Assembly: GCA_964612605.1 (NCBI GenBank)
Contig: CAZTEJ010000001.1
Span: forward strand, 1 to 56,646
Source: an uncultured Clostridium sp.
GTDB taxonomy: Bacteria; Bacillota_I; Bacilli_A; RF39; UBA660
Reading direction: 5' to 3'
Length of the DNA stretch: 56,646 nucleotides
Part shown: one piece after another, positions 1 through 56,646 of the stretch
How positions within the stretch are numbered: position 1 is the stretch's first letter
Layout of the letters: every line of letters begins with the position of its first letter
Notes under the pieces: generated by a model
Told to the model about the DNA's origin: nothing
Database searches by the model: none
The model's input: only the letters and a program-made list of their open reading frames with translations
Translations under genes and position numbers: made by a program

Positions 1-54
1 CTTAATAGCCTCAGGTCTAGTCCCAAACACACTCATTACTTTAATTTTTTTCAT
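1..54 (-). CDS. mnaA: UDP-N-acetylglucosamine 2-epimerase, first 18 codons only (gene continues past the left edge)
   Basis: Minus-strand ATG at 54..52 reads MKKIKVMSVFGTRPEAIK. VFGTRPEAIK is the conserved N-terminus of WecB/MnaA epimerases. It lies at the end of a teichoic-acid-type cluster. Confidence 0.6.
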   Translation of the reverse strand, partial: MKKIKVMSVFGTRPEAIK

Positions 55-58
55 TAAA

Positions 59-1786
59 TTACCTCATAAATATTTTATTAACAAATCTTTTTATACAATA
101 AATTAAACCCTTATCTTTAAATACACCAAACCATCTCCTCATTCTAGATTGATTAATTACATAATCATTATCAGAACAATTATAAAGAGAACTTACTAAA
201 GTATAAAAACCATAACACATCTTAGATAATTCTTTTAGTTTAGTTGAATAAAAATCATCATTAATTAAAAATCTTAAAATACACTTTGTTCCCTCAATTT
301 GTTTATTAACATCAAAAAATGAAGTATCATCATCAACATTAACAATAGTTAAGTAATCATCATAATATAAAGGAACAGTCTCTTTAAATAATTTTAAATA
401 GAAAATAACATCCTCTCCATACAAAACATCATTATCATATAAAATATTAGTATTCAAAAGAAAATCCCTTTTTATCATAACTGTAGGTGTAGCAATTAAA
501 CAATTCCAAATACAATTACTAATAATACTTTCATTGCTATAAGAACAATCAAACTTTACTTCACGATTATCAGAATACTTTCTAAAATAAGAAGTATAAC
601 TAAAATCTCCATTTCTTCTTAAAATATCAAGCAATTGATCTTCAATTTTATTATCTAAAAATAAATCATCTGAATCTAAAAAAACAATATATTCTCCACT
701 AGAAACATTAATACCAAAATTTCTAGAAAAAGAAACACCAGAATGATCATTATTTTTATAATACTTAATTTTTTTAGATTTAAATTTATTAACATTAATT
801 TTTGATTTTAAAGAATCATCAACAACAATAATTTCTAATTTTTTATGTGATTGATTTAATACAGATTTAATCGCATTATCAAACTCATTTTGATTATCAC
901 AAACAGGAATAATCACTGAAACTAAAATATCTTCAGCAATCTTCATAAACTCCTCATCATATTTACTTAATTTCTCATCTAAATATTCCAAAACATTATC
1001 AAAATTAGTAGTTTTAATAAACTTTCTCATTTCATAATAATAATTATAAACACTACCACATAATTTTATTTTAGTATCATCATCAAACCCTTCAATTAAG
1101 TCCTTCCACAAAATATTATTTTCAGAAACAACCTTAGGACTAGTATTCCCAGTTTGATTTTTATGCAGTCTAGTAGTAGCAAGTATTTTATCTTGATGAA
1201 CAAATTTATATTTCTTCATCATTCTATACCATAATTCATAATCCTGAGTACACCTTAAATCTTCACGAAAGTTTCCACACTCTAAGAAAGCATTCCTTGG
1301 AATTAACAATGTAATTCCATTAATTGCACCTCTTAAAAGAGCAAATTCCATTTTTTCATTTAATTCATTATGATCTAATATATTCTTTGCAAAAATAGAA
1401 GAATTTTCATCCATTAAATCATAATCAGAATATAATATAGTTTTTTCATCATAATTTTTTAAATATTTAATTTGAGATTCTACCTTATCAGGATAATACC
1501 TATCATCATGAGATAACCAAGAAAAATAATCACCACTCATATTTTCCAAAGCTAAATTCAAAGCAGTAGATACTCCGCCATTTTCCTTTTCAAAATATTT
1601 AATACTATCACCATAAGACAAAGCAATCTTCCTAGTAGCACCATTATCATCACTACCATCATTAACAACGATAATCTCAATATTATCATAAGTTTGATTT
1701 AAAGCACTATCAATCGCTTCTCTCATAAATTCTTTTCCTTTATAAACAGGAATTATTATAGACACTTTAGGATTCTTTTTCACCAT
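59..1786 (-). CDS. Glycosyltransferase with two tandem family-2 (GT-A) domains
   Basis: 575-aa ORF with two GT2 signatures (VSIIIPVYKG..IEIIVVNDGSDDNG..FSWLSHDD and VSVIIPVCDN..LEIIVVDD..IVFLDSDD). Overlaps the upstream GT gene by 20 nt. Confidence 0.8.
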   Translation of the reverse strand: MVKKNPKVSIIIPVYKGKEFMREAIDSALNQTYDNIEIIVVNDGSDDNGATRKIALSYGDSIKYFEKENGGVSTALNLALENMSGDYFSWLSHDDRYYPDKVESQIKYLKNYDEKTILYSDYDLMDENSSIFAKNILDHNELNEKMEFALLRGAINGITLLIPRNAFLECGNFREDLRCTQDYELWYRMMKKYKFVHQDKILATTRLHKNQTGNTSPKVVSENNILWKDLIEGFDDDTKIKLCGSVYNYYYEMRKFIKTTNFDNVLEYLDEKLSKYDEEFMKIAEDILVSVIIPVCDNQNEFDNAIKSVLNQSHKKLEIIVVDDSLKSKINVNKFKSKKIKYYKNNDHSGVSFSRNFGINVSSGEYIVFLDSDDLFLDNKIEDQLLDILRRNGDFSYTSYFRKYSDNREVKFDCSYSNESIISNCIWNCLIATPTVMIKRDFLLNTNILYDNDVLYGEDVIFYLKLFKETVPLYYDDYLTIVNVDDDTSFFDVNKQIEGTKCILRFLINDDFYSTKLKELSKMCYGFYTLVSSLYNCSDNDYVINQSRMRRWFGVFKDKGLIYCIKRFVNKIFMR

Positions 1787-4430
1787 TACACCTCATTTCA
1801 GTAATTTTATTTACCATATATTCCTTTCCATTATTTTTATAAAAAGCTTTAATTTTTTCATAAAACATATTAATATTAGACTCTAACTTCTTAATATCAC
1901 TTTCTGTAATATGGGATAAAATATCTAAATTTTTTTCATCAGACAACTTAATAACATCAGGTGAAGTATTCGTTACCTGTAAAGAATGAATTCGAATAGA
2001 CGCAGTATCATAAGGAATATTAACAAAACTATATTTATTAAATATTCTACTCCACATATCTCTTTCCTGAGTAATTCTCATAGACTCATTAAAATATCCA
2101 ATTTCATTAAAAACACTTTTCTTAATTAATACAGAACCACCATTAATCTCCCCCATTAATAAATTATAAATACTACTAACAACAGAAATTTTATAATCAG
2201 ATGTATTAATTTGAGCAGATATAGTTTTATCAAAATTAATATCTCCATTTTCATCAATAACCTTAAAATTAACATAAGGAATTTTATTATAATTTTCTTT
2301 ATAAGAAACAAATTCGACAAGTTTCTCAATATGATTATAATCAATTAAATCATCATGAGAAAGCCAAGAAAAATATTCACCAGACATTTTTTTAATTCCA
2401 AAATTTAACGCACTAGATACTCCACCATTTTCTTTTTCAAAATACTTAATCTTATCACCATAAGATAAAGCTATATCCCTAGTAGCTCCATTATCATTAC
2501 TACCATCATTAACAACAATAATTTCAATATTACTATAAGATTGTACTAAAGCACTATCAATCGCACTATTTAAATAATTAGATGCATTATAAGCAGGAAT
2601 TATAATAGAAACTAAAGGATTATAATTCTTTACTTTATGCATATTACTCAAAGATTCCTCATACAATAATTTATTTAAATTAGAATTAAAATTCCATAAA
2701 TTATACTCTAAACTTTTATACATATTATAAAATGAAGTTTCAACTCTATTAATATTTGATTCACAAGAATTAAGATTATTAGTTAATAATAAAATATCTT
2801 TACTAATATTATTTATATTATTACTTAAAATATTAACTCTACAATCCAAATCAGAAAGATTATTTTTAATATCTGTTAAAAATATTCTTCTCTTAATTTT
2901 TCGTAACCCTCTATACATAAAAGATGATTTAATAGCACAATTAATATAATTTACTCTTTCCAAACTTACCGTCTTATTATAAAGCTCAACATTAAATAAT
3001 TTAATAATTTTTTCAACATTACTATCACAATAATCAATATTATTAACATTACCAACATCAACTCTTAAATATTTAAAAATATTAAGTTCATCCTCATCAG
3101 GCAAAATATTTAAATATAATTTTTTTAAAAAATACAAAACATTTTGAACATTATAATCATTATAATCAACCTCATACCTATCAACAAAATGTTTTTTTAA
3201 TTTATACTTTTGTCTTTCATAAGCATCATCATATATTTTTTTTAAACCAGATTCATAAATATTTATATCATATTTTTCTTTAACTAGATTAAATCCTTTA
3301 TTTCCTCTATCAATTCTTTCAACACTATTATTAATTAACAACTCAATTTTATTAGCCAAATCCTTAGAATCAAGATTCTTTACCAATACACCAACATCAG
3401 GTACATTAGTAACATCAGGTAAAGATGTATTATCAAAAACAACAACAGGTAACTTAGCAGCCATTGCCTCAATAGCCATCATACCAAAACTTTCCCCAAG
3501 AGATGGCATTAAAAATATATCAGCAACACCATAACAATCTAAAATTTTATCTTCATCAATATAACCTAATTCAATAAGTTGATATTTATTATCTAAATTA
3601 CCCAATAAACCGCAACTACCACAAGTTAATAAAGTAATTCCCTGATAAACATTTAACATATTTAAAGCATCAACAACATAAGCAATTCCCTTTTCCTCAG
3701 CTGATCTACAAAAAATAACAATATTATTATCTTTAATCCCATACTTCTTTTTTAAAATATCTTTCCTATCACTACAATTAGAATACTTACTTACATCAAT
3801 ACCAAAAGGCAACAAATGAACATGAGCATTTTTAAAATAAGGACTCTTCTTTACCAAATTAAGCATAAATTTACTAGAAACAATATAATCAGCATCAGCT
3901 TCAGTTACAAATTTATTCTTAATATTCCACAAAGAAGAACAATTATCAATCTTAAATGGAAACAAAGTATTTAAATTATCACATTTACAACACCCTTTAA
4001 TCCATTTCTCACATTTATCGGGATGAACACACCTTCCAGTCAAAAACCATGGATCATGTAAACTAATAACTGAAGGCTTACTTTTAATCATATTGCACAA
4101 TTCATATAAACCCAAATGAGCATTATGAATTTGATGATAATGAACCAAATCAGCATCTTTATAATATTTATTAGAGTTTAAATAACCAGCAGAAATAGAT
4201 AACAAAGAATGAACAGATAACAAATCATTAGATTCTTTATATAACAAATAATCAATATCTTTTCCAATTTTATTTTTAAAAATTTCACCAACAAAATCCT
4301 CCTTAGAATACTTATTAATTACAAGTTGTTTAACATTATAATTATCATCTAAATTAAAATGTTCAGCAATATCATAACCATTAAAAATCTTTCCATAAAT
4401 ATCATTGTCATTAACTTCCAAAATTTTCAT
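1767..4430 (-). CDS. Multidomain glycosyltransferase: N-terminal GT4 (GT-B) domain, Asn-rich/coiled linker, C-terminal GT2 domain
   Basis: 887-aa ORF. GT4-type motif GESFGMMAIEAMAAKLPVVVFD in the first half. C-terminal VSIIIPAYNAS..IEIIVVNDGSNDNG..FSWLSHDD is GT2. Confidence 0.8.
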   Translation of the reverse strand: MKILEVNDNDIYGKIFNGYDIAEHFNLDDNYNVKQLVINKYSKEDFVGEIFKNKIGKDIDYLLYKESNDLLSVHSLLSISAGYLNSNKYYKDADLVHYHQIHNAHLGLYELCNMIKSKPSVISLHDPWFLTGRCVHPDKCEKWIKGCCKCDNLNTLFPFKIDNCSSLWNIKNKFVTEADADYIVSSKFMLNLVKKSPYFKNAHVHLLPFGIDVSKYSNCSDRKDILKKKYGIKDNNIVIFCRSAEEKGIAYVVDALNMLNVYQGITLLTCGSCGLLGNLDNKYQLIELGYIDEDKILDCYGVADIFLMPSLGESFGMMAIEAMAAKLPVVVFDNTSLPDVTNVPDVGVLVKNLDSKDLANKIELLINNSVERIDRGNKGFNLVKEKYDINIYESGLKKIYDDAYERQKYKLKKHFVDRYEVDYNDYNVQNVLYFLKKLYLNILPDEDELNIFKYLRVDVGNVNNIDYCDSNVEKIIKLFNVELYNKTVSLERVNYINCAIKSSFMYRGLRKIKRRIFLTDIKNNLSDLDCRVNILSNNINNISKDILLLTNNLNSCESNINRVETSFYNMYKSLEYNLWNFNSNLNKLLYEESLSNMHKVKNYNPLVSIIIPAYNASNYLNSAIDSALVQSYSNIEIIVVNDGSNDNGATRDIALSYGDKIKYFEKENGGVSSALNFGIKKMSGEYFSWLSHDDLIDYNHIEKLVEFVSYKENYNKIPYVNFKVIDENGDINFDKTISAQINTSDYKISVVSSIYNLLMGEINGGSVLIKKSVFNEIGYFNESMRITQERDMWSRIFNKYSFVNIPYDTASIRIHSLQVTNTSPDVIKLSDEKNLDILSHITESDIKKLESNINMFYEKIKAFYKNNGKEYMVNKITEMRCNGEKES

Positions 4431-4441
4431 ATTATACCTCC

Positions 4442-5659
4442 CTATATTTTAGTTTTTAATAATTTATTATTAATTTTTCTCCACTTATTTACAAAATATG
4501 TTCCCTTTTCCATAATAAGTTTATCATGATATTCACTACCACTATGAGTAGTTTGATGAGGAATATGAGTAATCCCTAAAGAAGGACAATACCACATTTT
4601 GTAACCTTCATTCCTTACCTTTAAAGAAAGATCAGTATCTTCATAACAAGTCGGGTCATAATTAATATCAAACCCCTCTATCTCATTAAACAAATCACGC
4701 TCTATTAACATACCACCACTACCTAAATATCCTAAATCACATCTAGCAAGACCACAAACAGGCATATATCTAAAATTAAAGTTATCAACTACATGATAAG
4801 CATAACCTTTGTTATTAAACCAACCACCAGTCCATCCAATAATGCCATATTCAACATTACTCATCAACATAGAATAAGAATGCAACCAATAAAAATAATT
4901 TGGGTATTGATCACTATCTAAAAACATTATATATTTTCGATTAGAATACTTAACACCTAAATTTCTTCCACTAGAACAACCATTAACACTATTTTTTACC
5001 AATAATACATTTTTATAATGATCTCTTATAAATTCAAAAGAACCATCAGTACTATTATTATCAACAACAATAATATTATATTTATAATATTTACTATACT
5101 TAATTAACATATCTAAACATTTAGTTATAATATTCAAATTATTATAATTTAAAACTACAATAGATAAATTATCATATAACACATTATTCAAAGGATTATC
5201 AACAACCAAAGCCCATAACTTATCAATAAAAGAATAATCATAAGACTTATAATGATTAATTTTAATAGACCTTTCTATTTTAACAGAAGAAGCATTTAAT
5301 ATAATAGAATTATCAAAAAACACATCATTTATATTATTTAAAAATTTTTGAAAATTTAAAACAGAATTTATTGGAATCTTATTATTATAAGTATTAAGAT
5401 AATAACAATTAACAACAAAACCATTATCATTCAATAATTCACATAATTTATAAATATTAGAATTACAATCAAATAACGGATTATCAGTAATAAGAGAAAC
5501 AACATTCTTCTTTAAAAATATAGTTTCTTTTTCTTTATCAGAAAATTTATATTCACCACAATAATTATATTTGAAAATATTATTTATAAAACGATAAATT
5601 TTTTTTATTAACTCTCTAAATCCAAAAACTTTATAATAATTATAAATTTTTTTAACCAT
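4442..5659 (-). CDS. Family-2 glycosyltransferase (GT2 domain in the C-terminal half)
   Basis: 405-aa ORF with LSIVVLNYNN..IIVVDNNSTDGS..IMFLDSDQ motifs. Lies in the glycopolymer cluster. Confidence 0.75.
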   Translation of the reverse strand: MVKKIYNYYKVFGFRELIKKIYRFINNIFKYNYCGEYKFSDKEKETIFLKKNVVSLITDNPLFDCNSNIYKLCELLNDNGFVVNCYYLNTYNNKIPINSVLNFQKFLNNINDVFFDNSIILNASSVKIERSIKINHYKSYDYSFIDKLWALVVDNPLNNVLYDNLSIVVLNYNNLNIITKCLDMLIKYSKYYKYNIIVVDNNSTDGSFEFIRDHYKNVLLVKNSVNGCSSGRNLGVKYSNRKYIMFLDSDQYPNYFYWLHSYSMLMSNVEYGIIGWTGGWFNNKGYAYHVVDNFNFRYMPVCGLARCDLGYLGSGGMLIERDLFNEIEGFDINYDPTCYEDTDLSLKVRNEGYKMWYCPSLGITHIPHQTTHSGSEYHDKLIMEKGTYFVNKWRKINNKLLKTKI

Positions 5660-5665
5660 ACCCCT

Positions 5666-6430
5666 CTACTTTCCTTCCATAAATTTTAAATATTCATCAC
5701 AAACTTCTTTTCCACCTATTTTTTGAACAACACCATGTTCAATCCATACAACTCTATCACACATTTTTCTTATTTGTTCAACAGAATGAGAAACAAATAA
5801 CACTGTTGTTCCTCCTCCAATCATATCAAGCATCTTAGCTTCACTCTTAGCTTGAAAAGCAATATCACCAACAGATAAAATTTCATCAACAATTAATATT
5901 TCTGGATCAACAATAGTAGCGATACTAAAAGCGAGTCTAGCAACCATACCCGATGAAAAATTTTGAACAGGAACGTTCATAAAATTTTCAAGTTCTGAAA
6001 ACTTCACAATTTCATCATACTTCTCATCTATTAATTCTTTGGAATATCCCATAACTGCCCCATTCAAATATATATTCTCACTAGCAGTTAACTGTGGGTC
6101 AAATCCTGCACCAAGTTCAATCATTGGACAAATATTACCAAAAGCATTAACTCTACCTTTTGTTGGTTTCATAACACCAGCAACAACCTTTAACAAAGTG
6201 CTCTTACCAGCCCCATTACTACCAATAAATCCAACAACTTCACCTTTATAAACTTTAAAATCAACATCCTTTAAAGCCCAAAATTCATTATTCTTCTTTT
6301 CTTTTTTCTTATCTTTCTTACCTAAATCAACAAACCATTGCTTAAGTGAAAATCCCTTTTCAATTCCTAAATTAAACCTCATAGAAACATTATTAACATC
6401 AATCATAACATCTTTATTCTTATTTGCCAT
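5666..6430 (-). CDS. tagH: Teichoic-acid/polysaccharide export ABC transporter ATP-binding protein
   Basis: Walker A GSNGAGKST, signature-like FSSGMVARL, Walker B ILIVDEILSVGD. Directly downstream of an ABC-2 permease gene. Confidence 0.85.
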   Translation of the reverse strand: MANKNKDVMIDVNNVSMRFNLGIEKGFSLKQWFVDLGKKDKKKEKKNNEFWALKDVDFKVYKGEVVGFIGSNGAGKSTLLKVVAGVMKPTKGRVNAFGNICPMIELGAGFDPQLTASENIYLNGAVMGYSKELIDEKYDEIVKFSELENFMNVPVQNFSSGMVARLAFSIATIVDPEILIVDEILSVGDIAFQAKSEAKMLDMIGGGTTVLFVSHSVEQIRKMCDRVVWIEHGVVQKIGGKEVCDEYLKFMEGK

Positions 6431-6441
6431 AACACCACCAC

Positions 6442-7239
6442 CTAAACATAATAAATAAACTTATCTTGATTCTTTTTAAATAAAATACATCCAATTCCAA
6501 ATATCAAGATAGCCGAAACACCACATCCAGCAAACTGACCAATAGTTGGACAATTACCATATAAAATAATACTTCTAGCAAAATTAATAAATTGATACAT
6601 CGGATTAAACTTCATAATAAATTGTAAAGTCGTATTACCAATCGTATTAATATCATACATAATTGGTGTTAAATAAGTCCATATAGTAGTAATAATTCCA
6701 TAAATATAAAACATATCTCTTAAAAAAACAGATATTGTAGATAAAATAAATCCCATACCTACAGTAAACAAAAATAAACAAACAAAAGAATATGGAAGTA
6801 ATAAGTGATACCAATTAAGTCCAGTACCAGTAAATAAAATTACTAAATACAAAGGAATTAATGTTAACAAAAAATTAATACCAACAAATAAACACTTACT
6901 AAGTGGGAAAATATACTTAGGAATATAAACTTTATTAATTAAACTAAAATTAGCAACCACACTACTCATAGCTAAATTACTTGCTTCTGTAAAGTAATTA
7001 AAATAAGTAAGCCCAATCATCAAATATGCTAAATAACTAACACCAGGAGTAGACATTCTAAACACATTTGAAAACACAATAGCCATAACAGCCATCATTA
7101 AAATTGGATACAACAAACTCCAAACAACCCCTAAAACACTTCTTTTATACTTAACCTTAAAATCCCTTGAAACCAACTGTTCAAGTAAAAACGCATATTT
7201 CATATAAACATATTTTAAATTATTTACTATCTTTTTCAT
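6442..7239 (-). CDS. tagG: Teichoic-acid/polysaccharide export ABC-2 type permease
   Basis: 265-aa polytopic membrane ORF with several long hydrophobic segments, paired with the TagH-like ATPase. Confidence 0.8.
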   Translation of the reverse strand: MKKIVNNLKYVYMKYAFLLEQLVSRDFKVKYKRSVLGVVWSLLYPILMMAVMAIVFSNVFRMSTPGVSYLAYLMIGLTYFNYFTEASNLAMSSVVANFSLINKVYIPKYIFPLSKCLFVGINFLLTLIPLYLVILFTGTGLNWYHLLLPYSFVCLFLFTVGMGFILSTISVFLRDMFYIYGIITTIWTYLTPIMYDINTIGNTTLQFIMKFNPMYQFINFARSIILYGNCPTIGQFAGCGVSAILIFGIGCILFKKNQDKFIYYV

Positions 7240-7303
7240 AACTTTCCTCTAAATAATTATACTAAAATTTATATCATGTATCAAGTTTTAGACATCTAAA
7301 ACA

Positions 7304-7331
7304 TAAAAAAACCAATATCTAACTATTGGTT
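7304..7331 (-). terminator. Rho-independent terminator after the membrane::TagA gene
   Basis: 8-bp stem AACCAATA/TATTGGTT (7310..7317 and 7324..7331) with a 6-nt loop. On the minus strand it is followed by a T-run (plus-strand A-run 7305..7311). Confidence 0.6.
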
Positions 7332-9421
7332 TAATCACTATTTTTAAAAATCAATAAATATAAATACTTAATAATTTTAATATTTTCTTTAACTCTCTTT
7401 GGTTCCTTAATCATCCTATATAACCATTCTAAATGCAATCTTTGATAAATTAAAGGAGCCCTTTCCTTAAAACCAGATACTACATCAAAAGTACCACCAA
7501 CAGGCATAATAACATCTAAATCATTAAATAACTCAATATTATCAATAATAAACTCTTCTTGCTTAGGAGAACCAAGAGCAACAAATAAATAATCAGGTTT
7601 ACACTTCTTAATATCATCCAAAACATAATTAACATCACTATAACCATCACAATAACCACATATATTAATATTTTTATATTTCTTCCTTAAACTACTAACA
7701 CACATCTTTAAAACATCTTTCTTAGTTCCATATAAATATATTTTCTTATCATATTTACAAGCATTATCAACTAACTTATAAAACATATCAACACCAGTTA
7801 TCTGCTTATAACCACTATTCCCCTTAATTTTCAACCCTAATATAGTCCCATAACCATCAGCAATATTATACTTTTCTCTATTAATAATCTTCTTATAATC
7901 TTTTCTCTCATAAAAATTAACCATAATAATCGGATTAATATTAAATATTATATTTAATTTATTATCTTTATTTATTTTATCAATAATTTTATCACTATCA
8001 TACTTACAAATATTATAACCAAGTACCTTACTAGATTTTTCTTTAGTAACCTCATTATACAATAACCCTAACATAAAAGATAAAGGAATAATACTAGATA
8101 AAGCATTAAGCATATTACCACTATAATAACAAAGACATAAATCAATTCCTATCCCAACTATTAACATACCATTAAGAAAATTTAACTTATATTCTAAATT
8201 AAATAAGATTTTAAAAATAGATTTAATTAATATAACAAAATAAAAACCAATAAATACTATAATACCTAAAATACCAATACTATAATACTGCATAACATAA
8301 TCTTTCTCTATATTACATATATCTATAATTCTATAATAACCAGCACCTAATAAAGAAACATTCTTAACATTATTAACCTCAATATTTCTCTTAGCAATCA
8401 ACTCTTCAATTAATCTAGAATCTTCAAATTCAATATCTAAATTAACCAAATTATCCCAAAACTCTACATCATTTTCATAAGGATAATAATTATCAATAAA
8501 ATTATTATTTAAATATTTACTAATTAATATATCTCTTGTACTAACATCAACTATTACATCATCTTCAATAACTTTTTCACTATAACCTAAATTATCATAA
8601 AAAACATATCTAGAATTTATAGGAGCATAATAAAGAAATATATTAATAAATATCATACTACCCAATAATATAAAAATAAACTTAAGAGAAACCTTCTCTT
8701 TTTTATATTTACAAATAACTAAATAATAAATAAAACTAACAATTAATATCAACAATGGTCCAATAGAAGAAGCCCTATTCCCCACCATCAACATTGATAA
8801 ACTACAAACATTAAGTAAAATAATATCACTTATTTTATTATTTATTCTTATCTCATTAATAATTAAAGGAAAAAATAAAACTACAACTCCAACAATCTGA
8901 TTAGCTAAATGAAAATAACCCTTATTACTAAAATCTTCAAAATAACCATTTATCTTACTAAACCAATCAAATATATTATATTTAAAACCATTAAAACTAT
9001 AAGAAGAATACCCTAACTTAAAAATATTACAAAAAATAATACTTCCACAAATAAACCATAAAATATATTTAATAAATTTAATAGACTTATTATAATCAAT
9101 TTTTAACCAATAAACATTATAAAACACTAATAAACCACAAATCATCTTAATAATATATAATACTTCCTTAACTAACTCATACTTTATATTAAATAAATGT
9201 AAAACAGAATAAATTAAAATAAATATGAAATAAATAACTATTTTTTTTCTATCTTCTTTATTACTAAATTTCCAAAAACTTATTCCAAAAAACAAATAAA
9301 TAATTATAACTCTTATTAAAGAAGATATATTATTATAAAAAATATGTAAATCTAATATACTAGAAAAACATAAAAAGAATAAAACCAAATATCCCATTCT
9401 ATCTTTATTAATCTTTTTCAT
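7331..9421 (-). CDS. Fusion protein: large polytopic membrane domain (O-antigen-ligase/polymerase-like) plus C-terminal WecB/TagA/CpsF (GT26) glycosyltransferase
   Basis: 696 aa. The first ~460 aa are almost entirely hydrophobic helices. The C-terminus carries PDYLFVALGSPKQEEFI..MPVGGTFDVVSGFKERAP..LHLEWLYRMIKEPKR, typical of TagA-type N-acetylmannosaminyltransferases. Confidence 0.7.
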   Translation of the reverse strand: MKKINKDRMGYLVLFFLCFSSILDLHIFYNNISSLIRVIIIYLFFGISFWKFSNKEDRKKIVIYFIFILIYSVLHLFNIKYELVKEVLYIIKMICGLLVFYNVYWLKIDYNKSIKFIKYILWFICGSIIFCNIFKLGYSSYSFNGFKYNIFDWFSKINGYFEDFSNKGYFHLANQIVGVVVLFFPLIINEIRINNKISDIILLNVCSLSMLMVGNRASSIGPLLILIVSFIYYLVICKYKKEKVSLKFIFILLGSMIFINIFLYYAPINSRYVFYDNLGYSEKVIEDDVIVDVSTRDILISKYLNNNFIDNYYPYENDVEFWDNLVNLDIEFEDSRLIEELIAKRNIEVNNVKNVSLLGAGYYRIIDICNIEKDYVMQYYSIGILGIIVFIGFYFVILIKSIFKILFNLEYKLNFLNGMLIVGIGIDLCLCYYSGNMLNALSSIIPLSFMLGLLYNEVTKEKSSKVLGYNICKYDSDKIIDKINKDNKLNIIFNINPIIMVNFYERKDYKKIINREKYNIADGYGTILGLKIKGNSGYKQITGVDMFYKLVDNACKYDKKIYLYGTKKDVLKMCVSSLRKKYKNINICGYCDGYSDVNYVLDDIKKCKPDYLFVALGSPKQEEFIIDNIELFNDLDVIMPVGGTFDVVSGFKERAPLIYQRLHLEWLYRMIKEPKRVKENIKIIKYLYLLIFKNSD

Positions 9422-9437
9422 ATAAACATCTTCCTAT

Positions 9438-10475
9438 TCATCTATTATGTTTAAATAAAATATCTGTTTTATATATAAGAAACAATATAATAACAAACAA
9501 AATTAAATATAATATAATTGCTATTTTATTAAATCCCAAAGCATATAAAATACTTATAACTGCACATAAAATATCTACTGCATATATAATTAACACTGTC
9601 TTCTTAGTAGACTTACTAACTTTAAGTAATTGATGATGTAAATGTTCTTTATCAGGCATTCCAATATTTTCACCTTTAAGAAATCTTCTAATAATTGCAA
9701 ATATAGTATCCAAAATAGGTAACAATAACACAATAATCGGAATAAATAAACTAGTAAAAGTTGCAGTTTTATATCCTAGTAAAGCAATAATTGCAATAAT
9801 AAATCCCAAAAAAGTACTTCCTGTATCTCCTAAAAACACTGAAGCAGGAGGTTTATTATAAACTAAAAAACCTAAACAAGACCCTAACATAATTACACAT
9901 AATAAAACATCAAGCCCATATATTCTATCCAACAAAACCGCAATGCATATTACACTAGCAAAAAATATTGCACTTATTCCTGAACATAATCCATCTAATC
10001 CATCTATTAAATTAATCGCATTAATTATTGCTAGAATAAAGAATACAGTCAAAGGATAACTAAACCATCCAAAATAAAAAGAAACACCCAATACGCTAAT
10101 ATTACTTAAAAGAATATTACCGTAAAACACAACTACACATGCTGCAACAATCTGAATAAATAACTTATATCTTGCCCTAATCGGTTTAATATCATCACAA
10201 ATTCCTAATAATATAATAATAAAACCACCAATTAACACGGAAATCATTTGCTCATTAACATATCCAAATAAAATATAACCAAACAAAAACGTTAAAAATA
10301 TAGCAAGACCTCCAAGCCTAGGCATAGGCTTACTATGAACCTTTCTCTCATTAGGTATATCAATCGCACCTATATGTTTAGCTACAACCTTTGACAAAGG
10401 AACCAAACACACACATACGACAAAAGATACCAATAATATTATCCAAATATTATATCCATTAATAACTATATTCAT
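9438..10475 (-). CDS. tagO: Undecaprenyl-phosphate GlcNAc-1-phosphate transferase (MraY/WecA family)
   Basis: 345-aa polytopic ORF with DDIKPI and NAINLIDGLDGL motifs of the WecA/TagO family, next to tagA/tagGH-like genes. Confidence 0.85.
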   Translation of the reverse strand: MNIVINGYNIWIILLVSFVVCVCLVPLSKVVAKHIGAIDIPNERKVHSKPMPRLGGLAIFLTFLFGYILFGYVNEQMISVLIGGFIIILLGICDDIKPIRARYKLFIQIVAACVVVFYGNILLSNISVLGVSFYFGWFSYPLTVFFILAIINAINLIDGLDGLCSGISAIFFASVICIAVLLDRIYGLDVLLCVIMLGSCLGFLVYNKPPASVFLGDTGSTFLGFIIAIIALLGYKTATFTSLFIPIIVLLLPILDTIFAIIRRFLKGENIGMPDKEHLHHQLLKVSKSTKKTVLIIYAVDILCAVISILYALGFNKIAIILYLILFVIILFLIYKTDILFKHNR

Positions 10476-10520
10476 TCTACATCACAACCTCATAATATCA
10501 AAAAATTTAAATACTGTCTA

Positions 10521-11360
10521 TCATTCTTTATTATAATCCAAAACTAACTTTTTAACAGAATCACTACAAATATAATCCCTATCACCTAATTTAGAAAAAA
10601 CATCATACAAATAATCAAACTCATCATCAGTAATCGCAACACCCAACAATAACCTATCCCATAAACTATCTTTATTAATATCATACTCAGGAATACAACC
10701 TCTAAACTCATCAAAACCACATATATCACATATATCAGCAAAACTCTCCAAAGGAGATTCATTATTAGGAAAATAATCACCAAATAAACATTCAATTAAT
10801 TCCATCTTATAATATAAATTATTAACCCCTAATCTATTCATCACCAAATAAGCAATATAACATCCTCTTATTTCAGCATACCTTTCAATCGGAAACTTAT
10901 CATAATAATAACGATAAAAATCATACCTATATTCACATATATAATCACAAAATTTATAAATTCTAGAAACATCATTATCCAAAGACAACAAAGAATACTG
11001 TTTAGCATGAGTAAATTCATGAACTAAAGCTTGTAAAGTATAATAATAACCAAATTCCTTATTATCACCAATCAAACTATACTTCAATTCATCATAATAC
11101 ATCTTAGACCTAGAACAATTATAATAAATCTTATTATTATAAAAACAACCAATTTCACCTTTAACATCATATACATAAATCCCTTTACCTTCCAACTCAA
11201 TACAATCATTCCTTAAAAGAATAGAAATAATTTCCTCAACATAATTCCTATCAACAGGTTTATTTTTTACATAATAACTTCTAACAAATTTACTTAACTC
11301 ATTAATCAACTGATAATCATTATAACTACTATCCATTAAATCCAAATTATTCATAAACAA
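10521..11360 (-). CDS. Hypothetical protein with an HExxH motif (possible zinc metallopeptidase)
   Basis: 279-aa ORF containing HEFTHAKQ. No other family recognised. Confidence 0.4.
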   Translation of the reverse strand: MFMNNLDLMDSSYNDYQLINELSKFVRSYYVKNKPVDRNYVEEIISILLRNDCIELEGKGIYVYDVKGEIGCFYNNKIYYNCSRSKMYYDELKYSLIGDNKEFGYYYTLQALVHEFTHAKQYSLLSLDNDVSRIYKFCDYICEYRYDFYRYYYDKFPIERYAEIRGCYIAYLVMNRLGVNNLYYKMELIECLFGDYFPNNESPLESFADICDICGFDEFRGCIPEYDINKDSLWDRLLLGVAITDDEFDYLYDVFSKLGDRDYICSDSVKKLVLDYNKE

Positions 11361-11369
11361 TATTCCCTC

Positions 11370-12092
11370 CTAATAATAAACATTAACCAAATAAAGACCA
11401 CAAGCTGGAACAGTATTATACTTAACTACCTTTCCACTTTCTAACATATATTCAATATCATTAATATCTAACTTACCACTACCAACATCAACCAAAGCAC
11501 CAACCATATTTCTAACCATATACCTATAAAAACTCTTACCGACAAACTTAATAGTTAAAAAATCACCCTTTCTTATAAACTTTATCTTATAAATAACACT
11601 ATTATAACTCTCCCTTTTACCACTAGTAAAAGCCTCATAAGAATGAAAACCCAAAAGAAACTTACTAGCCATTTTCATACTTCTAATATCAAGAACTCTA
11701 TTATAATTATAAACATAACTATCAATAATTGGATCATATACACCCAAATTAATAACATACTCATATTCCTTCTTAATAGCGTCAAACCTAGCATGAAAAT
11801 CATCACTAACAACCTCAACATAATTAACACATATACCACTATCAAGAAGTCTATTAAGTGCCTTAACTAAATTATCACACGGAATATCAATATCTAATTC
11901 AAAAGAAATACCTTGACTATAAGCATGAACACCCCTATCAGTCCTACCAGCACCCTTAACCTCAACAAAAGACTTATTCAAAATAGACAAACACCTTTCA
12001 AGCTCAGCTTGAACAGTTTTATAATCATTCAATCTTTGAAAACCATAAAACTTACTACCATCATAACTAATACTAGCAAAATACCTCATCAA
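11370..12092 (-). CDS. truA: tRNA pseudouridine(38-40) synthase
   Basis: 240 aa. YDGSKFYGFQ and GAGRTDRGVHA (catalytic Asp) motifs. 4-nt overlap with the upstream ORF. Confidence 0.9.
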   Translation of the reverse strand: MMRYFASISYDGSKFYGFQRLNDYKTVQAELERCLSILNKSFVEVKGAGRTDRGVHAYSQGISFELDIDIPCDNLVKALNRLLDSGICVNYVEVVSDDFHARFDAIKKEYEYVINLGVYDPIIDSYVYNYNRVLDIRSMKMASKFLLGFHSYEAFTSGKRESYNSVIYKIKFIRKGDFLTIKFVGKSFYRYMVRNMVGALVDVGSGKLDINDIEYMLESGKVVKYNTVPACGLYLVNVYY

Positions 12093-12706
12093 AACACACT
12101 CCTATATATATCTTTAAGAAGTTCCTTATTATCCAAAGTATAAGACAAATCAGCACCACACTCATTCGCCTTATCAATAAAATCATAAATAGCAGGTTTA
12201 TCCATATACCCCTCCAAAATAACATCACTAACACTACCTTGAAACTTAATAATCCTATCACTACATACTATAACATGCTTACAACACTTATCCATAAACA
12301 AACAATCATTACTAATAATAATAAAATTAATTCCCAAAGAAGCATTTAAAAACTTCATTATCTTACTAATCTTACTCTTATATTTAGAATTAAAACCAAC
12401 ATCAAAATAATTAAAAACAATCAAACTCGGATTATATTTAAGAATAAATAACAATTTAAATAACTTTAACTCACAATAACTAAGATCATTAATTCTTTTA
12501 TTTAAAAAATCTTTATCCAAATCAAGAATATTAAACAAATCAGAATCAAACCTAACATACTTCTTAACCTTATACCTACTATCAAATTCAAAACAAAGTA
12601 AATTATCAACTAAAATATTTAAATCATTAATATCACCACAAAACCCAATAAAACTATTATTAACAAAATAACCATTATTCGGATTACAACTATACATTAC
12701 TTCCAT
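12089..12706 (-). CDS. Degenerate ABC-ATPase-like protein (EcfA position) with no recognisable Walker A
   Basis: 205 aa. Signature-like LSYCE and Walker-B-like LIVFNYFD. Sits where ecfA2 normally lies upstream of truA. Confidence 0.5.
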   Translation of the reverse strand: MEVMYSCNPNNGYFVNNSFIGFCGDINDLNILVDNLLCFEFDSRYKVKKYVRFDSDLFNILDLDKDFLNKRINDLSYCELKLFKLLFILKYNPSLIVFNYFDVGFNSKYKSKISKIMKFLNASLGINFIIISNDCLFMDKCCKHVIVCSDRIIKFQGSVSDVILEGYMDKPAIYDFIDKANECGADLSYTLDNKELLKDIYRSVF

Positions 12707-13446
12707 AACTCACCAACCAAAGAACTAATATCAAAATACTTCTCCTTAAGTAAATCATAATAATTTAAATTAGAAGACAAATTAACAATAAAAGGTAAAT
12801 TCATTCCAACTTTATTTAACAACTTATCATTAGATAAAACATTCAAAGTATCATCATACAAAACACACCTAAAATTATCAAGAACAACAACCTTAGAACC
12901 CAAAAGCAAATCCTCACTATTACTAGTAACATTTATAATAGAAATCTTATTCTCCTTGCTATACTTAACAACCTTAAGCTTTTCCTTATCATCCAAATAA
13001 GACAACATATCATCAATACCTAATACTCTAGGATTAATAATCAACAAAGACAATATCTTAACAAAAGCCTTCTGCCCTATTCTTAACTCACCAATCAACT
13101 TATCAACAATATCATCAAGTTCAAAAAAATTAATAAACTTCTTAACATTAGAATTAATCTTCCTATCATCATAACCTAAACATCTTTGATAAAACATAAG
13201 TTCATCCCTAACACTACTACAATTAAATATAAAATTATTTAAAACAGCCGCAACATTCTTCCTTAAAAAATCAATATCATACTCACCAACTTCCTTATCA
13301 TCAATATAAACCAAATTAGATCCATTCTGATTAATCAAAGTCTTAAGCAAATAAGTCTTACCAGAAGAAACATTCCCAATAACATTAGTAAAAGGAACAA
13401 GTTCCATATCCAAATCATAATCCTTAAATTTAATTCTATTCATCAT
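12697..13446 (-). CDS. EcfA-like ABC ATPase with degenerate catalytic motifs
   Basis: 249 aa. Walker A GNVSSGKT, signature LRIGQ, Walker B VLGIDDM (Asp where the catalytic Glu is expected), NVTSNSED in place of the H-loop. EcfA-like C-terminal tail. Confidence 0.6.
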   Translation of the reverse strand: MMNRIKFKDYDLDMELVPFTNVIGNVSSGKTYLLKTLINQNGSNLVYIDDKEVGEYDIDFLRKNVAAVLNNFIFNCSSVRDELMFYQRCLGYDDRKINSNVKKFINFFELDDIVDKLIGELRIGQKAFVKILSLLIINPRVLGIDDMLSYLDDKEKLKVVKYSKENKISIINVTSNSEDLLLGSKVVVLDNFRCVLYDDTLNVLSNDKLLNKVGMNLPFIVNLSSNLNYYDLLKEKYFDISSLVGELWK

Positions 13447-13516
13447 AAACCACCCTTGTCTTAAAAATTATTATAACATTAAGAACCTCAAATTAAAACA
13501 ATTTTAAAAAAGAAAG

Positions 13517-14698
13517 TTATAAATTAACTTTCAATTCCTCCAAAGCCCTATCAAAAACAACATCACTAACATCATCATTAGATACATCAACACTAATATC
13601 AGGTTCCAAGCCAACCTCATCAATACAAACCCCATTCGGAGTTAACCACTTCGCACTAGTATACTTATACATAGTACCATCACTTAACTTATTAGTCTTT
13701 TGAACCTTCCCCTTTCCATAAGTAGTACTACCAACCAAAATTGCACCATAACTATCCCTTAAAGCAGCCGCTAAAATCTCACTAGCAGAAGCAGTACTAC
13801 CATTAACCAATATATAAACCTTATAACTTCTAGACTCAGCAGTTTCATCCTTAGTAACACTAGTAACAGACTGTTCATTCAAAGAATAAATAACCTTCCC
13901 CTTCTCCAAAAATAACTCCGCAATTTTACTAGCAGAAGATAAATAACCACCCGTATTACCTCTTAAATCAATAATAAGCCCATTTATTCCTATACCCTCT
14001 AATTTATTCAAATGATATTCAAACTGTTCATAAACACTTTCATTAAACTTACTAACAGCAATATAACCAACACCATCATAAACTTCACTACTAACAGAAG
14101 GAATATATAAAGAATCACTCTTCAAATTAAACTCCAAAGAACTACCATCCCTATTAACAATCAACTTAACATCAGTACTATTCTTAATAATACTTGAAAT
14201 ATCAGTAGTGCTCTCATTACTTATTTCAGTATCATTAACATTAACAATAACATCACCAACAAGAAGACCAGCCTCCTCCGCAGGCGTATTCTCATAAACC
14301 TTATTTATAGTTACAATACCCTCTTCAGAAACACTAACACCAATACCAATACCAGTATACGTACCACTAAGAGAATTAGTTAAACTCTCAGTTTGCCCTT
14401 TATCCAAATAAGTAGTATAAGGATCCCCCAAATAACCAAACATACCACTAATACCAGCATCAACAAGTGCCCCTAAATCAACACTACTATAATAATTAGA
14501 TTTAATCTCATTATAAGCCTTATTAAGTTCAGCAAGATACTCATCCCCATTAACACCATAAGAACAAGACTTACCATTATAAACTAAATAACCAGTACAA
14601 AAACTCATAACAAGAGAAGAAAACAAAGATATCATAATAACTTCCCATAAATCAAACTTAGCCTTATTAAATTTATTCTTCATAATATCAATCCCCAT
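13517..14698 (-). CDS. ctpA: Carboxy-terminal processing peptidase (S41 family) with N-terminal membrane anchor and PDZ domain
   Basis: 393 aa. PDZ-like GLLVGDVIVNVND. S41 motifs LIIDLRGNTGG and NGSTASASEILAAAL..GKG. Confidence 0.85.
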   Translation of the reverse strand: MGIDIMKNKFNKAKFDLWEVIMISLFSSLVMSFCTGYLVYNGKSCSYGVNGDEYLAELNKAYNEIKSNYYSSVDLGALVDAGISGMFGYLGDPYTTYLDKGQTESLTNSLSGTYTGIGIGVSVSEEGIVTINKVYENTPAEEAGLLVGDVIVNVNDTEISNESTTDISSIIKNSTDVKLIVNRDGSSLEFNLKSDSLYIPSVSSEVYDGVGYIAVSKFNESVYEQFEYHLNKLEGIGINGLIIDLRGNTGGYLSSASKIAELFLEKGKVIYSLNEQSVTSVTKDETAESRSYKVYILVNGSTASASEILAAALRDSYGAILVGSTTYGKGKVQKTNKLSDGTMYKYTSAKWLTPNGVCIDEVGLEPDISVDVSNDDVSDVVFDRALEELKVNL

Positions 14699-14758
14699 AT
14701 ATTAAAATAATAACATAAAACATAAAAAAAGAATATCCTAAATTCAAATATTTAACAT

Positions 14759-14783
14759 AAAAAAAGAATGCATAACACATTCT
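14759..14783 (-). terminator. Rho-independent terminator after secG
   Basis: Stem AGAATG/CATTCT with a 7-nt loop. On the minus strand it is followed by a 7-T run (plus-strand A-run 14759..14765). Confidence 0.5.
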
Positions 14784-14997
14784 ATATAATATAAATTACA
14801 AAAGATAAAACAAAGAAAGCAATACCCAACACAAACGTAATTCTACTAATTAATAGTTCAGCACCTCTTTCTTTTTGATTAGAAAATAACTCACTATTAC
14901 CACCAGTAATTATTTGACTAGCATCAGTTGCCTTATTACTTTGTAATAAAACTATTGCAATTAATAAAATTGATACAATTAATAACGCTGTTTCCAT
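14782..14997 (-). CDS. secG: Preprotein translocase subunit SecG
   Basis: 71 aa, two TM helices flanking a Gly-rich loop (LLQSNKA..GGNSELF..ERGAELL). Conserved position next to eno. Confidence 0.8.
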   Translation of the reverse strand: METALLIVSILLIAIVLLQSNKATDASQIITGGNSELFSNQKERGAELLISRITFVLGIAFFVLSFVIYII

Positions 14998-15065
14998 TTA
15001 AAACATCCATCTCCTTAACAATTAATAATTTAGCATAAAAATACCACTTTTGCAACAAAATTACA

Positions 15066-16298
15066 CTACATATTCCAAGTTTTATTACCTAATTCCTCTT
15101 CAATCCTTAATAACTGATTATACTTAGCAATCCTCTCTCCCCTACACAAAGATCCAGTTTTAATATACCCCAAATTCAAACCAACAGCTAAATCAGAAAT
15201 AAAAGTATCCTCAGTTTCACCACTCCTATGAGAAATAATCGTATTAAAACCATTATCCTTAGCACATTTAATAGTCTTAAGCATCTCAGTAACCGTACCA
15301 ATCTGATTAGCCTTTAACAAAATAGAATTATTATACTTCTCATTAATACCTTTCTTTAAATAATCAATATTAGTAACAAAATAATCATCACCAACCAACA
15401 TTACCCTATCACCAATCATTTCAGTTAAAGCCTTTATAGTATCAATATCATCCTCAGAAGCAGCATCCTCAATACTTATAATAGGATACTTATTAACAAG
15501 ATCCAAATAATACTTAATAAGTTCATCCTTACTAATCTTATTCTTATTAACAGTATACATTTCACCATCATAAAACTCAGAAGCCGCCGCATCAATTGCT
15601 AAAAAAACATTTTCACCAGGAACATAACCTGCCTCCTCAATTGCCCTAACAATATAATCAAAAGCATCCTCTATCTTACTTAAATTAGGAGCAAAACCAC
15701 CCTCATCACCAACAGATGTTGAAAATCCATCATTTTTTAACAATTCCTTTAATTTATGAAAAACCTCAGAACCACACCTTAACCTTTCCTTAAAAGAATC
15801 CTGTTTAGGAACAATCATAAACTCTTGAAACTCCAACCCGCTAGAAGCATGAACACCACCATTAATAATATTCATCATAGGATAAGGCAAACTATAAGGA
15901 CCACTAAATAATTCATACAACTTCTTATTTCTTACCATAGCAATTCCCTTCATCACACACAAAGAAACGCTTAAAATCGCATTCGCACCCAAATTACTCT
16001 TATTAACAGTGCCATCCAACTTAATAAGAAGATTATCAATATCAACCTGATCTAACTCCTTACCAATCAAATTATCCCTTATAACCCCATTAACATTAAC
16101 AACCGCCTTCATAACACCTTTACCATTATACCTTAAATCATTATCCCTTAACTCCAAAGCCTCGTTAGATCCAGTAGAAGCACCAGAAGGAACACTAGCC
16201 CTAACACAACTACCATTTTCTAAATACAATTCAGACTCCACAGTCGGATTACCTCTACTATCAAGAATCTCCCTAGCCTTAACATCAATAATTTTCAC
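15066..16298 (-). CDS. eno: Enolase (phosphopyruvate hydratase)
   Basis: [22 protein letters not shown]-terminus. [17 protein letters not shown] and [22 protein letters not shown] motifs. Confidence 0.95.
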
Positions 16299-16425
16299 AT
16301 TATCCCTCCTATATAATTAAATTATAAACTTAATATAATTTCACTTCAATTAGTTTGTTAACAACTTTACATTTTTAAACAATTAATAAATATTTATGAT
16401 ATACTAATGATATAGAGGTGTTCCT

Positions 16426-17646
16426 ATGAAAATAGTAAGTTTAAATAACAATGAATTTGAAGAATTTGCTAACAGTCATACATTAAGAAATTACTGTCAA
16501 ACATTAAATTATGCAAAAGTCATGGTAGATAAAGGATATTCACATGAATTCATTGGATACAAAGACGATAGTAATAATATAGTAGGTGCATCACTTATTC
16601 TCAAAAAAAAGATAGGAACATTTGCAAAATTTGTCTACGCACCAAAAGGAGTATTAATAGATTACTACGACACAGAACTAGTTAAAAAATTCATGAAAGA
16701 CCTTTGCTCATACTACAAAAAAAGAGGATATTCTTTCTTAAAAATAAATCCAGAAATAATCATAGGTGAAATAAAAAAAGAAACATTCAATACAACATAT
16801 AATCAAAACGTTAATATAATAGATACATTAAAAGATTTTGGTTTCAAAAGAAGAAGAGAAATATATCCCTTAGATTTTCTATACCCAAGAATAAACCCAT
16901 ATATAAACCTTAAAAAATACGAAGAAACCTTAGAAATAAGCGATATTAACGAAACAGCAAACAGAAACGGATTTAGCATAGAAATAGGCACAAAAAAAGA
17001 CCTAGATACCCTAAACGAATTTATAAACAACAAATACAATAACGATATAAACTACTACAAAAGCATACTAAACAACTTTGGAAACAATGCAGAACTAGTT
17101 TTACTTAAAATAAATTACGAAGAATGCTTAATAAACGCTAGAGAAAGATACCACAAGGAACTAGAAAACAACAACTACTATAACGAACTAATCCAAAACG
17201 ATAACAGCGAAGCAAGCATCCTAGGAAAAATGCAATCAGACAAAGATCTACTAAAATACAAAGACGAAGTAGTACACGCAACAGAAGGACTAAAATACAA
17301 TAAAATAAAATACGTCGGCGGAGCAATCATAATTAAATACCAAAACAGAATAAGCATAATTGCCGACGGATTCGAAGAAAACGTCCTATATACAAAAGAA
17401 TATCTATATAACTATCTAATTAATAAATACAAAGACAATTACGAATTCATAGACCTAAACGGACTAGCAAGCGACAACAAAGAAACATCAAAATACTACG
17501 ACTTCAACAAAACAAAACTACAATTCAACCCAACAATATACGAATTCATAGGAGAATTTGATATAGTACTAAACGAAATACTATTCAAAAAAATACAATC
17601 AAAAGGACTACTATCAAAAGAATTCCCACCATCACACAAACTATAA
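16426..17646 (+). CDS. FemAB-family peptidoglycan interpeptide-bridge aminoacyltransferase
   Basis: 406 aa. Two acyltransferase-like halves separated by a coiled-coil insertion, the typical FemABX layout. RBS AGAGGTG upstream. Confidence 0.7.
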   Translation: MKIVSLNNNEFEEFANSHTLRNYCQTLNYAKVMVDKGYSHEFIGYKDDSNNIVGASLILKKKIGTFAKFVYAPKGVLIDYYDTELVKKFMKDLCSYYKKRGYSFLKINPEIIIGEIKKETFNTTYNQNVNIIDTLKDFGFKRRREIYPLDFLYPRINPYINLKKYEETLEISDINETANRNGFSIEIGTKKDLDTLNEFINNKYNNDINYYKSILNNFGNNAELVLLKINYEECLINARERYHKELENNNYYNELIQNDNSEASILGKMQSDKDLLKYKDEVVHATEGLKYNKIKYVGGAIIIKYQNRISIIADGFEENVLYTKEYLYNYLINKYKDNYEFIDLNGLASDNKETSKYYDFNKTKLQFNPTIYEFIGEFDIVLNEILFKKIQSKGLLSKEFPPSHKL

Positions 17647-17651
17647 ACCAC

Positions 17652-17677
17652 AAAAAAGGATCATATGATCCTTTTTT
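17652..17677. terminator. Bidirectional terminator between the convergent femAB-like and rubrerythrin genes
   Basis: AAAAAAGGATCATATGATCCTTTTTT: a perfect palindromic stem GGATCA/TGATCC flanked by an A-run and a T-run. Confidence 0.8.
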
Positions 17678-18221
17678 AGTAATTTTCAGCCTTTAATTCC
17701 ATATAACTTTGAGGATGATTACATACAGGACATACCATAGGAGCATCAGTTCCATAAGTAATATGACCACAATTACGACAAATCCATACCTTTTCCTCAC
17801 CTCTTTGGAAAACTAAATTATCATTAATATTACCAACTAATTTCAAATACCTTTCCTCATGATGTTTTTCAATCGCACCAACACCATCAAACAACTCAGC
17901 AATACGATCAAACCCCTCTTCCCTTGCTACCTCAGCAAATTCCTTATACATTTCAGTCCACTCATAATTCTCACCACTAGCTGCATCCTGTAAATTCTCT
18001 AAAGTAGAAGGTACCTTACCACCATGTAATTCCTTAAACCACATTTTAGCATGCTCTTTTTCATTATTAGCAGTTTCCTCAAATATAGCAGCAATCTGTT
18101 CATAACCTTCCTTCTTAGCCTTAGAAGCATAATAAGTATATTTATTTCTAGCTTGACTCTCACCTGCAAATGCAGCCATTAAATTCTTTTCAGTCTTACT
18201 TCCTTTTAATTCCATTTTCAA
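17676..18221 (-). CDS. rbr: Rubrerythrin
   Basis: 181 aa. Ferritin-like diiron motifs ([30 protein letters not shown]) plus a C-terminal rubredoxin-type CxxC..CPVC. Confidence 0.9.
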
Positions 18222-18287
18222 TTCCTTCTTTCCAGAAGATATTATACCATTTAAATATATTTACATGCAAGAGGCATATAATTTATT

Positions 18288-18572
18288 ATGAATAATAATC
18301 AAGAAAACAAAAACTCCAGAATAGATACACTAAGCGCAATGATTATCGGATTCGCATTAACATATCCATTCAATTCATATGAACAAAACGCATTAGGAAA
18401 CTGGTTCATGCTCCTAGGACAAATCCTAGAAACAAACGCAACATTCCTTCAACTATACCAATACAATAACCAAAAAGGAAACAATAACGGAATAGACCTA
18501 GATAAATTAAACAAAGCAATAAACATAATGAAAGAAGAAATAGACAAACTAATAATAAACGAAAAAAAGTAA
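18288..18572 (+). CDS. Hypothetical small protein
   Basis: 94-aa ORF in an otherwise empty interval. No family recognised. Confidence 0.4.
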   Translation: MNNNQENKNSRIDTLSAMIIGFALTYPFNSYEQNALGNWFMLLGQILETNATFLQLYQYNNQKGNNNGIDLDKLNKAINIMKEEIDKLIINEKK

Positions 18573-18575
18573 GTA

Positions 18576-20393
18576 CTATCTACTTACTCTAAAACGATCC
18601 TTAGGATCAAGAATCTTCTTTCTCAATCTAATAACATCAGGAGTTATTTCAACATACTCATCATCAGCAATAAACTCCAAAGACTCCTCTAAACTAAAAG
18701 TTTTAGGAGGAACTAAATTAATAGCCTCATCACTAGACTTACTTCTAGTATTAGACATCTCCTTATTCTTACAAGGATTAACATTCAAATCATTATCCCT
18801 ATTATTAATACCAATAATCATACCAATATAAACATCAGTAGCAGGCCCAATAAGAAGAGTACCTCTTTCTTGAAGATTAAATAACGAATACCCTAAACTC
18901 TTACCAGTTTCCATAGAAACAAGAACACCATTCTTCCTAGATTGAATTAAACCAGCATAAGGCTTATAATCATTAAAAGATCTAACCATTATACCCTCAC
19001 CCTTAGTATCAGTAATAAAAGCACTTCTATAACCAAGCAAACCTCTAGTAGGAGCCTCAAATTCCAAATGAGTATAATTATCCTCAGTTTCCATTTTCAA
19101 AAGCATACCCTTTCTCTCTTGCAAAGCATTAATAACAGTACTAGCATACTCACTAGGAACATTCACAATAACATTTTCAAAAGGTTCAGACTTAACCCCA
19201 TCAATATCCTTAAATAAAACCTCAGGTTTAGAAACACACAACTCATAACCTTCCCTTCTCATATTCTCAAGAAGAATAGATAAATGAAGTTCACCCCTAC
19301 CACTAACCTTAAAACCATCAGCACCAGGTAACTCCTCAACCTCTAATCCAACATTAGTCTCAAGTTCCCTTTCCAATCTCTCTTTAATATGTCTAGTAGT
19401 TAAAAACTTACCACTTTGACCAGCAAAAGGACCATTATTAACCAAAAAATTCATAGACAAAGTAGGTTTCTCAATCAAAATAGCAGGTAAAGGATCAATA
19501 CAATTAAGCTCATTAACAGTATCACCAATAGATATATGAGAACAACCAGCAATAGTAACAATATCACCATAATAAGCCTCTTGTTTTTCTTGCTTTCTTA
19601 TCCCCTCATTAACAAACAACTTAGTAATTTTAAAATTAGTAACAGTACCATCATTCTTAACCAAAGAAACACTCTCACCACTTCTAATCTTACCCTTAGT
19701 AATTCTTCCAATACCAAGTCTTCCAATATACTCATCATAAGCTAAATTAGAAATTTGCAACTGCAAACTATCATCAAGACTACCCTCATAAGGTTTACAT
19801 TGCTTTAAAATAGTCTCAAGCAAAGGTTCAATACTATTACTATCCTCATCCAAACTATACTTAGCAATACCTTCCCTAGCAATACCATAAATAATAGGAA
19901 AATCAAGTTGCTCATCACTAGCATCCAACTCACAAAACAAATCAAAAGTCATATTAACAACTTCCTCAGCCCTAGCATCCTTCTTATCAATCTTATTAAT
20001 AAACAAAATAGGTTTTAAATTATTCTCAAGAGCCTTCTTCAAAACAAATCTAGTTTGAGGCATAGGCCCCTCAGCAGAATCAACAAGCAAAATAACAGTA
20101 TCAACTGTCTTCATAATACGCTCAACTTCAGAAGAAAAATCAGCATGACCAGGAGTATCAACAATATTAATCTTATAATCCTTATATCTTATAGAACAAT
20201 TCTTAGAATAAATAGTAATACCTCTTTCCTTCTCTAAATCATTACTATCCATAACCCTTTCATCAACTTGTTCCCTCTCACCAAATACACCATTCTGCTC
20301 AAGCAGAGCATCAACCAGAGTACTCTTACCAGCATCAACATGTGCAACAACAGCAATATTAATAATTTTATCCATATCTCTCACTTCTTTCAA
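18576..20393 (-). CDS. typA: Translational GTPase TypA/BipA
   Basis: NIAVVAHVDAGKSTLVDALL G1 motif, DTPGHADF G3, NKIDK G4. ~600-aa EF-G-like architecture. The real start is probably the MDKIINIAV Met a few codons in. Confidence 0.95.
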   Translation of the reverse strand: MKEVRDMDKIINIAVVAHVDAGKSTLVDALLEQNGVFGEREQVDERVMDSNDLEKERGITIYSKNCSIRYKDYKINIVDTPGHADFSSEVERIMKTVDTVILLVDSAEGPMPQTRFVLKKALENNLKPILFINKIDKKDARAEEVVNMTFDLFCELDASDEQLDFPIIYGIAREGIAKYSLDEDSNSIEPLLETILKQCKPYEGSLDDSLQLQISNLAYDEYIGRLGIGRITKGKIRSGESVSLVKNDGTVTNFKITKLFVNEGIRKQEKQEAYYGDIVTIAGCSHISIGDTVNELNCIDPLPAILIEKPTLSMNFLVNNGPFAGQSGKFLTTRHIKERLERELETNVGLEVEELPGADGFKVSGRGELHLSILLENMRREGYELCVSKPEVLFKDIDGVKSEPFENVIVNVPSEYASTVINALQERKGMLLKMETEDNYTHLEFEAPTRGLLGYRSAFITDTKGEGIMVRSFNDYKPYAGLIQSRKNGVLVSMETGKSLGYSLFNLQERGTLLIGPATDVYIGMIIGINNRDNDLNVNPCKNKEMSNTRSKSSDEAINLVPPKTFSLEESLEFIADDEYVEITPDVIRLRKKILDPKDRFRVSR

Positions 20394-20519
20394 ACTCAGT
20401 TGATAATACTACAAAATCTGAAAAAAATCAACTAAAACTTTGACATTTTGTTCGCAAAACCAACAAAGAATAAAATTATTTTTAATAATATCTTTTATAA
20501 TATGTTATACTTTATATAG

Positions 20520-23042
20520 GTGATTCAAATGAAAAATTTATATAACAAATACAAATACATACTATTTACACTAATAGGAGCAATATCAATAATAACAATA
20601 ATATACTATCTAAATAATATTACTCCCTTAGGAAACAACAGCCTCCTAGCAGTAGATTTCTACCACCAATACGGCCCAATGCTGGGAGAACTATACGATA
20701 GAGTTAAAAACGGTTCAAACTTAATCTACTCATTTAACATGGGAATGGGACTACCATTCTTCAGAAATTACTTCAACTACCTATCAAGTCTATTTAACAT
20801 AATCATATTTCTAGTTAATAGAAAAGACCTACTAACAAGCTATTCATTCATAATTGCAATAAAAACAATCACAAGCGCCTGCACAATGTATTACTACCTA
20901 TCAAAAAAATTTAACAAAAACAACTTTCCCCTATGTGCATTAAGCATACTATACGCATTCAATAGCTACTTCATAGCATACTACTGGAACATCATGTGGT
21001 TAGACGGACTAGTCTACCTCCCACTAATAACACTAGGAATAGAAAAAATAATAAACCAAAACAAAGGACTATTATATATAATTGCCCTAGCACTAATGCT
21101 ATATTCAAACTACTTCATAGGATACATGATATGCATCTTTAGTGTACTTTACTTCATCATATACCTATTTATAAAAGGAAAAACAAACATCAAAAACTAC
21201 ATACACACCACCCTTATATTTACAACATGCTCATTATTATCCGGCTGCCTAGCAGCAGTATGCTTAATACCAACATTCACCTCAATGACAAGCATAAGCG
21301 CAACAGGAGATGCATGGCCAACAAGCCAATACTACAACTTCACCCTCATAGAATTCATATACAATCACTTAAGCGCAGTAGACGTTACCGTATTTAAAAG
21401 CGACATCATAAACGCCCCAAACATCTCATCAAGCATTATAGTTATTCCCCTGCTAATACTCTTCCTTACCAACAAAAAAATAAACATTAAAACCAAAATA
21501 GGCTATACACTACTACTTACTCTACTCATACTAAGTTTCTTCTGGGCACCACTAGACTTCATATGGCACGCATTCCACGTACCAAACGACTTACCCTACA
21601 GATATAGTTTCCTTTACCCTTTTATAATGATAATCATAAGTGCTTACAGTATTGATAAAATAAAAGATTCAAACGATATAACAGTCCTAATAACATTTAT
21701 AATAAGCATGATATTTGTAGGTTCTGTTTGTTTTATAGAACAATACCTAATAAAAGATAAAATAGTTATACTAAACTTCATCGTACTTATCATATGGTAT
21801 CTAATATACGTAATATATAAATATTTTAATAAAAAAAATTACATATCATTCATATCAATCATACTAGTAATTATAGAATGCACAATAAGCATAAACAACA
21901 ATTGGAATATAGATCAAAACATGAATAACTTCTACTCAGATTATGATAACATCCAAAGCAACCTAACATACATCAAAAACAATGATCAAGACAAATTCTA
22001 CCGAATAGAAAAATACGATATGAACACATTCAACGACCCATCCTGGTATAATTACTACGGAACAATCGCATTCAGTTCCATGGAATACGAAAACTTCGCA
22101 AAACTACAATACAACCTAGGAATGCCAGGAAACGAAATAAATAGCTTCTATTACACAAACAACACACCAATTTACAATATAATGTTTAATCTAAAATACA
22201 TAATAGGAGATATAAACGACAATCACTATACCCTTTACTACAGCGATGCAATAAATAACAACTACATATACAAATCAAATTATTCATCATCTCTAATGTT
22301 TGGAATAAATAATAATATTACAAATTGGAACTATACAACCAACAACGCAATAGAAATACAAAACGACTTCATTTACAAAGCATACAACATAGACAACATA
22401 CTAAAAAAAATAACCATTATAAACGATAAAATACTTACAAACAAAAAAGATATAGTACATAAATACAAAATAGATTCAACAAGCGGTTACATATACTTTA
22501 CAAACAATATTAATTCCTTATTAATAAATGGTACACTATACATAAAAGACAATTACGACTACAACATATCAGGAAATGATTACAACTACTACAACATAGT
22601 TAAAATAAGTGAAAATAGAATAATAAGATTTCAAGATACAAACGAAATATATATTAGTTACGAATACGAAAACAACAACAACTTAGAAGCATACGAAATA
22701 GATAATACCAAAATAAATATCCTTAACAATTACATAGACAATAATAAAGTTACAATAGAAGAATTTAAAGAATATTATATAAAAGGAAATTATAATGGAA
22801 ACACCAATTTTATATATACATCTATTCCATATGATAAAAATTGGAAAGTATACATAGACGGAAAACAAGTAAAAACAACAACAATCGGAAACTCCTTACT
22901 AGGATTCAACATAACACCAGGAAACCACGAAATAATCTTAAAATACGAAGTACCATACCTAAAAACAAGTATATGCATATCAACAATAACAATACTAGGA
23001 CTAATAATATTTTATAATAGAAAAAAATTGATTAAACAATAA
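20520..23042 (+). CDS. YfhO-family polytopic membrane protein (putative glycopolymer glycosyltransferase)
   Basis: 840 aa with many TM helices, a large extracytoplasmic C-terminal region and a final TM, as in YfhO proteins. The track start is GTG. ATG at 20529 (MKNLYNK) after AGGTGA is the likelier start. Confidence 0.7.
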   Translation: MIQMKNLYNKYKYILFTLIGAISIITIIYYLNNITPLGNNSLLAVDFYHQYGPMLGELYDRVKNGSNLIYSFNMGMGLPFFRNYFNYLSSLFNIIIFLVNRKDLLTSYSFIIAIKTITSACTMYYYLSKKFNKNNFPLCALSILYAFNSYFIAYYWNIMWLDGLVYLPLITLGIEKIINQNKGLLYIIALALMLYSNYFIGYMICIFSVLYFIIYLFIKGKTNIKNYIHTTLIFTTCSLLSGCLAAVCLIPTFTSMTSISATGDAWPTSQYYNFTLIEFIYNHLSAVDVTVFKSDIINAPNISSSIIVIPLLILFLTNKKINIKTKIGYTLLLTLLILSFFWAPLDFIWHAFHVPNDLPYRYSFLYPFIMIIISAYSIDKIKDSNDITVLITFIISMIFVGSVCFIEQYLIKDKIVILNFIVLIIWYLIYVIYKYFNKKNYISFISIILVIIECTISINNNWNIDQNMNNFYSDYDNIQSNLTYIKNNDQDKFYRIEKYDMNTFNDPSWYNYYGTIAFSSMEYENFAKLQYNLGMPGNEINSFYYTNNTPIYNIMFNLKYIIGDINDNHYTLYYSDAINNNYIYKSNYSSSLMFGINNNITNWNYTTNNAIEIQNDFIYKAYNIDNILKKITIINDKILTNKKDIVHKYKIDSTSGYIYFTNNINSLLINGTLYIKDNYDYNISGNDYNYYNIVKISENRIIRFQDTNEIYISYEYENNNNLEAYEIDNTKINILNNYIDNNKVTIEEFKEYYIKGNYNGNTNFIYTSIPYDKNWKVYIDGKQVKTTTIGNSLLGFNITPGNHEIILKYEVPYLKTSICISTITILGLIIFYNRKKLIKQ

Positions 23043-23051
23043 TCAATTTTT

Positions 23052-24767
23052 TTATGAAAGAACATAAGGATCATCACTAGTTCCACTACCAGAAACAAAC
23101 GAAACATTAGAATTTAAATACACAGTAGGAAAAATTCCATACGCATAATTACTACCATTCCAATTCTGATTAAAACCTCTAGAATCCAAATAAACAACCC
23201 CATTACTATAATCAGAATCAGTAGTAAGAGTCCACCAAATATAATAATTCCTATCAGAAGTACCATAACCACTAGGAACAAAATTTAACCAATTATTCTT
23301 AGTACAATCACTATTACCATAGAAATATTGAGTTTCCCCATCAGGTTCATGACTCTTCCATTCTTTATATAAATTTTTCCAACAAGAAGAATCAGAAGAA
23401 GCATAAGCATAATCAGAATAATACATAAGAGCAACCTTACCATTCCAAGTAGCAGTTCTATTTATCTTATCACCAGTATATACCTTAGTTCCCCTTTCAG
23501 CATTATAAACCTCTAAAGCACTCAGCTTCTCAGCATCATATGCAGAATCAGACGAATAAGCTCCCGTATTCCATACAACATTTGCAACCAATTCTTGTGA
23601 ATCAGCAAACAAAACATAATTTCTATTAAACTTAGTATTCTTTTTCAAACTACCAGCATCATACCAATAAGGATCAGATGATAAACTAGTATTTAAATAA
23701 TCTCCATTTAATTCATTCATTAATACCGAAGTATTCCAATCATTATAACCCCAACCACTATTAACAGAAGAGTTAGTAGAATTCCATGAAAAACTACCAA
23801 TCGAATCATTTCTAATTAATTTAAGCTTCTTACTATGAGTACTTAACGCATTACCTTCATCATCTACATCATAAATATCAAAAATACCTATTATTCTCCA
23901 AGTTTCATTATTAAACGAAACATAATTACTAGGATTACTACCAATATATCTTACATTAGAATCACCAGTCTCATCAACAGTTAAATCAGAAGAAGATAAA
24001 GAAGATAAATACTCAACAGCCGAAGGATTAGATTTAAACCAAATCTTAACTTTACTAGGTATATTATTAACACTAAGATTCCAAGTATTAGTAACCGAAT
24101 TACAACTAACTACAACACTACTATCACTTGTTTCAACTCCATTAACATAAGTTTTATAAGAAGTAGAATAATTACAACTAGTTGGAAACTTATCCTGCTC
24201 TACACCATCAACATATGCAACAAAATCAATATCTTTATGATAATTTTCTATCTGATTAACCAAAGCAAGTTCATTCCAAGAATACCCAGCATTCAAATTT
24301 AACTTAATATAATAATCAGTATCAGTCCTATTATTAGATAACAAAACAATAGAAACATTATCATCATTAATCAAAGTATCAGTAACCTTACCATTAGAAT
24401 CAACATGAATACCAAATACAACATCATCAGGTAACTTATCTAAAGTACTTGAACAACTACTATCACTACATACCTCATATATTAACTCATACTTAACATC
24501 CATACTATTTAAATTAGTAAGAACAACACTAAAACTCTCAAAAGTATTTGCTTTTAACTTAAGTATCCTATCATCACTTTCACCACTATTAGTAGTCATA
24601 TTAAAACTTAAACCATTAACTTTTATATTAGCAATATTTCCTTCTTTACTATTAGTAAACATAGACAAAGAGTACGATAAAGTACATACAAATAATACCC
24701 CAATTGCAATAATAAATATTACTTTACTCTTCTTATCCTTTTTAACTATATCTATAAAATCTTTCAT
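23052..24767 (-). CDS. Membrane-anchored surface protein with a C-terminal lectin-like domain related to the prophage DGR target
   Basis: 571 aa with an N-terminal TM anchor. ETWRIIGIFD, DRNYYIWWTLTTD and YGIFPTVYL segments parallel ITWRIAGFDVY, NRSYWYWLRSITT and GGVRPCFYI of ORF 29176..30918. Confidence 0.6.
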   Translation of the reverse strand: MKDFIDIVKKDKKSKVIFIIAIGVLFVCTLSYSLSMFTNSKEGNIANIKVNGLSFNMTTNSGESDDRILKLKANTFESFSVVLTNLNSMDVKYELIYEVCSDSSCSSTLDKLPDDVVFGIHVDSNGKVTDTLINDDNVSIVLLSNNRTDTDYYIKLNLNAGYSWNELALVNQIENYHKDIDFVAYVDGVEQDKFPTSCNYSTSYKTYVNGVETSDSSVVVSCNSVTNTWNLSVNNIPSKVKIWFKSNPSAVEYLSSLSSSDLTVDETGDSNVRYIGSNPSNYVSFNNETWRIIGIFDIYDVDDEGNALSTHSKKLKLIRNDSIGSFSWNSTNSSVNSGWGYNDWNTSVLMNELNGDYLNTSLSSDPYWYDAGSLKKNTKFNRNYVLFADSQELVANVVWNTGAYSSDSAYDAEKLSALEVYNAERGTKVYTGDKINRTATWNGKVALMYYSDYAYASSDSSCWKNLYKEWKSHEPDGETQYFYGNSDCTKNNWLNFVPSGYGTSDRNYYIWWTLTTDSDYSNGVVYLDSRGFNQNWNGSNYAYGIFPTVYLNSNVSFVSGSGTSDDPYVLS

Positions 24768-25029
24768 AACTTATAATTTCACCTATCTTATAGTAAAATT
24801 TTACCATAACCCTAAGTCAAATGCAAGATAGTGTTTCCAAAGTCGGGGATTTACAATTTTATATCTACTTTTAATAAAATACATAAAAAAAGTAAATAAC
24901 CTTTTAGTTCTTACTTTATAATTAAGTTGCTAATTAATTATAAAGAAGGTTATCTATATGAATATTATATCCATTATTGAAAATTTTTCAAGAATATAAA
25001 CAATTATTTCTATTATTTAAGCAATTTTA

Positions 25030-25263
25030 TTATTCAGTATCTTCTAAAAAGAAATTAACTAATTTTTCATAATTATCTTGACTATTTAAACAAGTATCAA
25101 TTAAATAACCTTTTACATTATTATTTTGATATTCTTTTATTCCTCTTATATAAAAATCTCTATTTCTATCTTCTATAAAAAATGGCATTATATCATTGTA
25201 TAAACATTCTCTAAACATTATCATTCTTCCCACACGACCATTTCCATCACTAAATGGTTTCTG
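25030..25263 (-). pseudogene. 5'-truncated Fic/DOC-family gene remnant (C-terminal ~77 codons)
   Basis: The minus-strand frame reads (TAG)QKPFSDGNGRVGRMIMF... PFSDGNGR is the Fic motif HPFxDGNGR, but Lys replaces the catalytic His and an in-frame TAG lies at 25264..25266. No N-terminal half is present. Confidence 0.7.
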
Positions 25264-25296
25264 CTATGCTTTTTAATTTTATAATAATTTTAACCA

Positions 25297-25330
25297 CAAA
25301 AAAAGAGGTAAGGACATTTATTTCCTTACC
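25297..25330 (-). terminator. Rho-independent terminator after the endolysin gene
   Basis: Stem GGTAAGGA/TCCTTACC (25307..25314 and 25323..25330). On the minus strand it is followed by a T-run (plus-strand A-run 25298..25304). Confidence 0.7.
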
Positions 25331-25349
25331 ATTTTTATAATCAATTTTT

Positions 25350-26360
25350 TTAATATAACTTAATATTATCCCAACGTGTAGTGCCATTAGCATAATTTTT
25401 ATTTACTTGGTCTCTTACTTGATTATAATCATAACCTAAAGTTTCAATCTTTTTTTGTCTTTCAGGTTGATTACCAAAATCACCTCTAATAGTTCTTTTA
25501 ACAATTGTCAACAAATCTTCTTTTGATTGACTTGGTGTTGCTACTAATTTTATATCTGTTTCATTCATCCAACCTAAGTCTCCTGTTGTATTATAAGGAT
25601 GAGCAGTATTTTTAGCAACTCTTGTTATTATTGTTTCTCTATTAGATACTGAACCATTTGGAGCAGATGCAGTGCTACTAATATATAAAGCACCATTAAT
25701 TATTACTTCATCTCCCACCTTGAACTTACCTGTATAACCATTTGAAGTATCTTGATTATTGTTTGATGGTGTTGATGGCGTTGATGGTGTAGGAGATGGT
25801 GTCGAACTAACATAATCAATGAATTTTAATTTTCCGTGACTAGTCCATGTTCTAGTATTATAACCACTCTTTTTACCAATATTACCTATTGCAGTAATTT
25901 GAACACCATCTTTCCAAATTGGAGTACATTCAACTGCAAGACCATTACCTATAGCAATTCCAACATGACCATTCATCCAAACAATTTCACCAATTTCTAT
26001 ATTGCTAAAATCTTTTGAGACATTGGTGCAATAATCCATAATTTGATTTGCACTCTTATCAGGAACTCCGTTAGAATTATAAATTGCACCACCATAGGTT
26101 TTATTTACATCACCATTCCATCCCCATAAAATACCTTTAATTAAGCATACACAGTCAAAACCAAAAGTATCAGCACTAGCATTTTTAATTTTATTAGTTC
26201 TAGAACTTTGTTTATTGTATGAATTATTATTACAATATCTATTCTTATTAGTATTATTCATAGGTGAACCAAAACAACCCATTATATAAAGTGTTTTGTA
26301 TTTAGTAGCAATATCTTTTGCAATTTTTACAAACTCAACATTAGTCATTACTTTTCCCAT
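25350..26360 (-). CDS. Endolysin: N-terminal Cys/His peptidase-like domain, Pro/Ser/Thr linker, SH3-like domain, C-terminal CW_7 (Cpl-7-type) repeat
   Basis: 336 aa. FDCVCLIKG..NGHVGIA catalytic-type pattern, STPSPTPSTPSTPS linker, and C-terminal RGDFGNQPERQKKIETLGYDYNQVRDQVN matching the CW_7 pattern. Lies next to the holin. Confidence 0.75.
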   Translation of the reverse strand: MGKVMTNVEFVKIAKDIATKYKTLYIMGCFGSPMNNTNKNRYCNNNSYNKQSSRTNKIKNASADTFGFDCVCLIKGILWGWNGDVNKTYGGAIYNSNGVPDKSANQIMDYCTNVSKDFSNIEIGEIVWMNGHVGIAIGNGLAVECTPIWKDGVQITAIGNIGKKSGYNTRTWTSHGKLKFIDYVSSTPSPTPSTPSTPSNNNQDTSNGYTGKFKVGDEVIINGALYISSTASAPNGSVSNRETIITRVAKNTAHPYNTTGDLGWMNETDIKLVATPSQSKEDLLTIVKRTIRGDFGNQPERQKKIETLGYDYNQVRDQVNKNYANGTTRWDNIKLY

Positions 26361-26473
26361 TATTGAACCTCCTCCTCTTTTTCTTCATACACTTCTGCAG
26401 TATCACCAACTACTTCTATGTATTCTTCTTCAATGATTTCTTCTGTTTCAATTATTTCTTTCTTTTCTTCCAT
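26360..26473 (-). CDS. Small acidic ORF (37 aa) coupled to the endolysin start
   Basis: MEEKKEIIETEEIIEEEYIEVVGDTAEVYEEKEEEVQ. GGAGG RBS upstream. Its TAA overlaps the lysin ATG (TAATG). Below the track cutoff. Confidence 0.4.
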   Translation of the reverse strand: MEEKKEIIETEEIIEEEYIEVVGDTAEVYEEKEEEVQ

Positions 26474-26521
26474 TTTTATCTAACCTCCTTTGAAGAAAAT
26501 ATATATAAAAAAGAGAACATT

Positions 26522-26806
26522 TTATTTGTCCTCTCCTTTACCATTATTAAAATTACTTAATCCATTAGAACCTAAACTGATAGAAATGGATGTTAAAAGA
26601 TATAAAAATATATCAATAAAATTAAAACTATTCATAACAATATTTGTTATAATTAAAAGAATAAACGATATAAAAAAACTCCAATATTTTGTTGGAATTT
26701 CTTTTATAAATTTTAATTCTTTTGTAAATTCTACTACCATAAAAACAATGGATATAAAACTTGCATAGGTTGTTAATACATCCCAAGTTAAAAAATTTTC
26801 CATCAT
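26522..26806 (-). CDS. Putative holin
   Basis: 94 aa with three hydrophobic helices and a charged C-terminus (NNGKGEDK), upstream of the endolysin. Confidence 0.7.
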   Translation of the reverse strand: MMENFLTWDVLTTYASFISIVFMVVEFTKELKFIKEIPTKYWSFFISFILLIITNIVMNSFNFIDIFLYLLTSISISLGSNGLSNFNNGKGEDK

Positions 26807-27138
26807 ATTTTCCCTTCTTTCTTTAATTTTTCTACTTTATGGTCAATATAACTATTGCCACCAAGTTCATGGTATCTTTTGTAAGTTTCATAAAACCTTT
26901 CCCATTCCACCTCATCAATTTTACTTCCTTGGTCAACATCACTTAAAAATCTAACTAAAAAATTTTTATCAGTTCCTATTTCTAAATCATTTATTCTGTT
27001 GGAAATGGGACTTATTTCTTCTTTAAATGTGGTTTTCATCCACTTTTTTAGTCTTACCGATAAATATTCTATTGAACCAATTAAAGCAACCAAAAAAGCC
27101 AGTAATTTGCTAATCTGACCTAATGTAATACCTTCCAA
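26803..27138 (-). CDS. N-terminally membrane-anchored protein of the lysis cassette
   Basis: 111 aa with one N-terminal TM (LLAFLVALIGSI) followed by a charged helical region. ATGA overlap with the holin gene. Confidence 0.5.
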   Translation of the reverse strand: MEGITLGQISKLLAFLVALIGSIEYLSVRLKKWMKTTFKEEISPISNRINDLEIGTDKNFLVRFLSDVDQGSKIDEVEWERFYETYKRYHELGGNSYIDHKVEKLKKEGKI

Positions 27139-27164
27139 TTCATCTTCCTCCTTTTTTAATTACT

Positions 27165-27190
27165 AAAAAAGACAACTTTAAATTGTTGCC
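27165..27190 (-). terminator. Terminator-like hairpin just downstream of the DGR reverse transcriptase gene
   Basis: Minus strand reads GGCAAC-AATTTAAA-GTTGTC (6-bp stem including one G.U pair) followed by TTTTTT. Confidence 0.45.
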
Positions 27191-27209
27191 TTATTCTATA
27201 TACATTTAT

Positions 27210-28349
27210 CTAATGTGAATTTTTTGGATTATTATTAATAAATAAATCATCAAATAATTTATCTAAACTTCTTAAACTTTTATGGCAGTCATATTTCTTA
27301 ATATTACCTTTCCAAGATTTGTACTGTTCTTCTATGTCGTGAAATTCAATTAAACCTTTATCCAATAAATTTTTAAATCTTTTTAATTTTCTTCTCTCTC
27401 TAATAAAATTATTTTTTACAGGTATTCTTACTAAATGCCCTGTATCTGTTAATCTATATTTTATTTTTAGAAAAGTAAAACCTTTATCTAATCTAAATAA
27501 CTGTGTTTTTTTATGATTAATGAAAATTCCCTGTTTTTCACAAATCTTGTTAATCTCATCTAATAAAGATTTTAATTCTTCTTTACTATTTCCGATAATA
27601 TATGTATCATCCATATATCTACCATAAAATTTAATTCCTTTAACTATTTTGCAATAATTATCCATTTTACTAGGATAATAAATTCCTGATATTTGAGATA
27701 TTTGACTGCCTATCCCTAATGATTTATGCATTATTTTTTCGCCTGTCTTTTCTGTATTTGCTTTTGCATAAACAAGTGAGTCAAATAATTCATTTTCTTT
27801 TATATCATAATTGGATATATCAACAGAAAAACTATCAACTAAATGACTAATTAAATTAATAATATCTTCATCATCAATAATTTCTCTATACATATCCATC
27901 AAAGGTTTATGAAGTATATTATCATAAAACTTACTAAAATCAATAATGAGTGCATATCCTTTATTTCCATATTTTCTATAATATTTATGTAAATGATTTT
28001 CTATTCTTCTTCTAGCAAAATCAATTCCTTTGTTCTTCACACTTGCACCATTATCATGTATTAAATATGGTTCAACTATGGGATTTAAAGAGTCACACAA
28101 AGCCCTTTGTACAACTCTATCATAGAAACTTATGGAGCGAACATATCTATCTTTTCCTCTTTCTTTAAGATAAAAGCAATAAAAATCTTGTTGTTTATAT
28201 GTCTTTTCTCTTAATTCTAATTGAGTATGTCTAATATTTTTTAAAAAATTTGCTTCATATTGCTGAACACTATTTTTCCAATTACAACCTTTTTTGGCTT
28301 CGTAAAAACTATTCATTAAAACATTGGCATTACTTATTTTATTTAACAT
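27210..28349 (-). CDS. DGR reverse transcriptase
   Basis: 379 aa. ERGKDRYVRSISFYDRVVQRAL, IIDFSKFYDNILH, SLGIGSQISQ (the DGR-typical [IL]GxxxSQ) and YGRYMDD catalytic motifs. Lies 120 nt downstream of the TR. Confidence 0.95.
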   Translation of the reverse strand: MLNKISNANVLMNSFYEAKKGCNWKNSVQQYEANFLKNIRHTQLELREKTYKQQDFYCFYLKERGKDRYVRSISFYDRVVQRALCDSLNPIVEPYLIHDNGASVKNKGIDFARRRIENHLHKYYRKYGNKGYALIIDFSKFYDNILHKPLMDMYREIIDDEDIINLISHLVDSFSVDISNYDIKENELFDSLVYAKANTEKTGEKIMHKSLGIGSQISQISGIYYPSKMDNYCKIVKGIKFYGRYMDDTYIIGNSKEELKSLLDEINKICEKQGIFINHKKTQLFRLDKGFTFLKIKYRLTDTGHLVRIPVKNNFIRERRKLKRFKNLLDKGLIEFHDIEEQYKSWKGNIKKYDCHKSLRSLDKLFDDLFINNNPKNSH

Positions 28350-28469
28350 ATTTTGTTCCTAACTCTAATTGACTTATCAAAGAGTATCAAAATATCTATT
28401 TGCCTTTCGGACAGGATAAAGTTTCCTTTTAATTCTTGCAACGGTACTTAACCTAATCATTGTGCAAGT
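28350..28469 (-). ncRNA. TR-RT spacer, presumed 3' part of the DGR template RNA
   Basis: 120-nt non-coding interval between the TR and the RT start. Contains a CTTGCA...TGCAAG stem-loop immediately 3' of the TR. The role is assigned by analogy with characterised DGR RNAs. Confidence 0.5.
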
Positions 28470-28556
28470 TAAAATCAGGGGCGAACACCACCAGTAGCAG
28501 AAGCATTGTTGTTGTTGCTATTACCATTGTTGTTGACATTAGCGAAAGCAGACGCC
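28470..28556 (-). repeat. DGR template repeat (TR)
   Basis: Non-coding 87-bp copy of 29186..29272 (offset 716), with 76 identities. In the target frame it carries nine AAY codons (AAT GTC AAC AAC AAT GGT AAT AGC AAC AAC AAC AAT). It is a GC-rich island in AT-rich DNA. Confidence 0.95.
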
Positions 28557-28571
28557 CAGAAAATACAAACT

Positions 28572-29120
28572 TTACCCTTTTTCTTTTTCTAATTCTTTAA
28601 ATATTTTATTATCTGATTTTCGCCAACCTTTTAATAATAAAATTTCTTTTTCAATTATATCAACATATACCATGTATTTTTCCACATTCGGATGACATAC
28701 ACAAATTATATATTGCATTTCTTGAAGTAAATTTTCACAATTACAAATTGCTTGTGTTTGATAGTTTCTTCGCATATAGTATTCTTCTTTATTAGTTATA
28801 TGAATTGTATTTGCAGAACAAATATTTTTCATTAAATCCCTTAATAAATCCATAAAGTAATCTCTTTCTTTATCTATTAGCCATGTTGGAAAATTATCTA
28901 TAAAACTATTTTTCATATCATAAGCAGACAAGATTTGTTCAATTTCTGATACATCTTCATCCGTTATATCATATACTTCTTTTGCAAATTCTAAATTTCT
29001 TCTTCTTGATTTTATACCAAAATCTTTCAAAAGAAATTCAGTTATCATAAGTCTTAATTTTATTGCATTATGATAAAATTCCATTTTCGATATGTTTCTT
29101 TTTCTTTTCAATACACTCAT
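28572..29120 (-). CDS. Accessory variability determinant (Avd)-like protein, assigned by position
   Basis: Basic, helix-rich ORF between VR and TR. Preferred start is ATG 29120 (MSVLKRKRN, 182 aa), 7 nt after a GAGGAGGG RBS, rather than the track's GTG at 29156. Confidence 0.6.
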   Translation of the reverse strand: MSVLKRKRNISKMEFYHNAIKLRLMITEFLLKDFGIKSRRRNLEFAKEVYDITDEDVSEIEQILSAYDMKNSFIDNFPTWLIDKERDYFMDLLRDLMKNICSANTIHITNKEEYYMRRNYQTQAICNCENLLQEMQYIICVCHPNVEKYMVYVDIIEKEILLLKGWRKSDNKIFKELEKEKG

Positions 29121-29148
29121 TATCAATCCCTCCTCGACATCTTTAACC

Positions 29149-29165
29149 CACCCCACAAGGGGGTG
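29149..29165 (-). promoter_or_regulatory. GC-rich hairpin 20 nt downstream of the VR (candidate DGR target-recognition element)
   Basis: Minus strand reads CACCCC-CTTGT-GGGGTG (6-bp stem, 5 of the pairs G:C), in the 55-nt gap between the target stop and the avd start. Confidence 0.5.
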
Positions 29166-29175
29166 TGATTAAAGA

Positions 29176-30918
29176 TTAATCGATATAAAAGCAGGGGCGA
29201 ACACCACCAGTAGCAGAAGCACTGCCGCTGTGGCTACTACCATCGTAGTCGACATAAGCGAAAGCAGACGCCGTTGTAATACTTCTTAACCAGTACCAAT
29301 ATGACCTATTAGTAATATATTCAGGTGCTAATCTAAATAGTGGTAATTGGCAATTATCACTACCAATATCATATCCACTAGATGACCATGCAATTGAACC
29401 ATATACTTGCACTTCATTCATCAAGTCCAACTTTCTACTTTGCCATGCCCATGCATTAGAGCAACCACTATTTGTTCCAAATCTATTATAACCTGATGAA
29501 TTGATACCAGTTGTAAGTAAATTTCTTATTTCAAGAACATGAGTACCAAAAACAGGTGTTATATAAGTGTCTAAAACACTTGGCAATGTTGTAGTATACA
29601 TAGCACTTGCAACATAACCACCAACAGTAGTATTTGTATCATTCATTTGTGCTGTTGCTAGATGTTTGTCAGGAACAATTATCGCATGATGCTTCGTTAA
29701 TTCGGTGTCCCCCTTATGTAAGTATACATCAAAACCTGCAATTCGCCAAGTTATTGAGTTCTTAATTATATAATCCCCAACAAATAAATCATCAAAACTA
29801 CCACTTGAAATTCGTGTAAATAAAGTACCATCATCTAAATAACTTGTAATGTCTTTACCTCTAAAAACAGAATTGTGATAACCAGCAACTGCTTTATTGG
29901 TTAAATCATCAAATTTGCCACCTGTGGCAACTGTTTTTATGTTGTCTAGTATATTCTTATATGCAGTAGTAAATGAAGCAGTAATGCTATCTAAAATGGA
30001 TTTGTTGCTGTGTGAGTGCCTATTTGTTGTATTACTATCTAAATTACTTTTATCAGTAGTTGTAAAACTTGCAGTTGTTCCATCCAAAATTGATTTATTT
30101 GAATGAGTATGTCTATTAGTAGTATTCGCATCAACTTTACTTTTATAATCATTTGTAAAGTCATTTGTACTTAATCCCTTACCTGTCTGTTTTTCTTGAT
30201 ATACACCACTTTTAACATTAAAAGTAAGTTTTCCATTTACTGTTTTTAATTCTAATGTTGTACCATCTGCATAATATTCATTAACTAACTCTGCAACAGG
30301 TATTTTAATAGTATCACTATTTGCTAAAACTAATACTAAACTTTCGGTAGAACTATCATAATGACCACTTTTAATTAATAACTCTAATGGCAAATCAATT
30401 TGAACAGTGGAATTATCTTTTCTAGTAAAAGTCAATACACCATTTGATGCATTATAAGATACATCTTTAAATACATCATCTAATGTTGATAATGTTTCGT
30501 TTATTTCATCTTTTAAAGTGATAACATCATTGATTAAACTATCTAATATTTGATAATTTTCTTCTTTTACTATTTCATCATCCATATCAATTTGACCATC
30601 TACTATTGTTATATTCCCTTTTGCAGTATTTGTTAATCTACTATCACTACCATATAATGCAACACTAAATAAGTATTTTCCAACTTCATTAAAAGCCATA
30701 TTCTTTTCAAAAGTCACTTTATTATCATTTATTTCACTTGAAAAATGCAAACCACTTGGTTTTACCATATAAAATATTGCTTTTGAAAAATCATTTTTAC
30801 TTAATTGAAAATTAAATTCAATTGAATTATAGTCACCTTTTACAATTTTTATTTCATCTGATGTTATACTATCACTTTTTTCAAAATTAACTAAAATATC
30901 AAATTTTTTATTTTCCAT
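29176..30918 (-). CDS. Tail fibre / receptor-binding protein, the DGR target (C-terminal lectin-like variable domain)
   Basis: 580 aa. Tandem HxH repeats (NTTNRHTHSNKSILD / NTTNRHSHSNKSILD). C-terminal YWYWLRS...GGVRPCFYID carries the VR. Last structural gene of the tail module. Confidence 0.9.
   Translation of the reverse strand: MENKKFDILVNFEKSDSITSDEIKIVKGDYNSIEFNFQLSKNDFSKAIFYMVKPSGLHFSSEINDNKVTFEKNMAFNEVGKYLFSVALYGSDSRLTNTAKGNITIVDGQIDMDDEIVKEENYQILDSLINDVITLKDEINETLSTLDDVFKDVSYNASNGVLTFTRKDNSTVQIDLPLELLIKSGHYDSSTESLVLVLANSDTIKIPVAELVNEYYADGTTLELKTVNGKLTFNVKSGVYQEKQTGKGLSTNDFTNDYKSKVDANTTNRHTHSNKSILDGTTASFTTTDKSNLDSNTTNRHSHSNKSILDSITASFTTAYKNILDNIKTVATGGKFDDLTNKAVAGYHNSVFRGKDITSYLDDGTLFTRISSGSFDDLFVGDYIIKNSITWRIAGFDVYLHKGDTELTKHHAIIVPDKHLATAQMNDTNTTVGGYVASAMYTTTLPSVLDTYITPVFGTHVLEIRNLLTTGINSSGYNRFGTNSGCSNAWAWQSRKLDLMNEVQVYGSIAWSSSGYDIGSDNCQLPLFRLAPEYITNRSYWYWLRSITTASAFAYVDYDGSSHSGSASATGGVRPCFYID
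29186..29272 (-). repeat. DGR variable repeat (VR), the last ~30 codons of the fibre gene
   Basis: Differs from the TR only at plus-strand TR T positions 28475, 28506, 28509, 28510, 28512, 28516, 28521, 28528, 28531, 28534 and 28540. Encodes YVDYDGSSHSGS where the TR encodes NVNNNGNSNNNN. Confidence 0.95.
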
Positions 30919-30932
30919 ATCTCATTCCTCCT

Positions 30933-32504
30933 TTAAGCACTCCTTTTCCAATAATAAATCGTTTCATTATTTATCGTTTGACTAGTCAATAATACCCAAG
31001 TTCCACTTACATATGTTGATGGATTTGTATTTGCTGATGTAATTATAATTGAATTAATTGGATGTAAATTATCAAAGTCACATCCATTGACTTCAAATGA
31101 ATTTTCTTTTGTTGGAAAGCAGTTTATTCCAACAGACTTTAAAAGAACATCTATAAACATAATAGGTGTTCCTTTTGCTATAACTAAATTATAAGTAGTC
31201 GTTCCAAATTTATCCTGAATTACGAATTGAAAATTATAAGCATATAACTTATTTATTGAAATTTCATATTCGGTATTGTTTGAAATTGATACATAAGAAT
31301 TATAATCACTATCTGATGTCTTTTTATAACGATATTTTATTGATTGTATTGCATTTTTGCTATTTACACTTGAAATAGAAACTTGAACTTTTATTTTTGT
31401 ATTATCTTCGTAGTTGTTTAATCTCCTTGCACTAATAACTGCTGATGGCAATATCCAATCAAATATTGTAATCGTTTTAGAAATAGTCGTGCTATTTCCT
31501 CGACTATCTATTGCTTTTATGCTAACTACTGAATTTGAACCTATATTAACAGTTCCATAATTTATTGTTGATGCTCCTGTTTTATTTTGAGTAGCCCCAT
31601 TAAATGTAACTTCATATTTTGATATACTTGCACCCTTTTTTGCTTTTGCACCAGTAAATGATACTTGCAAATTAGAGTTATTTCTAACTATGTGTTGATT
31701 ATTACCAGTTATATCAACTATTGAACTATTAGTATCTTGATAAGATATTTGAGAATTAGTAAAAATTGGATTTCCATTTACAATTGTTAGGGTCTTATCA
31801 AGAGTTGAATAAAAAGTTGTATCTCCTATAACTGTTCTAACATAAAATTTAACAGTTCTTGAATTTGAAGTTGTTGTTGCATTTCTCAATGTATTTCTTT
31901 CATTCTCAGTCAAGTTAAAAGTATAAGATGACCCTGTTTTAGAAATCGCTCTATAAGGTACATCATCATTTGAACCCGTAAGTGAAATACAAGCATCTAA
32001 TGAATTTACGGAATCTCCTGCACTATTTGAATAATTAATAGTGGGATTCTGTTCATCATTAAAATCTGTTGCACTTGTCAAATTGGCTTGTCTAGGAATT
32101 TTTGAACATACCATATCAACACTATTCGCTTGATAAAAACTAGGATTATCCCATCTGCTAGCAACTCCATTACCATAATAGAATAATTGTTTTACATAGG
32201 CTGATAAAGTTAATGAGCCATCGGAATTATTATCAAATGTCGATGTTCCAGATGCTAATTCCCATCCTTCCGACCAATTTGATTTTTCTGGTTTTCCATC
32301 ATATAAAACTTTTCCTCCTAATGTGACATATGCTCTATATAGTGTTGACCATGAGTTGTGACAGGTTATTTTCCACTTTACTGTTGTTTGATTAGTTGCT
32401 CCATTTGTTTGTGTAATATCAGTAACAGTTAATTTAATATATGATTTTTGACCACTATGTGGCTCTGAATAGTTTGATAACGAACTAGGACTAATACTTG
32501 CCAT
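30933..32504 (-). CDS. Tail/baseplate-associated structural protein (second fibre or receptor-binding candidate)
   Basis: 523-aa Ser/Thr/Asn-rich beta-type sequence between the Tal and the DGR-target fibre. Confidence 0.55.
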   Translation of the reverse strand: MASISPSSLSNYSEPHSGQKSYIKLTVTDITQTNGATNQTTVKWKITCHNSWSTLYRAYVTLGGKVLYDGKPEKSNWSEGWELASGTSTFDNNSDGSLTLSAYVKQLFYYGNGVASRWDNPSFYQANSVDMVCSKIPRQANLTSATDFNDEQNPTINYSNSAGDSVNSLDACISLTGSNDDVPYRAISKTGSSYTFNLTENERNTLRNATTTSNSRTVKFYVRTVIGDTTFYSTLDKTLTIVNGNPIFTNSQISYQDTNSSIVDITGNNQHIVRNNSNLQVSFTGAKAKKGASISKYEVTFNGATQNKTGASTINYGTVNIGSNSVVSIKAIDSRGNSTTISKTITIFDWILPSAVISARRLNNYEDNTKIKVQVSISSVNSKNAIQSIKYRYKKTSDSDYNSYVSISNNTEYEISINKLYAYNFQFVIQDKFGTTTYNLVIAKGTPIMFIDVLLKSVGINCFPTKENSFEVNGCDFDNLHPINSIIITSANTNPSTYVSGTWVLLTSQTINNETIYYWKRSA

Positions 32505-32514
32505 AACTCACCTC

Positions 32515-34197
32515 CTAAACCAAAGCAACATATCCAATACCATCATTTACAATCGTTCCATTTTCAACAATAGTTATTGGTATTTCTCTTAATTTGCTTG
32601 CAATTGTTATTTCTTCTTCAACAACTGATTTTCTTTGATGAAATTCATCTCCATCAACCCAATAAGTTTTTACATTCTGTGCATTATATCCTGCAAAACC
32701 TACTTCAGGATTAATTTTAATATACGAATTATTATCATTAAAAAATGTTAAACCAGTCTTATCAAATTTTGAAATCAATCTATTTGCTTCGTCATATAAT
32801 TCTAAAACACCTGCTTCATTTAAATTTGAACCAAGTTTTAAAGTTCCACCTTTAATCATGTCAGCGATTAAATTTATTACATTTATATTTTGCATATTTA
32901 ATATTCCATCTATTGTCCAAGCAGATTTAAAAGTACCATTAATACCACTTTGACTAAATCCGATACCTGCACTATTTATCCTAATAACATTTTTTGCATC
33001 TTCTTTTGGCAATTTATCTACTATCAATATTTGATTATAATCATCATTTATTACATATGAACTACCCATTGCAGATGTTATCTTATTTGTTGCTTCTTCT
33101 AATTCAGTTTGAAGTTTTGTAATATTATTAGTTGTAGTTTTTTCTATTTCATCTGTAATATTAGATGTAATATTTGTAACTAAATTTTTTAATTTACTTT
33201 TAAAGTTTCCAAATTGAATTTTGGTATAACTTTTTTTGATACAATCATATTCAATGGATATTACATTAGTTTTAATATCTATATTACATTTTGGATGCTT
33301 AACATATATTACATCACCAACATCAGAAATATCTTTTAAATATGCATTTACTGAATAATTAATTTTTGGCAATTTGTTATCTTCTAAATAATTTAATGCT
33401 TGATTTCTTAAATTTTCAATTAAAGCATTCTTATATTCTTCTTCGTTTAATACACCATCCTCGTTTTTGAAATCATCTTCTGATATATCATCTTGTGAAA
33501 AAGAAATTTTTTTTGACATTGGAATATCATACAACTTATCACTAATTTCAAGGTATTTTTCGGGTAATGTTAAACCATCTTTTCCAACGGGTAATATTTT
33601 AGTTAAAACATCATCCCAATTTTCCGATGCTTTTATTTCTTTTATATTTTTAGCATATGCTATAACAACTCCCCTATCTTCGCCAATTGTACTTCTAACC
33701 TCAATATTGTAATTGTCTCTTATTAAATGCCCATTGTATCTATCAACACAAACAGCAATTGCTTCTTCTAATGAATGTCTGACACATCTATATGATGCAA
33801 TTGTTGATATATCAGATATAAAAGTAAATGGTGTTTTAATATCACAAGCATTGTTTAAATGGTCTAATGCATCATTGCAATTCTTGTCAACTACATAAGA
33901 GTCATAAATCAAATAATTCTTTGTATCAAAATATAAATGATATCCTTTACAGTTTAATGTTTTATTTTTAATTATTGGATTAGTAAGTCTAAATCCTTGA
34001 TATCCCCATGGCGTTGGCACTCTAATTATCATATTTGCTTGATAATATTCTATATTATCAATAGTATCTTGTAAATCAATATAATATTCTCCGTTATCTT
34101 CTTTGGTAATAATTGCTTGCAAGGGTTTTAATATTTTTATGCCATTATTATCAAATTTTTTTTCGGTTGATGGATAAACACTTATCATTATAACCAC
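32515..34197 (-). CDS. Tail-associated protein (Tal / phage minor structural protein)
   Basis: 560 aa. Sits immediately after Dit and overlaps it. The N-terminal region resembles the prophage-tail 'minor structural protein N-terminal' family. Confidence 0.65.
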   Translation of the reverse strand: MVIMISVYPSTEKKFDNNGIKILKPLQAIITKEDNGEYYIDLQDTIDNIEYYQANMIIRVPTPWGYQGFRLTNPIIKNKTLNCKGYHLYFDTKNYLIYDSYVVDKNCNDALDHLNNACDIKTPFTFISDISTIASYRCVRHSLEEAIAVCVDRYNGHLIRDNYNIEVRSTIGEDRGVVIAYAKNIKEIKASENWDDVLTKILPVGKDGLTLPEKYLEISDKLYDIPMSKKISFSQDDISEDDFKNEDGVLNEEEYKNALIENLRNQALNYLEDNKLPKINYSVNAYLKDISDVGDVIYVKHPKCNIDIKTNVISIEYDCIKKSYTKIQFGNFKSKLKNLVTNITSNITDEIEKTTTNNITKLQTELEEATNKITSAMGSSYVINDDYNQILIVDKLPKEDAKNVIRINSAGIGFSQSGINGTFKSAWTIDGILNMQNINVINLIADMIKGGTLKLGSNLNEAGVLELYDEANRLISKFDKTGLTFFNDNNSYIKINPEVGFAGYNAQNVKTYWVDGDEFHQRKSVVEEEITIASKLREIPITIVENGTIVNDGIGYVALV

Positions 34198-34880
34198 CTA
34201 CTTTGTGCATCAATTTTAATTTTTGATAAATTACCATTCCACGTAATTATATTTATTCCACTTTTTAAAGTAGGGAAATCGCCATTCATCAATCTGTTTT
34301 TTAATTGACTATTTTTATATGCATTTTCTTCTAATGAATCAATAACTACAAATTCATCATCAATATCTATTTGAAAAATATAATTATTATTTATTTTAAT
34401 TGATACTAGACCACTTCCATATAAAGTAATAATTGGTTTAGATATTTCTAATCCTTGATTAGCAACTTTTACTTCATTGCAATCAGCAACATCAAAAACA
34501 AATGGTGGTTCATTAACTTTGTATTTAAAAGGTTGAACATGAAATTTAACTTTTGCTTTTTTAAACCTTAAAAGTCTTTCATAATCTATCTGTTCCAATA
34601 TTGTTGCTTTATAATATTTGTCTGATTCATTAGATAATATTAAATTACCAGAACCATTAAAATAATTTATTATTTTATCAATATCAAAATTTCTAGTTAA
34701 GCCAATAGAAAGAGTTTTGGTATAACTTTCATATCCAAGTTCATCAATAATATCACCATCTCTACCATCAATTTTTGTAATAACTGTTCTCATTTTAGGC
34801 TTTGTGATAGTTGGTAATTCGCTTATTAAAAGTCCTTCTATATCTTTACTACAAATACCTTTAAAAATAATATAATTCAC
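34188..34880 (-). CDS. Distal tail protein (Dit)
   Basis: 230 aa directly downstream of the tape measure gene (4-nt overlap). N-terminus typical of siphovirus tail-component proteins. Confidence 0.65.
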   Translation of the reverse strand: MNYIIFKGICSKDIEGLLISELPTITKPKMRTVITKIDGRDGDIIDELGYESYTKTLSIGLTRNFDIDKIINYFNGSGNLILSNESDKYYKATILEQIDYERLLRFKKAKVKFHVQPFKYKVNEPPFVFDVADCNEVKVANQGLEISKPIITLYGSGLVSIKINNNYIFQIDIDDEFVVIDSLEENAYKNSQLKNRLMNGDFPTLKSGINIITWNGNLSKIKIDAQSRWL

Positions 34881-37582
34881 GAATACACCACTTCCTCTAT
34901 TGTATCAGTAATAAATGTTCCCATTTCTCTGCCATCCATAACCACTTTTACATCTTTTAATGCAACTTTAAATGCATCTATCACATTATCAATATTAGAA
35001 AAATTACCTAAAATATTACTAGATGTAATATTGGAATTAATACTTGTATCAAAATTATCTGGCAAAGCATTTGCCATTTCTTTTGCTACATCATTCATCG
35101 TATCACTAAATCCCTCTCCAACACCTAGTGCCATATTCTTACCAACTTCATCTCTAAATACTGTTGATGGAGAATGAATACCAAACACACCTTTAATGCC
35201 ATTTAAAATTGAACTACCAAATCCTTTAATTTTATCCAAAACCCAATCTTTTGCATTATTAATACCATTCCATAATCCTTGAACAATATTTTTTCCAACA
35301 TCTACCATTCCAGTTATACCACTTGTAATACCATCTTTAACTTTACCTAAAAGTTCTTTTCCAACATCAGATATTTTAGAAAAGTAATTTTTAATTCCTG
35401 ATATTAGAGAACCAATAATTTGAGGGATTTTTGAAACCAATTGTGGTATTGCTTTTATTAAGCCTTCTGCCAACTTAACAATTAATGTAATTCCAGTTTC
35501 CATTAATTTAGGCAAATTATTAGTAATAGCAGTTATTAATTTATCAATTATTTCAGGAATTCTATCAATTAATTGAGGTAATGCCTCTAATAAGCCATCT
35601 GCTAACCCAATTAATAATTGAATACCTGCATCAATTATTAAATCAATATTGTCTAATAATGTATCAACAATGGTTAATACAACATCTATTATTTGTGGTA
35701 TTAAAGTTGGCAATTCCTGTGCAATTCCTTGAACAAGTGAGCCTATCATTTGTATTCCCATTTTTACAATTTCAGGTAAATTTTGTAATAATGTTGATGT
35801 TAAAGTAGATACAATTTGCATAATTGCTGGTACTAATGATGGTAATGCATTAACAATTCCATCTGTTAATTTTGTTAAAATTTCCATTCCCAATGACAAT
35901 ATTTCTGGTAATTTGTCAGTAATTTTTTGTATTCCATTTTGCAATTCATCAGTAAGTGTTTGCATACCTTCTTCTATACTTAAATCACCAGTTATCATAT
36001 TTTGCAAAGCAGTGCTAATATTTTGTATTTCTGGTAAGAAATCAGCAATAAATCCATTTTTTATATCAGAAAACAATGAACCAACACTTTTTTTCATATC
36101 ATCTATATATGAGGTTGCAAGTTGTACTTTCCCTGCATTTGTTAATGCTAATGCTTCATTCATTCCACCTACTGATGCACCTACTACATCCATTATAACT
36201 TGTGCACGTTCGGCTTCTGTTCCAGTTTCCATTATTTTTTCTTGCACTTCATCAAAGCCATAACCTAACCTAGTTAAACCTGAATAATCACCATTTGCCA
36301 ATGCTTTACCCAAAGTTGTTGCAATTCCTGTTGCTTGTTCCATAGATGCATTTACTCCATATTGTTGAGCAGTCATATCCAACATTGTATCTGTTAATGT
36401 TTCTAATGTATCAATTTCTTCGACATAAGTTGCTAATTCTTGAGCACCACTTAATATTGCTTCTTGCGATATAACTCCACTTTTTTCTTTTTGAGCAGTT
36501 AAGTCTATATATGCTTTAATTTGTTCTTCGGTTGCATCAGTTGTATTATTTAATACTGTTTCAACTTTTCTTTCTTGTTCCTCTAACTCATTAGCCATTT
36601 CAGACCATTCATTAAATGCACTTGCAACACTTTTTATTGCACTACCTAATGCTTTTATTCCACCAACAATTGCATCACTTATTAAATTTGCTTTGATAAT
36701 ATCGCCAAGTTTTAAAGTTTTTTCGCTGGAACTTTCTGATGAATTACCAATTTCTTCAATTGATTTTGCATCTTCCTCTGCAGAACTCTGCAATTTGTCT
36801 GCAGTATCAATAATTTTTTCTTTTAATGCTTTACCTAATTTTTCAGGATGCTTTACAGTATCAGCAATTGTATTCCCAAAGTTTTCAATATTTGATTTAG
36901 TGTTTTTTAAATTATCTTTTAGTTCATTTACTTTTACTGATAAATTTTCTTTTATTGCATTACCTAAATTACCAGTACCAGCAACAGATTTTAATATTTC
37001 AGCAGTAAACAATTTTAATGTATTTGAATTAGAATTAAAATTTTTTTCAGATGATTCTAATAAATCATTATTGCTATTTATTTCTTTTTTTAAATTACTA
37101 CATTCAATATTTGCATTATTCATTGCAATTTTATAATCATTTATTTTTTTATTATTTGCATCATAATTTTTCTCTGCTTCTGCTAATTCAATAGATAATT
37201 GTTTTACTATTTTTTCTTGTTCTTTAATTTCTTGGGTTGTAGATGTAGTACTATTTTTCATTTCATCAAGTTTTTTCTTTTCACTATCTAATTCATCACT
37301 TTTATTTTGAATAGCAATACTTGATTTATTCTGTTGTTCAGTAAAATTTTTAATGGCAGTTGAGCATAAATCGATAGTTTTTTGTTCTTCTGTCAATTTA
37401 TTCTTTAATGCATCGTTTTTCGTTCGTAAATCACCAACAGTTTTACCATTGTTTATAAATTCCGTACTTGCAAGTTTTATACCACTTGTTAATACCTTTA
37501 ATTGATTATTACAATCTCGCAATGCTTTTTTATATGCATCTTCCCCAGTTAATTTTATTGTTCCACCAAAACTAGTAGCCAT
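34877..37582 (-). CDS. Tape measure protein
   Basis: 901 aa, largest phage ORF. Coiled-coil N-terminus and repetitive hydrophobic/Gly-rich helices (LP.L...I periodicity). Follows the chaperone pair. Confidence 0.9.
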   Translation of the reverse strand: MATSFGGTIKLTGEDAYKKALRDCNNQLKVLTSGIKLASTEFINNGKTVGDLRTKNDALKNKLTEEQKTIDLCSTAIKNFTEQQNKSSIAIQNKSDELDSEKKKLDEMKNSTTSTTQEIKEQEKIVKQLSIELAEAEKNYDANNKKINDYKIAMNNANIECSNLKKEINSNNDLLESSEKNFNSNSNTLKLFTAEILKSVAGTGNLGNAIKENLSVKVNELKDNLKNTKSNIENFGNTIADTVKHPEKLGKALKEKIIDTADKLQSSAEEDAKSIEEIGNSSESSSEKTLKLGDIIKANLISDAIVGGIKALGSAIKSVASAFNEWSEMANELEEQERKVETVLNNTTDATEEQIKAYIDLTAQKEKSGVISQEAILSGAQELATYVEEIDTLETLTDTMLDMTAQQYGVNASMEQATGIATTLGKALANGDYSGLTRLGYGFDEVQEKIMETGTEAERAQVIMDVVGASVGGMNEALALTNAGKVQLATSYIDDMKKSVGSLFSDIKNGFIADFLPEIQNISTALQNMITGDLSIEEGMQTLTDELQNGIQKITDKLPEILSLGMEILTKLTDGIVNALPSLVPAIMQIVSTLTSTLLQNLPEIVKMGIQMIGSLVQGIAQELPTLIPQIIDVVLTIVDTLLDNIDLIIDAGIQLLIGLADGLLEALPQLIDRIPEIIDKLITAITNNLPKLMETGITLIVKLAEGLIKAIPQLVSKIPQIIGSLISGIKNYFSKISDVGKELLGKVKDGITSGITGMVDVGKNIVQGLWNGINNAKDWVLDKIKGFGSSILNGIKGVFGIHSPSTVFRDEVGKNMALGVGEGFSDTMNDVAKEMANALPDNFDTSINSNITSSNILGNFSNIDNVIDAFKVALKDVKVVMDGREMGTFITDTIEEVVYS

Positions 37583-37600
37583 AAATTACACCTCCTTCTT

Positions 37601-37834
37601 TTAATCTGGCAAAAACTCCCCATCATGAGAGTTTAATTCTTCTAATTCTTTATAAGTAGTTTTACTTAATCTAAAATCATAATCTTTTTTATATTCATCA
37701 TATAATTTCATAAATTTATAAAAAGTCATTCTACCTATTTCTTTATCAGAATAATGAAGTAAAGTATGACCTATAAAATAAATCCGTGAGAAGTCTATTT
37801 CATCATCATAGTTCTCACGGATTACACGTTTTTT
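37601..37834 (-). CDS. -1 frameshift extension of the tail assembly chaperone (gpT-like part of a G/GT pair)
   Basis: Slippery heptamer A_AAA_AAC (minus strand, 37834..37828) lies two codons before the chaperone stop. The -1 frame stays open for 76 codons to TAA at 37603..37601, 18 nt before the tape measure ATG. Confidence 0.7.
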   Translation of the reverse strand, partial: KKRVIRENYDDEIDFSRIYFIGHTLLHYSDKEIGRMTFYKFMKLYDEYKKDYDFRLSKTTYKELEELNSHDGEFLPD

Positions 37835-38184
37835 CCATTATTATTAGTTTGCGTTGAAGCAACGGTCAAATCTAAAATGCTTTTTAATATTTTATCTTTT
37901 CCTACTTCGGTTATGATTCTACCTATTTGCCTCTCGTTTACAAATGCTTGTTTATCATTATCGTTTTTGTCTTCATTTTCGATGTCTATACCTTCGTTAA
38001 TCATTAACATTAATCCTCTTTTTAAGTCTTTAATGTTAGGTTCTCCATCTTGTTTGTTATCTACACTATCGCCCCATTTTTGAAAAGAACCATATTCATC
38101 TTGCAAATCTTCTAATACATTAAGATTAAATACAATCGGATATTTCTTTTTAGATGTTTCTATATAAGCAATTTTATCATTCAT
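37822..38184 (-). CDS. Tail assembly chaperone (gpG-like)
   Basis: 120-aa acidic ORF between the major tail and tape measure genes, ending in a slippery site. Confidence 0.75.
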   Translation of the reverse strand: MNDKIAYIETSKKKYPIVFNLNVLEDLQDEYGSFQKWGDSVDNKQDGEPNIKDLKRGLMLMINEGIDIENEDKNDNDKQAFVNERQIGRIITEVGKDKILKSILDLTVASTQTNNNGKNV

Positions 38185-38204
38185 ATTTTTCCTCCCTTAT
38201 AAAC

Positions 38205-38242
38205 AAAAAAGAGGAATAGAGATTATTAATTCCCTATCCCTC
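38205..38242 (-). terminator. Terminator-like hairpin between the major-tail region and the chaperone gene
   Basis: Minus strand reads GAGGGATAG-(14 nt)-CTATTCCTC (9-bp stem including one G.U pair) followed by TTTTTT. Confidence 0.45.
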
Positions 38243-38395
38243 GTTGCTTTCTTTTTTATTGGTATTTTTAATAATTTCTACAAATTCTTTCAATTCCTCA
38301 AATCTGTCTTTGTCAATTTCGATAACAGAATCAATTTTATTAAGAATTTTTGTCTTTTTATCAACAAAAGGACTAGTAACTTTTACTTTTATCAT
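38234..38395 (-). CDS. Small phage ORF (53 aa)
   Basis: MIKVKVTSPFVDKKTKILNKIDSVIEIDKDRFEELKEFVEIIKNTNKKESNEG. GGAGAAAG RBS. Fills the gap after the major tail gene. Below the track cutoff and preferred over the plus-strand ORF 38244..38426. Confidence 0.5.
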   Translation of the reverse strand: MIKVKVTSPFVDKKTKILNKIDSVIEIDKDRFEELKEFVEIIKNTNKKESNEG

Positions 38396-38405
38396 AATCT
38401 TTCTC

Positions 38406-38984
38406 CTACATAGTTGGAGTCAATAACTTATCTAAATATGACTCTGCTTCTGTTAATGAAGTAAAAGTTTTATGTTTCTCCCAGTCTCCTTCTACAAGAC
38501 CATTAAACTCTTTTTCTAATCTCATAACTTTTGCTTCTAATGTTGAAGTATTAAATTCTACATTTGCACCTTTTGTTTTGTTATCAGATGTAATTTTTGT
38601 GAATTTAATTCTTGGGAAAAACTCTACTTTGTATTTTCTTTCCCCATTATATACTTTTGGAATAATATGACCATAAGCCATTTCTGGACTTATATCATCA
38701 ATATTTGATGTTATTTCATTATCTTCGCCTTTTTTGTTTCCAAGCATTGTTGCAACAAATTCATCTTCATCATCAGCAATTGTTAAACTTAATATTCCAT
38801 CAATAAAAGAGTAATCGCCTTCTGCCAAACTATCATTTGCATATAGTTCTGCATTTGCATAATTTGGTGTAAACTTTTCATCAACAACTTTTTCAAACAT
38901 TGGTACTGCGTTTTTTTCTAATGTTTTAAGTTTATCCCCATCATGTAAATTATATTTTGCTTTTTTAAATCCTATTCTAGCCAT
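38406..38984 (-). CDS. Major tail protein
   Basis: 192 aa, in the canonical position before the chaperone and tape measure genes. MARIGFKKAKY N-terminus typical of phi13-type major tail proteins. Confidence 0.75.
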   Translation of the reverse strand: MARIGFKKAKYNLHDGDKLKTLEKNAVPMFEKVVDEKFTPNYANAELYANDSLAEGDYSFIDGILSLTIADDEDEFVATMLGNKKGEDNEITSNIDDISPEMAYGHIIPKVYNGERKYKVEFFPRIKFTKITSDNKTKGANVEFNTSTLEAKVMRLEKEFNGLVEGDWEKHKTFTSLTEAESYLDKLLTPTM

Positions 38985-39330
38985 TTTCTATATTCCTCTC
39001 TTTCTCGAATGTGCAGGTTTTATGGTATAAATGTGTATCATTTTCTTTTATTTCAATACTATCTTCTACCCATACCCACTCATTGGCTTTCATAATTTCT
39101 TTTATTTTTTCAATTATTCTCAAATAATTTGTGTCACTATAAATATCAAAATCAATTTGAACTACACTAAAAAGTACCTCATCATTTGCCGTTAAGGATG
39201 GTGTTTCATCTATAATTGTCCATATGACATATGTATTGCTTGAACCTTTATATTCAAGATGCGAGAATGGTATTTTTCTTTTGTCTATTTCTATAAAATC
39301 GCCAAACAAATTCCTTATTTCATTATGCAT
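38977..39330 (-). CDS. Tail completion / head-tail joining protein (by position)
   Basis: 117-aa ORF overlapping the major tail gene start, in the head-tail joining block. Confidence 0.5.
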   Translation of the reverse strand: MHNEIRNLFGDFIEIDKRKIPFSHLEYKGSSNTYVIWTIIDETPSLTANDEVLFSVVQIDFDIYSDTNYLRIIEKIKEIMKANEWVWVEDSIEIKENDTHLYHKTCTFEKERNIENG

Positions 39331-39334
39331 AAAA

Positions 39335-39751
39335 TCACTCTCCTTTAATGTAATTATTTTGCACTTTTTTCATTGCTTCTTCAATTTCCTGCTTTTTAAA
39401 TGATTTTCTAAAATAAGATATTTTTTTCTCACCACTACTAGTTCCATATTCACGAGCCATAGCAACTAATGGTGCAGGATGTTTCTTTTCATTTTTATCT
39501 AAATAACCGTAAAAATAAACTTTATTATTTATACCATCATCAGATGGTGTATTATAAGTTTTAGATATAAATAAACATTCTTTTAGTCTATCAGTTGATT
39601 TAAATGCTTTATTAAGATTGTTTATAACATTTTTATTTACAACCTCTGCACCAGCCCTTGTCATTTCTCCCATCATTTTAGGAGTAGCAATTGCTAGTTC
39701 TTCTAACTCTGCCATTAACTCATTAGGATATTCTGCATCAAAACTAGCCAT
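39335..39751 (-). CDS. HK97 gp10-like head-tail joining protein
   Basis: 138 aa. Assigned by position and size within the connector block. Confidence 0.5.
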   Translation of the reverse strand: MASFDAEYPNELMAELEELAIATPKMMGEMTRAGAEVVNKNVINNLNKAFKSTDRLKECLFISKTYNTPSDDGINNKVYFYGYLDKNEKKHPAPLVAMAREYGTSSGEKKISYFRKSFKKQEIEEAMKKVQNNYIKGE

Positions 39752-40082
39752 TTTCTTGCCTTTTTGTTATATCTGATACAGTTAATTCAAGAACCTCTGA
39801 TGTTCTTGAAAATACACGTTTTATAGCATATTTTTTATTACTATCTTCATCAATTAAAGTTTCTTCATTTAAAAAGTTTGCAGACATTATCTCAACAATT
39901 AAATCTGCATTATATCCTAATAATTTTGAATGTTCTTCTTCTTTTCGTGTAATAGATTTGAAATTTGCTGGGATATGTTCCCTTTTTTTCTCAATTGTAA
40001 TATCAAATCCTTCATCATCTGTAGTGACATCATAAGAAACTAGTGATATTGAATGATTCCAATTATTGTTCAATACTATCAC
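39744..40082 (-). CDS. Head closure / head-tail adaptor protein
   Basis: 112 aa. Overlaps both neighbours in the connector block. Confidence 0.5.
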   Translation of the reverse strand: MIVLNNNWNHSISLVSYDVTTDDEGFDITIEKKREHIPANFKSITRKEEEHSKLLGYNADLIVEIMSANFLNEETLIDEDSNKKYAIKRVFSRTSEVLELTVSDITKRQENG

Positions 40083-40377
40083 ACTCCATATAATTTTTGT
40101 TTAAAGATATTTCATCTCTAATATTAGTGTACATTTTTAAATATTCTTCTGTTTGACTTCGGTCATTACCACGATAGGCTTTAACATAATTAGTTATACA
40201 ATTTAACACTAAATCATCATATTGAGCAGTTTTGTCATCCTTTTCAAAAACATCTTTTTTTATTCCACATCTAATACAATCACGAATGCAAGCACTAATT
40301 AAAGATTTTATCTCATCATCATAAATTGAAGTTGTTATATAACATCTCTTTTTTATTATATCTACCATCAATATCAC
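40063..40377 (-). CDS. gp6-like head-tail connector protein
   Basis: 104 aa. First small ORF after the capsid region, with a helical pattern typical of gp6-like connectors. Confidence 0.5.
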   Translation of the reverse strand: MILMVDIIKKRCYITTSIYDDEIKSLISACIRDCIRCGIKKDVFEKDDKTAQYDDLVLNCITNYVKAYRGNDRSQTEEYLKMYTNIRDEISLNKNYMECDSIEQ

Positions 40378-40386
40378 TCGCTTTCA

Positions 40387-40806
40387 CTACTTTTTATTTT
40401 TATTTGATTTCTTACTTGAATTATGTTTCTCAATATTCTCATCATCTGGTGTTTGTGAGGTTTCATCATCATTACCTGTTAAATTGTTGCCCTCATCATC
40501 ATTTTCTGATTGTTCTTCATCATTTTCTGATTGTTCTTCGTCATTTTCTGCTGGATTATTGTCCTCATCATCATTTTCTGGGTTTTCATCATCATTATCT
40601 ACTTGAAAATTCCCAGTGTTCCCATTATCTGGTATTTGTGGGTTTGAGGTATTATTCAAAATTAAAGGATTAGCAGTAATTTCCACTAATCCCTTAATCT
40701 CAAGTTCTTTTGCTCTTTCAACTTTTAATTCAATAATATCATTAACATTTAATGCAATATTATTTTCGGCATTAACAAAAGGCATTAAAACTTTACATTC
40801 AATCAT
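40387..40806 (-). CDS. Head-associated protein with a highly acidic repetitive C-terminus
   Basis: 139 aa. ENDEEQSENDEEQSENDDEGNN tract. Its ATG overlaps the capsid gene stop. Confidence 0.5.
   Translation of the reverse strand: MIECKVLMPFVNAENNIALNVNDIIELKVERAKELEIKGLVEITANPLILNNTSNPQIPDNGNTGNFQVDNDDENPENDDEDNNPAENDEEQSENDEEQSENDDEGNNLTGNDDETSQTPDDENIEKHNSSKKSNKNKK
40496..40551. repeat. 21-bp tandem repeat (2.6 copies) encoding the ENDEEQS tract
   Basis: TCATCATTTTCTGATTGTTCT at 40496..40516 and 40517..40537, then a diverged partial copy. Confidence 0.8.
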
Positions 40807-41951
40807 TAAGCAACAACCTTTTTAACTCTTACAAATCCATCAAGTTTGATAGTGTTACCACCAGCCATAACACTTGCTCTATAACAAGTAATACCTTGTT
40901 TGAATTTATAGTCATCTGATTTCTTAATTTCCATATCACTAAATAATGTCACTTTATAATTCTTTAATGAACCATAAGCCATACAATCGTAATTACCTGT
41001 TGTATCACTTGTTTTACTTACTGGATGGCACTGAGAACTAATTATATATGGAATTTTATCAATTGTTTTATTTTTTGTATCAATATCATAAAATTTCTTA
41101 CCATCTTCTGTTCTTACTTTACTAAATGCTTTTAAATCTTCTTTAGATAAGATTAAAACTGCATCTTCTTCTACATCTTCTGTTCCACCATAATTGAATA
41201 TAATTTCATCTAATGTAGTGTTATCAATAGAACTAATTACAACATCTGTATTACCAGTAATTTCTTTACTATTTTTGAAAATACCCATAAATGACTTTGT
41301 ACCAGTTCCATTTAATACATATTCAACCATCTTTTTCTTTAATGCGATAGTCATATTATTTTCAACTTTTGAAACATAATCTTGTGCTGGTAGTTTTTCT
41401 GCTTCTTCTGTAATTTCAGCATAAGCAGTAACCTTTACTTTGTTGATGTCAGCATAATCAAATTCTGGTTCTGCATCAACATAATTACCTTTCTCATCAG
41501 TTTGTCCACCTTCGCCATATGACTTTACATATGCTTCTTGATAACTTTCTCCACCATCTAAATTATCAATTTTTACTTCATCAATTAAAGTAGATACCTC
41601 ATTAAAATTTTCATTAATATCTTTACTTTGATGTGTAGGTGTTAGTAAATTACTTGAAGATACAGTTATACTTCTTTTCTCTCTTAAAGCATTTGCTCTA
41701 CTTTCTACTTCTTCTACTTCTTTTTTTCTTGTTTCTTCATTATTTTGCAATTCAATTTTTCTTGCTTCAACAACTGAATTGTTAATGTCATCTGCTATTT
41801 TTCTTCTTTCTTCCATCTTTATCATTTCCTCCAATTTCTTTGTAAGACTTCTTGCTTCTTCTTCTAAGGTTTCTGTATCCTCAGTGTTATTTTCATCATT
41901 TAATTTATCAATGATTTCTTGTAATGCTTGTTTAATTTCATCAACTGTCAT
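40806..41951 (-). CDS. Major capsid protein, HK97-like
   Basis: 381 aa. N-terminal coiled-coil scaffold-like (delta) region followed by the capsid domain. Lies directly after the prohead protease. Confidence 0.85.
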   Translation of the reverse strand: MTVDEIKQALQEIIDKLNDENNTEDTETLEEEARSLTKKLEEMIKMEERRKIADDINNSVVEARKIELQNNEETRKKEVEEVESRANALREKRSITVSSSNLLTPTHQSKDINENFNEVSTLIDEVKIDNLDGGESYQEAYVKSYGEGGQTDEKGNYVDAEPEFDYADINKVKVTAYAEITEEAEKLPAQDYVSKVENNMTIALKKKMVEYVLNGTGTKSFMGIFKNSKEITGNTDVVISSIDNTTLDEIIFNYGGTEDVEEDAVLILSKEDLKAFSKVRTEDGKKFYDIDTKNKTIDKIPYIISSQCHPVSKTSDTTGNYDCMAYGSLKNYKVTLFSDMEIKKSDDYKFKQGITCYRASVMAGGNTIKLDGFVRVKKVVA

Positions 41952-41971
41952 TTTTTATTCCTCCTTTATTT

Positions 41972-42640
41972 TTAATGACTAATTAAATCTGTTTTAATTT
42001 TTAAAGCCAATGCTTTCTTTTTTCGTTCTACGATTTTCTTTTTCCTCAAAGTTTCGTTTTCCAACTTTTCCATTTCGGATTTTTCCAAATCCAAAATTGA
42101 CCTTGCTGATATAGAAGTACAGTCATATGCAGGAATATCCACTGCACTGACATCGTATAACTTCTTAATCTTTAAAACTGTCCTTGTATGTGTGTCAACA
42201 TCATAAGCACTTTCTGACACTGTATATGCATACGACATTCTGTCGATTAAGCCATTTTTAATATCACGATATAATTGCTGATGTCCTTCATCATCAGGAC
42301 ATAAAGTAGCAATTATGTGTAATCCATCTTCTTTAACCTCTAAATGCAAAGAGTCATTTCTTGTCCTTGCGAATACCCTACCTCCATGATTATAATTAAA
42401 TATAACATCACTTATATCGGCATTGCTAAAAGCACCTTTATCAACTTTTTCTTTATATTCTACACCCTCATATTCAAACAACACCGTTTCGGTATCAAAT
42501 ACACAAGCAACACCCTCGATTACTAACTGACTGGGTTGTCCGTCTTGATTTTCTTTTTCTCTTATTTCAAAACTTTTAAAATTTCTAAATTGCCAACCTT
42601 TTGATAATAATCCATTTATTTTTTCTTCACTATCTTTCAT
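41972..42640 (-). CDS. Prohead serine protease, HK97 family
   Basis: 222 aa between the portal and capsid genes. IEGVACVFD..NYNHGG pattern typical of the family. Confidence 0.8.
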   Translation of the reverse strand: MKDSEEKINGLLSKGWQFRNFKSFEIREKENQDGQPSQLVIEGVACVFDTETVLFEYEGVEYKEKVDKGAFSNADISDVIFNYNHGGRVFARTRNDSLHLEVKEDGLHIIATLCPDDEGHQQLYRDIKNGLIDRMSYAYTVSESAYDVDTHTRTVLKIKKLYDVSAVDIPAYDCTSISARSILDLEKSEMEKLENETLRKKKIVERKKKALALKIKTDLISH

Positions 42641-43820
42641 TATTTACACCTTCTTCCTCCGTTTTAATTGGAGCAGTATCTAATCTTCTAATAAATTCAT
42701 TTCCAAATTCAGTAGCACCTAAATTCATAATTTTTCTCCATTCATTAATATTCATTGCTCCTCTATCTACCATTTCTCTCAATTCAAGTTTTGTTTTCAT
42801 ACTTGAAAATTCCAATGAACTTGCTTCAAATATAATTTCATTCCCACATTCAATCTCATGTTTTGTAAAAAGTTTTTGCGTGAATTGGTCACTTAATTCC
42901 TTTGCAACAGGTTCTATTTCTGCTTCATAAAAAGCATTCCATTGGTCTTCTGTAAAATTATTTTTAATTATTTCATCAGATACACCAAAATAATTTTTTA
43001 ATCTTTTTTCATATTTTTCTATAACATCACCATTAGGAATAAAAGAATTTTCTTTAACTTGTTCTATATCATATCTAGGGTCAACTGGTGCAACTGGTGT
43101 TTCTGACTTTTCAATATCTAAATATGAATTTGTAAATGTCTTTATTTCCATTTCTTTATCCTCTGGTCTTAATGACATTTTAAATTTCATTAACCACTTG
43201 ATAACAGATGAATTTTTTATTGATTTAACAATACCTTTATCTGTTGTATCTATTACCTGCATTAAATTTGTTAATGCATTATTACCTAATGTTCCATAAA
43301 AATCATTATCATTAAAATCTTTTCTTAAATGAATTACATCACGATATGGTACAGTCATATATTTACCAGTAAGAAATCTAAATTTAACATATACCACATC
43401 TTTATATTCCAACAATTCTGCATTACTAGTTGGAATAGGAAATATGGCAATTGGTTTGAAACATAAATCTCTTTGAATAAATGCAAATGCATTATTAGAT
43501 AATTCTCTTTGAATAACAAGTTTTTCAAGTAATTTTTGCATACTCATATATTCATTTGGATATCTTAATAAATACTTTATTTGCGAATTGGAATTTATTT
43601 TTATTTCTCCATCTTTGTCTGTTCTTAAATGCAATGGTTTTAATTTGCCAATTGCTTTTTCTTTTGGTCTAATACAAGACCTTACAATATCATTGTTGTA
43701 AATATTACCATCCCACGGAACAAATGTTGAACTAGATGATGATAGCAATTTATACTGACTATAATTTTTTTTATCATCTCTTTTGCCAAATAATCTCTCA
43801 AATAATCCTCTTTTTTCCAT
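42630..43820 (-). CDS. Portal protein, HK97 family
   Basis: 396 aa immediately downstream of the large terminase gene. Confidence 0.85.
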   Translation of the reverse strand: MEKRGLFERLFGKRDDKKNYSQYKLLSSSSSTFVPWDGNIYNNDIVRSCIRPKEKAIGKLKPLHLRTDKDGEIKINSNSQIKYLLRYPNEYMSMQKLLEKLVIQRELSNNAFAFIQRDLCFKPIAIFPIPTSNAELLEYKDVVYVKFRFLTGKYMTVPYRDVIHLRKDFNDNDFYGTLGNNALTNLMQVIDTTDKGIVKSIKNSSVIKWLMKFKMSLRPEDKEMEIKTFTNSYLDIEKSETPVAPVDPRYDIEQVKENSFIPNGDVIEKYEKRLKNYFGVSDEIIKNNFTEDQWNAFYEAEIEPVAKELSDQFTQKLFTKHEIECGNEIIFEASSLEFSSMKTKLELREMVDRGAMNINEWRKIMNLGATEFGNEFIRRLDTAPIKTEEEGVNNER

Positions 43821-43833
43821 AACATCCTCCTTC

Positions 43834-45525
43834 CTAGACCATATTTAAAAATTCTTCTTTGTTTCTTTCGTAAACTACATATGCATCAATAAGCGACATA
43901 GTACCATCTATTCTTTTTCTTTTATTTTGTGGTTTAATTGGTCTTATGTTTTCATTTTCATCTTGCTTTATAACAGTATTTGATAAACACCATTTATCAA
44001 TTGGATTATTATTATATATAATCTTTTTTGATTTAAAATCTGCTTTCATATTCTTCATTGGTATTGACATTGTTTTAGCACCTTGAATAACTGCTTCCAT
44101 AGAATTTTCTCCAAATTCAGTTTTCATTTCATCAATCCAATAGGTAGAACTCCAAGGGTCATATCCACATTTATACAAATAAATACCATATTTATCTCTT
44201 AAACTTTTAAACCACTTTGTAATTTCCTTATAATCAACTTTGTTTCCCTCTGTGAGTGTTAATAAACCTCTTTCCTCCCATATACGATAAGGAACGTTAT
44301 CTCCTCCTTTTTCAGATAATTGACATCTTTCATCAAACAATGCTTCTGGTAAGAAATATTGTTGTATTACATAAATATTAGGATTGTCTCGTTGCATACA
44401 TATCATTTTAGCACTTGTTAAATCTGTTGTTGAAGATAAGTCAACACCACCAATGCCATACTTAAATCCCATATCTTCAATTTTAAATGTTGCATCATTA
44501 AATAAATCCTCCCACGATAACCAAGCATTCTCACTTGATGCCTTTAAATTAAAATCCTTTACTAATACAGTTCTTCTAAACTTATCATCAATTTTTGCTC
44601 TTTCAACATATCCTCTTAATTCTTTAAGGGATTTTATTTTTCCTAGACCAGGGTTTGCTTTTATCCAGTTTTCTTCATATAACCACTCATTTGGTTCATC
44701 AAGTTCATAAATAAAAGCAAGTACCGTTCCATCGTACTTGTATCCATTTTTCTCATATAAAATATTATCATACATCTCATATTGGTCATCATAAATAGTT
44801 TCTCTATAAAAACCATTTGTAGATGTTATCAATAATAGAGGTTGTTCTCTTGCTGACATTGATTGCTTTATAACATCATATAAATTTCTATCTTTTATTG
44901 CATGAAGTTCATCAATATTTGCAAAAGATGAATTTAATCCATCTAATGAATTAGAATCACTAGATAGTGGCTCCATAGTTGAAAATGTTGTCGGGAAATA
45001 TAAATCAGTTCTTCTTTTGGTAATATGTTTTGATAAACTTTTATTTTGCTTAACCATATTTGAAGCCTCAACAAATCCTTTTTTTGCTTGGTCTCTTTTG
45101 GTTGCAATAAAGTAAACTTCTGCACCACCTTCGCCATCAGCAATTAAAGAATATAAAGCAAGTCCTCCATTTTCAGTCGTTTTACCATTCTTTCTTCCTT
45201 CAATAGTAGCAGTTTCTCGACATCTTCGCATACCAGTTTTTTTATCAACAAAACCATAAATTGCTTGTATCCTTGCTTTTTGAAACAACTCTAATTTTAA
45301 AGGTTCGCCTATTTTACTACCTTGAGTTTGTTTGCAAAATGTTTCAATAAATTCAATAGGGTCTGTTGCTCTGTCAATATCAAATACCCAATTATTGCCA
45401 AGCATTTTAGGATTATTTAATTCATCAACTAACAATTGAAATTGTCTAATTACTTTTTTAGAAGTCCTTATCTTACCAGATGTTATTTTTTCATAGTATT
45501 CCCGTATGTAATTTCTTTTTCTCAT
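43834..45525 (-). CDS. Terminase large subunit
   Basis: 563 aa. Walker-A-like GRKNGKTT and a C-terminal nuclease-type region. 4-nt overlap with the small-subunit gene. Confidence 0.9.
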   Translation of the reverse strand: MRKRNYIREYYEKITSGKIRTSKKVIRQFQLLVDELNNPKMLGNNWVFDIDRATDPIEFIETFCKQTQGSKIGEPLKLELFQKARIQAIYGFVDKKTGMRRCRETATIEGRKNGKTTENGGLALYSLIADGEGGAEVYFIATKRDQAKKGFVEASNMVKQNKSLSKHITKRRTDLYFPTTFSTMEPLSSDSNSLDGLNSSFANIDELHAIKDRNLYDVIKQSMSAREQPLLLITSTNGFYRETIYDDQYEMYDNILYEKNGYKYDGTVLAFIYELDEPNEWLYEENWIKANPGLGKIKSLKELRGYVERAKIDDKFRRTVLVKDFNLKASSENAWLSWEDLFNDATFKIEDMGFKYGIGGVDLSSTTDLTSAKMICMQRDNPNIYVIQQYFLPEALFDERCQLSEKGGDNVPYRIWEERGLLTLTEGNKVDYKEITKWFKSLRDKYGIYLYKCGYDPWSSTYWIDEMKTEFGENSMEAVIQGAKTMSIPMKNMKADFKSKKIIYNNNPIDKWCLSNTVIKQDENENIRPIKPQNKRKRIDGTMSLIDAYVVYERNKEEFLNMV

Positions 45526-45893
45526 TTCAACTTCTTCTTATTCTTTTTCTCAAGATATAATTTTAATTCATCTTTTGGCTCATCTGGTGGTGTTCTACCA
45601 TTATTTTGAGGAAATAAAGAAGTTAGTTGTTGTATGCCCTTATTAAAATTAGAAAACATTTTATTATATGAGGTTATAGCAGGATTTTCTTTTGAGAATG
45701 ATTGACTACCATTAACTGTTTCAACGACTAAAGGCTCTTTATTAATTTTTTCAATTAAATCTTCAAGTGTAATTGACATAAAAGCAATATTATCTATCAG
45801 TTTAAGTACTGTATTAAACTCACTTTTTGGTATATCCTTAAAGATTTTCTTTAATCGTTCTATTTCTTTTTGTATCCTCTCATCTTTTGTCAT
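45522..45893 (-). CDS. Terminase small subunit (P27-like)
   Basis: Preferred start is ATG 45893 (MTKDERIQKE, 123 aa) after AAAGGAGGGTG, not the upstream track start at 45941. Sits between HNH and TerL. Confidence 0.7.
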   Translation of the reverse strand: MTKDERIQKEIERLKKIFKDIPKSEFNTVLKLIDNIAFMSITLEDLIEKINKEPLVVETVNGSQSFSKENPAITSYNKMFSNFNKGIQQLTSLFPQNNGRTPPDEPKDELKLYLEKKNKKKLK

Positions 45894-45979
45894 AATCACC
45901 CTCCTTTCAAGAAATACCCCCCTTACATATGCACATAGCACCCAGTTTTTTGTATCTGAGTGCTCGGTCTAGTCAAATA

Positions 45980-46306
45980 TTACTTTAAATACTCAATAGG
46001 GGGGCTATGTGATGGAATTAAATCACCATTTATGTCAAATTCTAATCCATCATTAACTTCATTTTCAGTCTTTCTTTTTTTATCATGACATTCCTTACAT
46101 AATAACTGTAAATTTTTTTCATTAAGTGTTATAGAAGTATCATTAATATTATCTGGTGTAATTTCTATAATATGATGCACTTGGTCTCCATACTCTCCAC
46201 ATTCTTCACAAGTATGATTCCTAGATACACATATATATTCTCTTAATTTTCGCCATTTAGTTGAATTATAAAACCATTTAGAATAGTCTTTTGCCATAAT
46301 CATCAC
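45980..46306 (-). CDS. HNH endonuclease (packaging-associated)
   Basis: 108 aa. CEECG..HHI..N..LLCKECH zinc/HNH pattern. Lies directly upstream of the terminase genes. Confidence 0.85.
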   Translation of the reverse strand: MMIMAKDYSKWFYNSTKWRKLREYICVSRNHTCEECGEYGDQVHHIIEITPDNINDTSITLNEKNLQLLCKECHDKKRKTENEVNDGLEFDINGDLIPSHSPPIEYLK

Positions 46307-46310
46307 CCAT

Positions 46311-46339
46311 CAAAAAAGACAACAATCAATGCTGTTGTC
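46311..46339 (-). terminator. Terminator hairpin immediately upstream of the HNH-terminase operon
   Basis: Minus strand reads GACAACA-GCATTGAT-TGTTGTC (7-bp stem) followed by TTTTTT. It lies only a few nt before the HNH ATG. Confidence 0.6.
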
Positions 46340-46390
46340 CTTATAGGAAACTCCTATGATATTAGTATAACACAAGTTTTTTCGGTTTTT

Positions 46391-46432
46391 TTACGTTTTT
46401 TTACTGATTTTTTACGTTTTTTTACTGATTTT
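46391..46432. repeat. Perfect 21-bp direct repeat, two copies
   Basis: TTACGTTTTTTTACTGATTTT at 46391..46411 and 46412..46432. The second copy overlaps the stop codon of ORF 46422..46874. Confidence 0.85.
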
Positions 46433-46874
46433 TTCCACCTCTATACTCTTTTTCTAACTCTGCTATGTTCTTTTTTATATCAGATAATACATCATAAATA
46501 TAACTTTTTCCGTAATTTAATTTACGAGCAATATCATTAACTTTTAAATGTTCTATATAATACATAATATAAACTTTGTCTTTCGTTTCAGTACTTTTTC
46601 GCAATTCTTCTTCATCAGACAATCTTCTTTTATTATTCATATCAACTAATTCTTTTGCTAATTCTTCTTGTGCCTCTAATTCAATTTTTTTTGCTGTCAA
46701 TGACAACATTTTATCATTTGAATTAGACCTACTACCTCCTACATTTTCTTTCATTTTAGCAGTAGTAGATAACATTGCATTAATAACATCGAACAATTTA
46801 TTTTGTATTTTGTGTAATTTATTTATGGCTTGTCGATAATTATAATATGTTTCATAATATTCTTTATAATCCAT
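46422..46874 (-). CDS. Putative late-gene transcriptional regulator (sigma region-4-like HTH)
   Basis: 150 aa. C-terminal KVNDIARKLNYGKSYIYDVLSDIKKNI helix-turn-helix. Position directly upstream of the packaging operon, as for RinA/ArpU-type activators. Confidence 0.4.
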   Translation of the reverse strand: MDYKEYYETYYNYRQAINKLHKIQNKLFDVINAMLSTTAKMKENVGGSRSNSNDKMLSLTAKKIELEAQEELAKELVDMNNKRRLSDEEELRKSTETKDKVYIMYYIEHLKVNDIARKLNYGKSYIYDVLSDIKKNIAELEKEYRGGKNQ

Positions 46875-46973
46875 CTCTAGCCTCCCATTATTATTTTTTA
46901 TTCTTGTTATGCATATAATAAATTATAATAATCGTTAAACATATGATTATAGTCTTAATAATTCCATCACTCA

Positions 46974-47834
46974 TTAATATTTAATCCTTTCTAATTTATT
47001 CTTTTTTTCTTTCATTGATGTTTTTGTATATATTGCAGTAGTATTTATATTTTTATGACCAAGAATATCTGCTAACTCATCTAAATCAATACCATTATCT
47101 TTGCAAGTTTTAGCAAAAAGATGTCTCCATGCGTGTGCATGAATTTTATTAGGATTTATTTTTGCTCTTTTGGCAATTTTTTTTAATCTTCTCCATATAG
47201 TTGAATTATTAAGCATTTTACCTTCTTTTACTGGACTTATGAAAATATAACCACTTGTAATTTTTTTATTTTTGCAATAATGCTTTAAATCACGTCTTAA
47301 TTCATTAGTCATAATTAAAATTCTTTCTTTACCTTTATTATAAGCACCTTTTATATAATTACTTTCTAAATTTTCTACTGTAAAATATTTTAATTCCTCT
47401 ATTCTAGCACCAGAATGAGCGAAAATTTGAATTATATAATACATATCCATCATGTCTAATTTTTTAGCCCATCTAAGCATTCTTTTATGTTCTTGAACTT
47501 CTATTTGTTCCTCCAAAACTGATTTTTCTTGTTCTTTAAATTGTTTGACACGATAATCAATATCATCTTTATTGCCATAGCCAATATATGATAAGAATTT
47601 ATTAATAACAACAATATATTGATTTCTTGATTTAATCGCATAATTCTTATCTAATAAATCTTTTTTAAAATTCATTATCAATAATTTATTAAACTCAATA
47701 TCATCATCACAAAACTCTATAAATTTATTAAGTGCATTTTGATATGATATCAATGTTTTATCTGCTAACTCATCTAATTGTAGTGATAAAATGAATTCTT
47801 TTACCTTTTCTTCTAATTCAGTTTTTTTCATCAT
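46974..47834 (-). CDS. Tyrosine recombinase (XerC/D-like), internal to the prophage
   Basis: 286 aa. HSGARIEEL (Arg), HAWRHLFA (H-x-x-R) and LGHKNINTTAIYT (His/Tyr) catalytic pattern. Confidence 0.85.
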   Translation of the reverse strand: MMKKTELEEKVKEFILSLQLDELADKTLISYQNALNKFIEFCDDDIEFNKLLIMNFKKDLLDKNYAIKSRNQYIVVINKFLSYIGYGNKDDIDYRVKQFKEQEKSVLEEQIEVQEHKRMLRWAKKLDMMDMYYIIQIFAHSGARIEELKYFTVENLESNYIKGAYNKGKERILIMTNELRRDLKHYCKNKKITSGYIFISPVKEGKMLNNSTIWRRLKKIAKRAKINPNKIHAHAWRHLFAKTCKDNGIDLDELADILGHKNINTTAIYTKTSMKEKKNKLERIKY

Positions 47835-47954
47835 AACACTACCTTATTTTTCCTCCTCTCTACCATATATAATCGTGCAAGATATGTATAGTATTATATT
47901 GCACCTATATAATATCGTTTTTTTCTAGTATTTATAAGGGTTTATGCATTATTT

Positions 47955-48170
47955 TTAACTTCTGATACTTTTTATGATTTCTTTATCTATATTTACAGGC
48001 AATATCATATCTTCTGTACCCCAATTTGGAACACCTTTTAATTTATATAAACAAATACCAGCAAAAGTTGTTTTAATTTCTTTTATTTTATAAATACCAT
48101 TATATTGTTTGTGTTTATTATCTACTTTTTCTGTTATAATTTGGACTGAATCTCCGATTTGATATTTCAT
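47955..48170 (-). CDS. Hypothetical phage protein
   Basis: 71-aa minus-strand ORF in the tightly tiled accessory region. Confidence 0.5.
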   Translation of the reverse strand: MKYQIGDSVQIITEKVDNKHKQYNGIYKIKEIKTTFAGICLYKLKGVPNWGTEDMILPVNIDKEIIKSIRS

Positions 48171-48172
48171 TT

Positions 48173-48382
48173 TTAATTACCTCCTAAAATTCTAACTATA
48201 ACTTTATACTTATTTACATTATTTAAGAAATCTTTATAAGATATCGTATGTATATTGGTTTTAGTTTCATTCCAAAAATGAAATTTAATACATTTTTGGT
48301 TATAAATTAAATCTTCAATAGATATTTCACTACTTTCTAATCCTGTTTTGTTTTCTATTAACCTTATAAATACTTTACTCAT
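48173..48382 (-). CDS. Hypothetical phage protein
   Basis: 69-aa ORF. Overlaps the upstream ORF by 8 nt. Confidence 0.5.
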   Translation of the reverse strand: MSKVFIRLIENKTGLESSEISIEDLIYNQKCIKFHFWNETKTNIHTISYKDFLNNVNKYKVIVRILGGN

Positions 48383-48812
48383 CTTCTACATCTCCAATTA
48401 TCTCTTTGTATTTTGATAGAACTTCTTTTAAAGTATCAAGTTTTCCCATTGTATATTCAGATATATTTGTTGGATTACCATCTGTTATTATCTTTATAGG
48501 TTGTTCTAAATATTTTATAAACTCTTTTTGTTGAGTTTTATATTCTTTTATTTCTATACGAACATCTTTGTAAGTATCTTGATATTCTTTTCTTAATCTT
48601 TTGTTTTCATCACGAAGTTTTATTTCAATGAGTATTCTTTGTGTATTTAATTCATTACTTGTTCTAAGTTGTTCCTTTAATTTATCTATTTCTTTATCTT
48701 TTTCATCTATTTCACTAGAAAAATATACACCATTTTCATATAATTCTAATTTTGATTTTAATTCTGCGTTTTCTTGTTCTAATATACCTATGTACTCTCC
48801 TCTATCTTTCAT
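48375..48812 (-). CDS. Hypothetical coiled-coil phage protein
   Basis: 145-aa Glu/Lys-rich ORF. Confidence 0.5.
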   Translation of the reverse strand: MKDRGEYIGILEQENAELKSKLELYENGVYFSSEIDEKDKEIDKLKEQLRTSNELNTQRILIEIKLRDENKRLRKEYQDTYKDVRIEIKEYKTQQKEFIKYLEQPIKIITDGNPTNISEYTMGKLDTLKEVLSKYKEIIGDVEDE

Positions 48813-49130
48813 TTATTCCACTTCCTTTAAAACTAAAATTTTATCTAAATCTCTTATTGCATAATTTATACCATCTATTAAATCTTGCTTTCTAGCATTA
48901 TAAGTTCTTGTATTATATAAAGTTTGTCTTGCTTGAAATACTTTATGTAATAAATTTTCTTTAAAATCTTTTTCTAAAACTTTTTCATAAGATAATTTGA
49001 CTTGTTCTAATTCTTTATACATTTGACCAATTCTTAATATCAAATAATAATCTTCAATATTGTCAAAATCATCTGCTATTTTTCCTTTATAACTATCAAT
49101 AAATTCTTTTACATCCTCATATTTATTCAT
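48813..49130 (-). CDS. Hypothetical phage protein
   Basis: 105-aa ORF abutting both neighbours. Confidence 0.5.
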   Translation of the reverse strand: MNKYEDVKEFIDSYKGKIADDFDNIEDYYLILRIGQMYKELEQVKLSYEKVLEKDFKENLLHKVFQARQTLYNTRTYNARKQDLIDGINYAIRDLDKILVLKEVE

Positions 49131-49271
49131 TTATTCCACTTCCTCTAATTCAAATAATTTATAATTATCAAATTTTCTAAAATTTGCATATTCTTTTAAA
49201 CCATCTAAATCATCAGAATAATAACTTTCTGTATGTCCTTTTTTTAAATAAACCAATAATAAATATTTCAT
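49131..49271 (-). CDS. Small phage ORF (46 aa)
   Basis: MKYLLLVYLKKGHTESYYSDDLDGLKEYANFRKFDNYKLFELEEVE. Its ATG overlaps the upstream stop (TAATG), and its stop abuts the next ATG. Below the track cutoff. Confidence 0.5.
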   Translation of the reverse strand: MKYLLLVYLKKGHTESYYSDDLDGLKEYANFRKFDNYKLFELEEVE

Positions 49272-49480
49272 TAATACCTCCTATAAATTGTTTTTAATTT
49301 ATAAAATCCTAATATTTTTACATATCTTTGTATTCTCATAATATCAAAATCAGAGCCCTTTGATACATTCTCAAAGTTATCGTTAAAAAAGCGATTATAT
49401 CTATATGGATCATTGACATTGTTTACTCTACCACTTCTATATGTAACAATATCACCAAATTTAATATCTTTTATTTTCAT
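49271..49480 (-). CDS. Hypothetical phage protein
   Basis: 69-aa ORF, tiled with its neighbours. Confidence 0.5.
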   Translation of the reverse strand: MKIKDIKFGDIVTYRSGRVNNVNDPYRYNRFFNDNFENVSKGSDFDIMRIQRYVKILGFYKLKTIYRRY

Positions 49481-49821
49481 TATGCCTCCTCAATACCATC
49501 TCTACCAAATAATTCTATATATTTATCTGGATTTAGACTTTTTATTATTCTTTTAACCTCATCCTCTGTTGTATCCTTAATAAATTCATCATAACCACTT
49601 GAAGCATTATAATGAAGGAAATAATTACCTTTTAATGTTCTATATATTTGAACAATAGTCCAATAAGAAAATGAATATCCTTTTTTAAACCAGCATTCAT
49701 TACCCTTTACCTTTTCTTGAAAATCAAAGATAATATATGCTCTATCAGTGTCATATATTTTATTATTTATTATTTTTTTCATTTTTCCAATCTCCACAGT
49801 AATAATATTGTTCTGCTTCAA
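49480..49821 (-). CDS. Hypothetical phage protein
   Basis: 113-aa ORF. The internal ATG at 49782 (MKKIINNK) after GGAGATTGG may be the true start. Confidence 0.5.
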   Translation of the reverse strand: MKQNNIITVEIGKMKKIINNKIYDTDRAYIIFDFQEKVKGNECWFKKGYSFSYWTIVQIYRTLKGNYFLHYNASSGYDEFIKDTTEDEVKRIIKSLNPDKYIELFGRDGIEEA

Positions 49822-49942
49822 ATTCTGTCATAGTATCAAATTGCATATGAAGTTCACTTAAAATATTTTCAATTTCTTCTTCTTTATATTCTAAACTTTT
49901 TAATGTTAATATAACATATCCTCTAACTGCATCATTTGTCAT
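49763..49942 (-). CDS. Small phage ORF (59 aa)
   Basis: MTNDAVRGYVILTLKSLEYKEEEIENILSELHMQFDTMTEFEAEQYYY... fills the 49822..49931 gap. One residue below the track cutoff. Confidence 0.45.
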   Translation of the reverse strand: MTNDAVRGYVILTLKSLEYKEEEIENILSELHMQFDTMTEFEAEQYYYCGDWKNEKNNK

Positions 49943-50282
49943 TTTTTTCCTCCTTAATAATCCTTGTTATTTGTCTATCAACTTTCTCTTTCATAACTTT
50001 TTTTATATCTTCTGTTGAAATATCATAATACAATTGAAATTGTTTTAACATAACCATAACATCTGCTATTTCCTCTTTAATTTGTTCTTTTGAATAATCT
50101 ACATTATTTACATTGAAAATAGGTGCTAATGCATTTGTTATTTCTAAACAAATTTTCTCAAATACACCTGTATTTCTTCTTTTTATAATTGCTTCATTTA
50201 ATTCAAATACTTCACTTTGAAAATATTTCAATTGCTTATCTATACCATAATGATTTATAATCTTTCTTAATTTTTTATTCAT
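49932..50282 (-). CDS. MazG-like nucleotide pyrophosphohydrolase
   Basis: 116 aa. LKYFQSEVFELNEAI and EEIADVMVMLKQF helices match the MazG/NTP-PPase EExxE/D pattern. Confidence 0.6.
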   Translation of the reverse strand: MNKKLRKIINHYGIDKQLKYFQSEVFELNEAIIKRRNTGVFEKICLEITNALAPIFNVNNVDYSKEQIKEEIADVMVMLKQFQLYYDISTEDIKKVMKEKVDRQITRIIKEEKNDK

Positions 50283-50584
50283 TTCTTATTACTCCTAACT
50301 TTTGAGTTTTTGTCTTCAAGTAGCATTTCTTTTAAAAGTTTATTTTTCTTTCGTAATCTTTTATTTTCTGCTATCAAATGTTCTATTTTAGTTGGCTCAT
50401 TTAATTTTTCCATAAATGTAGAATATAATTCATCACTTATAGTTCGTTTTAATGTTTCATTTTCAAGTTCCAAAGTATTTATCTTAACTTGCATTCTCCC
50501 CATTTTAGAGCAAGATAAAATTGCATTAATAATTTTATTATCTTTTTTACGCATATCAATACCTCCTTTTATCATCTTTATCAT
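50279..50584 (-). CDS. Hypothetical coiled-coil phage protein
   Basis: 101-aa ORF with 4-nt overlaps. Confidence 0.45.
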   Translation of the reverse strand: MIKMIKGGIDMRKKDNKIINAILSCSKMGRMQVKINTLELENETLKRTISDELYSTFMEKLNEPTKIEHLIAENKRLRKKNKLLKEMLLEDKNSKVRSNKK

Positions 50585-50855
50585 TTTGATTCAAATAGAT
50601 TCTTCCTAGATACATTGCCATTGTTGGACTTTTCTTTGCCATTTCAAATTGTATATTACGCAAAGTAATTTTTCCTTTTGTGATTTTAACACGATATACT
50701 TCGCTATAATCAGCATCATAAGTTTCCTTGCACCAATTTCTTAAATATTGTTCACTACAATTTAATGCTCCACATATTTCATCATTAGTGCATTGTAATG
50801 CACATAACTTTTCAAAAAAATCTTTACCAATTTTAGGTTGATTATTCATCGGCAT
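50556..50855 (-). CDS. Small HTH-type phage protein
   Basis: 99 aa. CTNDEICGALNCSEQYLRNW resembles a helix-turn-helix. Confidence 0.4.
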   Translation of the reverse strand: MPMNNQPKIGKDFFEKLCALQCTNDEICGALNCSEQYLRNWCKETYDADYSEVYRVKITKGKITLRNIQFEMAKKSPTMAMYLGRIYLNQNDKDDKRRY

Positions 50856-52008
50856 TATTCACAATTAATTCAGCCTTTTTATTTGTGAATTTCTCCCATC
50901 TGTCAATAATTACATCACAATATCTAGGGTCTAATTCCATCGTATAAGATATTCTATTAAGTTGTTCACAAGCAATTAATGTTGACCCACTTCCTCCGAA
51001 TACATCTAACACAATATTCTTTTCTTTACTTGAATTTTTAATTAAATATGCTATTAACTCAACTGGTTTCATTGTTGGATGTTCTGTATTTTTTACTGGT
51101 TTATTAAACTCTAATACCGTGCTTAATGTTCTATCATCAATAAAATAATGACTTGCTCCAGTTTTCCATCCATATAAAATAGGTTCATGTCTCCATTGAT
51201 AATCTTGTCTTCCCATAACAAATGATTGTTTTACCCATACCAAGCACTCTGCTAGTTTAAATCCTGACTCTTTAAATGCTTTTCTAAAATTTAAACCTTC
51301 CGTATCACTATGAAATACATATATAGAGCCACCACTTTTAACATTTTCAAATAAATTATCAAAAGTCCTCTTTAAAAAATCATAAAAATTATTATCAGAC
51401 ATATTATCATTCATAATCTTTAAATTATCTTCTGTCTTACCTTCATAATTAACATTATATGGAGGGTCAGTAACAATTAAATCAGCAACATTGTTATTCA
51501 TTAATTTTTTTAAATGATTTATATTAGTAATGTCTCCACACATAAGAAAATGATTTCCTAATTTGTAAATATCACCCATTTTACTTTTTGGTTCTTTTGG
51601 AAGTTCTACCTCATACTCATCATCTATTACATCTTTTAAGTCCTTTTCAATATTAAAATCAAATAATTCAATATCAAAATCCATAAAACTTTCCAATTCT
51701 AAATTTAATAATTCTTTGTTCCAAGTTGCAAACTCGTTTGATTTATTATCTACTAACCTGAATGCTTTTATTTGTTCATCTGACAAATCATCAGCAACAA
51801 TACAAGGAACTTCTGTTATACCAAGTTTTTTAGATGCTTTATATCTAGTATGTCCTGCAACTATAATATTGTTTTTATCAACTAAAATTGGTACTTTAAA
51901 GCCAAATTCTTTTATAGAATTAGCGACATAATCAACTGCACCATCGTTGTTTCTAGGATTATTTTCATATTCTCTTAACTCATCTATACTTTTATTTACA
52001 ATTTGCAT
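50842..52008 (-). CDS. ParB-like nuclease domain fused to an N6-adenine/N4-cytosine DNA methyltransferase (orphan)
   Basis: 388 aa. N-terminal ParB-type ELREYENNPRNN..VAGHTRYKA. The methylase domain has IVTDPPYNVNY (DPPY) and VLDVFGGSGST (AdoMet-binding FxGxG). No adjacent restriction gene. Confidence 0.85.
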   Translation of the reverse strand: MQIVNKSIDELREYENNPRNNDGAVDYVANSIKEFGFKVPILVDKNNIIVAGHTRYKASKKLGITEVPCIVADDLSDEQIKAFRLVDNKSNEFATWNKELLNLELESFMDFDIELFDFNIEKDLKDVIDDEYEVELPKEPKSKMGDIYKLGNHFLMCGDITNINHLKKLMNNNVADLIVTDPPYNVNYEGKTEDNLKIMNDNMSDNNFYDFLKRTFDNLFENVKSGGSIYVFHSDTEGLNFRKAFKESGFKLAECLVWVKQSFVMGRQDYQWRHEPILYGWKTGASHYFIDDRTLSTVLEFNKPVKNTEHPTMKPVELIAYLIKNSSKEKNIVLDVFGGSGSTLIACEQLNRISYTMELDPRYCDVIIDRWEKFTNKKAELIVNNADE

Positions 52009-52071
52009 AAATATCCTCCAATAACATAAGTCCCCTTTTTATTCTTGTTTAAATATATATATATTTACCTT

Positions 52072-52308
52072 TTAGTAAACATAATCCGATAGAAATTTAA
52101 TATCATCCATAAATTCTCTTGATATTTCCGTTTTATTTTCTCTTGAATATTCATTATGTTCAGATATAAAGTAAATCCTACCATTTTCAATGTAAATTGA
52201 ATAAATACAATTTATTCCAACATAATTTTTATAAATAATATCATTACTTACAGTAAATCCTCTATTTATTAATTCTAATATTTCTATTTGTTTTCTTGTA
52301 AATTTCAT
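52072..52308 (-). CDS. Hypothetical phage protein
   Basis: 78-aa ORF. Confidence 0.45.
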   Translation of the reverse strand: MKFTRKQIEILELINRGFTVSNDIIYKNYVGINCIYSIYIENGRIYFISEHNEYSRENKTEISREFMDDIKFLSDYVY

Positions 52309-52610
52309 TAATTTGAACCTCTTTTTTCTAAATATTCATTTACTAAATTATTATCTGTTGATGATATAATTTCACATTCATTTTTATATGTAATAGTAAA
52401 ACTTCCACCATATTTATCAAATACTTCAAATTCTTTTATTGCTGGATTTATATCGGTTGCTTTTTCAATTATTTTAGACCTTGAACATCTTACAAAATTC
52501 CAATATTTTTTACTTCTAATAAATGATGCAAAATCTTGTCTCCATTGCTTATGATTAAAATTAACTGTTAATTTTTTGGCATCCCATATATTGCGATAAG
52601 TTCTTGCCAT
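52308..52610 (-). CDS. Hypothetical phage protein
   Basis: 100-aa ORF. Its stop overlaps the next ATG. Confidence 0.45.
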   Translation of the reverse strand: MARTYRNIWDAKKLTVNFNHKQWRQDFASFIRSKKYWNFVRCSRSKIIEKATDINPAIKEFEVFDKYGGSFTITYKNECEIISSTDNNLVNEYLEKRGSN

Positions 52611-52622
52611 AATTACTCCCTT

Positions 52623-52904
52623 CTAAATAAGTTTTTCTTTTTTTATTTGTTCTTCAATTTCTCTTAACAACTGTTCTCTAATTCTACAATTATTATCTTT
52701 AGGTGTAATTATTCTTCTTGCAATTTCATTATTTCTTTGTTTCCTAACTGAATTGTAAAAATTATAATTTCTTTGATGTAATAATAATAATTCTTTATGT
52801 TTCTTTTCTATTTCTTTTAAAGCCTTAATATATTTAAAATCAAGAATTATTACTATATTCATTGCTATCAATATATCGATTATACAAATAATAAACCAAA
52901 TCAT
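52623..52904 (-). CDS. Small membrane-anchored phage protein
   Basis: 93 aa with an N-terminal TM (IWFIICIIDILIAMNIVIIL) and a basic tail. Confidence 0.45.
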   Translation of the reverse strand: MIWFIICIIDILIAMNIVIILDFKYIKALKEIEKKHKELLLLHQRNYNFYNSVRKQRNNEIARRIITPKDNNCRIREQLLREIEEQIKKEKLI

Positions 52905-53161
52905 TTGTTAAAATCTCCTAAAACTGCATCTGTGATTATTTTTCTTGTTTCAGCATTGATTGGATGACATACATCCATAAATTTACCATCAATTGTTTTT
53001 CGACTAGGAAATGCTATAAACAAACCTTTTTCATCTCCACCATCTATTATTCTAATATCTTCTACTGCAAAACTATTATTTAAAACTACCCTTGCAATAC
53101 CAACCATTTTTGACCCCTCACATTTTTCTACTTTTGTAGTTTGTACTCTTGTAACATTCAT
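52901..53161 (-). CDS. spoVG: SpoVG-family protein, phage-encoded
   Basis: 86 aa. VGIARVVLNNSFAVEDIRIIDG..GLFIAFPSRKTIDGKFMDVCHPINAETRKII closely follows the SpoVG consensus. Confidence 0.8.
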   Translation of the reverse strand: MNVTRVQTTKVEKCEGSKMVGIARVVLNNSFAVEDIRIIDGGDEKGLFIAFPSRKTIDGKFMDVCHPINAETRKIITDAVLGDFNK

Positions 53162-53172
53162 TTCTTATCCTC

Positions 53173-53634
53173 CTAATAATTTTTATAATATTTTTTTAAT
53201 TCATTTATTGTTGGTGTTTTTCTTTGATTTGGCTTTTTCTTTAATTCAACAATTAGCCTATTTATTAATTCCATCATTTCTTTTCTTTCTTTTTTAAGTT
53301 TATTATTTGACCTTTTAAGTCCTCCAATAGCACCAACTTTTTGATGTTCTTTATGTTTTAAATCAGATATTTTATTAAACAAAATCTCTTTTTCATTTTC
53401 TGCTTGTTTTTTAAATAACTCATGTATGAATTGTAGTTTGTCATATTCTTTCTTACTATGTTCTAAATGAGAATAATATAGTTTATTATCTGATTTTAAT
53501 TGATTAATTTTATCTACATTTTTTTGTATTTCTTTTTCTTTGTTATTATTTTGAAGTTCTAAATCTATTATTTCTGTTTTTAATTCTTCTAGTTCTTTTT
53601 TTTGTTTTAGATATTTATAAATAAACATTAACAA
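53173..53634 (-). CDS. Hypothetical coiled-coil, basic phage protein
   Basis: 153-aa Lys/Glu-rich ORF. Confidence 0.45.
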   Translation of the reverse strand: MLMFIYKYLKQKKELEELKTEIIDLELQNNNKEKEIQKNVDKINQLKSDNKLYYSHLEHSKKEYDKLQFIHELFKKQAENEKEILFNKISDLKHKEHQKVGAIGGLKRSNNKLKKERKEMMELINRLIVELKKKPNQRKTPTINELKKYYKNY

Positions 53635-53706
53635 CCTCCTTCTTTATTTTTTAAAATTAATTTTTAAAAATTTCCTATTGACATTTTTAAAAAAAGTATT
53701 ATTATA

Positions 53707-54402
53707 TTATCCATCGTTTGTTTCCGAGTCATTCAACCAGTCATAATCAAAAATTTCCACATTAGTATTACTTGCAGGTTGATAATCTCGGTTTTTTATT
53801 CTCTCCTCATTTTCTTTTACATCCTGTAATGATTTATAACCTTGTGATTTCCAATTTCTTAAAATACCTTCAACATATTGAAATTTCTGCTTTCTGTTTA
53901 AAATAGAAATTTGAATCGCATATTGGAGCATATCTTCATTAAACTCTTTTGACCATTCATTTATTTTTTGTATTTCTATTGATGATAATGTTCTTCCATA
54001 ATTTTGTTCTATATAAGAATATAAATTATTAATATTATATTTATTATTAATATTTTCTTCTTTACAACTACCATTAACATCTACATTATCATTAACAATA
54101 ACATTAACATTAACATCTTGATGTGCTTTTGTTTTGTTTTCATTTTGATTTTCATTTGTTTTTATTTTGTTTTCATTTTGATTTTCATTTGAAGTATTGC
54201 TTGAACCTGCTTTACTTCTTTTTTTACTTTTATCCAGTGGTCGTTTTAAATTAGTAAATATTTTCATTTGTTTTTCATTTAAAGTAGGTATAGTATCTTC
54301 AAACATATACTTAACAATTGCTAATAATAATTCTTGTTGGTCTTTTTCAGTTAATAAGGTTATTAATTCGTAATATTCTTTATAAATAGTAAAACCATTC
54401 AT
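53707..54402 (-). CDS. Phage replisome organiser with a C-terminal DnaD domain
   Basis: 231 aa. N-terminal FTIYKEYYELITLLTEKDQQELLLAIVKYMFED (phage replication-protein N-terminus). C-terminal YIEQNYGRTLSSIEIQKINEW..YVEGILRNWKSQG is a DnaD-type domain. Confidence 0.75.
   Translation of the reverse strand: MNGFTIYKEYYELITLLTEKDQQELLLAIVKYMFEDTIPTLNEKQMKIFTNLKRPLDKSKKRSKAGSSNTSNENQNENKIKTNENQNENKTKAHQDVNVNVIVNDNVDVNGSCKEENINNKYNINNLYSYIEQNYGRTLSSIEIQKINEWSKEFNEDMLQYAIQISILNRKQKFQYVEGILRNWKSQGYKSLQDVKENEERIKNRDYQPASNTNVEIFDYDWLNDSETNDG
54132..54191. repeat. Tandem duplication (33-bp period, 27-bp identical core) inside the DnaD-like gene
   Basis: TTTTGTTTTCATTTTGATTTTCATTTG at 54132..54158 and 54165..54191. 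Encodes NENQNENKIKT/NENQNENKTKA. Confidence 0.8.
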
Positions 54403-54536
54403 TATCTGCCCTCCTTAACTATACCTATCTTTTGACTTACACTTTAAATAATGATATAATTAAAGTGTAAGTTTATTAGATAGATTTACAATTTTTATAA
54501 AGAATTATGGGTCGTCAAATTATCATAATTCTTTTT

Positions 54537-54824
54537 TTATTCTGCATTAATATCACCACTGCATATTTGAATTCCATATTTATAGCCTTTACATACATTA
54601 CCATTTGATTTTGTATATTCAGGTGCAGTTATAATACCAGCCATAGAATAAATAATATATATTACTATTAAAATACTAAATAATGCACTTATCAGATAAT
54701 CCCAATGAAATCTCAAATGATGCTCTGATAAATACCTTTGAAATTTTGCACCATAATATGTTGATGCAGTTATTACTATTGCTATTAAACATATAACAAC
54801 TAGTGTAAATAATAATTTTTCCAT
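54537..54824 (-). CDS. Small two-TM membrane protein (early region)
   Basis: 95 aa with two hydrophobic helices and a Cys-containing C-terminus. Confidence 0.5.
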   Translation of the reverse strand: MEKLLFTLVVICLIAIVITASTYYGAKFQRYLSEHHLRFHWDYLISALFSILIVIYIIYSMAGIITAPEYTKSNGNVCKGYKYGIQICSGDINAE

Positions 54825-54842
54825 TTTATTTGTGTCCTTTCC

Positions 54843-54977
54843 TTATGAGTAAAGAGTTTTAAATTTCTCATTCACTCTATCAATCATTTTTGAATATTCT
54901 TCATCTGTTTTAGGATTAGCAACAACAACAATTAATTTTTTTTTGGATTGTTTTTGATTTATATTTTTTTGTTTCAT
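54843..54977 (-). CDS. Small basic phage ORF (44 aa)
   Basis: MKQKNINQKQSKKKLIVVVANPKTDEEYSKMIDRVNEKFKTLYS, in the gap downstream of the cro-like gene. Weak RBS. Below the track cutoff. Confidence 0.35.
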   Translation of the reverse strand: MKQKNINQKQSKKKLIVVVANPKTDEEYSKMIDRVNEKFKTLYS

Positions 54978-55021
54978 TTCTATTCCCTTTCGATGACTAT
55001 TTTTGAATTTCGTGGTTTAAA

Positions 55022-55258
55022 TTATTCAGATTTCTGAACTTGCTTTGTAAAAAAATATAATGGTATATCATAATCATTTATGCCTAATATTTCACAAGCC
55101 TTCAATATTTCACTCGATTTAAAATCAATTTTCCCTTGCAATTTTAAATATGTAGTTCTTTCTGATAAATTCATTTGTTTTGCAAATTCACGTTTTGATT
55201 TTAATTTTTCAGTTATTAAACCTGATAATTTGTCCAGCACAATTTCATTATCTATCAT
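55022..55258 (-). CDS. Cro-like XRE-family HTH regulator
   Basis: 78 aa. KSKREFAKQMNLSERTTYLKLQG helix-turn-helix. GGAGGTGG RBS. Divergent from the repressor gene. Confidence 0.75.
   Translation of the reverse strand: MIDNEIVLDKLSGLITEKLKSKREFAKQMNLSERTTYLKLQGKIDFKSSEILKACEILGINDYDIPLYFFTKQVQKSE
55024..55039. promoter_or_regulatory. Operator-like palindrome, copy 1 (inside the 3' end of the cro-like gene)
   Basis: ATTCAG-ATTT-CTGAAC. Same 16-bp motif as the two intergenic copies. Confidence 0.5.
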
Positions 55259-55283
55259 TTATTACCACCTCCTATTTTCTGTT

Positions 55284-55299
55284 GTTCAGTTTTCTGAAC
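55284..55299. promoter_or_regulatory. Operator palindrome, copy 2 (between the cro promoter -10 and the cro RBS)
   Basis: GTTCAG-TTTT-CTGAAC, a perfect inverted repeat. Minus-strand TTGACA (55335..55330) and TGTTATAAA (-10 hexamer 55314..55309) lie just upstream of it. Confidence 0.65.
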
Positions 55300-55343
55300 T
55301 ATATTAAGTTTATAACATAATATTTTAATTGTCAATACTTTTC

Positions 55344-55359
55344 TTTCAGAAATCTGAAC
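55344..55359. promoter_or_regulatory. Operator palindrome, copy 3 (between the divergent promoters)
   Basis: TTTCAG-AAAT-CTGAAC. It lies between the cro-side TTGACA and a plus-strand TTGTTT-N17-TATAAT (55367..55395) ahead of the repressor gene. Confidence 0.65.
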
Positions 55360-55414
55360 TTTTTTATTGTTTTTTACAAAAATATATATTATAATACTTA
55401 TGGAGGTTGAAATT

Positions 55415-55852
55415 ATGAGGAGAGAAAGTACTTCAGCAAGACTAAAACAGTTAATGAAAGAAAGAAATTTAAAACAAATTGATGTCCTAAAAAAATGTGA
55501 ACCAGTTAGCAATAAATATACATTTGGAAATGGCAAAAAAGTTAAAATTTCTAAATCCGATTTAAGCCAATGGTTATCTGGAAAATATGAGCCAGGTCAA
55601 TGGAAACTAACAATATTAGCAGAAGCACTTGATACAAATGAAGTATGGCTTATGGGAATGGATGTTCCTAATGTACCAAAAGAGGAATATCAAAAAGTAA
55701 TTAATGAAAAAGAAAAAAAACAATTACTAAAAGACTTTTTAACTGAAAAAGGTTTTTTAAATGAAAATGAGGAAATGTCAGAAGAAAATTTTGACAGACT
55801 AATTACTTTGGCAAAAGCAAATAAACAAGTTATTATGAACAAAAAAAAGTAG
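55415..55852 (+). CDS. CI-like XRE-family repressor
   Basis: Preferred start is ATG 55415 (MRRESTSARLKQLMKERNLKQIDV, 145 aa) after a GGAGG RBS, not the track start at 55367. N-terminal HTH. Shares an LAEAL..EVWLMG motif with the next ORF. Confidence 0.75.
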   Translation: MRRESTSARLKQLMKERNLKQIDVLKKCEPVSNKYTFGNGKKVKISKSDLSQWLSGKYEPGQWKLTILAEALDTNEVWLMGMDVPNVPKEEYQKVINEKEKKQLLKDFLTEKGFLNENEEMSEENFDRLITLAKANKQVIMNKKK

Positions 55853-56018
55853 AATATTAAAACATTCCACTAATAAGACATAAAAATAAAAACTGGTCAA
55901 TTTCTAATCTGCTTAATTCATAATAAAAATCTTCATATTTCATTCATTCCCCCTCCTTTAGAAAAAATATTATATATTGAATAATTGAAATTTAATAGTA
56001 TTATATAGGTGGTGAAAT

Positions 56019-56348
56019 ATGAATAAAACTGATTTTAGTAAAAGATTAAAAAACGCAATGCAATTAAGAAAAACAACTGCATCAACTTTATCAAAGAAAA
56101 CAGGCATCAAGCCTCCAATGATAAGCGACTATTTATCAGGTAAATATAATGCTAAACAAGACAAAATTCATTTATTAGCAGAAGCATTAAATGTTAATGA
56201 ATTTTGGCTTATGGGATATGATGCAGATATTGAAAGAATACCAAATAAATTAAATGATAATAAGAATAAAGATTTAATTGATAAAATTAATAATTTAACA
56301 AGTGAACAAAAGGATATCATATTAAAACTAATTGATAATATGAAATAA
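56019..56348 (+). CDS. Second XRE-family HTH regulator (paralogue of the CI-like protein)
   Basis: 109 aa. FSKRLKNAMQLRKTTASTLSKKTGIKPPMISDYLSGKY HTH. LLAEALNVNEFWLMGYD parallels ILAEALDTNEVWLMGMD in the CI-like protein. Confidence 0.7.
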   Translation: MNKTDFSKRLKNAMQLRKTTASTLSKKTGIKPPMISDYLSGKYNAKQDKIHLLAEALNVNEFWLMGYDADIERIPNKLNDNKNKDLIDKINNLTSEQKDIILKLIDNMK

Positions 56349-56503
56349 ATTATTATTTATATCAAAAAAAGACCTACTGCTGGTACAGTAAGTCTAAACC
56401 CATAAAGGGTACACAAATAAAAAATATCAACCACGAAATTCTTTTTTGTGTACCCTTATTATACCAAAATTACTAAATTTTGACAATAAGGAGTGAATAA
56501 AAA

Positions 56504-56646
56504 ATGGATAATAATTTAACTGTTGACAGTTTATTAACCAACTTAACAATTTTTAAAGATTTAACTGCAATTATTAACAATATTAATTGTAATGAAAAAA
56601 TATTAAATGCATCTGCATATTTAAGAGTTAGCACTGATATGCAAAC
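56504..56646 (+). CDS. Large serine recombinase (prophage integrase), N-terminal 47 codons; continues past the right edge
   Basis: AAGGAG RBS. Translation ends ...ASAYLRVSTDMQ, the resolvase/invertase catalytic-serine motif (Y-x-R-V-S-T-x-x-Q). Same orientation as the repressor genes. Confidence 0.75.
   Translation, partial: MDNNLTVDSLLTNLTIFKDLTAIINNINCNEKILNASAYLRVSTDMQ

Follow-up and report, generated by a model that had tools for sequence, protein, structure and literature searches.

A probably functional diversity-generating retroelement, with an enlarged accessory protein, targeting the tail-fibre tip of a gut Bacilli prophage

The window, a stretch of 56,646 nt, carries phage genes in the order TerL, portal, capsid, tape measure, Dit, Tal-like, DUF859 tail protein, diversity-generating retroelement (DGR), small membrane proteins, and endolysin. 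The DGR and all its features described below lie on the minus strand. An ORF and repeat check recovered each of the five parts listed by the initial annotation: a target gene (29176..30918) that encodes a 580-aa tail fibre and holds the VR in its 3' end, a 182-aa accessory gene (28572..29120), the TR, a 120-nt spacer (28469..28350), and a 379-aa reverse transcriptase gene (RT; 27210..28349). All ORFs are intact, and the cassette has its own ribosome-binding sites (RBSs) and terminator. The latter is an intrinsic-terminator-like hairpin with a T tract (27159..27192), in which an 8-bp stem is followed by TTTTAGTAAT; the hairpin noted earlier was located at 27192..27169, with its T tail. The gene order is identical to the mtd-avd-TR-brt ('B1') arrangement of Bordetella phage BPP-1, as had been suggested, and the cassette likewise comes last in the tail module. 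None of the testable hallmarks of a DGR is missing. We consider it very probable from the sequence that this is a complete, functional DGR in a siphovirus-type prophage, whose host is an AT-rich gut Bacilli bacterium.

The 87-nt repeat aligns TR positions 28470-28556 with VR positions 29186-29272 at 87% identity. All 11 mismatches fall at TR adenines, of which there are 22 among the 87 nt (hypergeometric P 2.5e-8). The eleventh (TR TGA, VR TGC) was rejected as a product of mutagenesis, as it is fixed in 19 related loci; because the difference is shared by every relative, it belongs to the IMH/IMH* and leaves 10 mismatches to mutagenesis. Within the 81-nt mutagenised block (VR 29192..29272, target codons 549-575; TR 28476-28556), VR differs at 10 of 20 TR adenines and at 0 of 61 other bases. 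Eighteen of these 20 adenines sit in nine AAC/AAT codons, and all 10 substitutions affect codon position 1 or 2. The TR is non-coding, as annotated, with TGA in frame and no ORF. Since TR/VR similarity runs on for ~22 nt as an imperfect IMH/IMH* (IMH* at 28454-28475), the functional TR measures ~103 nt (28454..28556), an ordinary size. An earlier remark that the TR may be unusually short (87 bp) does not hold, as its mutagenised part spans ~50 nt compared with a published range of ~30-100 bp (PMC5758913). The two copies had also been called the most compositionally aberrant DNA in the window. This is true of the VR, the most GC-rich 87-nt stretch (57.5% versus a mean of 26.9%), but the TR ranks third among non-overlapping stretches. 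A search of the whole window revealed no second VR.

The IMH (29170..29208), delimited by extending the TR/VR alignment, consists of GC-rich GGTGGTGTTCGCCCCTG, common to VR and TR, followed by CTTTTATATCGATTAATCTTTA, which departs from IMH* at bases other than adenine. The target stop codon lies inside the IMH, and the C/A difference directly after CCCCTG is fixed in 20 of 20 sequences. Its 3' part overlaps a long inverted repeat downstream of the VR (29134..29183), predicted by DNA folding to form a hairpin or cruciform with the GC core CACCCC-CTTGT-GGGGTG (-14.6 kcal/mol, z = -5.2; equalled by none of 200 shuffles). A hairpin occupies the same site in 13 of 13 distinct relatives (-17.5 to -28.8 kcal/mol). 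Its outer arms vary in sequence while keeping complementarity, reading TCGAC..GTCGA in one group and AATCTATTA..TAATAGATT in another. The hairpin follows the VR only, and no counterpart was found after the TR. BPP-1 shares the GC-rich IMH start, the non-identical IMH*, and an inverted repeat restricted to the VR; the repeat described here is far longer and reaches into the IMH.

The present copy is known from a single sequence, and evidence of activity comes from its relatives. Among 38 fibre proteins (85-94% identical), entropy reached 1.8-3.3 bits at exactly nine residues (555, 557-559, 561, 563-566), the products of the nine TR Asn codons, against a mean of 0.12 bits elsewhere. Pooled TR/VR comparisons of distinct relatives without indels gave differences at 120 of 284 A positions and 10 of 836 non-A positions (Fisher P 1e-68). 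For example, two prophages (L001 and L012) have the same TR and are 99.5% identical over the 600 nt upstream of the VR, while their VRs differ at 12 sites, 12 of 12 at TR adenines. Comparing L006 with L009 and L018 (flank identity ~99.2%) gave 9-11 differences at A and 0-1 elsewhere. The TR itself is conserved between loci with differing VRs. The anticipated restriction of VR variation to TR-adenine positions is thus borne out in these relatives, and the VR is anything but invariant. These sequence comparisons indicate that the DGR is recently active in the lineage.

The RT (RVT_1, 9e-20; phrog_1423, 4e-73) contains all the motifs reported initially: DRVVQRA, IIDFSKFYDNI, LGIGSQISQ, and YMDD. 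Its best PDB match was 8ub7, a 328-aa RT (E 2e-14) whose residues in the alignment are identical to those of BPP-1 bRT, while group II and retron RTs scored ~1e-7. BLASTP aligned it end to end with bRT (24% identity over aa 1-356, E 2e-20); between motifs 3 and 4 it carries an insertion of ~33 aa. The residues of bRT tied to adenine mutagenesis are kept, and the IGSxxSQ motif is present. The conserved bRT residues F66, R74, D138, I181, G182, Q187, and D215-D216 correspond to F59, R68, the D of IIDFSKF, I213, G214, Q219, and YMDD. The alignment and the ranking of structure matches would place this RT within the DGR clade, not outside it.

The accessory ORF was called from a GTG (29156..28572), but its true start is the ATG at 29120, preceded by GGAGG, which agrees with the 182 aa given originally. 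The protein is predicted to form a four-helix bundle (residues 5-32, 79-104, 111-142, and 146-181; AF2 pLDDT 80) with an acidic alpha/beta insertion of ~45 aa between helices 1 and 2 (residues 33-78, pI 4.3). The N-terminal helix and the C-terminal KGWRKSDNK are basic, the latter overlapping an invariant LLKGWRKSDN motif. Overall the protein is neutral (pI 6.84), not basic as first described. It belongs to a large separate sequence family of 1,287 representative relatives (50% clustering, E <= 1e-3) for which we found no existing annotation; members without the insertion measure 138-146 aa. Canonical Avds have a pI of 9.5 +/- 0.7 (PMC5758913). The bAvd of BPP-1 is basic and has 128 aa.

Several comparisons point weakly to an Avd-like protein. 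PHROG 3206, 'Avd protein of DGR', matched helices 2-4 (E 4.7e-4; BPP-1 Avd scores 9e-29 against the same profile). The top four Foldseek PDB matches of the model were to 2rld and 2gsc (probability 0.97-0.99, E 0.35-1), which we take to belong to the same four-helix-bundle family as Avd, and the top two in BFVD were named 'Avd-like protein' (E 0.012 and 0.074). The protein thus resembles the Avd/bAvd-like family (PF22296; PHROG 3206) in its four long predicted helices, its slot between target and TR, and its best fold matches, and departs from it in the insertion, the pI, and the lack of a Pfam match. It is possible, though rather improbable, that the protein is no Avd homologue at all and represents a separate class of DGR helper with the helical-bundle shape alone in common. 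The Pfam bAvd and 23S-IVP families matched 0 of 34 members and 0 of 10 short members, hhalign against BPP-1 Avd returned no homology (probability 0.1%), and a profile search of PDB sequences gave no match. A neutral pI, an acidic insertion, and Foldseek E-values all >0.01 point the same way. In favor of Avd, the three weak signals (PHROG 3206, PDB folds, and BFVD names) are independent and lead to nothing else, the gene fills the canonical avd slot, and insertion-free members are Avd-sized.

Two further alternatives concern the element as a whole. Were the RT a defence or other non-DGR enzyme (retron, Abi, DRT, or group II intron), the repeat would be a chance duplication of the fibre 3' end. 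Weak NCBIfam matches to group II, Drt3a, Drt5, and retron models (E 5e-21 to 9e-5, none anywhere near its cutoff) and hits to many PADLOC DRT models could be read this way, but bRT yields the same generic pattern, and PADLOC assigned no specific defence-RT family. Rfam found no family in the window, and therefore no group II intron or retron ncRNA. Adenine-only mismatches, significant in the window alone and recurring in every relative, effectively refute this explanation. It is also conceivable, but unlikely, that a once active DGR is now a fossil in this prophage, for instance because its regulation is silently impaired or its accessory protein no longer works. Activity is not readable from one copy, no other record of the exact RT sequence was found, and one relative (L014) shows that decay or replacement happens in the lineage, its VR matching its own TR solely in the final ~24 nt and the IMH. 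Against this, the three ORFs, the catalytic YMDD, the TR, the IMH, the hairpin, and all conserved RNA helices are intact, and near-identical relatives differ at TR-A sites only. The VR of the window is also a unique combination among the 38 relatives, as expected of a recently diversified copy. Judged by these sequences, the DGR is evidently active and would alter nine residues of the prophage tail-fibre tip.

The DGR RNA is predicted to have a structured 3' part comprising IMH* and spacer (28348..28474; RNAalifold and covariation). Its predicted elements are an IMH*:spacer duplex (28463-28474 with 28427-28440), a small hairpin (28443-28453), a GAAA-capped hairpin (28401-28413), and a long interrupted stem that covers the RT RBS and start codon (28348-28395). 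A spacer loop strand (28414-28424) would pair at long range with GGGUAAAGUUU (28567..28577), which runs across the accessory stop codon. RNAalifold on 9 distinct sequences gave 43 pairs, 13 with compensatory changes; 99% of cells were paired versus 42-50% when slid, a score reached in 0 of 500 shuffles. The 11-bp accessory-stop:spacer duplex was paired in 98.5% of cells (slid controls 27-68%), with compensatory changes at 3 pairs, its segments having been picked by hand and the covariation sets comprising 6-9 distinct, fairly close sequences. Covariation supports this duplex, the IMH*:spacer duplex, and the long terminal stem. BPP-1 RNA has the order template:primer duplex, upstream:Sp duplex, and terminal RT-binding stem (10.1101/2023.10.23.563531). 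The order is matched here by TR 3' end:spacer, accessory 3' end:spacer, and a terminal stem before the RT start.

The target gene follows the Tal and DUF859 tail proteins. Its shaft bears two 31-aa HxH repeats, and its C-terminal domain (~aa 350-580), of DUF6273/C-type-lectin-like type, carries the VR. Pfam placed DUF6273 on aa 537-580 (E 2.5e-5; 24.7 bits versus a 23.5-bit cutoff). The AF2 model of aa 330-580 (pLDDT 84, pTM 0.82) best matched 9qa6 in Foldseek (E 2.4e-4), followed by the Lcl C-terminal domain (DUF1566) and C-type lectin-like domains (E 0.7-5), weak fold matches that suggest a C-type-lectin fold. No sequence similarity to Mtd was found; the N-terminal region differs and the C-terminal domain is DUF6273-type, while more distant homologues of the target possess an Mtd_N domain (PF18454).

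Anatomy, adenine specificity, population-level hypervariation, kinship of the RT to bRT, and RNA covariation are observed; for the priming site, the roles of single RNA elements, the RT-accessory complex, and the homing step we infer the following by analogy with BPP-1. A transcript from the accessory-gene end through TR and spacer would adopt a defined fold, with IMH* on the spacer, the accessory stop region on the spacer loop, and the interrupted stem reaching the RT start codon. The RT and the Avd-like protein would bind this RNA. Within the IMH*:spacer duplex, the spacer strand would prime cDNA synthesis in cis, probably from the 3' A of UUAAAA near 28427. The RT would then copy the TR 5'-wards with misincorporation only opposite its 20 adenines. 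The cDNA would replace the fibre VR, with the IMH and the neighbouring inverted repeat, which is absent from the TR, determining the site. Nine Asn codons, one Ser codon, and one Thr codon would be re-randomised, giving ~1e12 DNA and ~6e11 protein variants on the surface of the C-type-lectin-like receptor-binding domain, so that phage progeny could switch receptor.

This is a known system and a textbook case; its sole unusual part is the enlarged, unannotated helper protein. As in BPP-1, a receptor-binding protein gene has its VR in the final ~30 codons and mutagenesis acts on an Asn-codon-rich template. BPP-1 differs in its 134-nt TR, compared with the 81-nt mutagenic block here, and the gut bacterium that hosts the present element is Gram-positive and AT-rich. 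DGRs acting on receptor-binding proteins of gut phages and prophages are well documented (PMC5758913, PMC6199706, PMC11792537, PMC8008677), with examples from the Bacteroides Hankyphage (PMC6199706), Faecalibacterium prophages (PMC11792537), and gut metagenome phages (PMC8008677). The human-gut elements resemble this one in being temperate, with avd-TR-RT cassettes and tail-fibre or C-type-lectin-fold receptor-binding targets. The present lineage, with hosts labelled 'uncultured Bacilli' or 'Tenericutes', differs in its unannotated accessory family and in that the INPHARED phage collection contains nothing matching it at the nucleotide level. Relatives of the element come from gut metagenomes and MAGs.

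A repeat search of the window returned a single outstanding direct repeat, 87 nt long and 87% identical between its copies. One copy is non-coding (28470-28556; the template repeat, TR) and the other lies within a gene (29186-29272; the variable repeat, VR). Read on the minus strand, all 11 mismatches pair an A in the non-coding copy with another base in the coding copy. As the TR holds 22 A among its 87 nt, the probability of this pattern arising by chance is 2.5e-8. Confinement of TR/VR differences to TR adenines is diagnostic of a diversity-generating retroelement (DGR), and the gene set and coordinates proposed in the initial annotation agreed with this assignment. Three minus-strand ORFs were present: a 580-aa tail fibre, the target (30918..29176); an accessory ORF in the position of the Bordetella phage BPP-1 gene avd (29156..28572 by ORF listing); and a 379-aa reverse transcriptase (RT; 28349..27210). 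The accessory start was assigned to ATG 29120, preceded by GGAGG at 8 nt, which gives a 182-aa protein whose MSVLK begins every homologue. A spacer of 120 nt separates the TR from the RT start, and a terminator-like stem-loop with a T tract (27192..27169) follows the RT.

Translated in frame, the TR gives ASAFANVNNNGNSNNNNASATGGVRP*F. The final mismatch of the pair in the window, TGA in the TR and TGC in the VR, was unchanged in 20 of 20 sequences (window and relatives). At their ends, VR and TR carry the elements IMH and IMH*, respectively, both of which have the GC-rich GGTGGTGTTCGCCCCTG. The next ~22 nt, after the TGA/TGC, are similar yet differ at non-adenine positions (VR CTTTTATATCGATTAATCTTTA, TR ATTTTAACTTGCACAATGATTA). 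It is characteristic of DGRs that the VR ends in an IMH and the TR in a non-identical IMH*, each opening with a GC-rich segment, and the same arrangement has been reported for BPP-1 and nearly all DGRs (PMC5758913). Judged by sequence, the window repeats end in the IMH/IMH* arrangement of BPP-1. Since the TGA/TGC mismatch is fixed and belongs to IMH/IMH*, the mutagenised block was set at 81 nt (TR 28476-28556, VR 29192-29272). Within it, 10 of 20 adenines and 0 of 61 other bases were changed. The VR occupies codons 549-575 of the 580 in the target, and 18 of the 20 TR adenines fall within nine Asn codons (AAC/AAT). Substitutions affected codon position 1 or 2 in 10 of 10 cases. A VR that sits at the 3' end of a coding target, and TR adenines that fall in the first two codon positions, are likewise expected of a DGR.

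The short TR had been listed as possibly unusual. However, its A-bearing part spans ~50 nt, inside the published range of 30-100 bp (PMC5758913), so its length is unremarkable. Both repeats had also been called the most compositionally aberrant DNA of the window. This was true of the VR, the most GC-rich 87-nt stretch (57.5% GC against a mean of 26.9% for the 56.6-kb window), while the TR ranked third. Scanning both strands of the window for the non-A positions of the TR revealed no third repeat copy that could act as a second VR. The in-frame TGA raised the possibility that TGA is read as a sense codon; because 5 of 31 long ORFs terminate in TGA and the TR does not code for protein, we dropped this explanation.

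Through the RT, 19 related loci were gathered (11 IMG/VR contigs and 8 MAG contigs, the latter labelled uncultured Bacilli, Tenericutes, Clostridia and similar). Their RTs were 66% to 92% identical to that of the window, and several of the loci came from gut samples. TR/VR pairs were located by anchored searches. An adenine-specific pair was present wherever the sequence of a relative extended far enough upstream and its TR and VR aligned without gaps. Pooled over distinct loci without indels, TR and VR differed at 120 of 284 A positions and 10 of 836 non-A positions (Fisher P 1e-68). A search with the target protein added 37 further 580-aa proteins (85-94% identity). Across all 38, column entropy averaged 0.12 bits outside the VR and reached 1.8-3.3 bits at residues 555, 557, 558, 559, 561, 563, 564, 565, and 566. 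These nine positions are exactly the nine TR Asn codons (AAC/AAT). Cys576, encoded by the TGC opposite the TR TGA, was invariant.

Near-identical loci were also compared. L001 and L012 share the same TR and are 99.5% identical in the 600 nt upstream of the VR. Their 80-nt VR blocks differ at 12 positions, 12/12 at TR adenines. L006 likewise differs from L009 and L018 at 9-11 A sites and 0-1 other sites, with ~99.2% flank identity. Hypervariation of the VR confined to TR-A sites among otherwise near-identical copies is a further mark of DGRs. An invariant VR, or VR variation at non-adenine positions, had been named in advance as evidence against a DGR; in the relatives the VR varied, both among the 38 proteins and between L001 and L012, and it varied at adenines. 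Because adenine-site variation recurs among near-identical relatives and in the pooled loci, the sequences indicate that this element family is active in nature, with the window copy a typical member.

Several relatives departed from the common pattern. L014 and L015 have a common TR, and at the VR end of L014 (5132-5173) the target gene matches this TR solely over the last ~24 nt and the IMH, the remaining VR being unrelated. This looks like a VR that has decayed or been replaced, or another target gene that keeps just the IMH. In L002 (1306-1407) and L003, which are identical in sequence, the VR has a 3-nt insertion (GCT) relative to the TR, beside AAC codons, and its remaining differences all lie at adenines. 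Indels of this kind are known for some DGRs (PMC5758913). A 55-nt direct repeat with a spacing of 171 nt was also found in L006 (8445-8499 and 8616-8670) and in L007-L010, L013, L016, and L018. Situated ~2.4 kb downstream from the start of the RT, it has mismatches that lack adenine specificity, and it probably reflects the CW_7 cell-wall-binding repeats of the endolysin, not the DGR.

The RT matched RVT_1 in Pfam (9e-20) and PHROG 1423 (4e-73). As claimed in the initial annotation, it bears DGR-type motifs, namely IGSQISQ (motif 4 type [I/L/V]GxxxSQ) and YMDD (YxDD). Among solved structures, its top match was the 328-aa RT of 8ub7 (E 2e-14), while group II and retron RTs matched at ~1e-7. BLASTP against the BPP-1 RT (bRT, from AY029185) aligned residues 1-356 at 24% identity (E 2e-20). 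In this alignment, bRT residues F66, R74, D138, I181, G182, Q187, and D215/D216, which touch the template base and the incoming dNTP (10.1101/2023.10.23.563531), correspond to window F59, R68, the D of IIDFSKF, I213, G214, Q219, and YMDD. The window RT differs from bRT in having ~33 extra residues between motifs 3 and 4. Public assemblies yielded no record of the identical RT protein.

A retron, a group II intron, or a defence RT (DRT/Abi) was considered as an alternative source of this enzyme. NCBIfam did return matches to the RT, all of them far under their cutoffs (e.g. group II, 75 bits vs 300), and the best PADLOC match was a generic RT model, a pattern that bRT also gives. A search of the whole window with Rfam found no family, hence no curated DGR RNA, group II intron, or retron RNA. 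Without a cognate ncRNA or ribozyme in the window and with no family-specific model above cutoff, these alternatives were rejected. An active DGR of the BPP-1 type is the best explanation of the locus as read from its sequence.

The accessory protein was less readily classified. Pfam and NCBIfam gave no match to it, and Pfam gave only noise on 34 family members and 10 short members. The PHROG 3206 model ('Avd protein of DGR') matched helices 2-4 (E 4.7e-4); BPP-1 Avd (bAvd) scored 9e-29 on this model and 7e-36 on Pfam bAvd. An AF2 model (pLDDT 80) comprised four long helices (5-32, 79-104, 111-142, and 146-181) with an alpha/beta insertion at 33-78. Its top Foldseek matches in the PDB, 2rld and 2gsc (probability 0.97-0.99, E 0.35-1), are presumably members of the four-helix-bundle family that includes Avd. 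In BFVD the best two matches were each named 'Avd-like protein' (E 0.012 and 0.074). Alignment to BPP-1 Avd by hhalign was negative, and a profile of 34 accessory proteins found nothing among PDB sequences. Taken together, the protein is quite probably a divergent Avd with an insertion. A weak match of the insertion to ribosomal protein S13 (PDB 8hkx, E 0.006; NCBIfam, 0.06) was unconvincing and was set aside.

Canonical Avds have an average pI of 9.5 (PMC5758913). In contrast, the window protein, which had been described as basic, has an overall pI of 6.84 (N-terminal helix 10.6, insertion 4.3). A word-indexed search recovered 213 family members and an exhaustive search 1,287 representatives at E <= 1e-3, a lower bound counted at 50% clustering; a few members, of 138-146 aa, have no insertion. 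We tentatively suggest that the family could form a large unannotated 'long Avd' subclass, non-basic, in which an acidic alpha/beta subdomain of ~45 aa sits between helices 1 and 2 of the four-helix bundle. If so, and if the pentameric barrel is kept, five added subdomains would decorate one end, where they could supply contacts to the RT N-terminal extension or the DGR RNA, either in place of existing ones or alongside them. A DGR lineage common among gut Bacillota phages would then have an RNP architecture unlike that of the BPP-1 paradigm. The search brings to notice a large family of insertion-bearing Avd-like proteins that annotation pipelines would miss, with the result that this lineage's DGRs would count as avd-less.

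The spacer was conserved more than the neighbouring genes and folded consistently. From 9 distinct sequences, RNAalifold predicted 43 pairs, 13 with compensatory changes. In the helices formed by the TR 3' end and spacer, 99% of cells were paired, compared with 42-50% for slid partners. On the minus strand, the IMH* strand UUUUAA.CUUGCA (28463-28474) pairs with the spacer (28427-28440) and encloses a small hairpin. The spacer also forms a GAAA-capped hairpin with one bulged base and, supported by covariation, a long interrupted stem with its end on the RBS and start codon of the RT (28348-28395; AUAUUUUG paired with CAAAAUAU). By complementarity, an 11-bp long-range duplex joins GGGUAAAGUUU (28567-28577), which spans the accessory stop codon, to AAACUUUAUCC in a spacer loop (28414-28424). 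Three of its pairs are changed on both sides, with one position appearing as G-C, A-U, or U-G. The stem at 28348-28395 sequesters bases up to the RT AUG and places the RBS in an interior loop. Translation of the RT might be linked to how the DGR RNA is folded or bound.

Structured RNA flanking the TR is a known DGR feature. In the BPP-1 RNP, the TR 3' end and spacer (Sp) form the template:primer duplex, a duplex between an avd segment and Sp belongs to the cPRT-stop element, which signals cis-primed reverse transcription (cPRT) to stop, and a long RT-binding stem with interior loops ends just before brt (10.1101/2023.10.23.563531). The order of elements is the same in the window. By analogy, the window elements may serve as template:primer duplex, upstream:spacer duplex, and RT-binding stem. 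Priming would then use the A at the 3' end of UUAAAA (about 28427), and copying would begin at the G of CCCCUG, a site that fits the fixed boundary of information transfer. To the best of our knowledge, these three elements have been defined structurally only in Bordetella phage BPP-1. The covariation support obtained here for the template:primer duplex, the upstream:spacer duplex, and the terminal stem argues for conservation of the BPP-1 priming mechanism across phyla.

A second structure follows the VR, where an interrupted hairpin of roughly 20 bp overlaps the 3' part of the IMH and the stop codon. Its GC core is CACCCC-CTTGT-GGGGTG, and as DNA it folds at -14.6 kcal/mol (z = -5.2). The hairpin was present at the VR in 13 of 13 distinct relatives, with outer arms that differ between groups and are still complementary in per-sequence folds. 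A MAFFT/RNAalifold alignment recovered just the invariant GC core because outer-arm lengths differ between groups, and so the outer stem is drawn from per-sequence folds. The TR lacks this hairpin; an inverted repeat after the VR only is a non-obligatory feature of a minority of DGRs. The window hairpin is the counterpart of a GC-rich inverted repeat by which homing is improved in BPP-1 and Legionella, and which about a third of DGRs possess (PMC5758913).

In the target fibre, Pfam matched the last 44 residues only, as DUF6273 (E 2.5e-5, barely over cutoff). An AF2 model of aa 330-580 (window 29179-29931) had a pLDDT of 84 and pTM of 0.82. Its sole significant PDB fold match was a domain of 9qa6, the Thomasclavelia ramosa IgA peptidase (E 2.4e-4, 290 aligned columns). 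The next matches, to the Legionella Lcl C-terminal domain (DUF1566) and then many C-type lectin-like domains, were non-significant (E 0.7-5), making a C-type-lectin-like fold for the modelled domain plausible but unproven. Judged by the 9qa6 match, a surface protease of gut Bacilli seems to share the phage receptor-binding scaffold. In more distant homologues the same C-terminal domain follows Mtd_N (PF18454), with which BPP-1 Mtd begins. In the fibre shaft (window 29950-30120, aa ~266-325), a 31-aa repeat bearing an NRHxHSNKSILD (HxH) motif occurs twice. The lengths of close relatives (549, 580, or 611 aa) go in steps of 31 aa, and 549-aa forms have one motif copy; shaft repeat number therefore varies among phages.

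At the receptor-binding tip of the prophage fibre, the DGR would re-randomise nine Asn-templated residues along with one Ser and one Thr. With the TGA position left out, the possible variants number 4^20 (about 1e12) as DNA and about 6e11 as protein. DGRs that act on the tail fibres of gut phages, Bacillota prophages among them, are well known (PMC5758913, PMC6199706, PMC8008677, PMC11792537). What we consider modestly new is the unannotated, insertion-bearing, non-basic Avd-like family, together with the covariation evidence of BPP-1 RNA architecture in a distant Gram-positive phage lineage. The poorly studied prophages of AT-rich gut Bacilli also gain a well-resolved DGR lineage, for which natural populations supply evidence of activity. 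For engineered diversification in Gram-positive hosts, the locus could offer a compact 81-nt TR, whose nine Asn codons are tandem-like, and a receptor-binding scaffold whose boundaries are known.

The proposed siphovirus tail-module setting was also confirmed. Left of ~24.8 kb the window encodes host genes (YfhO, BipA, rubrerythrin, FemAB, enolase, and glycosyltransferases), and to the right lies a siphovirus-type prophage on the minus strand. Its order runs from replication genes and a ParB-methyltransferase through TerL, portal, capsid, tape measure, Dit, Tal, and a DUF859 tail protein to the DGR, followed by two small proteins (one clearly membrane-spanning) and a CW_7 endolysin. No tRNA was found in the window, and a nucleotide search of INPHARED phages with 27165-30918 gave no match. 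The ParB-methyltransferase (50842-52008, minus strand) fuses a ParB N-terminal domain to an N6/N4 DNA methyltransferase (phrog_498, E 2e-156). Between host yfhO and the prophage lysis end, a 571-aa ORF (23052-24767, minus strand) has no Pfam or PHROG match and is a candidate host, phage cargo, or junction gene. Beside the endolysin, a 67-aa ORF (25030-25233, minus strand) matches only the C-terminal quarter of phrog_11900 (167-227 of 230) and is perhaps what is left of a truncated gene where the prophage ends.

Follow-up and report, generated by a model that had tools for sequence, protein, structure and literature searches.

A complete DGR with a DUF6273 tail-fibre target in a siphovirus-like prophage of a low-G+C Gram-positive gut bacterium

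We analyzed a 56,646-nucleotide stretch of DNA from an uncultured Clostridium sp. (contig CAZTEJ010000001.1, assembly GCA_964612605.1), referred to as a whole as the window. With a probability of about 93%, it holds a complete minus-strand diversity-generating retroelement (DGR) in a siphovirus-like prophage of a low-G+C Gram-positive gut bacterium, with a proposed stepwise homing mechanism. The cassette runs in the order target gene with variable region (VR), hairpin, Avd-like gene, template repeat (TR), structured spacer RNA and reverse transcriptase (RT) gene (Table 1). The original prediction had read a DGR from the repeat pair, and each element that this reading requires was found: an RT, an Avd, a VR in a fibre gene, a hairpin and a structured RNA. 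The window DGR is probably active.

Table 1. Elements of the cassette, in order of window position
Feature	Position	Strand	Evidence or remark
Terminator-like hairpin and T-run just past the RT stop codon	27169..27192	-	Consensus scan only
DGR reverse transcriptase, 379 aa	27210..28349	-	RVT_1 E 9e-20; PHROG 1423 E 4e-73
Long two-tier stem-loop, AUAUUUUG/CAAAAUAU around ACUCUUUGA-UAAG-UCAA-UU-AGAGU	28348..28395	-	Helices 5 and 6
Short stem-loop G-U-CC-GAAA-GG-C, GNRA loop, then unpaired AAA	28399..28412	-	Helix 4
TR-closing 11-bp duplex, 3' strand AAACUUUAUCC	28414..28424	-	Helix 1
Predicted primer strand UUAAAA (28427-28432) and 2-nt GG linker	28425..28432	-	BPP-1 analogy
First spacer stem-loop CUUGCA...GGU-UAAGU-ACC...UGCAAG	28435..28468	-	Helices 2 and 3
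UUUUAA immediately 3' of the TR block	28469..28474	-	Predicted template strand of template:primer duplex
TR	28470..28556	-	Between avd and RT gene; repeat finder and realignment
IMH*-like block of TR	28476-28504	-	TR sub-part
Adenine-rich core of TR	28506-28540	-	TR sub-part
TR-closing 11-bp duplex, 5' strand GGGUAAAGUUU, over the avd stop codon	28567..28577	-	Helix 1
Avd-like accessory gene, 182 aa from homologues' ATG	28572..29120	-	PHROG 3206; AlphaFold2; Foldseek
Inverted repeat (hairpin/cruciform) from the target stop codon, 15 nt past the VR block	29139..29176	-	DNA folding
DGR target gene, 580-aa tail-fibre/receptor-binding protein	29176..30918	-	ORF; DUF6273 match; neighbouring tail proteins
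C-terminal 247-aa DUF6273-type globular domain, VR at its extreme end	29179..29919	-	AlphaFold2 and Foldseek
VR	29186..29272	-	Register of the original prediction; hypervariable core 29222-29256
Invariant A-poor block GCTTCTGCTACTGGTGGTGTTCGCCCCTG at the VR 3' end (IMH-like)	29192..29220	-	Same in TR and VR; kept in all loci

The repeat pair

TR and VR align without gaps at an offset of 716, with 76 identities in 87 positions. A repeat finder and a separate realignment both return the alignment that had been reported, with its 11 mismatches at 28475, 28506, 28509, 28510, 28512, 28516, 28521, 28528, 28531, 28534 and 28540. Every mismatch (11/11) is a plus-strand T in the TR, which is an A on the coding (minus) strand. 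The TR has 22 such adenines, and its remaining 65 positions show no difference from the VR, so a search of the realignment for mismatches at non-A template positions agrees with the original prediction. The probability of finding 11/11 at adenines is 2.5e-8 by the hypergeometric distribution and 2.7e-7 by (22/87)^11, the formula that had previously given about 3e-7.

Translated in the frame of the target ORF (580 aa), the TR gives ASAFANVNNNGNSNNNNASATGGVRP*F, and the VR gives ASAFAYVDYDGSSHSGSASATGGVRPCF. The TR is intergenic and non-coding, with an in-frame stop; the VR forms the final 29 codons of the ORF. All nine AAY codons of the TR (nine of nine) are indeed recoded in the VR when the realigned frames are compared, and it follows from the standard code that NNY specifies 15 amino acids and never a stop. 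No further VR-like copy was found on either strand of the window.

Position 28475 (TGA in the TR, TGC in the VR) lies 30 nt from the other ten mismatches, past the G+C-rich block. Mutagenesis had been proposed for all 11 mismatches; we retain this for ten and reject it for 28475, which we assign to a fixed TR/VR difference of the IMH*/IMH type, since every distinct VR from other samples (16/16) has C at this site. With 28475 set aside, the variable mismatches fall at adenines in 10/10 cases. The base that follows the A-poor, G+C-rich block is A in all TRs and C in all 16 of these VRs (in the window VR, the C is 29191), after which TR and VR diverge. Transfer in DGRs takes its direction from an IMH at the VR 3' end and a slightly altered IMH* in the TR. 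Judged by sequence, the shared block with its fixed A/C difference fits IMH/IMH*.

The inverted repeat past the VR is built of a CACCCC/GGGGTG core within an outer A/T stem, and CTTGT forms its 5-nt loop. Its DNA fold of -16.9 kcal/mol (z = -5.15) was equalled by 0/200 shuffles. The outer stem shows compensatory changes in four other loci (L023, L025, L026 and L032), and the loop is TTTAT in L026 and L032. G+C-rich hairpins or cruciforms are reported 4-34 bp downstream of the VR in DGRs (PMC3240598), a range that includes the 15-nt spacing seen here. The same study gives a 4-nt GRNA loop, critical in BPP-1, as a consensus of phage DGRs, which is the result of one study and not a definition of the family (PMC3240598); the window hairpin does not have a GRNA loop. 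We considered a plain terminator at this site and did not adopt it, as the hairpin has no T-run and stands directly ahead of the avd ribosome-binding site.

Target, Avd-like and reverse transcriptase genes

The target gene stands among tail and lysis genes, and its upstream neighbour (30933-32504) encodes a DUF859 tail protein. Pfam DUF6273 (PF19789) matches only the last 44 residues of the target (537-580), at 24.7 bits against a gathering cut-off of 23.5. An AlphaFold2 model of the C-terminal domain (pLDDT 94.6) was compared using Foldseek and matches phage DUF6273 and receptor-binding proteins with a best E of 3e-30; in the PDB it matches 9qa6, whose N-terminal domain is DUF6273, with E 5e-5. 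We assign the target to DUF6273 because the structure matches to DUF6273 proteins, which span about 200-285 columns, support the short Pfam match. C-type lectin matches of the domain in Foldseek are weak. The target protein gave neither a sequence match nor a Foldseek match to Mtd, and a PDB sequence search with it returned nothing meaningful. DUF6273 has been published as a DGR target domain in gut prophage DGRs.

Two motifs define RTs of the DGR clade: [ILV]GxxxSQ, located in the palm, and the catalytic box YxDD. The window RT has IGSQISQ, aligned to IGSLTSQ of the BPP-1 RT (bRT), and YMDD; bRT (8ub7, E 2e-14) is also its closest solved relative. Roles have been described in BPP-1 for bRT residues I181, G182 and Q187 (bioRxiv 10.1101/2023.10.23.563531). 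The RT gene starts 120 nt past the TR.

Avd, the accessory variability determinant of DGRs, is a four-helix-bundle protein that forms pentamers. The mechanical ORF of the Avd-like gene starts further upstream than the homologues' ATG, with a GTG at 29156. The window protein matches PHROG 3206 ('Avd protein of DGR') with E 2e-4; of the members of its family, 30/32 match it, the best with 1.6e-11. The AlphaFold2 model consists of four long helices and an insertion of about 45 residues (34-78); its top Foldseek matches are the helical-bundle proteins 2rld and 2gsc (probability 1.0, with a weak E of 0.15). The protein has no Pfam or NCBIfam match, and searches against PDB sequences, as a single sequence and as a profile, gave nothing meaningful.

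The hairpin and T-run past the RT gene are the probable end of the cassette transcript, judging from the consensus scan. A scan for sigma-70 promoters was uninformative because it found 13 sites where 15 were expected. A megablast search of the GenBank phage collection with the cassette gave no match, and no Rfam family was found at E <= 1 over 26500-31500.

Structured RNA around the TR

Covariation in the RNA flanking the TR was tested on 16 sequences, with 40 base pairs in 6 helices. These pairs are 93.6% paired, and 22 of them have changed on both sides. None of 500 shuffles reached the observed values, and slid controls were 34-50% paired. Folded as a single sequence, the complete TR-spacer RNA does not differ in minimum free energy from its shuffles (z = -0.27), so it is the covariation that carries the structure.

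The duplex that closes the TR (helix 1) is 100% paired throughout the 16 sequences, and 3 of its pairs show changes on both sides. By analogy, its counterpart in BPP-1 is the avd:Sp 'cPRT Stop' duplex. In the BPP-1 template:primer duplex, TR117-129 pairs with Sp47-56, Sp A56 is the last base of the primer strand, and the avd:Sp duplex follows after two unpaired nucleotides (bioRxiv 10.1101/2023.10.23.563531). The primer strand and linker of the window have the same order and spacing. On this model, UUUUAA (28469-28474) is predicted to pair with the spacer UUAAAA (28427-28432), with the last A of the latter, 28427, as the predicted priming nucleotide and 28475 as the first templated base. The complementarity is kept by compensatory changes in two other loci (UUUUAG/CUAAAA in L035, UUUC..../....GAAA in L034).

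The first spacer stem-loop is in the position of the Avd-binding stem-loop of BPP-1 (Sp3-33), which it may represent. Pairing in its inner stem is complete (100%) and includes 2 compensatory pairs. The outer stem scores 60% because distant units are out of register in the alignment; it has compensatory changes in L003, and an equivalent stem can be seen by eye in the distant units. Helix 4 is 93.6% paired, with 2 compensatory pairs, and together with the AAA that follows is arranged like the cPRT Stop stem-loop and A-minor adenosines of BPP-1. Pairing is 100% in both tiers of the long stem-loop, and 4 and 8 of their pairs, respectively, show changes on both sides. This element holds the RT ribosome-binding site, reaches into the RT start codon as far as its second base and, by its position, may be the counterpart of the RT-binding element (BPP-1 Sp95-139).

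In two more distant relatives (L033 and L035), the duplex-TR-spacer RNA module is present four times in tandem before a single RT.

Variation among loci in other samples

An exact look-up did not find the RT protein of the window on any other contig. Relatives were therefore gathered through an RT of 92% identity (P0004) and members of its cluster, which gave a comparison set of 17 independent VR-bearing loci from metagenomes. Their VRs are distinct in 16 of 17 cases, and every TR copy (17/17) has the same AAY block. Independent occurrences thus differ in the VR and share the template block, as the original prediction had anticipated.

Among 13 distinct TR/VR pairs, 125 variable differences lie at TR adenines and 3 at other bases; 10 additional differences belong to one end position outside the repeat, in a single lineage. 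Variation in the 16 distinct VRs is restricted to TR-adenine positions, where substitutions reach all three alternative bases, solely at codon positions 1 and 2. The nine AAY codons named at the outset are all recoded but are not the sole sites of diversity, since the A of an AGC codon can vary too (1/16 VRs). Four loci with an identical RT protein (L003-L006) have four different VRs, and the VR peptide differs in every one of thirteen further target proteins.

Non-A changes are common to TR and VR and differ by lineage: GGCGTCTGC in the window, GCTTCCTG in L003 and GCGACTGG in L017. This covariation of TR and VR at non-A sites shows transfer from template to target. Homing is not continuous, because point changes in the TRs of L011 and L019 are so far absent from their VRs and the VR of L009 has a 3-nt deletion. 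As to the proposal of recent activity, different VRs beside the same TR demonstrate it at the sequence level for the lineage, not directly for the window copy, which is a single sequence.

Proposed mechanism

We propose that a transcript of the avd end, the TR and the spacer of about 120 nt would fold around an RT-Avd complex, using the helices backed by covariation. UUAAAA would pair with UUUUAA 3' of the TR and, if BPP-1 is a guide, the A near 28427 would prime cDNA from about 28475. The RT would copy about 90 nt of TR with misincorporation opposite adenines only, the specificity shown by the repeats, and would presumably halt at the 11-bp duplex of avd end and spacer. The cDNA would then replace the VR, which ends the tail-fibre gene at its 3' side, in keeping with the transfer seen between lineages; guidance for this homing may come from the A-poor, G+C-rich block that TR and VR share and from the hairpin downstream. 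The outcome would be random recoding of the nine AAY codons, and occasionally AGC, at the DUF6273 receptor-binding tip, which would let the phage switch host-receptor specificity.

Alternative explanations

The same repeats could be the footprint of past diversification in a cassette that no longer works, for example through silencing in the lysogen or a disabling substitution. Such a relic would suit a window copy known from one sequence, with an RT protein on no other contig, and the interruptions of homing in L009, L011 and L019 point the same way. However, the cassette ORFs are intact and of full length relative to homologues, and all RNA helices of the window are preserved, as is its VR hairpin. 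The closest relative of the window element, L017, has a completely different VR. Window TR and VR moreover both carry the lineage-specific GGCGTCTGC, so transfer postdates the split from the 92%-identical relatives. We consider a relic improbable.

Far less probable still is an ordinary segmental duplication or gene-conversion tract with normal mutation, in which VR differences come from recombination among fibre alleles. Tail-fibre tips are recombination hot spots, and a repeat of 87 nt is short. This reading does not account for mismatches that fall at TR adenines both in the window (11/11) and across loci (125 versus 3), for an AAY block that never varies in the non-coding copy, or for substitutions to all three other bases at codon positions 1-2 only; a DGR-type RT and Avd also adjoin the repeat. 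It is effectively already refuted.

Comparison with known DGRs

The DGR of the window resembles that of BPP-1 (mtd-avd-TR-brt) in its gene order (target with C-terminal VR, avd, TR, RT), its adenine-specific TR/VR differences, the G+C-rich block at the VR 3' end with a TR/VR difference just past it, and the inverted repeat past the VR. The RT shares IGxxxSQ and YMDD with bRT (8ub7), the closest solved relative. The spacer follows the order of the BPP-1 RNP architecture (bioRxiv 10.1101/2023.10.23.563531): a stem-loop comes first, then a primer strand whose last base is A, a linker of 2 nt, the 11-bp duplex formed with the end of avd, a tetraloop on a 2-bp stem, adenosines and finally a long stem-loop. 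In contrast to BPP-1, the TR is about 81-87 nt (134 in BPP-1), the target is DUF6273 rather than the C-type lectin domain of Mtd, and the 182-aa Avd-like protein has an insertion of about 45 residues and matched no Pfam model. The loop of the VR hairpin has 5 nt (CTTGT) where BPP-1 has GAAA, the IMH/IMH*-like tail past the G+C block is only about 6 nt, and the host is a Gram-positive with 27% G+C.

Among the closest known systems are the DGRs of Faecalibacterium prophages Lelie, Roos and Pioen (PMC11792537) and the 'tentaclin' phage DGRs nd4/nd12 (PMC10743442). By host lineage, they differ from the window element; relatives of the window element were located in an 'uncultured Bacilli bacterium' MAG. 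The cellular DGRs of Treponema denticola (TvpA) and Legionella (LdtA) share the principle of adenine mutagenesis and have lectin-like variable domains, but their targets are cell surface lipoproteins and not a prophage tail-fibre gene.

Implications

Knowledge of DGRs is unchanged by the window element. DUF6273 targets of gut prophage DGRs are already published. It is possible, though doubtful, that the element and its relatives form a distinct DGR sub-lineage that follows rules of its own in low-G+C Bacilli and in the prophages of these bacteria. Pointers to this are the enlarged Avd, the pyrimidine-rich 5-nt hairpin loop and the self-contained duplex-TR-spacer module. If such a sub-lineage exists, the non-GRNA loop would imply a different target-recognition contact, and the tandem modules would suggest that a single RT-Avd complex accepts interchangeable template modules for several targets.

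With the RNA of this element, the RNP architecture of BPP-1 can be put to the test in a second and phylogenetically distant case, from the primer strand and 2-nt linker to the 11-bp stop duplex, the tetraloop and the adenosines. Its compact 87-nt template and small cassette from a low-G+C host may be of interest for engineered DGR-based mutagenesis. Population data support activity without experiment here: in nearly all metagenomes that contain the element, an invariant template stands beside a near-unique tail-fibre tip. The receptor-binding protein of this prophage is flagged as hypervariable, which is relevant to host-range prediction and to strain tracking in gut metagenomes.

Repeat pair

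The template repeat (TR) and variable region (VR) of this diversity-generating retroelement (DGR), at 28470–28556 and 29186–29272, form the top direct repeat of the region in a repeat finder. Realignment reproduced every figure of the original prediction. The copies align without gaps at an offset of 716 with 76/87 identities, and each of the 11 mismatches (28475, 28506, 28509, 28510, 28512, 28516, 28521, 28528, 28531, 28534 and 28540) is a plus-strand T in the TR, so that the minus (coding) strand has an A there. The TR has 22 such adenines; at its 65 other positions TR and VR are identical. The originally proposed approximation puts the chance of A-only mismatches at 2.7e-7; the hypergeometric probability is 2.5e-8. 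In the frame of the target ORF, the TR reads ASAFANVNNNGNSNNNNASATGGVRP*F and the VR ASAFAYVDYDGSSHSGSASATGGVRPCF, with all nine AAY codons recoded. Scanning both strands of the window, with any change allowed at A, found no TR/VR copies beyond these two.

The original prediction counted all 11 mismatches together, but 28475 stands apart. In the loci described below, this site (TGA in the TR, TGC in the VR) has C in every one of the 16 distinct VRs, whereas the TRs all have A. It lies just past the G+C-rich end of the shared block, 6 nt before TR and VR diverge, and its behaviour is that of a fixed IMH*/IMH-type difference rather than of mutagenesis. Coding position 62, the A of ACT, is constant, and the A of AGC varied in one VR of 16. 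A terminator scan also flagged a 5-bp hairpin, GGTGG-TGT-TCGCC, followed by CCTG(A/C)TTTTA, within the invariant block of both repeats (28480–28492 and 29196–29208); it may be chance or part of IMH function.

Variation across related loci

We gathered 20 related loci (L001–L020) by searching public collections with the invariant 29-nt block, collecting contigs that encode a 92%-identical reverse transcriptase (RT; seen on 558 contigs), and fetching the closest target protein and one entry from the RT cluster that includes the window's enzyme. A VR was found in 17 loci and a TR in 17. The TR AAY block is identical in all 17 TR-bearing loci. VRs differ between occurrences, the comparison proposed originally as a refutation test: 16/17 are distinct, and both members of the sole duplicate pair come from one study. 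Four loci with exactly the same RT protein in different neighbourhoods carry four different VRs, and 13 further targets from the same sequence cluster (580-aa members listed) all differ in VR peptide.

The 13 distinct TR/VR pairs show 138 differences at TR adenines versus 13 elsewhere. Setting aside the fixed position 28475 (13 of the 138) leaves 125 variable changes: 68 A to G, 35 A to T and 22 A to C. Ten of the 13 non-A differences are at the first position of the originally chosen register, which in one lineage is not part of the repeat. The other three each occur once; in two of these cases (L011, L019) it is the TR that changed, and the VR has not yet followed.

At non-adenine positions, changes between lineages are found in TR and VR alike. 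Both repeats carry GGCGTCTGC (Ala codon) in the window, GCTTCCTG (Cys codon) in the commonest relatives and GCGACTGG in locus L017. Repeat-to-repeat copying is the only explanation for such shared lineage-specific changes, and the shared GGCGTCTGC implies at least one homing event after the window lineage split from its 92%-identical relatives.

Several individual sequences deviate. The L009 VR (reverse strand, ~3590–3664) has one codon fewer than its TR and a C-to-T change in the invariant block, and the L004 VR has a T-to-A change within the G+C block; like the TR-side substitutions of L011 and L019, these are exceptions to A-only variation. Among the 580-aa cluster members, P0139 has a frameshift within the VR and P0144 an almost template-like VR, YVSGNGNSNNNN. 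Dozens of near-identical RT variants in the RT homologue table are known only from Logan contigs of ~3.1–3.2 kb, a pattern suggesting that assembly stops at set positions near the cassette, perhaps at the TR/VR repeat or at a heterogeneous VR. Contigs L018 and L021 start 157 nt upstream of the RT, within the TR.

Cassette and proteins

All cassette genes are on the minus strand, with tail, head and packaging genes upstream. Positions 1–23000 are bacterial chromosome (glycosyltransferases, enolase, FemAB, BipA, YfhO), so the phage genes beside them indicate a prophage in a Gram-positive host (27% G+C). A 92%-identical element occurs in a Hadza gut MAG titled 'uncultured Bacilli bacterium'. Where bacterial genes meet the prophage lysis module, a 571-aa ORF (23052–24767, minus strand) with an N-terminal hydrophobic segment has no match in Pfam or PHROGs.

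Features of the cassette and its RNA, in reading order within each group
Feature	Position	Strand	Basis or remark
DUF859 tail protein	30933–32504	-	first in cassette order
Target, 580 aa	29176–30918	-	ORF; VR = last 29 codons
Avd-like gene, 182 aa	28572–29120	-	ORF
TR	28470–28556	-	between 182-aa gene and spacer
Spacer, 120 nt	between TR and RT gene	-	after TR
RT, 379 aa	27210–28349	-	ORF
Terminator-like hairpin	after RT	-	terminator scan
Small genes and endolysin	after terminator-like hairpin	-	gene annotation
11-bp duplex closing TR into a loop	28567–28577 (last bases of avd) and 28414–28424 (spacer)	-	named structure
Stem-loop directly after TR	28435–28468	-	named structure
UUUUAA just 3' of TR and complementary spacer UUAAAA	28469–28474 and 28427–28432	-	compensatory changes in loci L035, L034
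Conserved GG	after UUAAAA	-	alignment
2–3-bp stem, GNRA loop, then AAA	28399–28412	-	named structure
Long two-tier stem-loop	28348–28395	-	contains RT ribosome-binding site; overlaps first two bases of RT start codon

The RT matches RVT_1 and PHROG 1423 (4e-73). Among solved structures it is nearest to bRT, the DGR enzyme of a Bordetella phage (8ub7, 2e-14), whose IGSLTSQ aligns with IGSQISQ here; YMDD is present.

The Avd-like protein has no sequence match in Pfam, NCBIfam or PDB. Its family has members of ~180 aa, and PHROG 3206 ('Avd protein of DGR') hits 30/32 of those sampled, at best with 1.6e-11 and with 2e-4 for the window protein. An AlphaFold2 model (pLDDT 73.8) has four long helices and an insertion at residues 34–78. 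The best structural matches, 2rld and 2gsc (probability 1.0, E 0.15), are small helical-bundle proteins annotated as hypothetical or as S23-ribosomal-protein family, a family that includes Avd. In a 90%-identity collection the protein sits in an 887-member cluster represented by a 580-aa target, as are most of the members listed, probably a clustering artefact. In L016 (1–1260), a radical-SAM-like N-terminus (CNNNCKWC) continues in frame into the last ~70 Avd-like residues; TR, spacer and RT follow as usual, although the 5' part of the TR is unlike other lineages, and no target gene lies upstream. Either the element is rearranged or the assembly is chimeric.

The last 247 target residues give a confident model (pLDDT 94.6). 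Its structural matches include numerous DUF6273 and receptor-binding proteins of phages (up to E 3e-30) and, in the PDB, Thomasclavelia ramosa IgA peptidase, a protein with an N-terminal DUF6273 domain; matches to C-type lectins are weak. Earlier work on Faecalibacterium prophages has reported DUF6273 as the target domain of DGRs, with the VR at its C-terminus (PMC11792537), and it is described as C-type-lectin-like in 'tentaclin' DGR phages (PMC10743442).

RNA structure

We aligned 16 distinct TR-spacer units, taken from the window and from relatives with RT identity as low as 54%. The named structure has six helices with 40 pairs; pairing is 93.6%, and at 22 pairs both sides have changed. 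In 500 shuffles, not one reached any of five measures, and sliding partners by 1–3 columns reduced pairing to 34–50%. The elements stand in the same order as in the BPP-1 ribonucleoprotein, where cryo-EM resolved an Avd-binding stem-loop, a TR:Sp template:primer duplex ending in the priming adenosine, two unpaired nucleotides, an 11-bp avd:Sp 'cPRT Stop' duplex, a 2-bp stem with tetraloop, A-minor adenosines and an RT-binding stem-loop (bioRxiv 10.1101/2023.10.23.563531). By analogy, priming would occur from about A28427 and 28475 would be the first base copied.

The outer tier of the long stem-loop (AUAUUUUG/CAAAAUAU; 100% paired, four compensatory pairs) overlaps the RT start codon, and the RT ribosome-binding site, AGGAA, is within its loop region; the fold for reverse transcription may thus compete with RT translation.

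On the DNA target side, a hairpin 15 nt past the block (29139–29176) is much stabler than shuffles (z = -5.15), and its outer stem changes compensatorily in relatives. Its loop, CTTGT here and TTTAT in some relatives, differs from the 4-nt GRNA consensus reported for phage DGR hairpins (PMC3240598).

Interpretation

Wherever it could be tested, the DGR interpretation was supported. With its DUF6273 tail-fibre target, the element is typical of gut-prophage DGRs, a kind already known, and departs modestly in its enlarged Avd without Pfam coverage, non-GRNA hairpin loop and very short IMH-like tail. Recent activity, as originally argued, is well supported for the lineage; for this copy, present-day activity is likely, judging from sequence.

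Two distant relatives (L033, ~1551–2600; L035, ~1003–2030; RT identity 62–66%) have four tandem ~250-nt units ahead of a single RT, each of which has the 5' duplex strand (GGGTAAARTTT), an AAY-rich TR that differs slightly from unit to unit, and a complete spacer containing every helix. Their context is chromosomal (ZnuA, RNase III, SMC). L033 has one VR within reach (~524–610), with 13 A-site differences and a best fit to unit 4 or unit 2. The literature mentions DGRs that have multiple TRs; these four-fold TR-spacer arrays are the only thing here that might repay more work.
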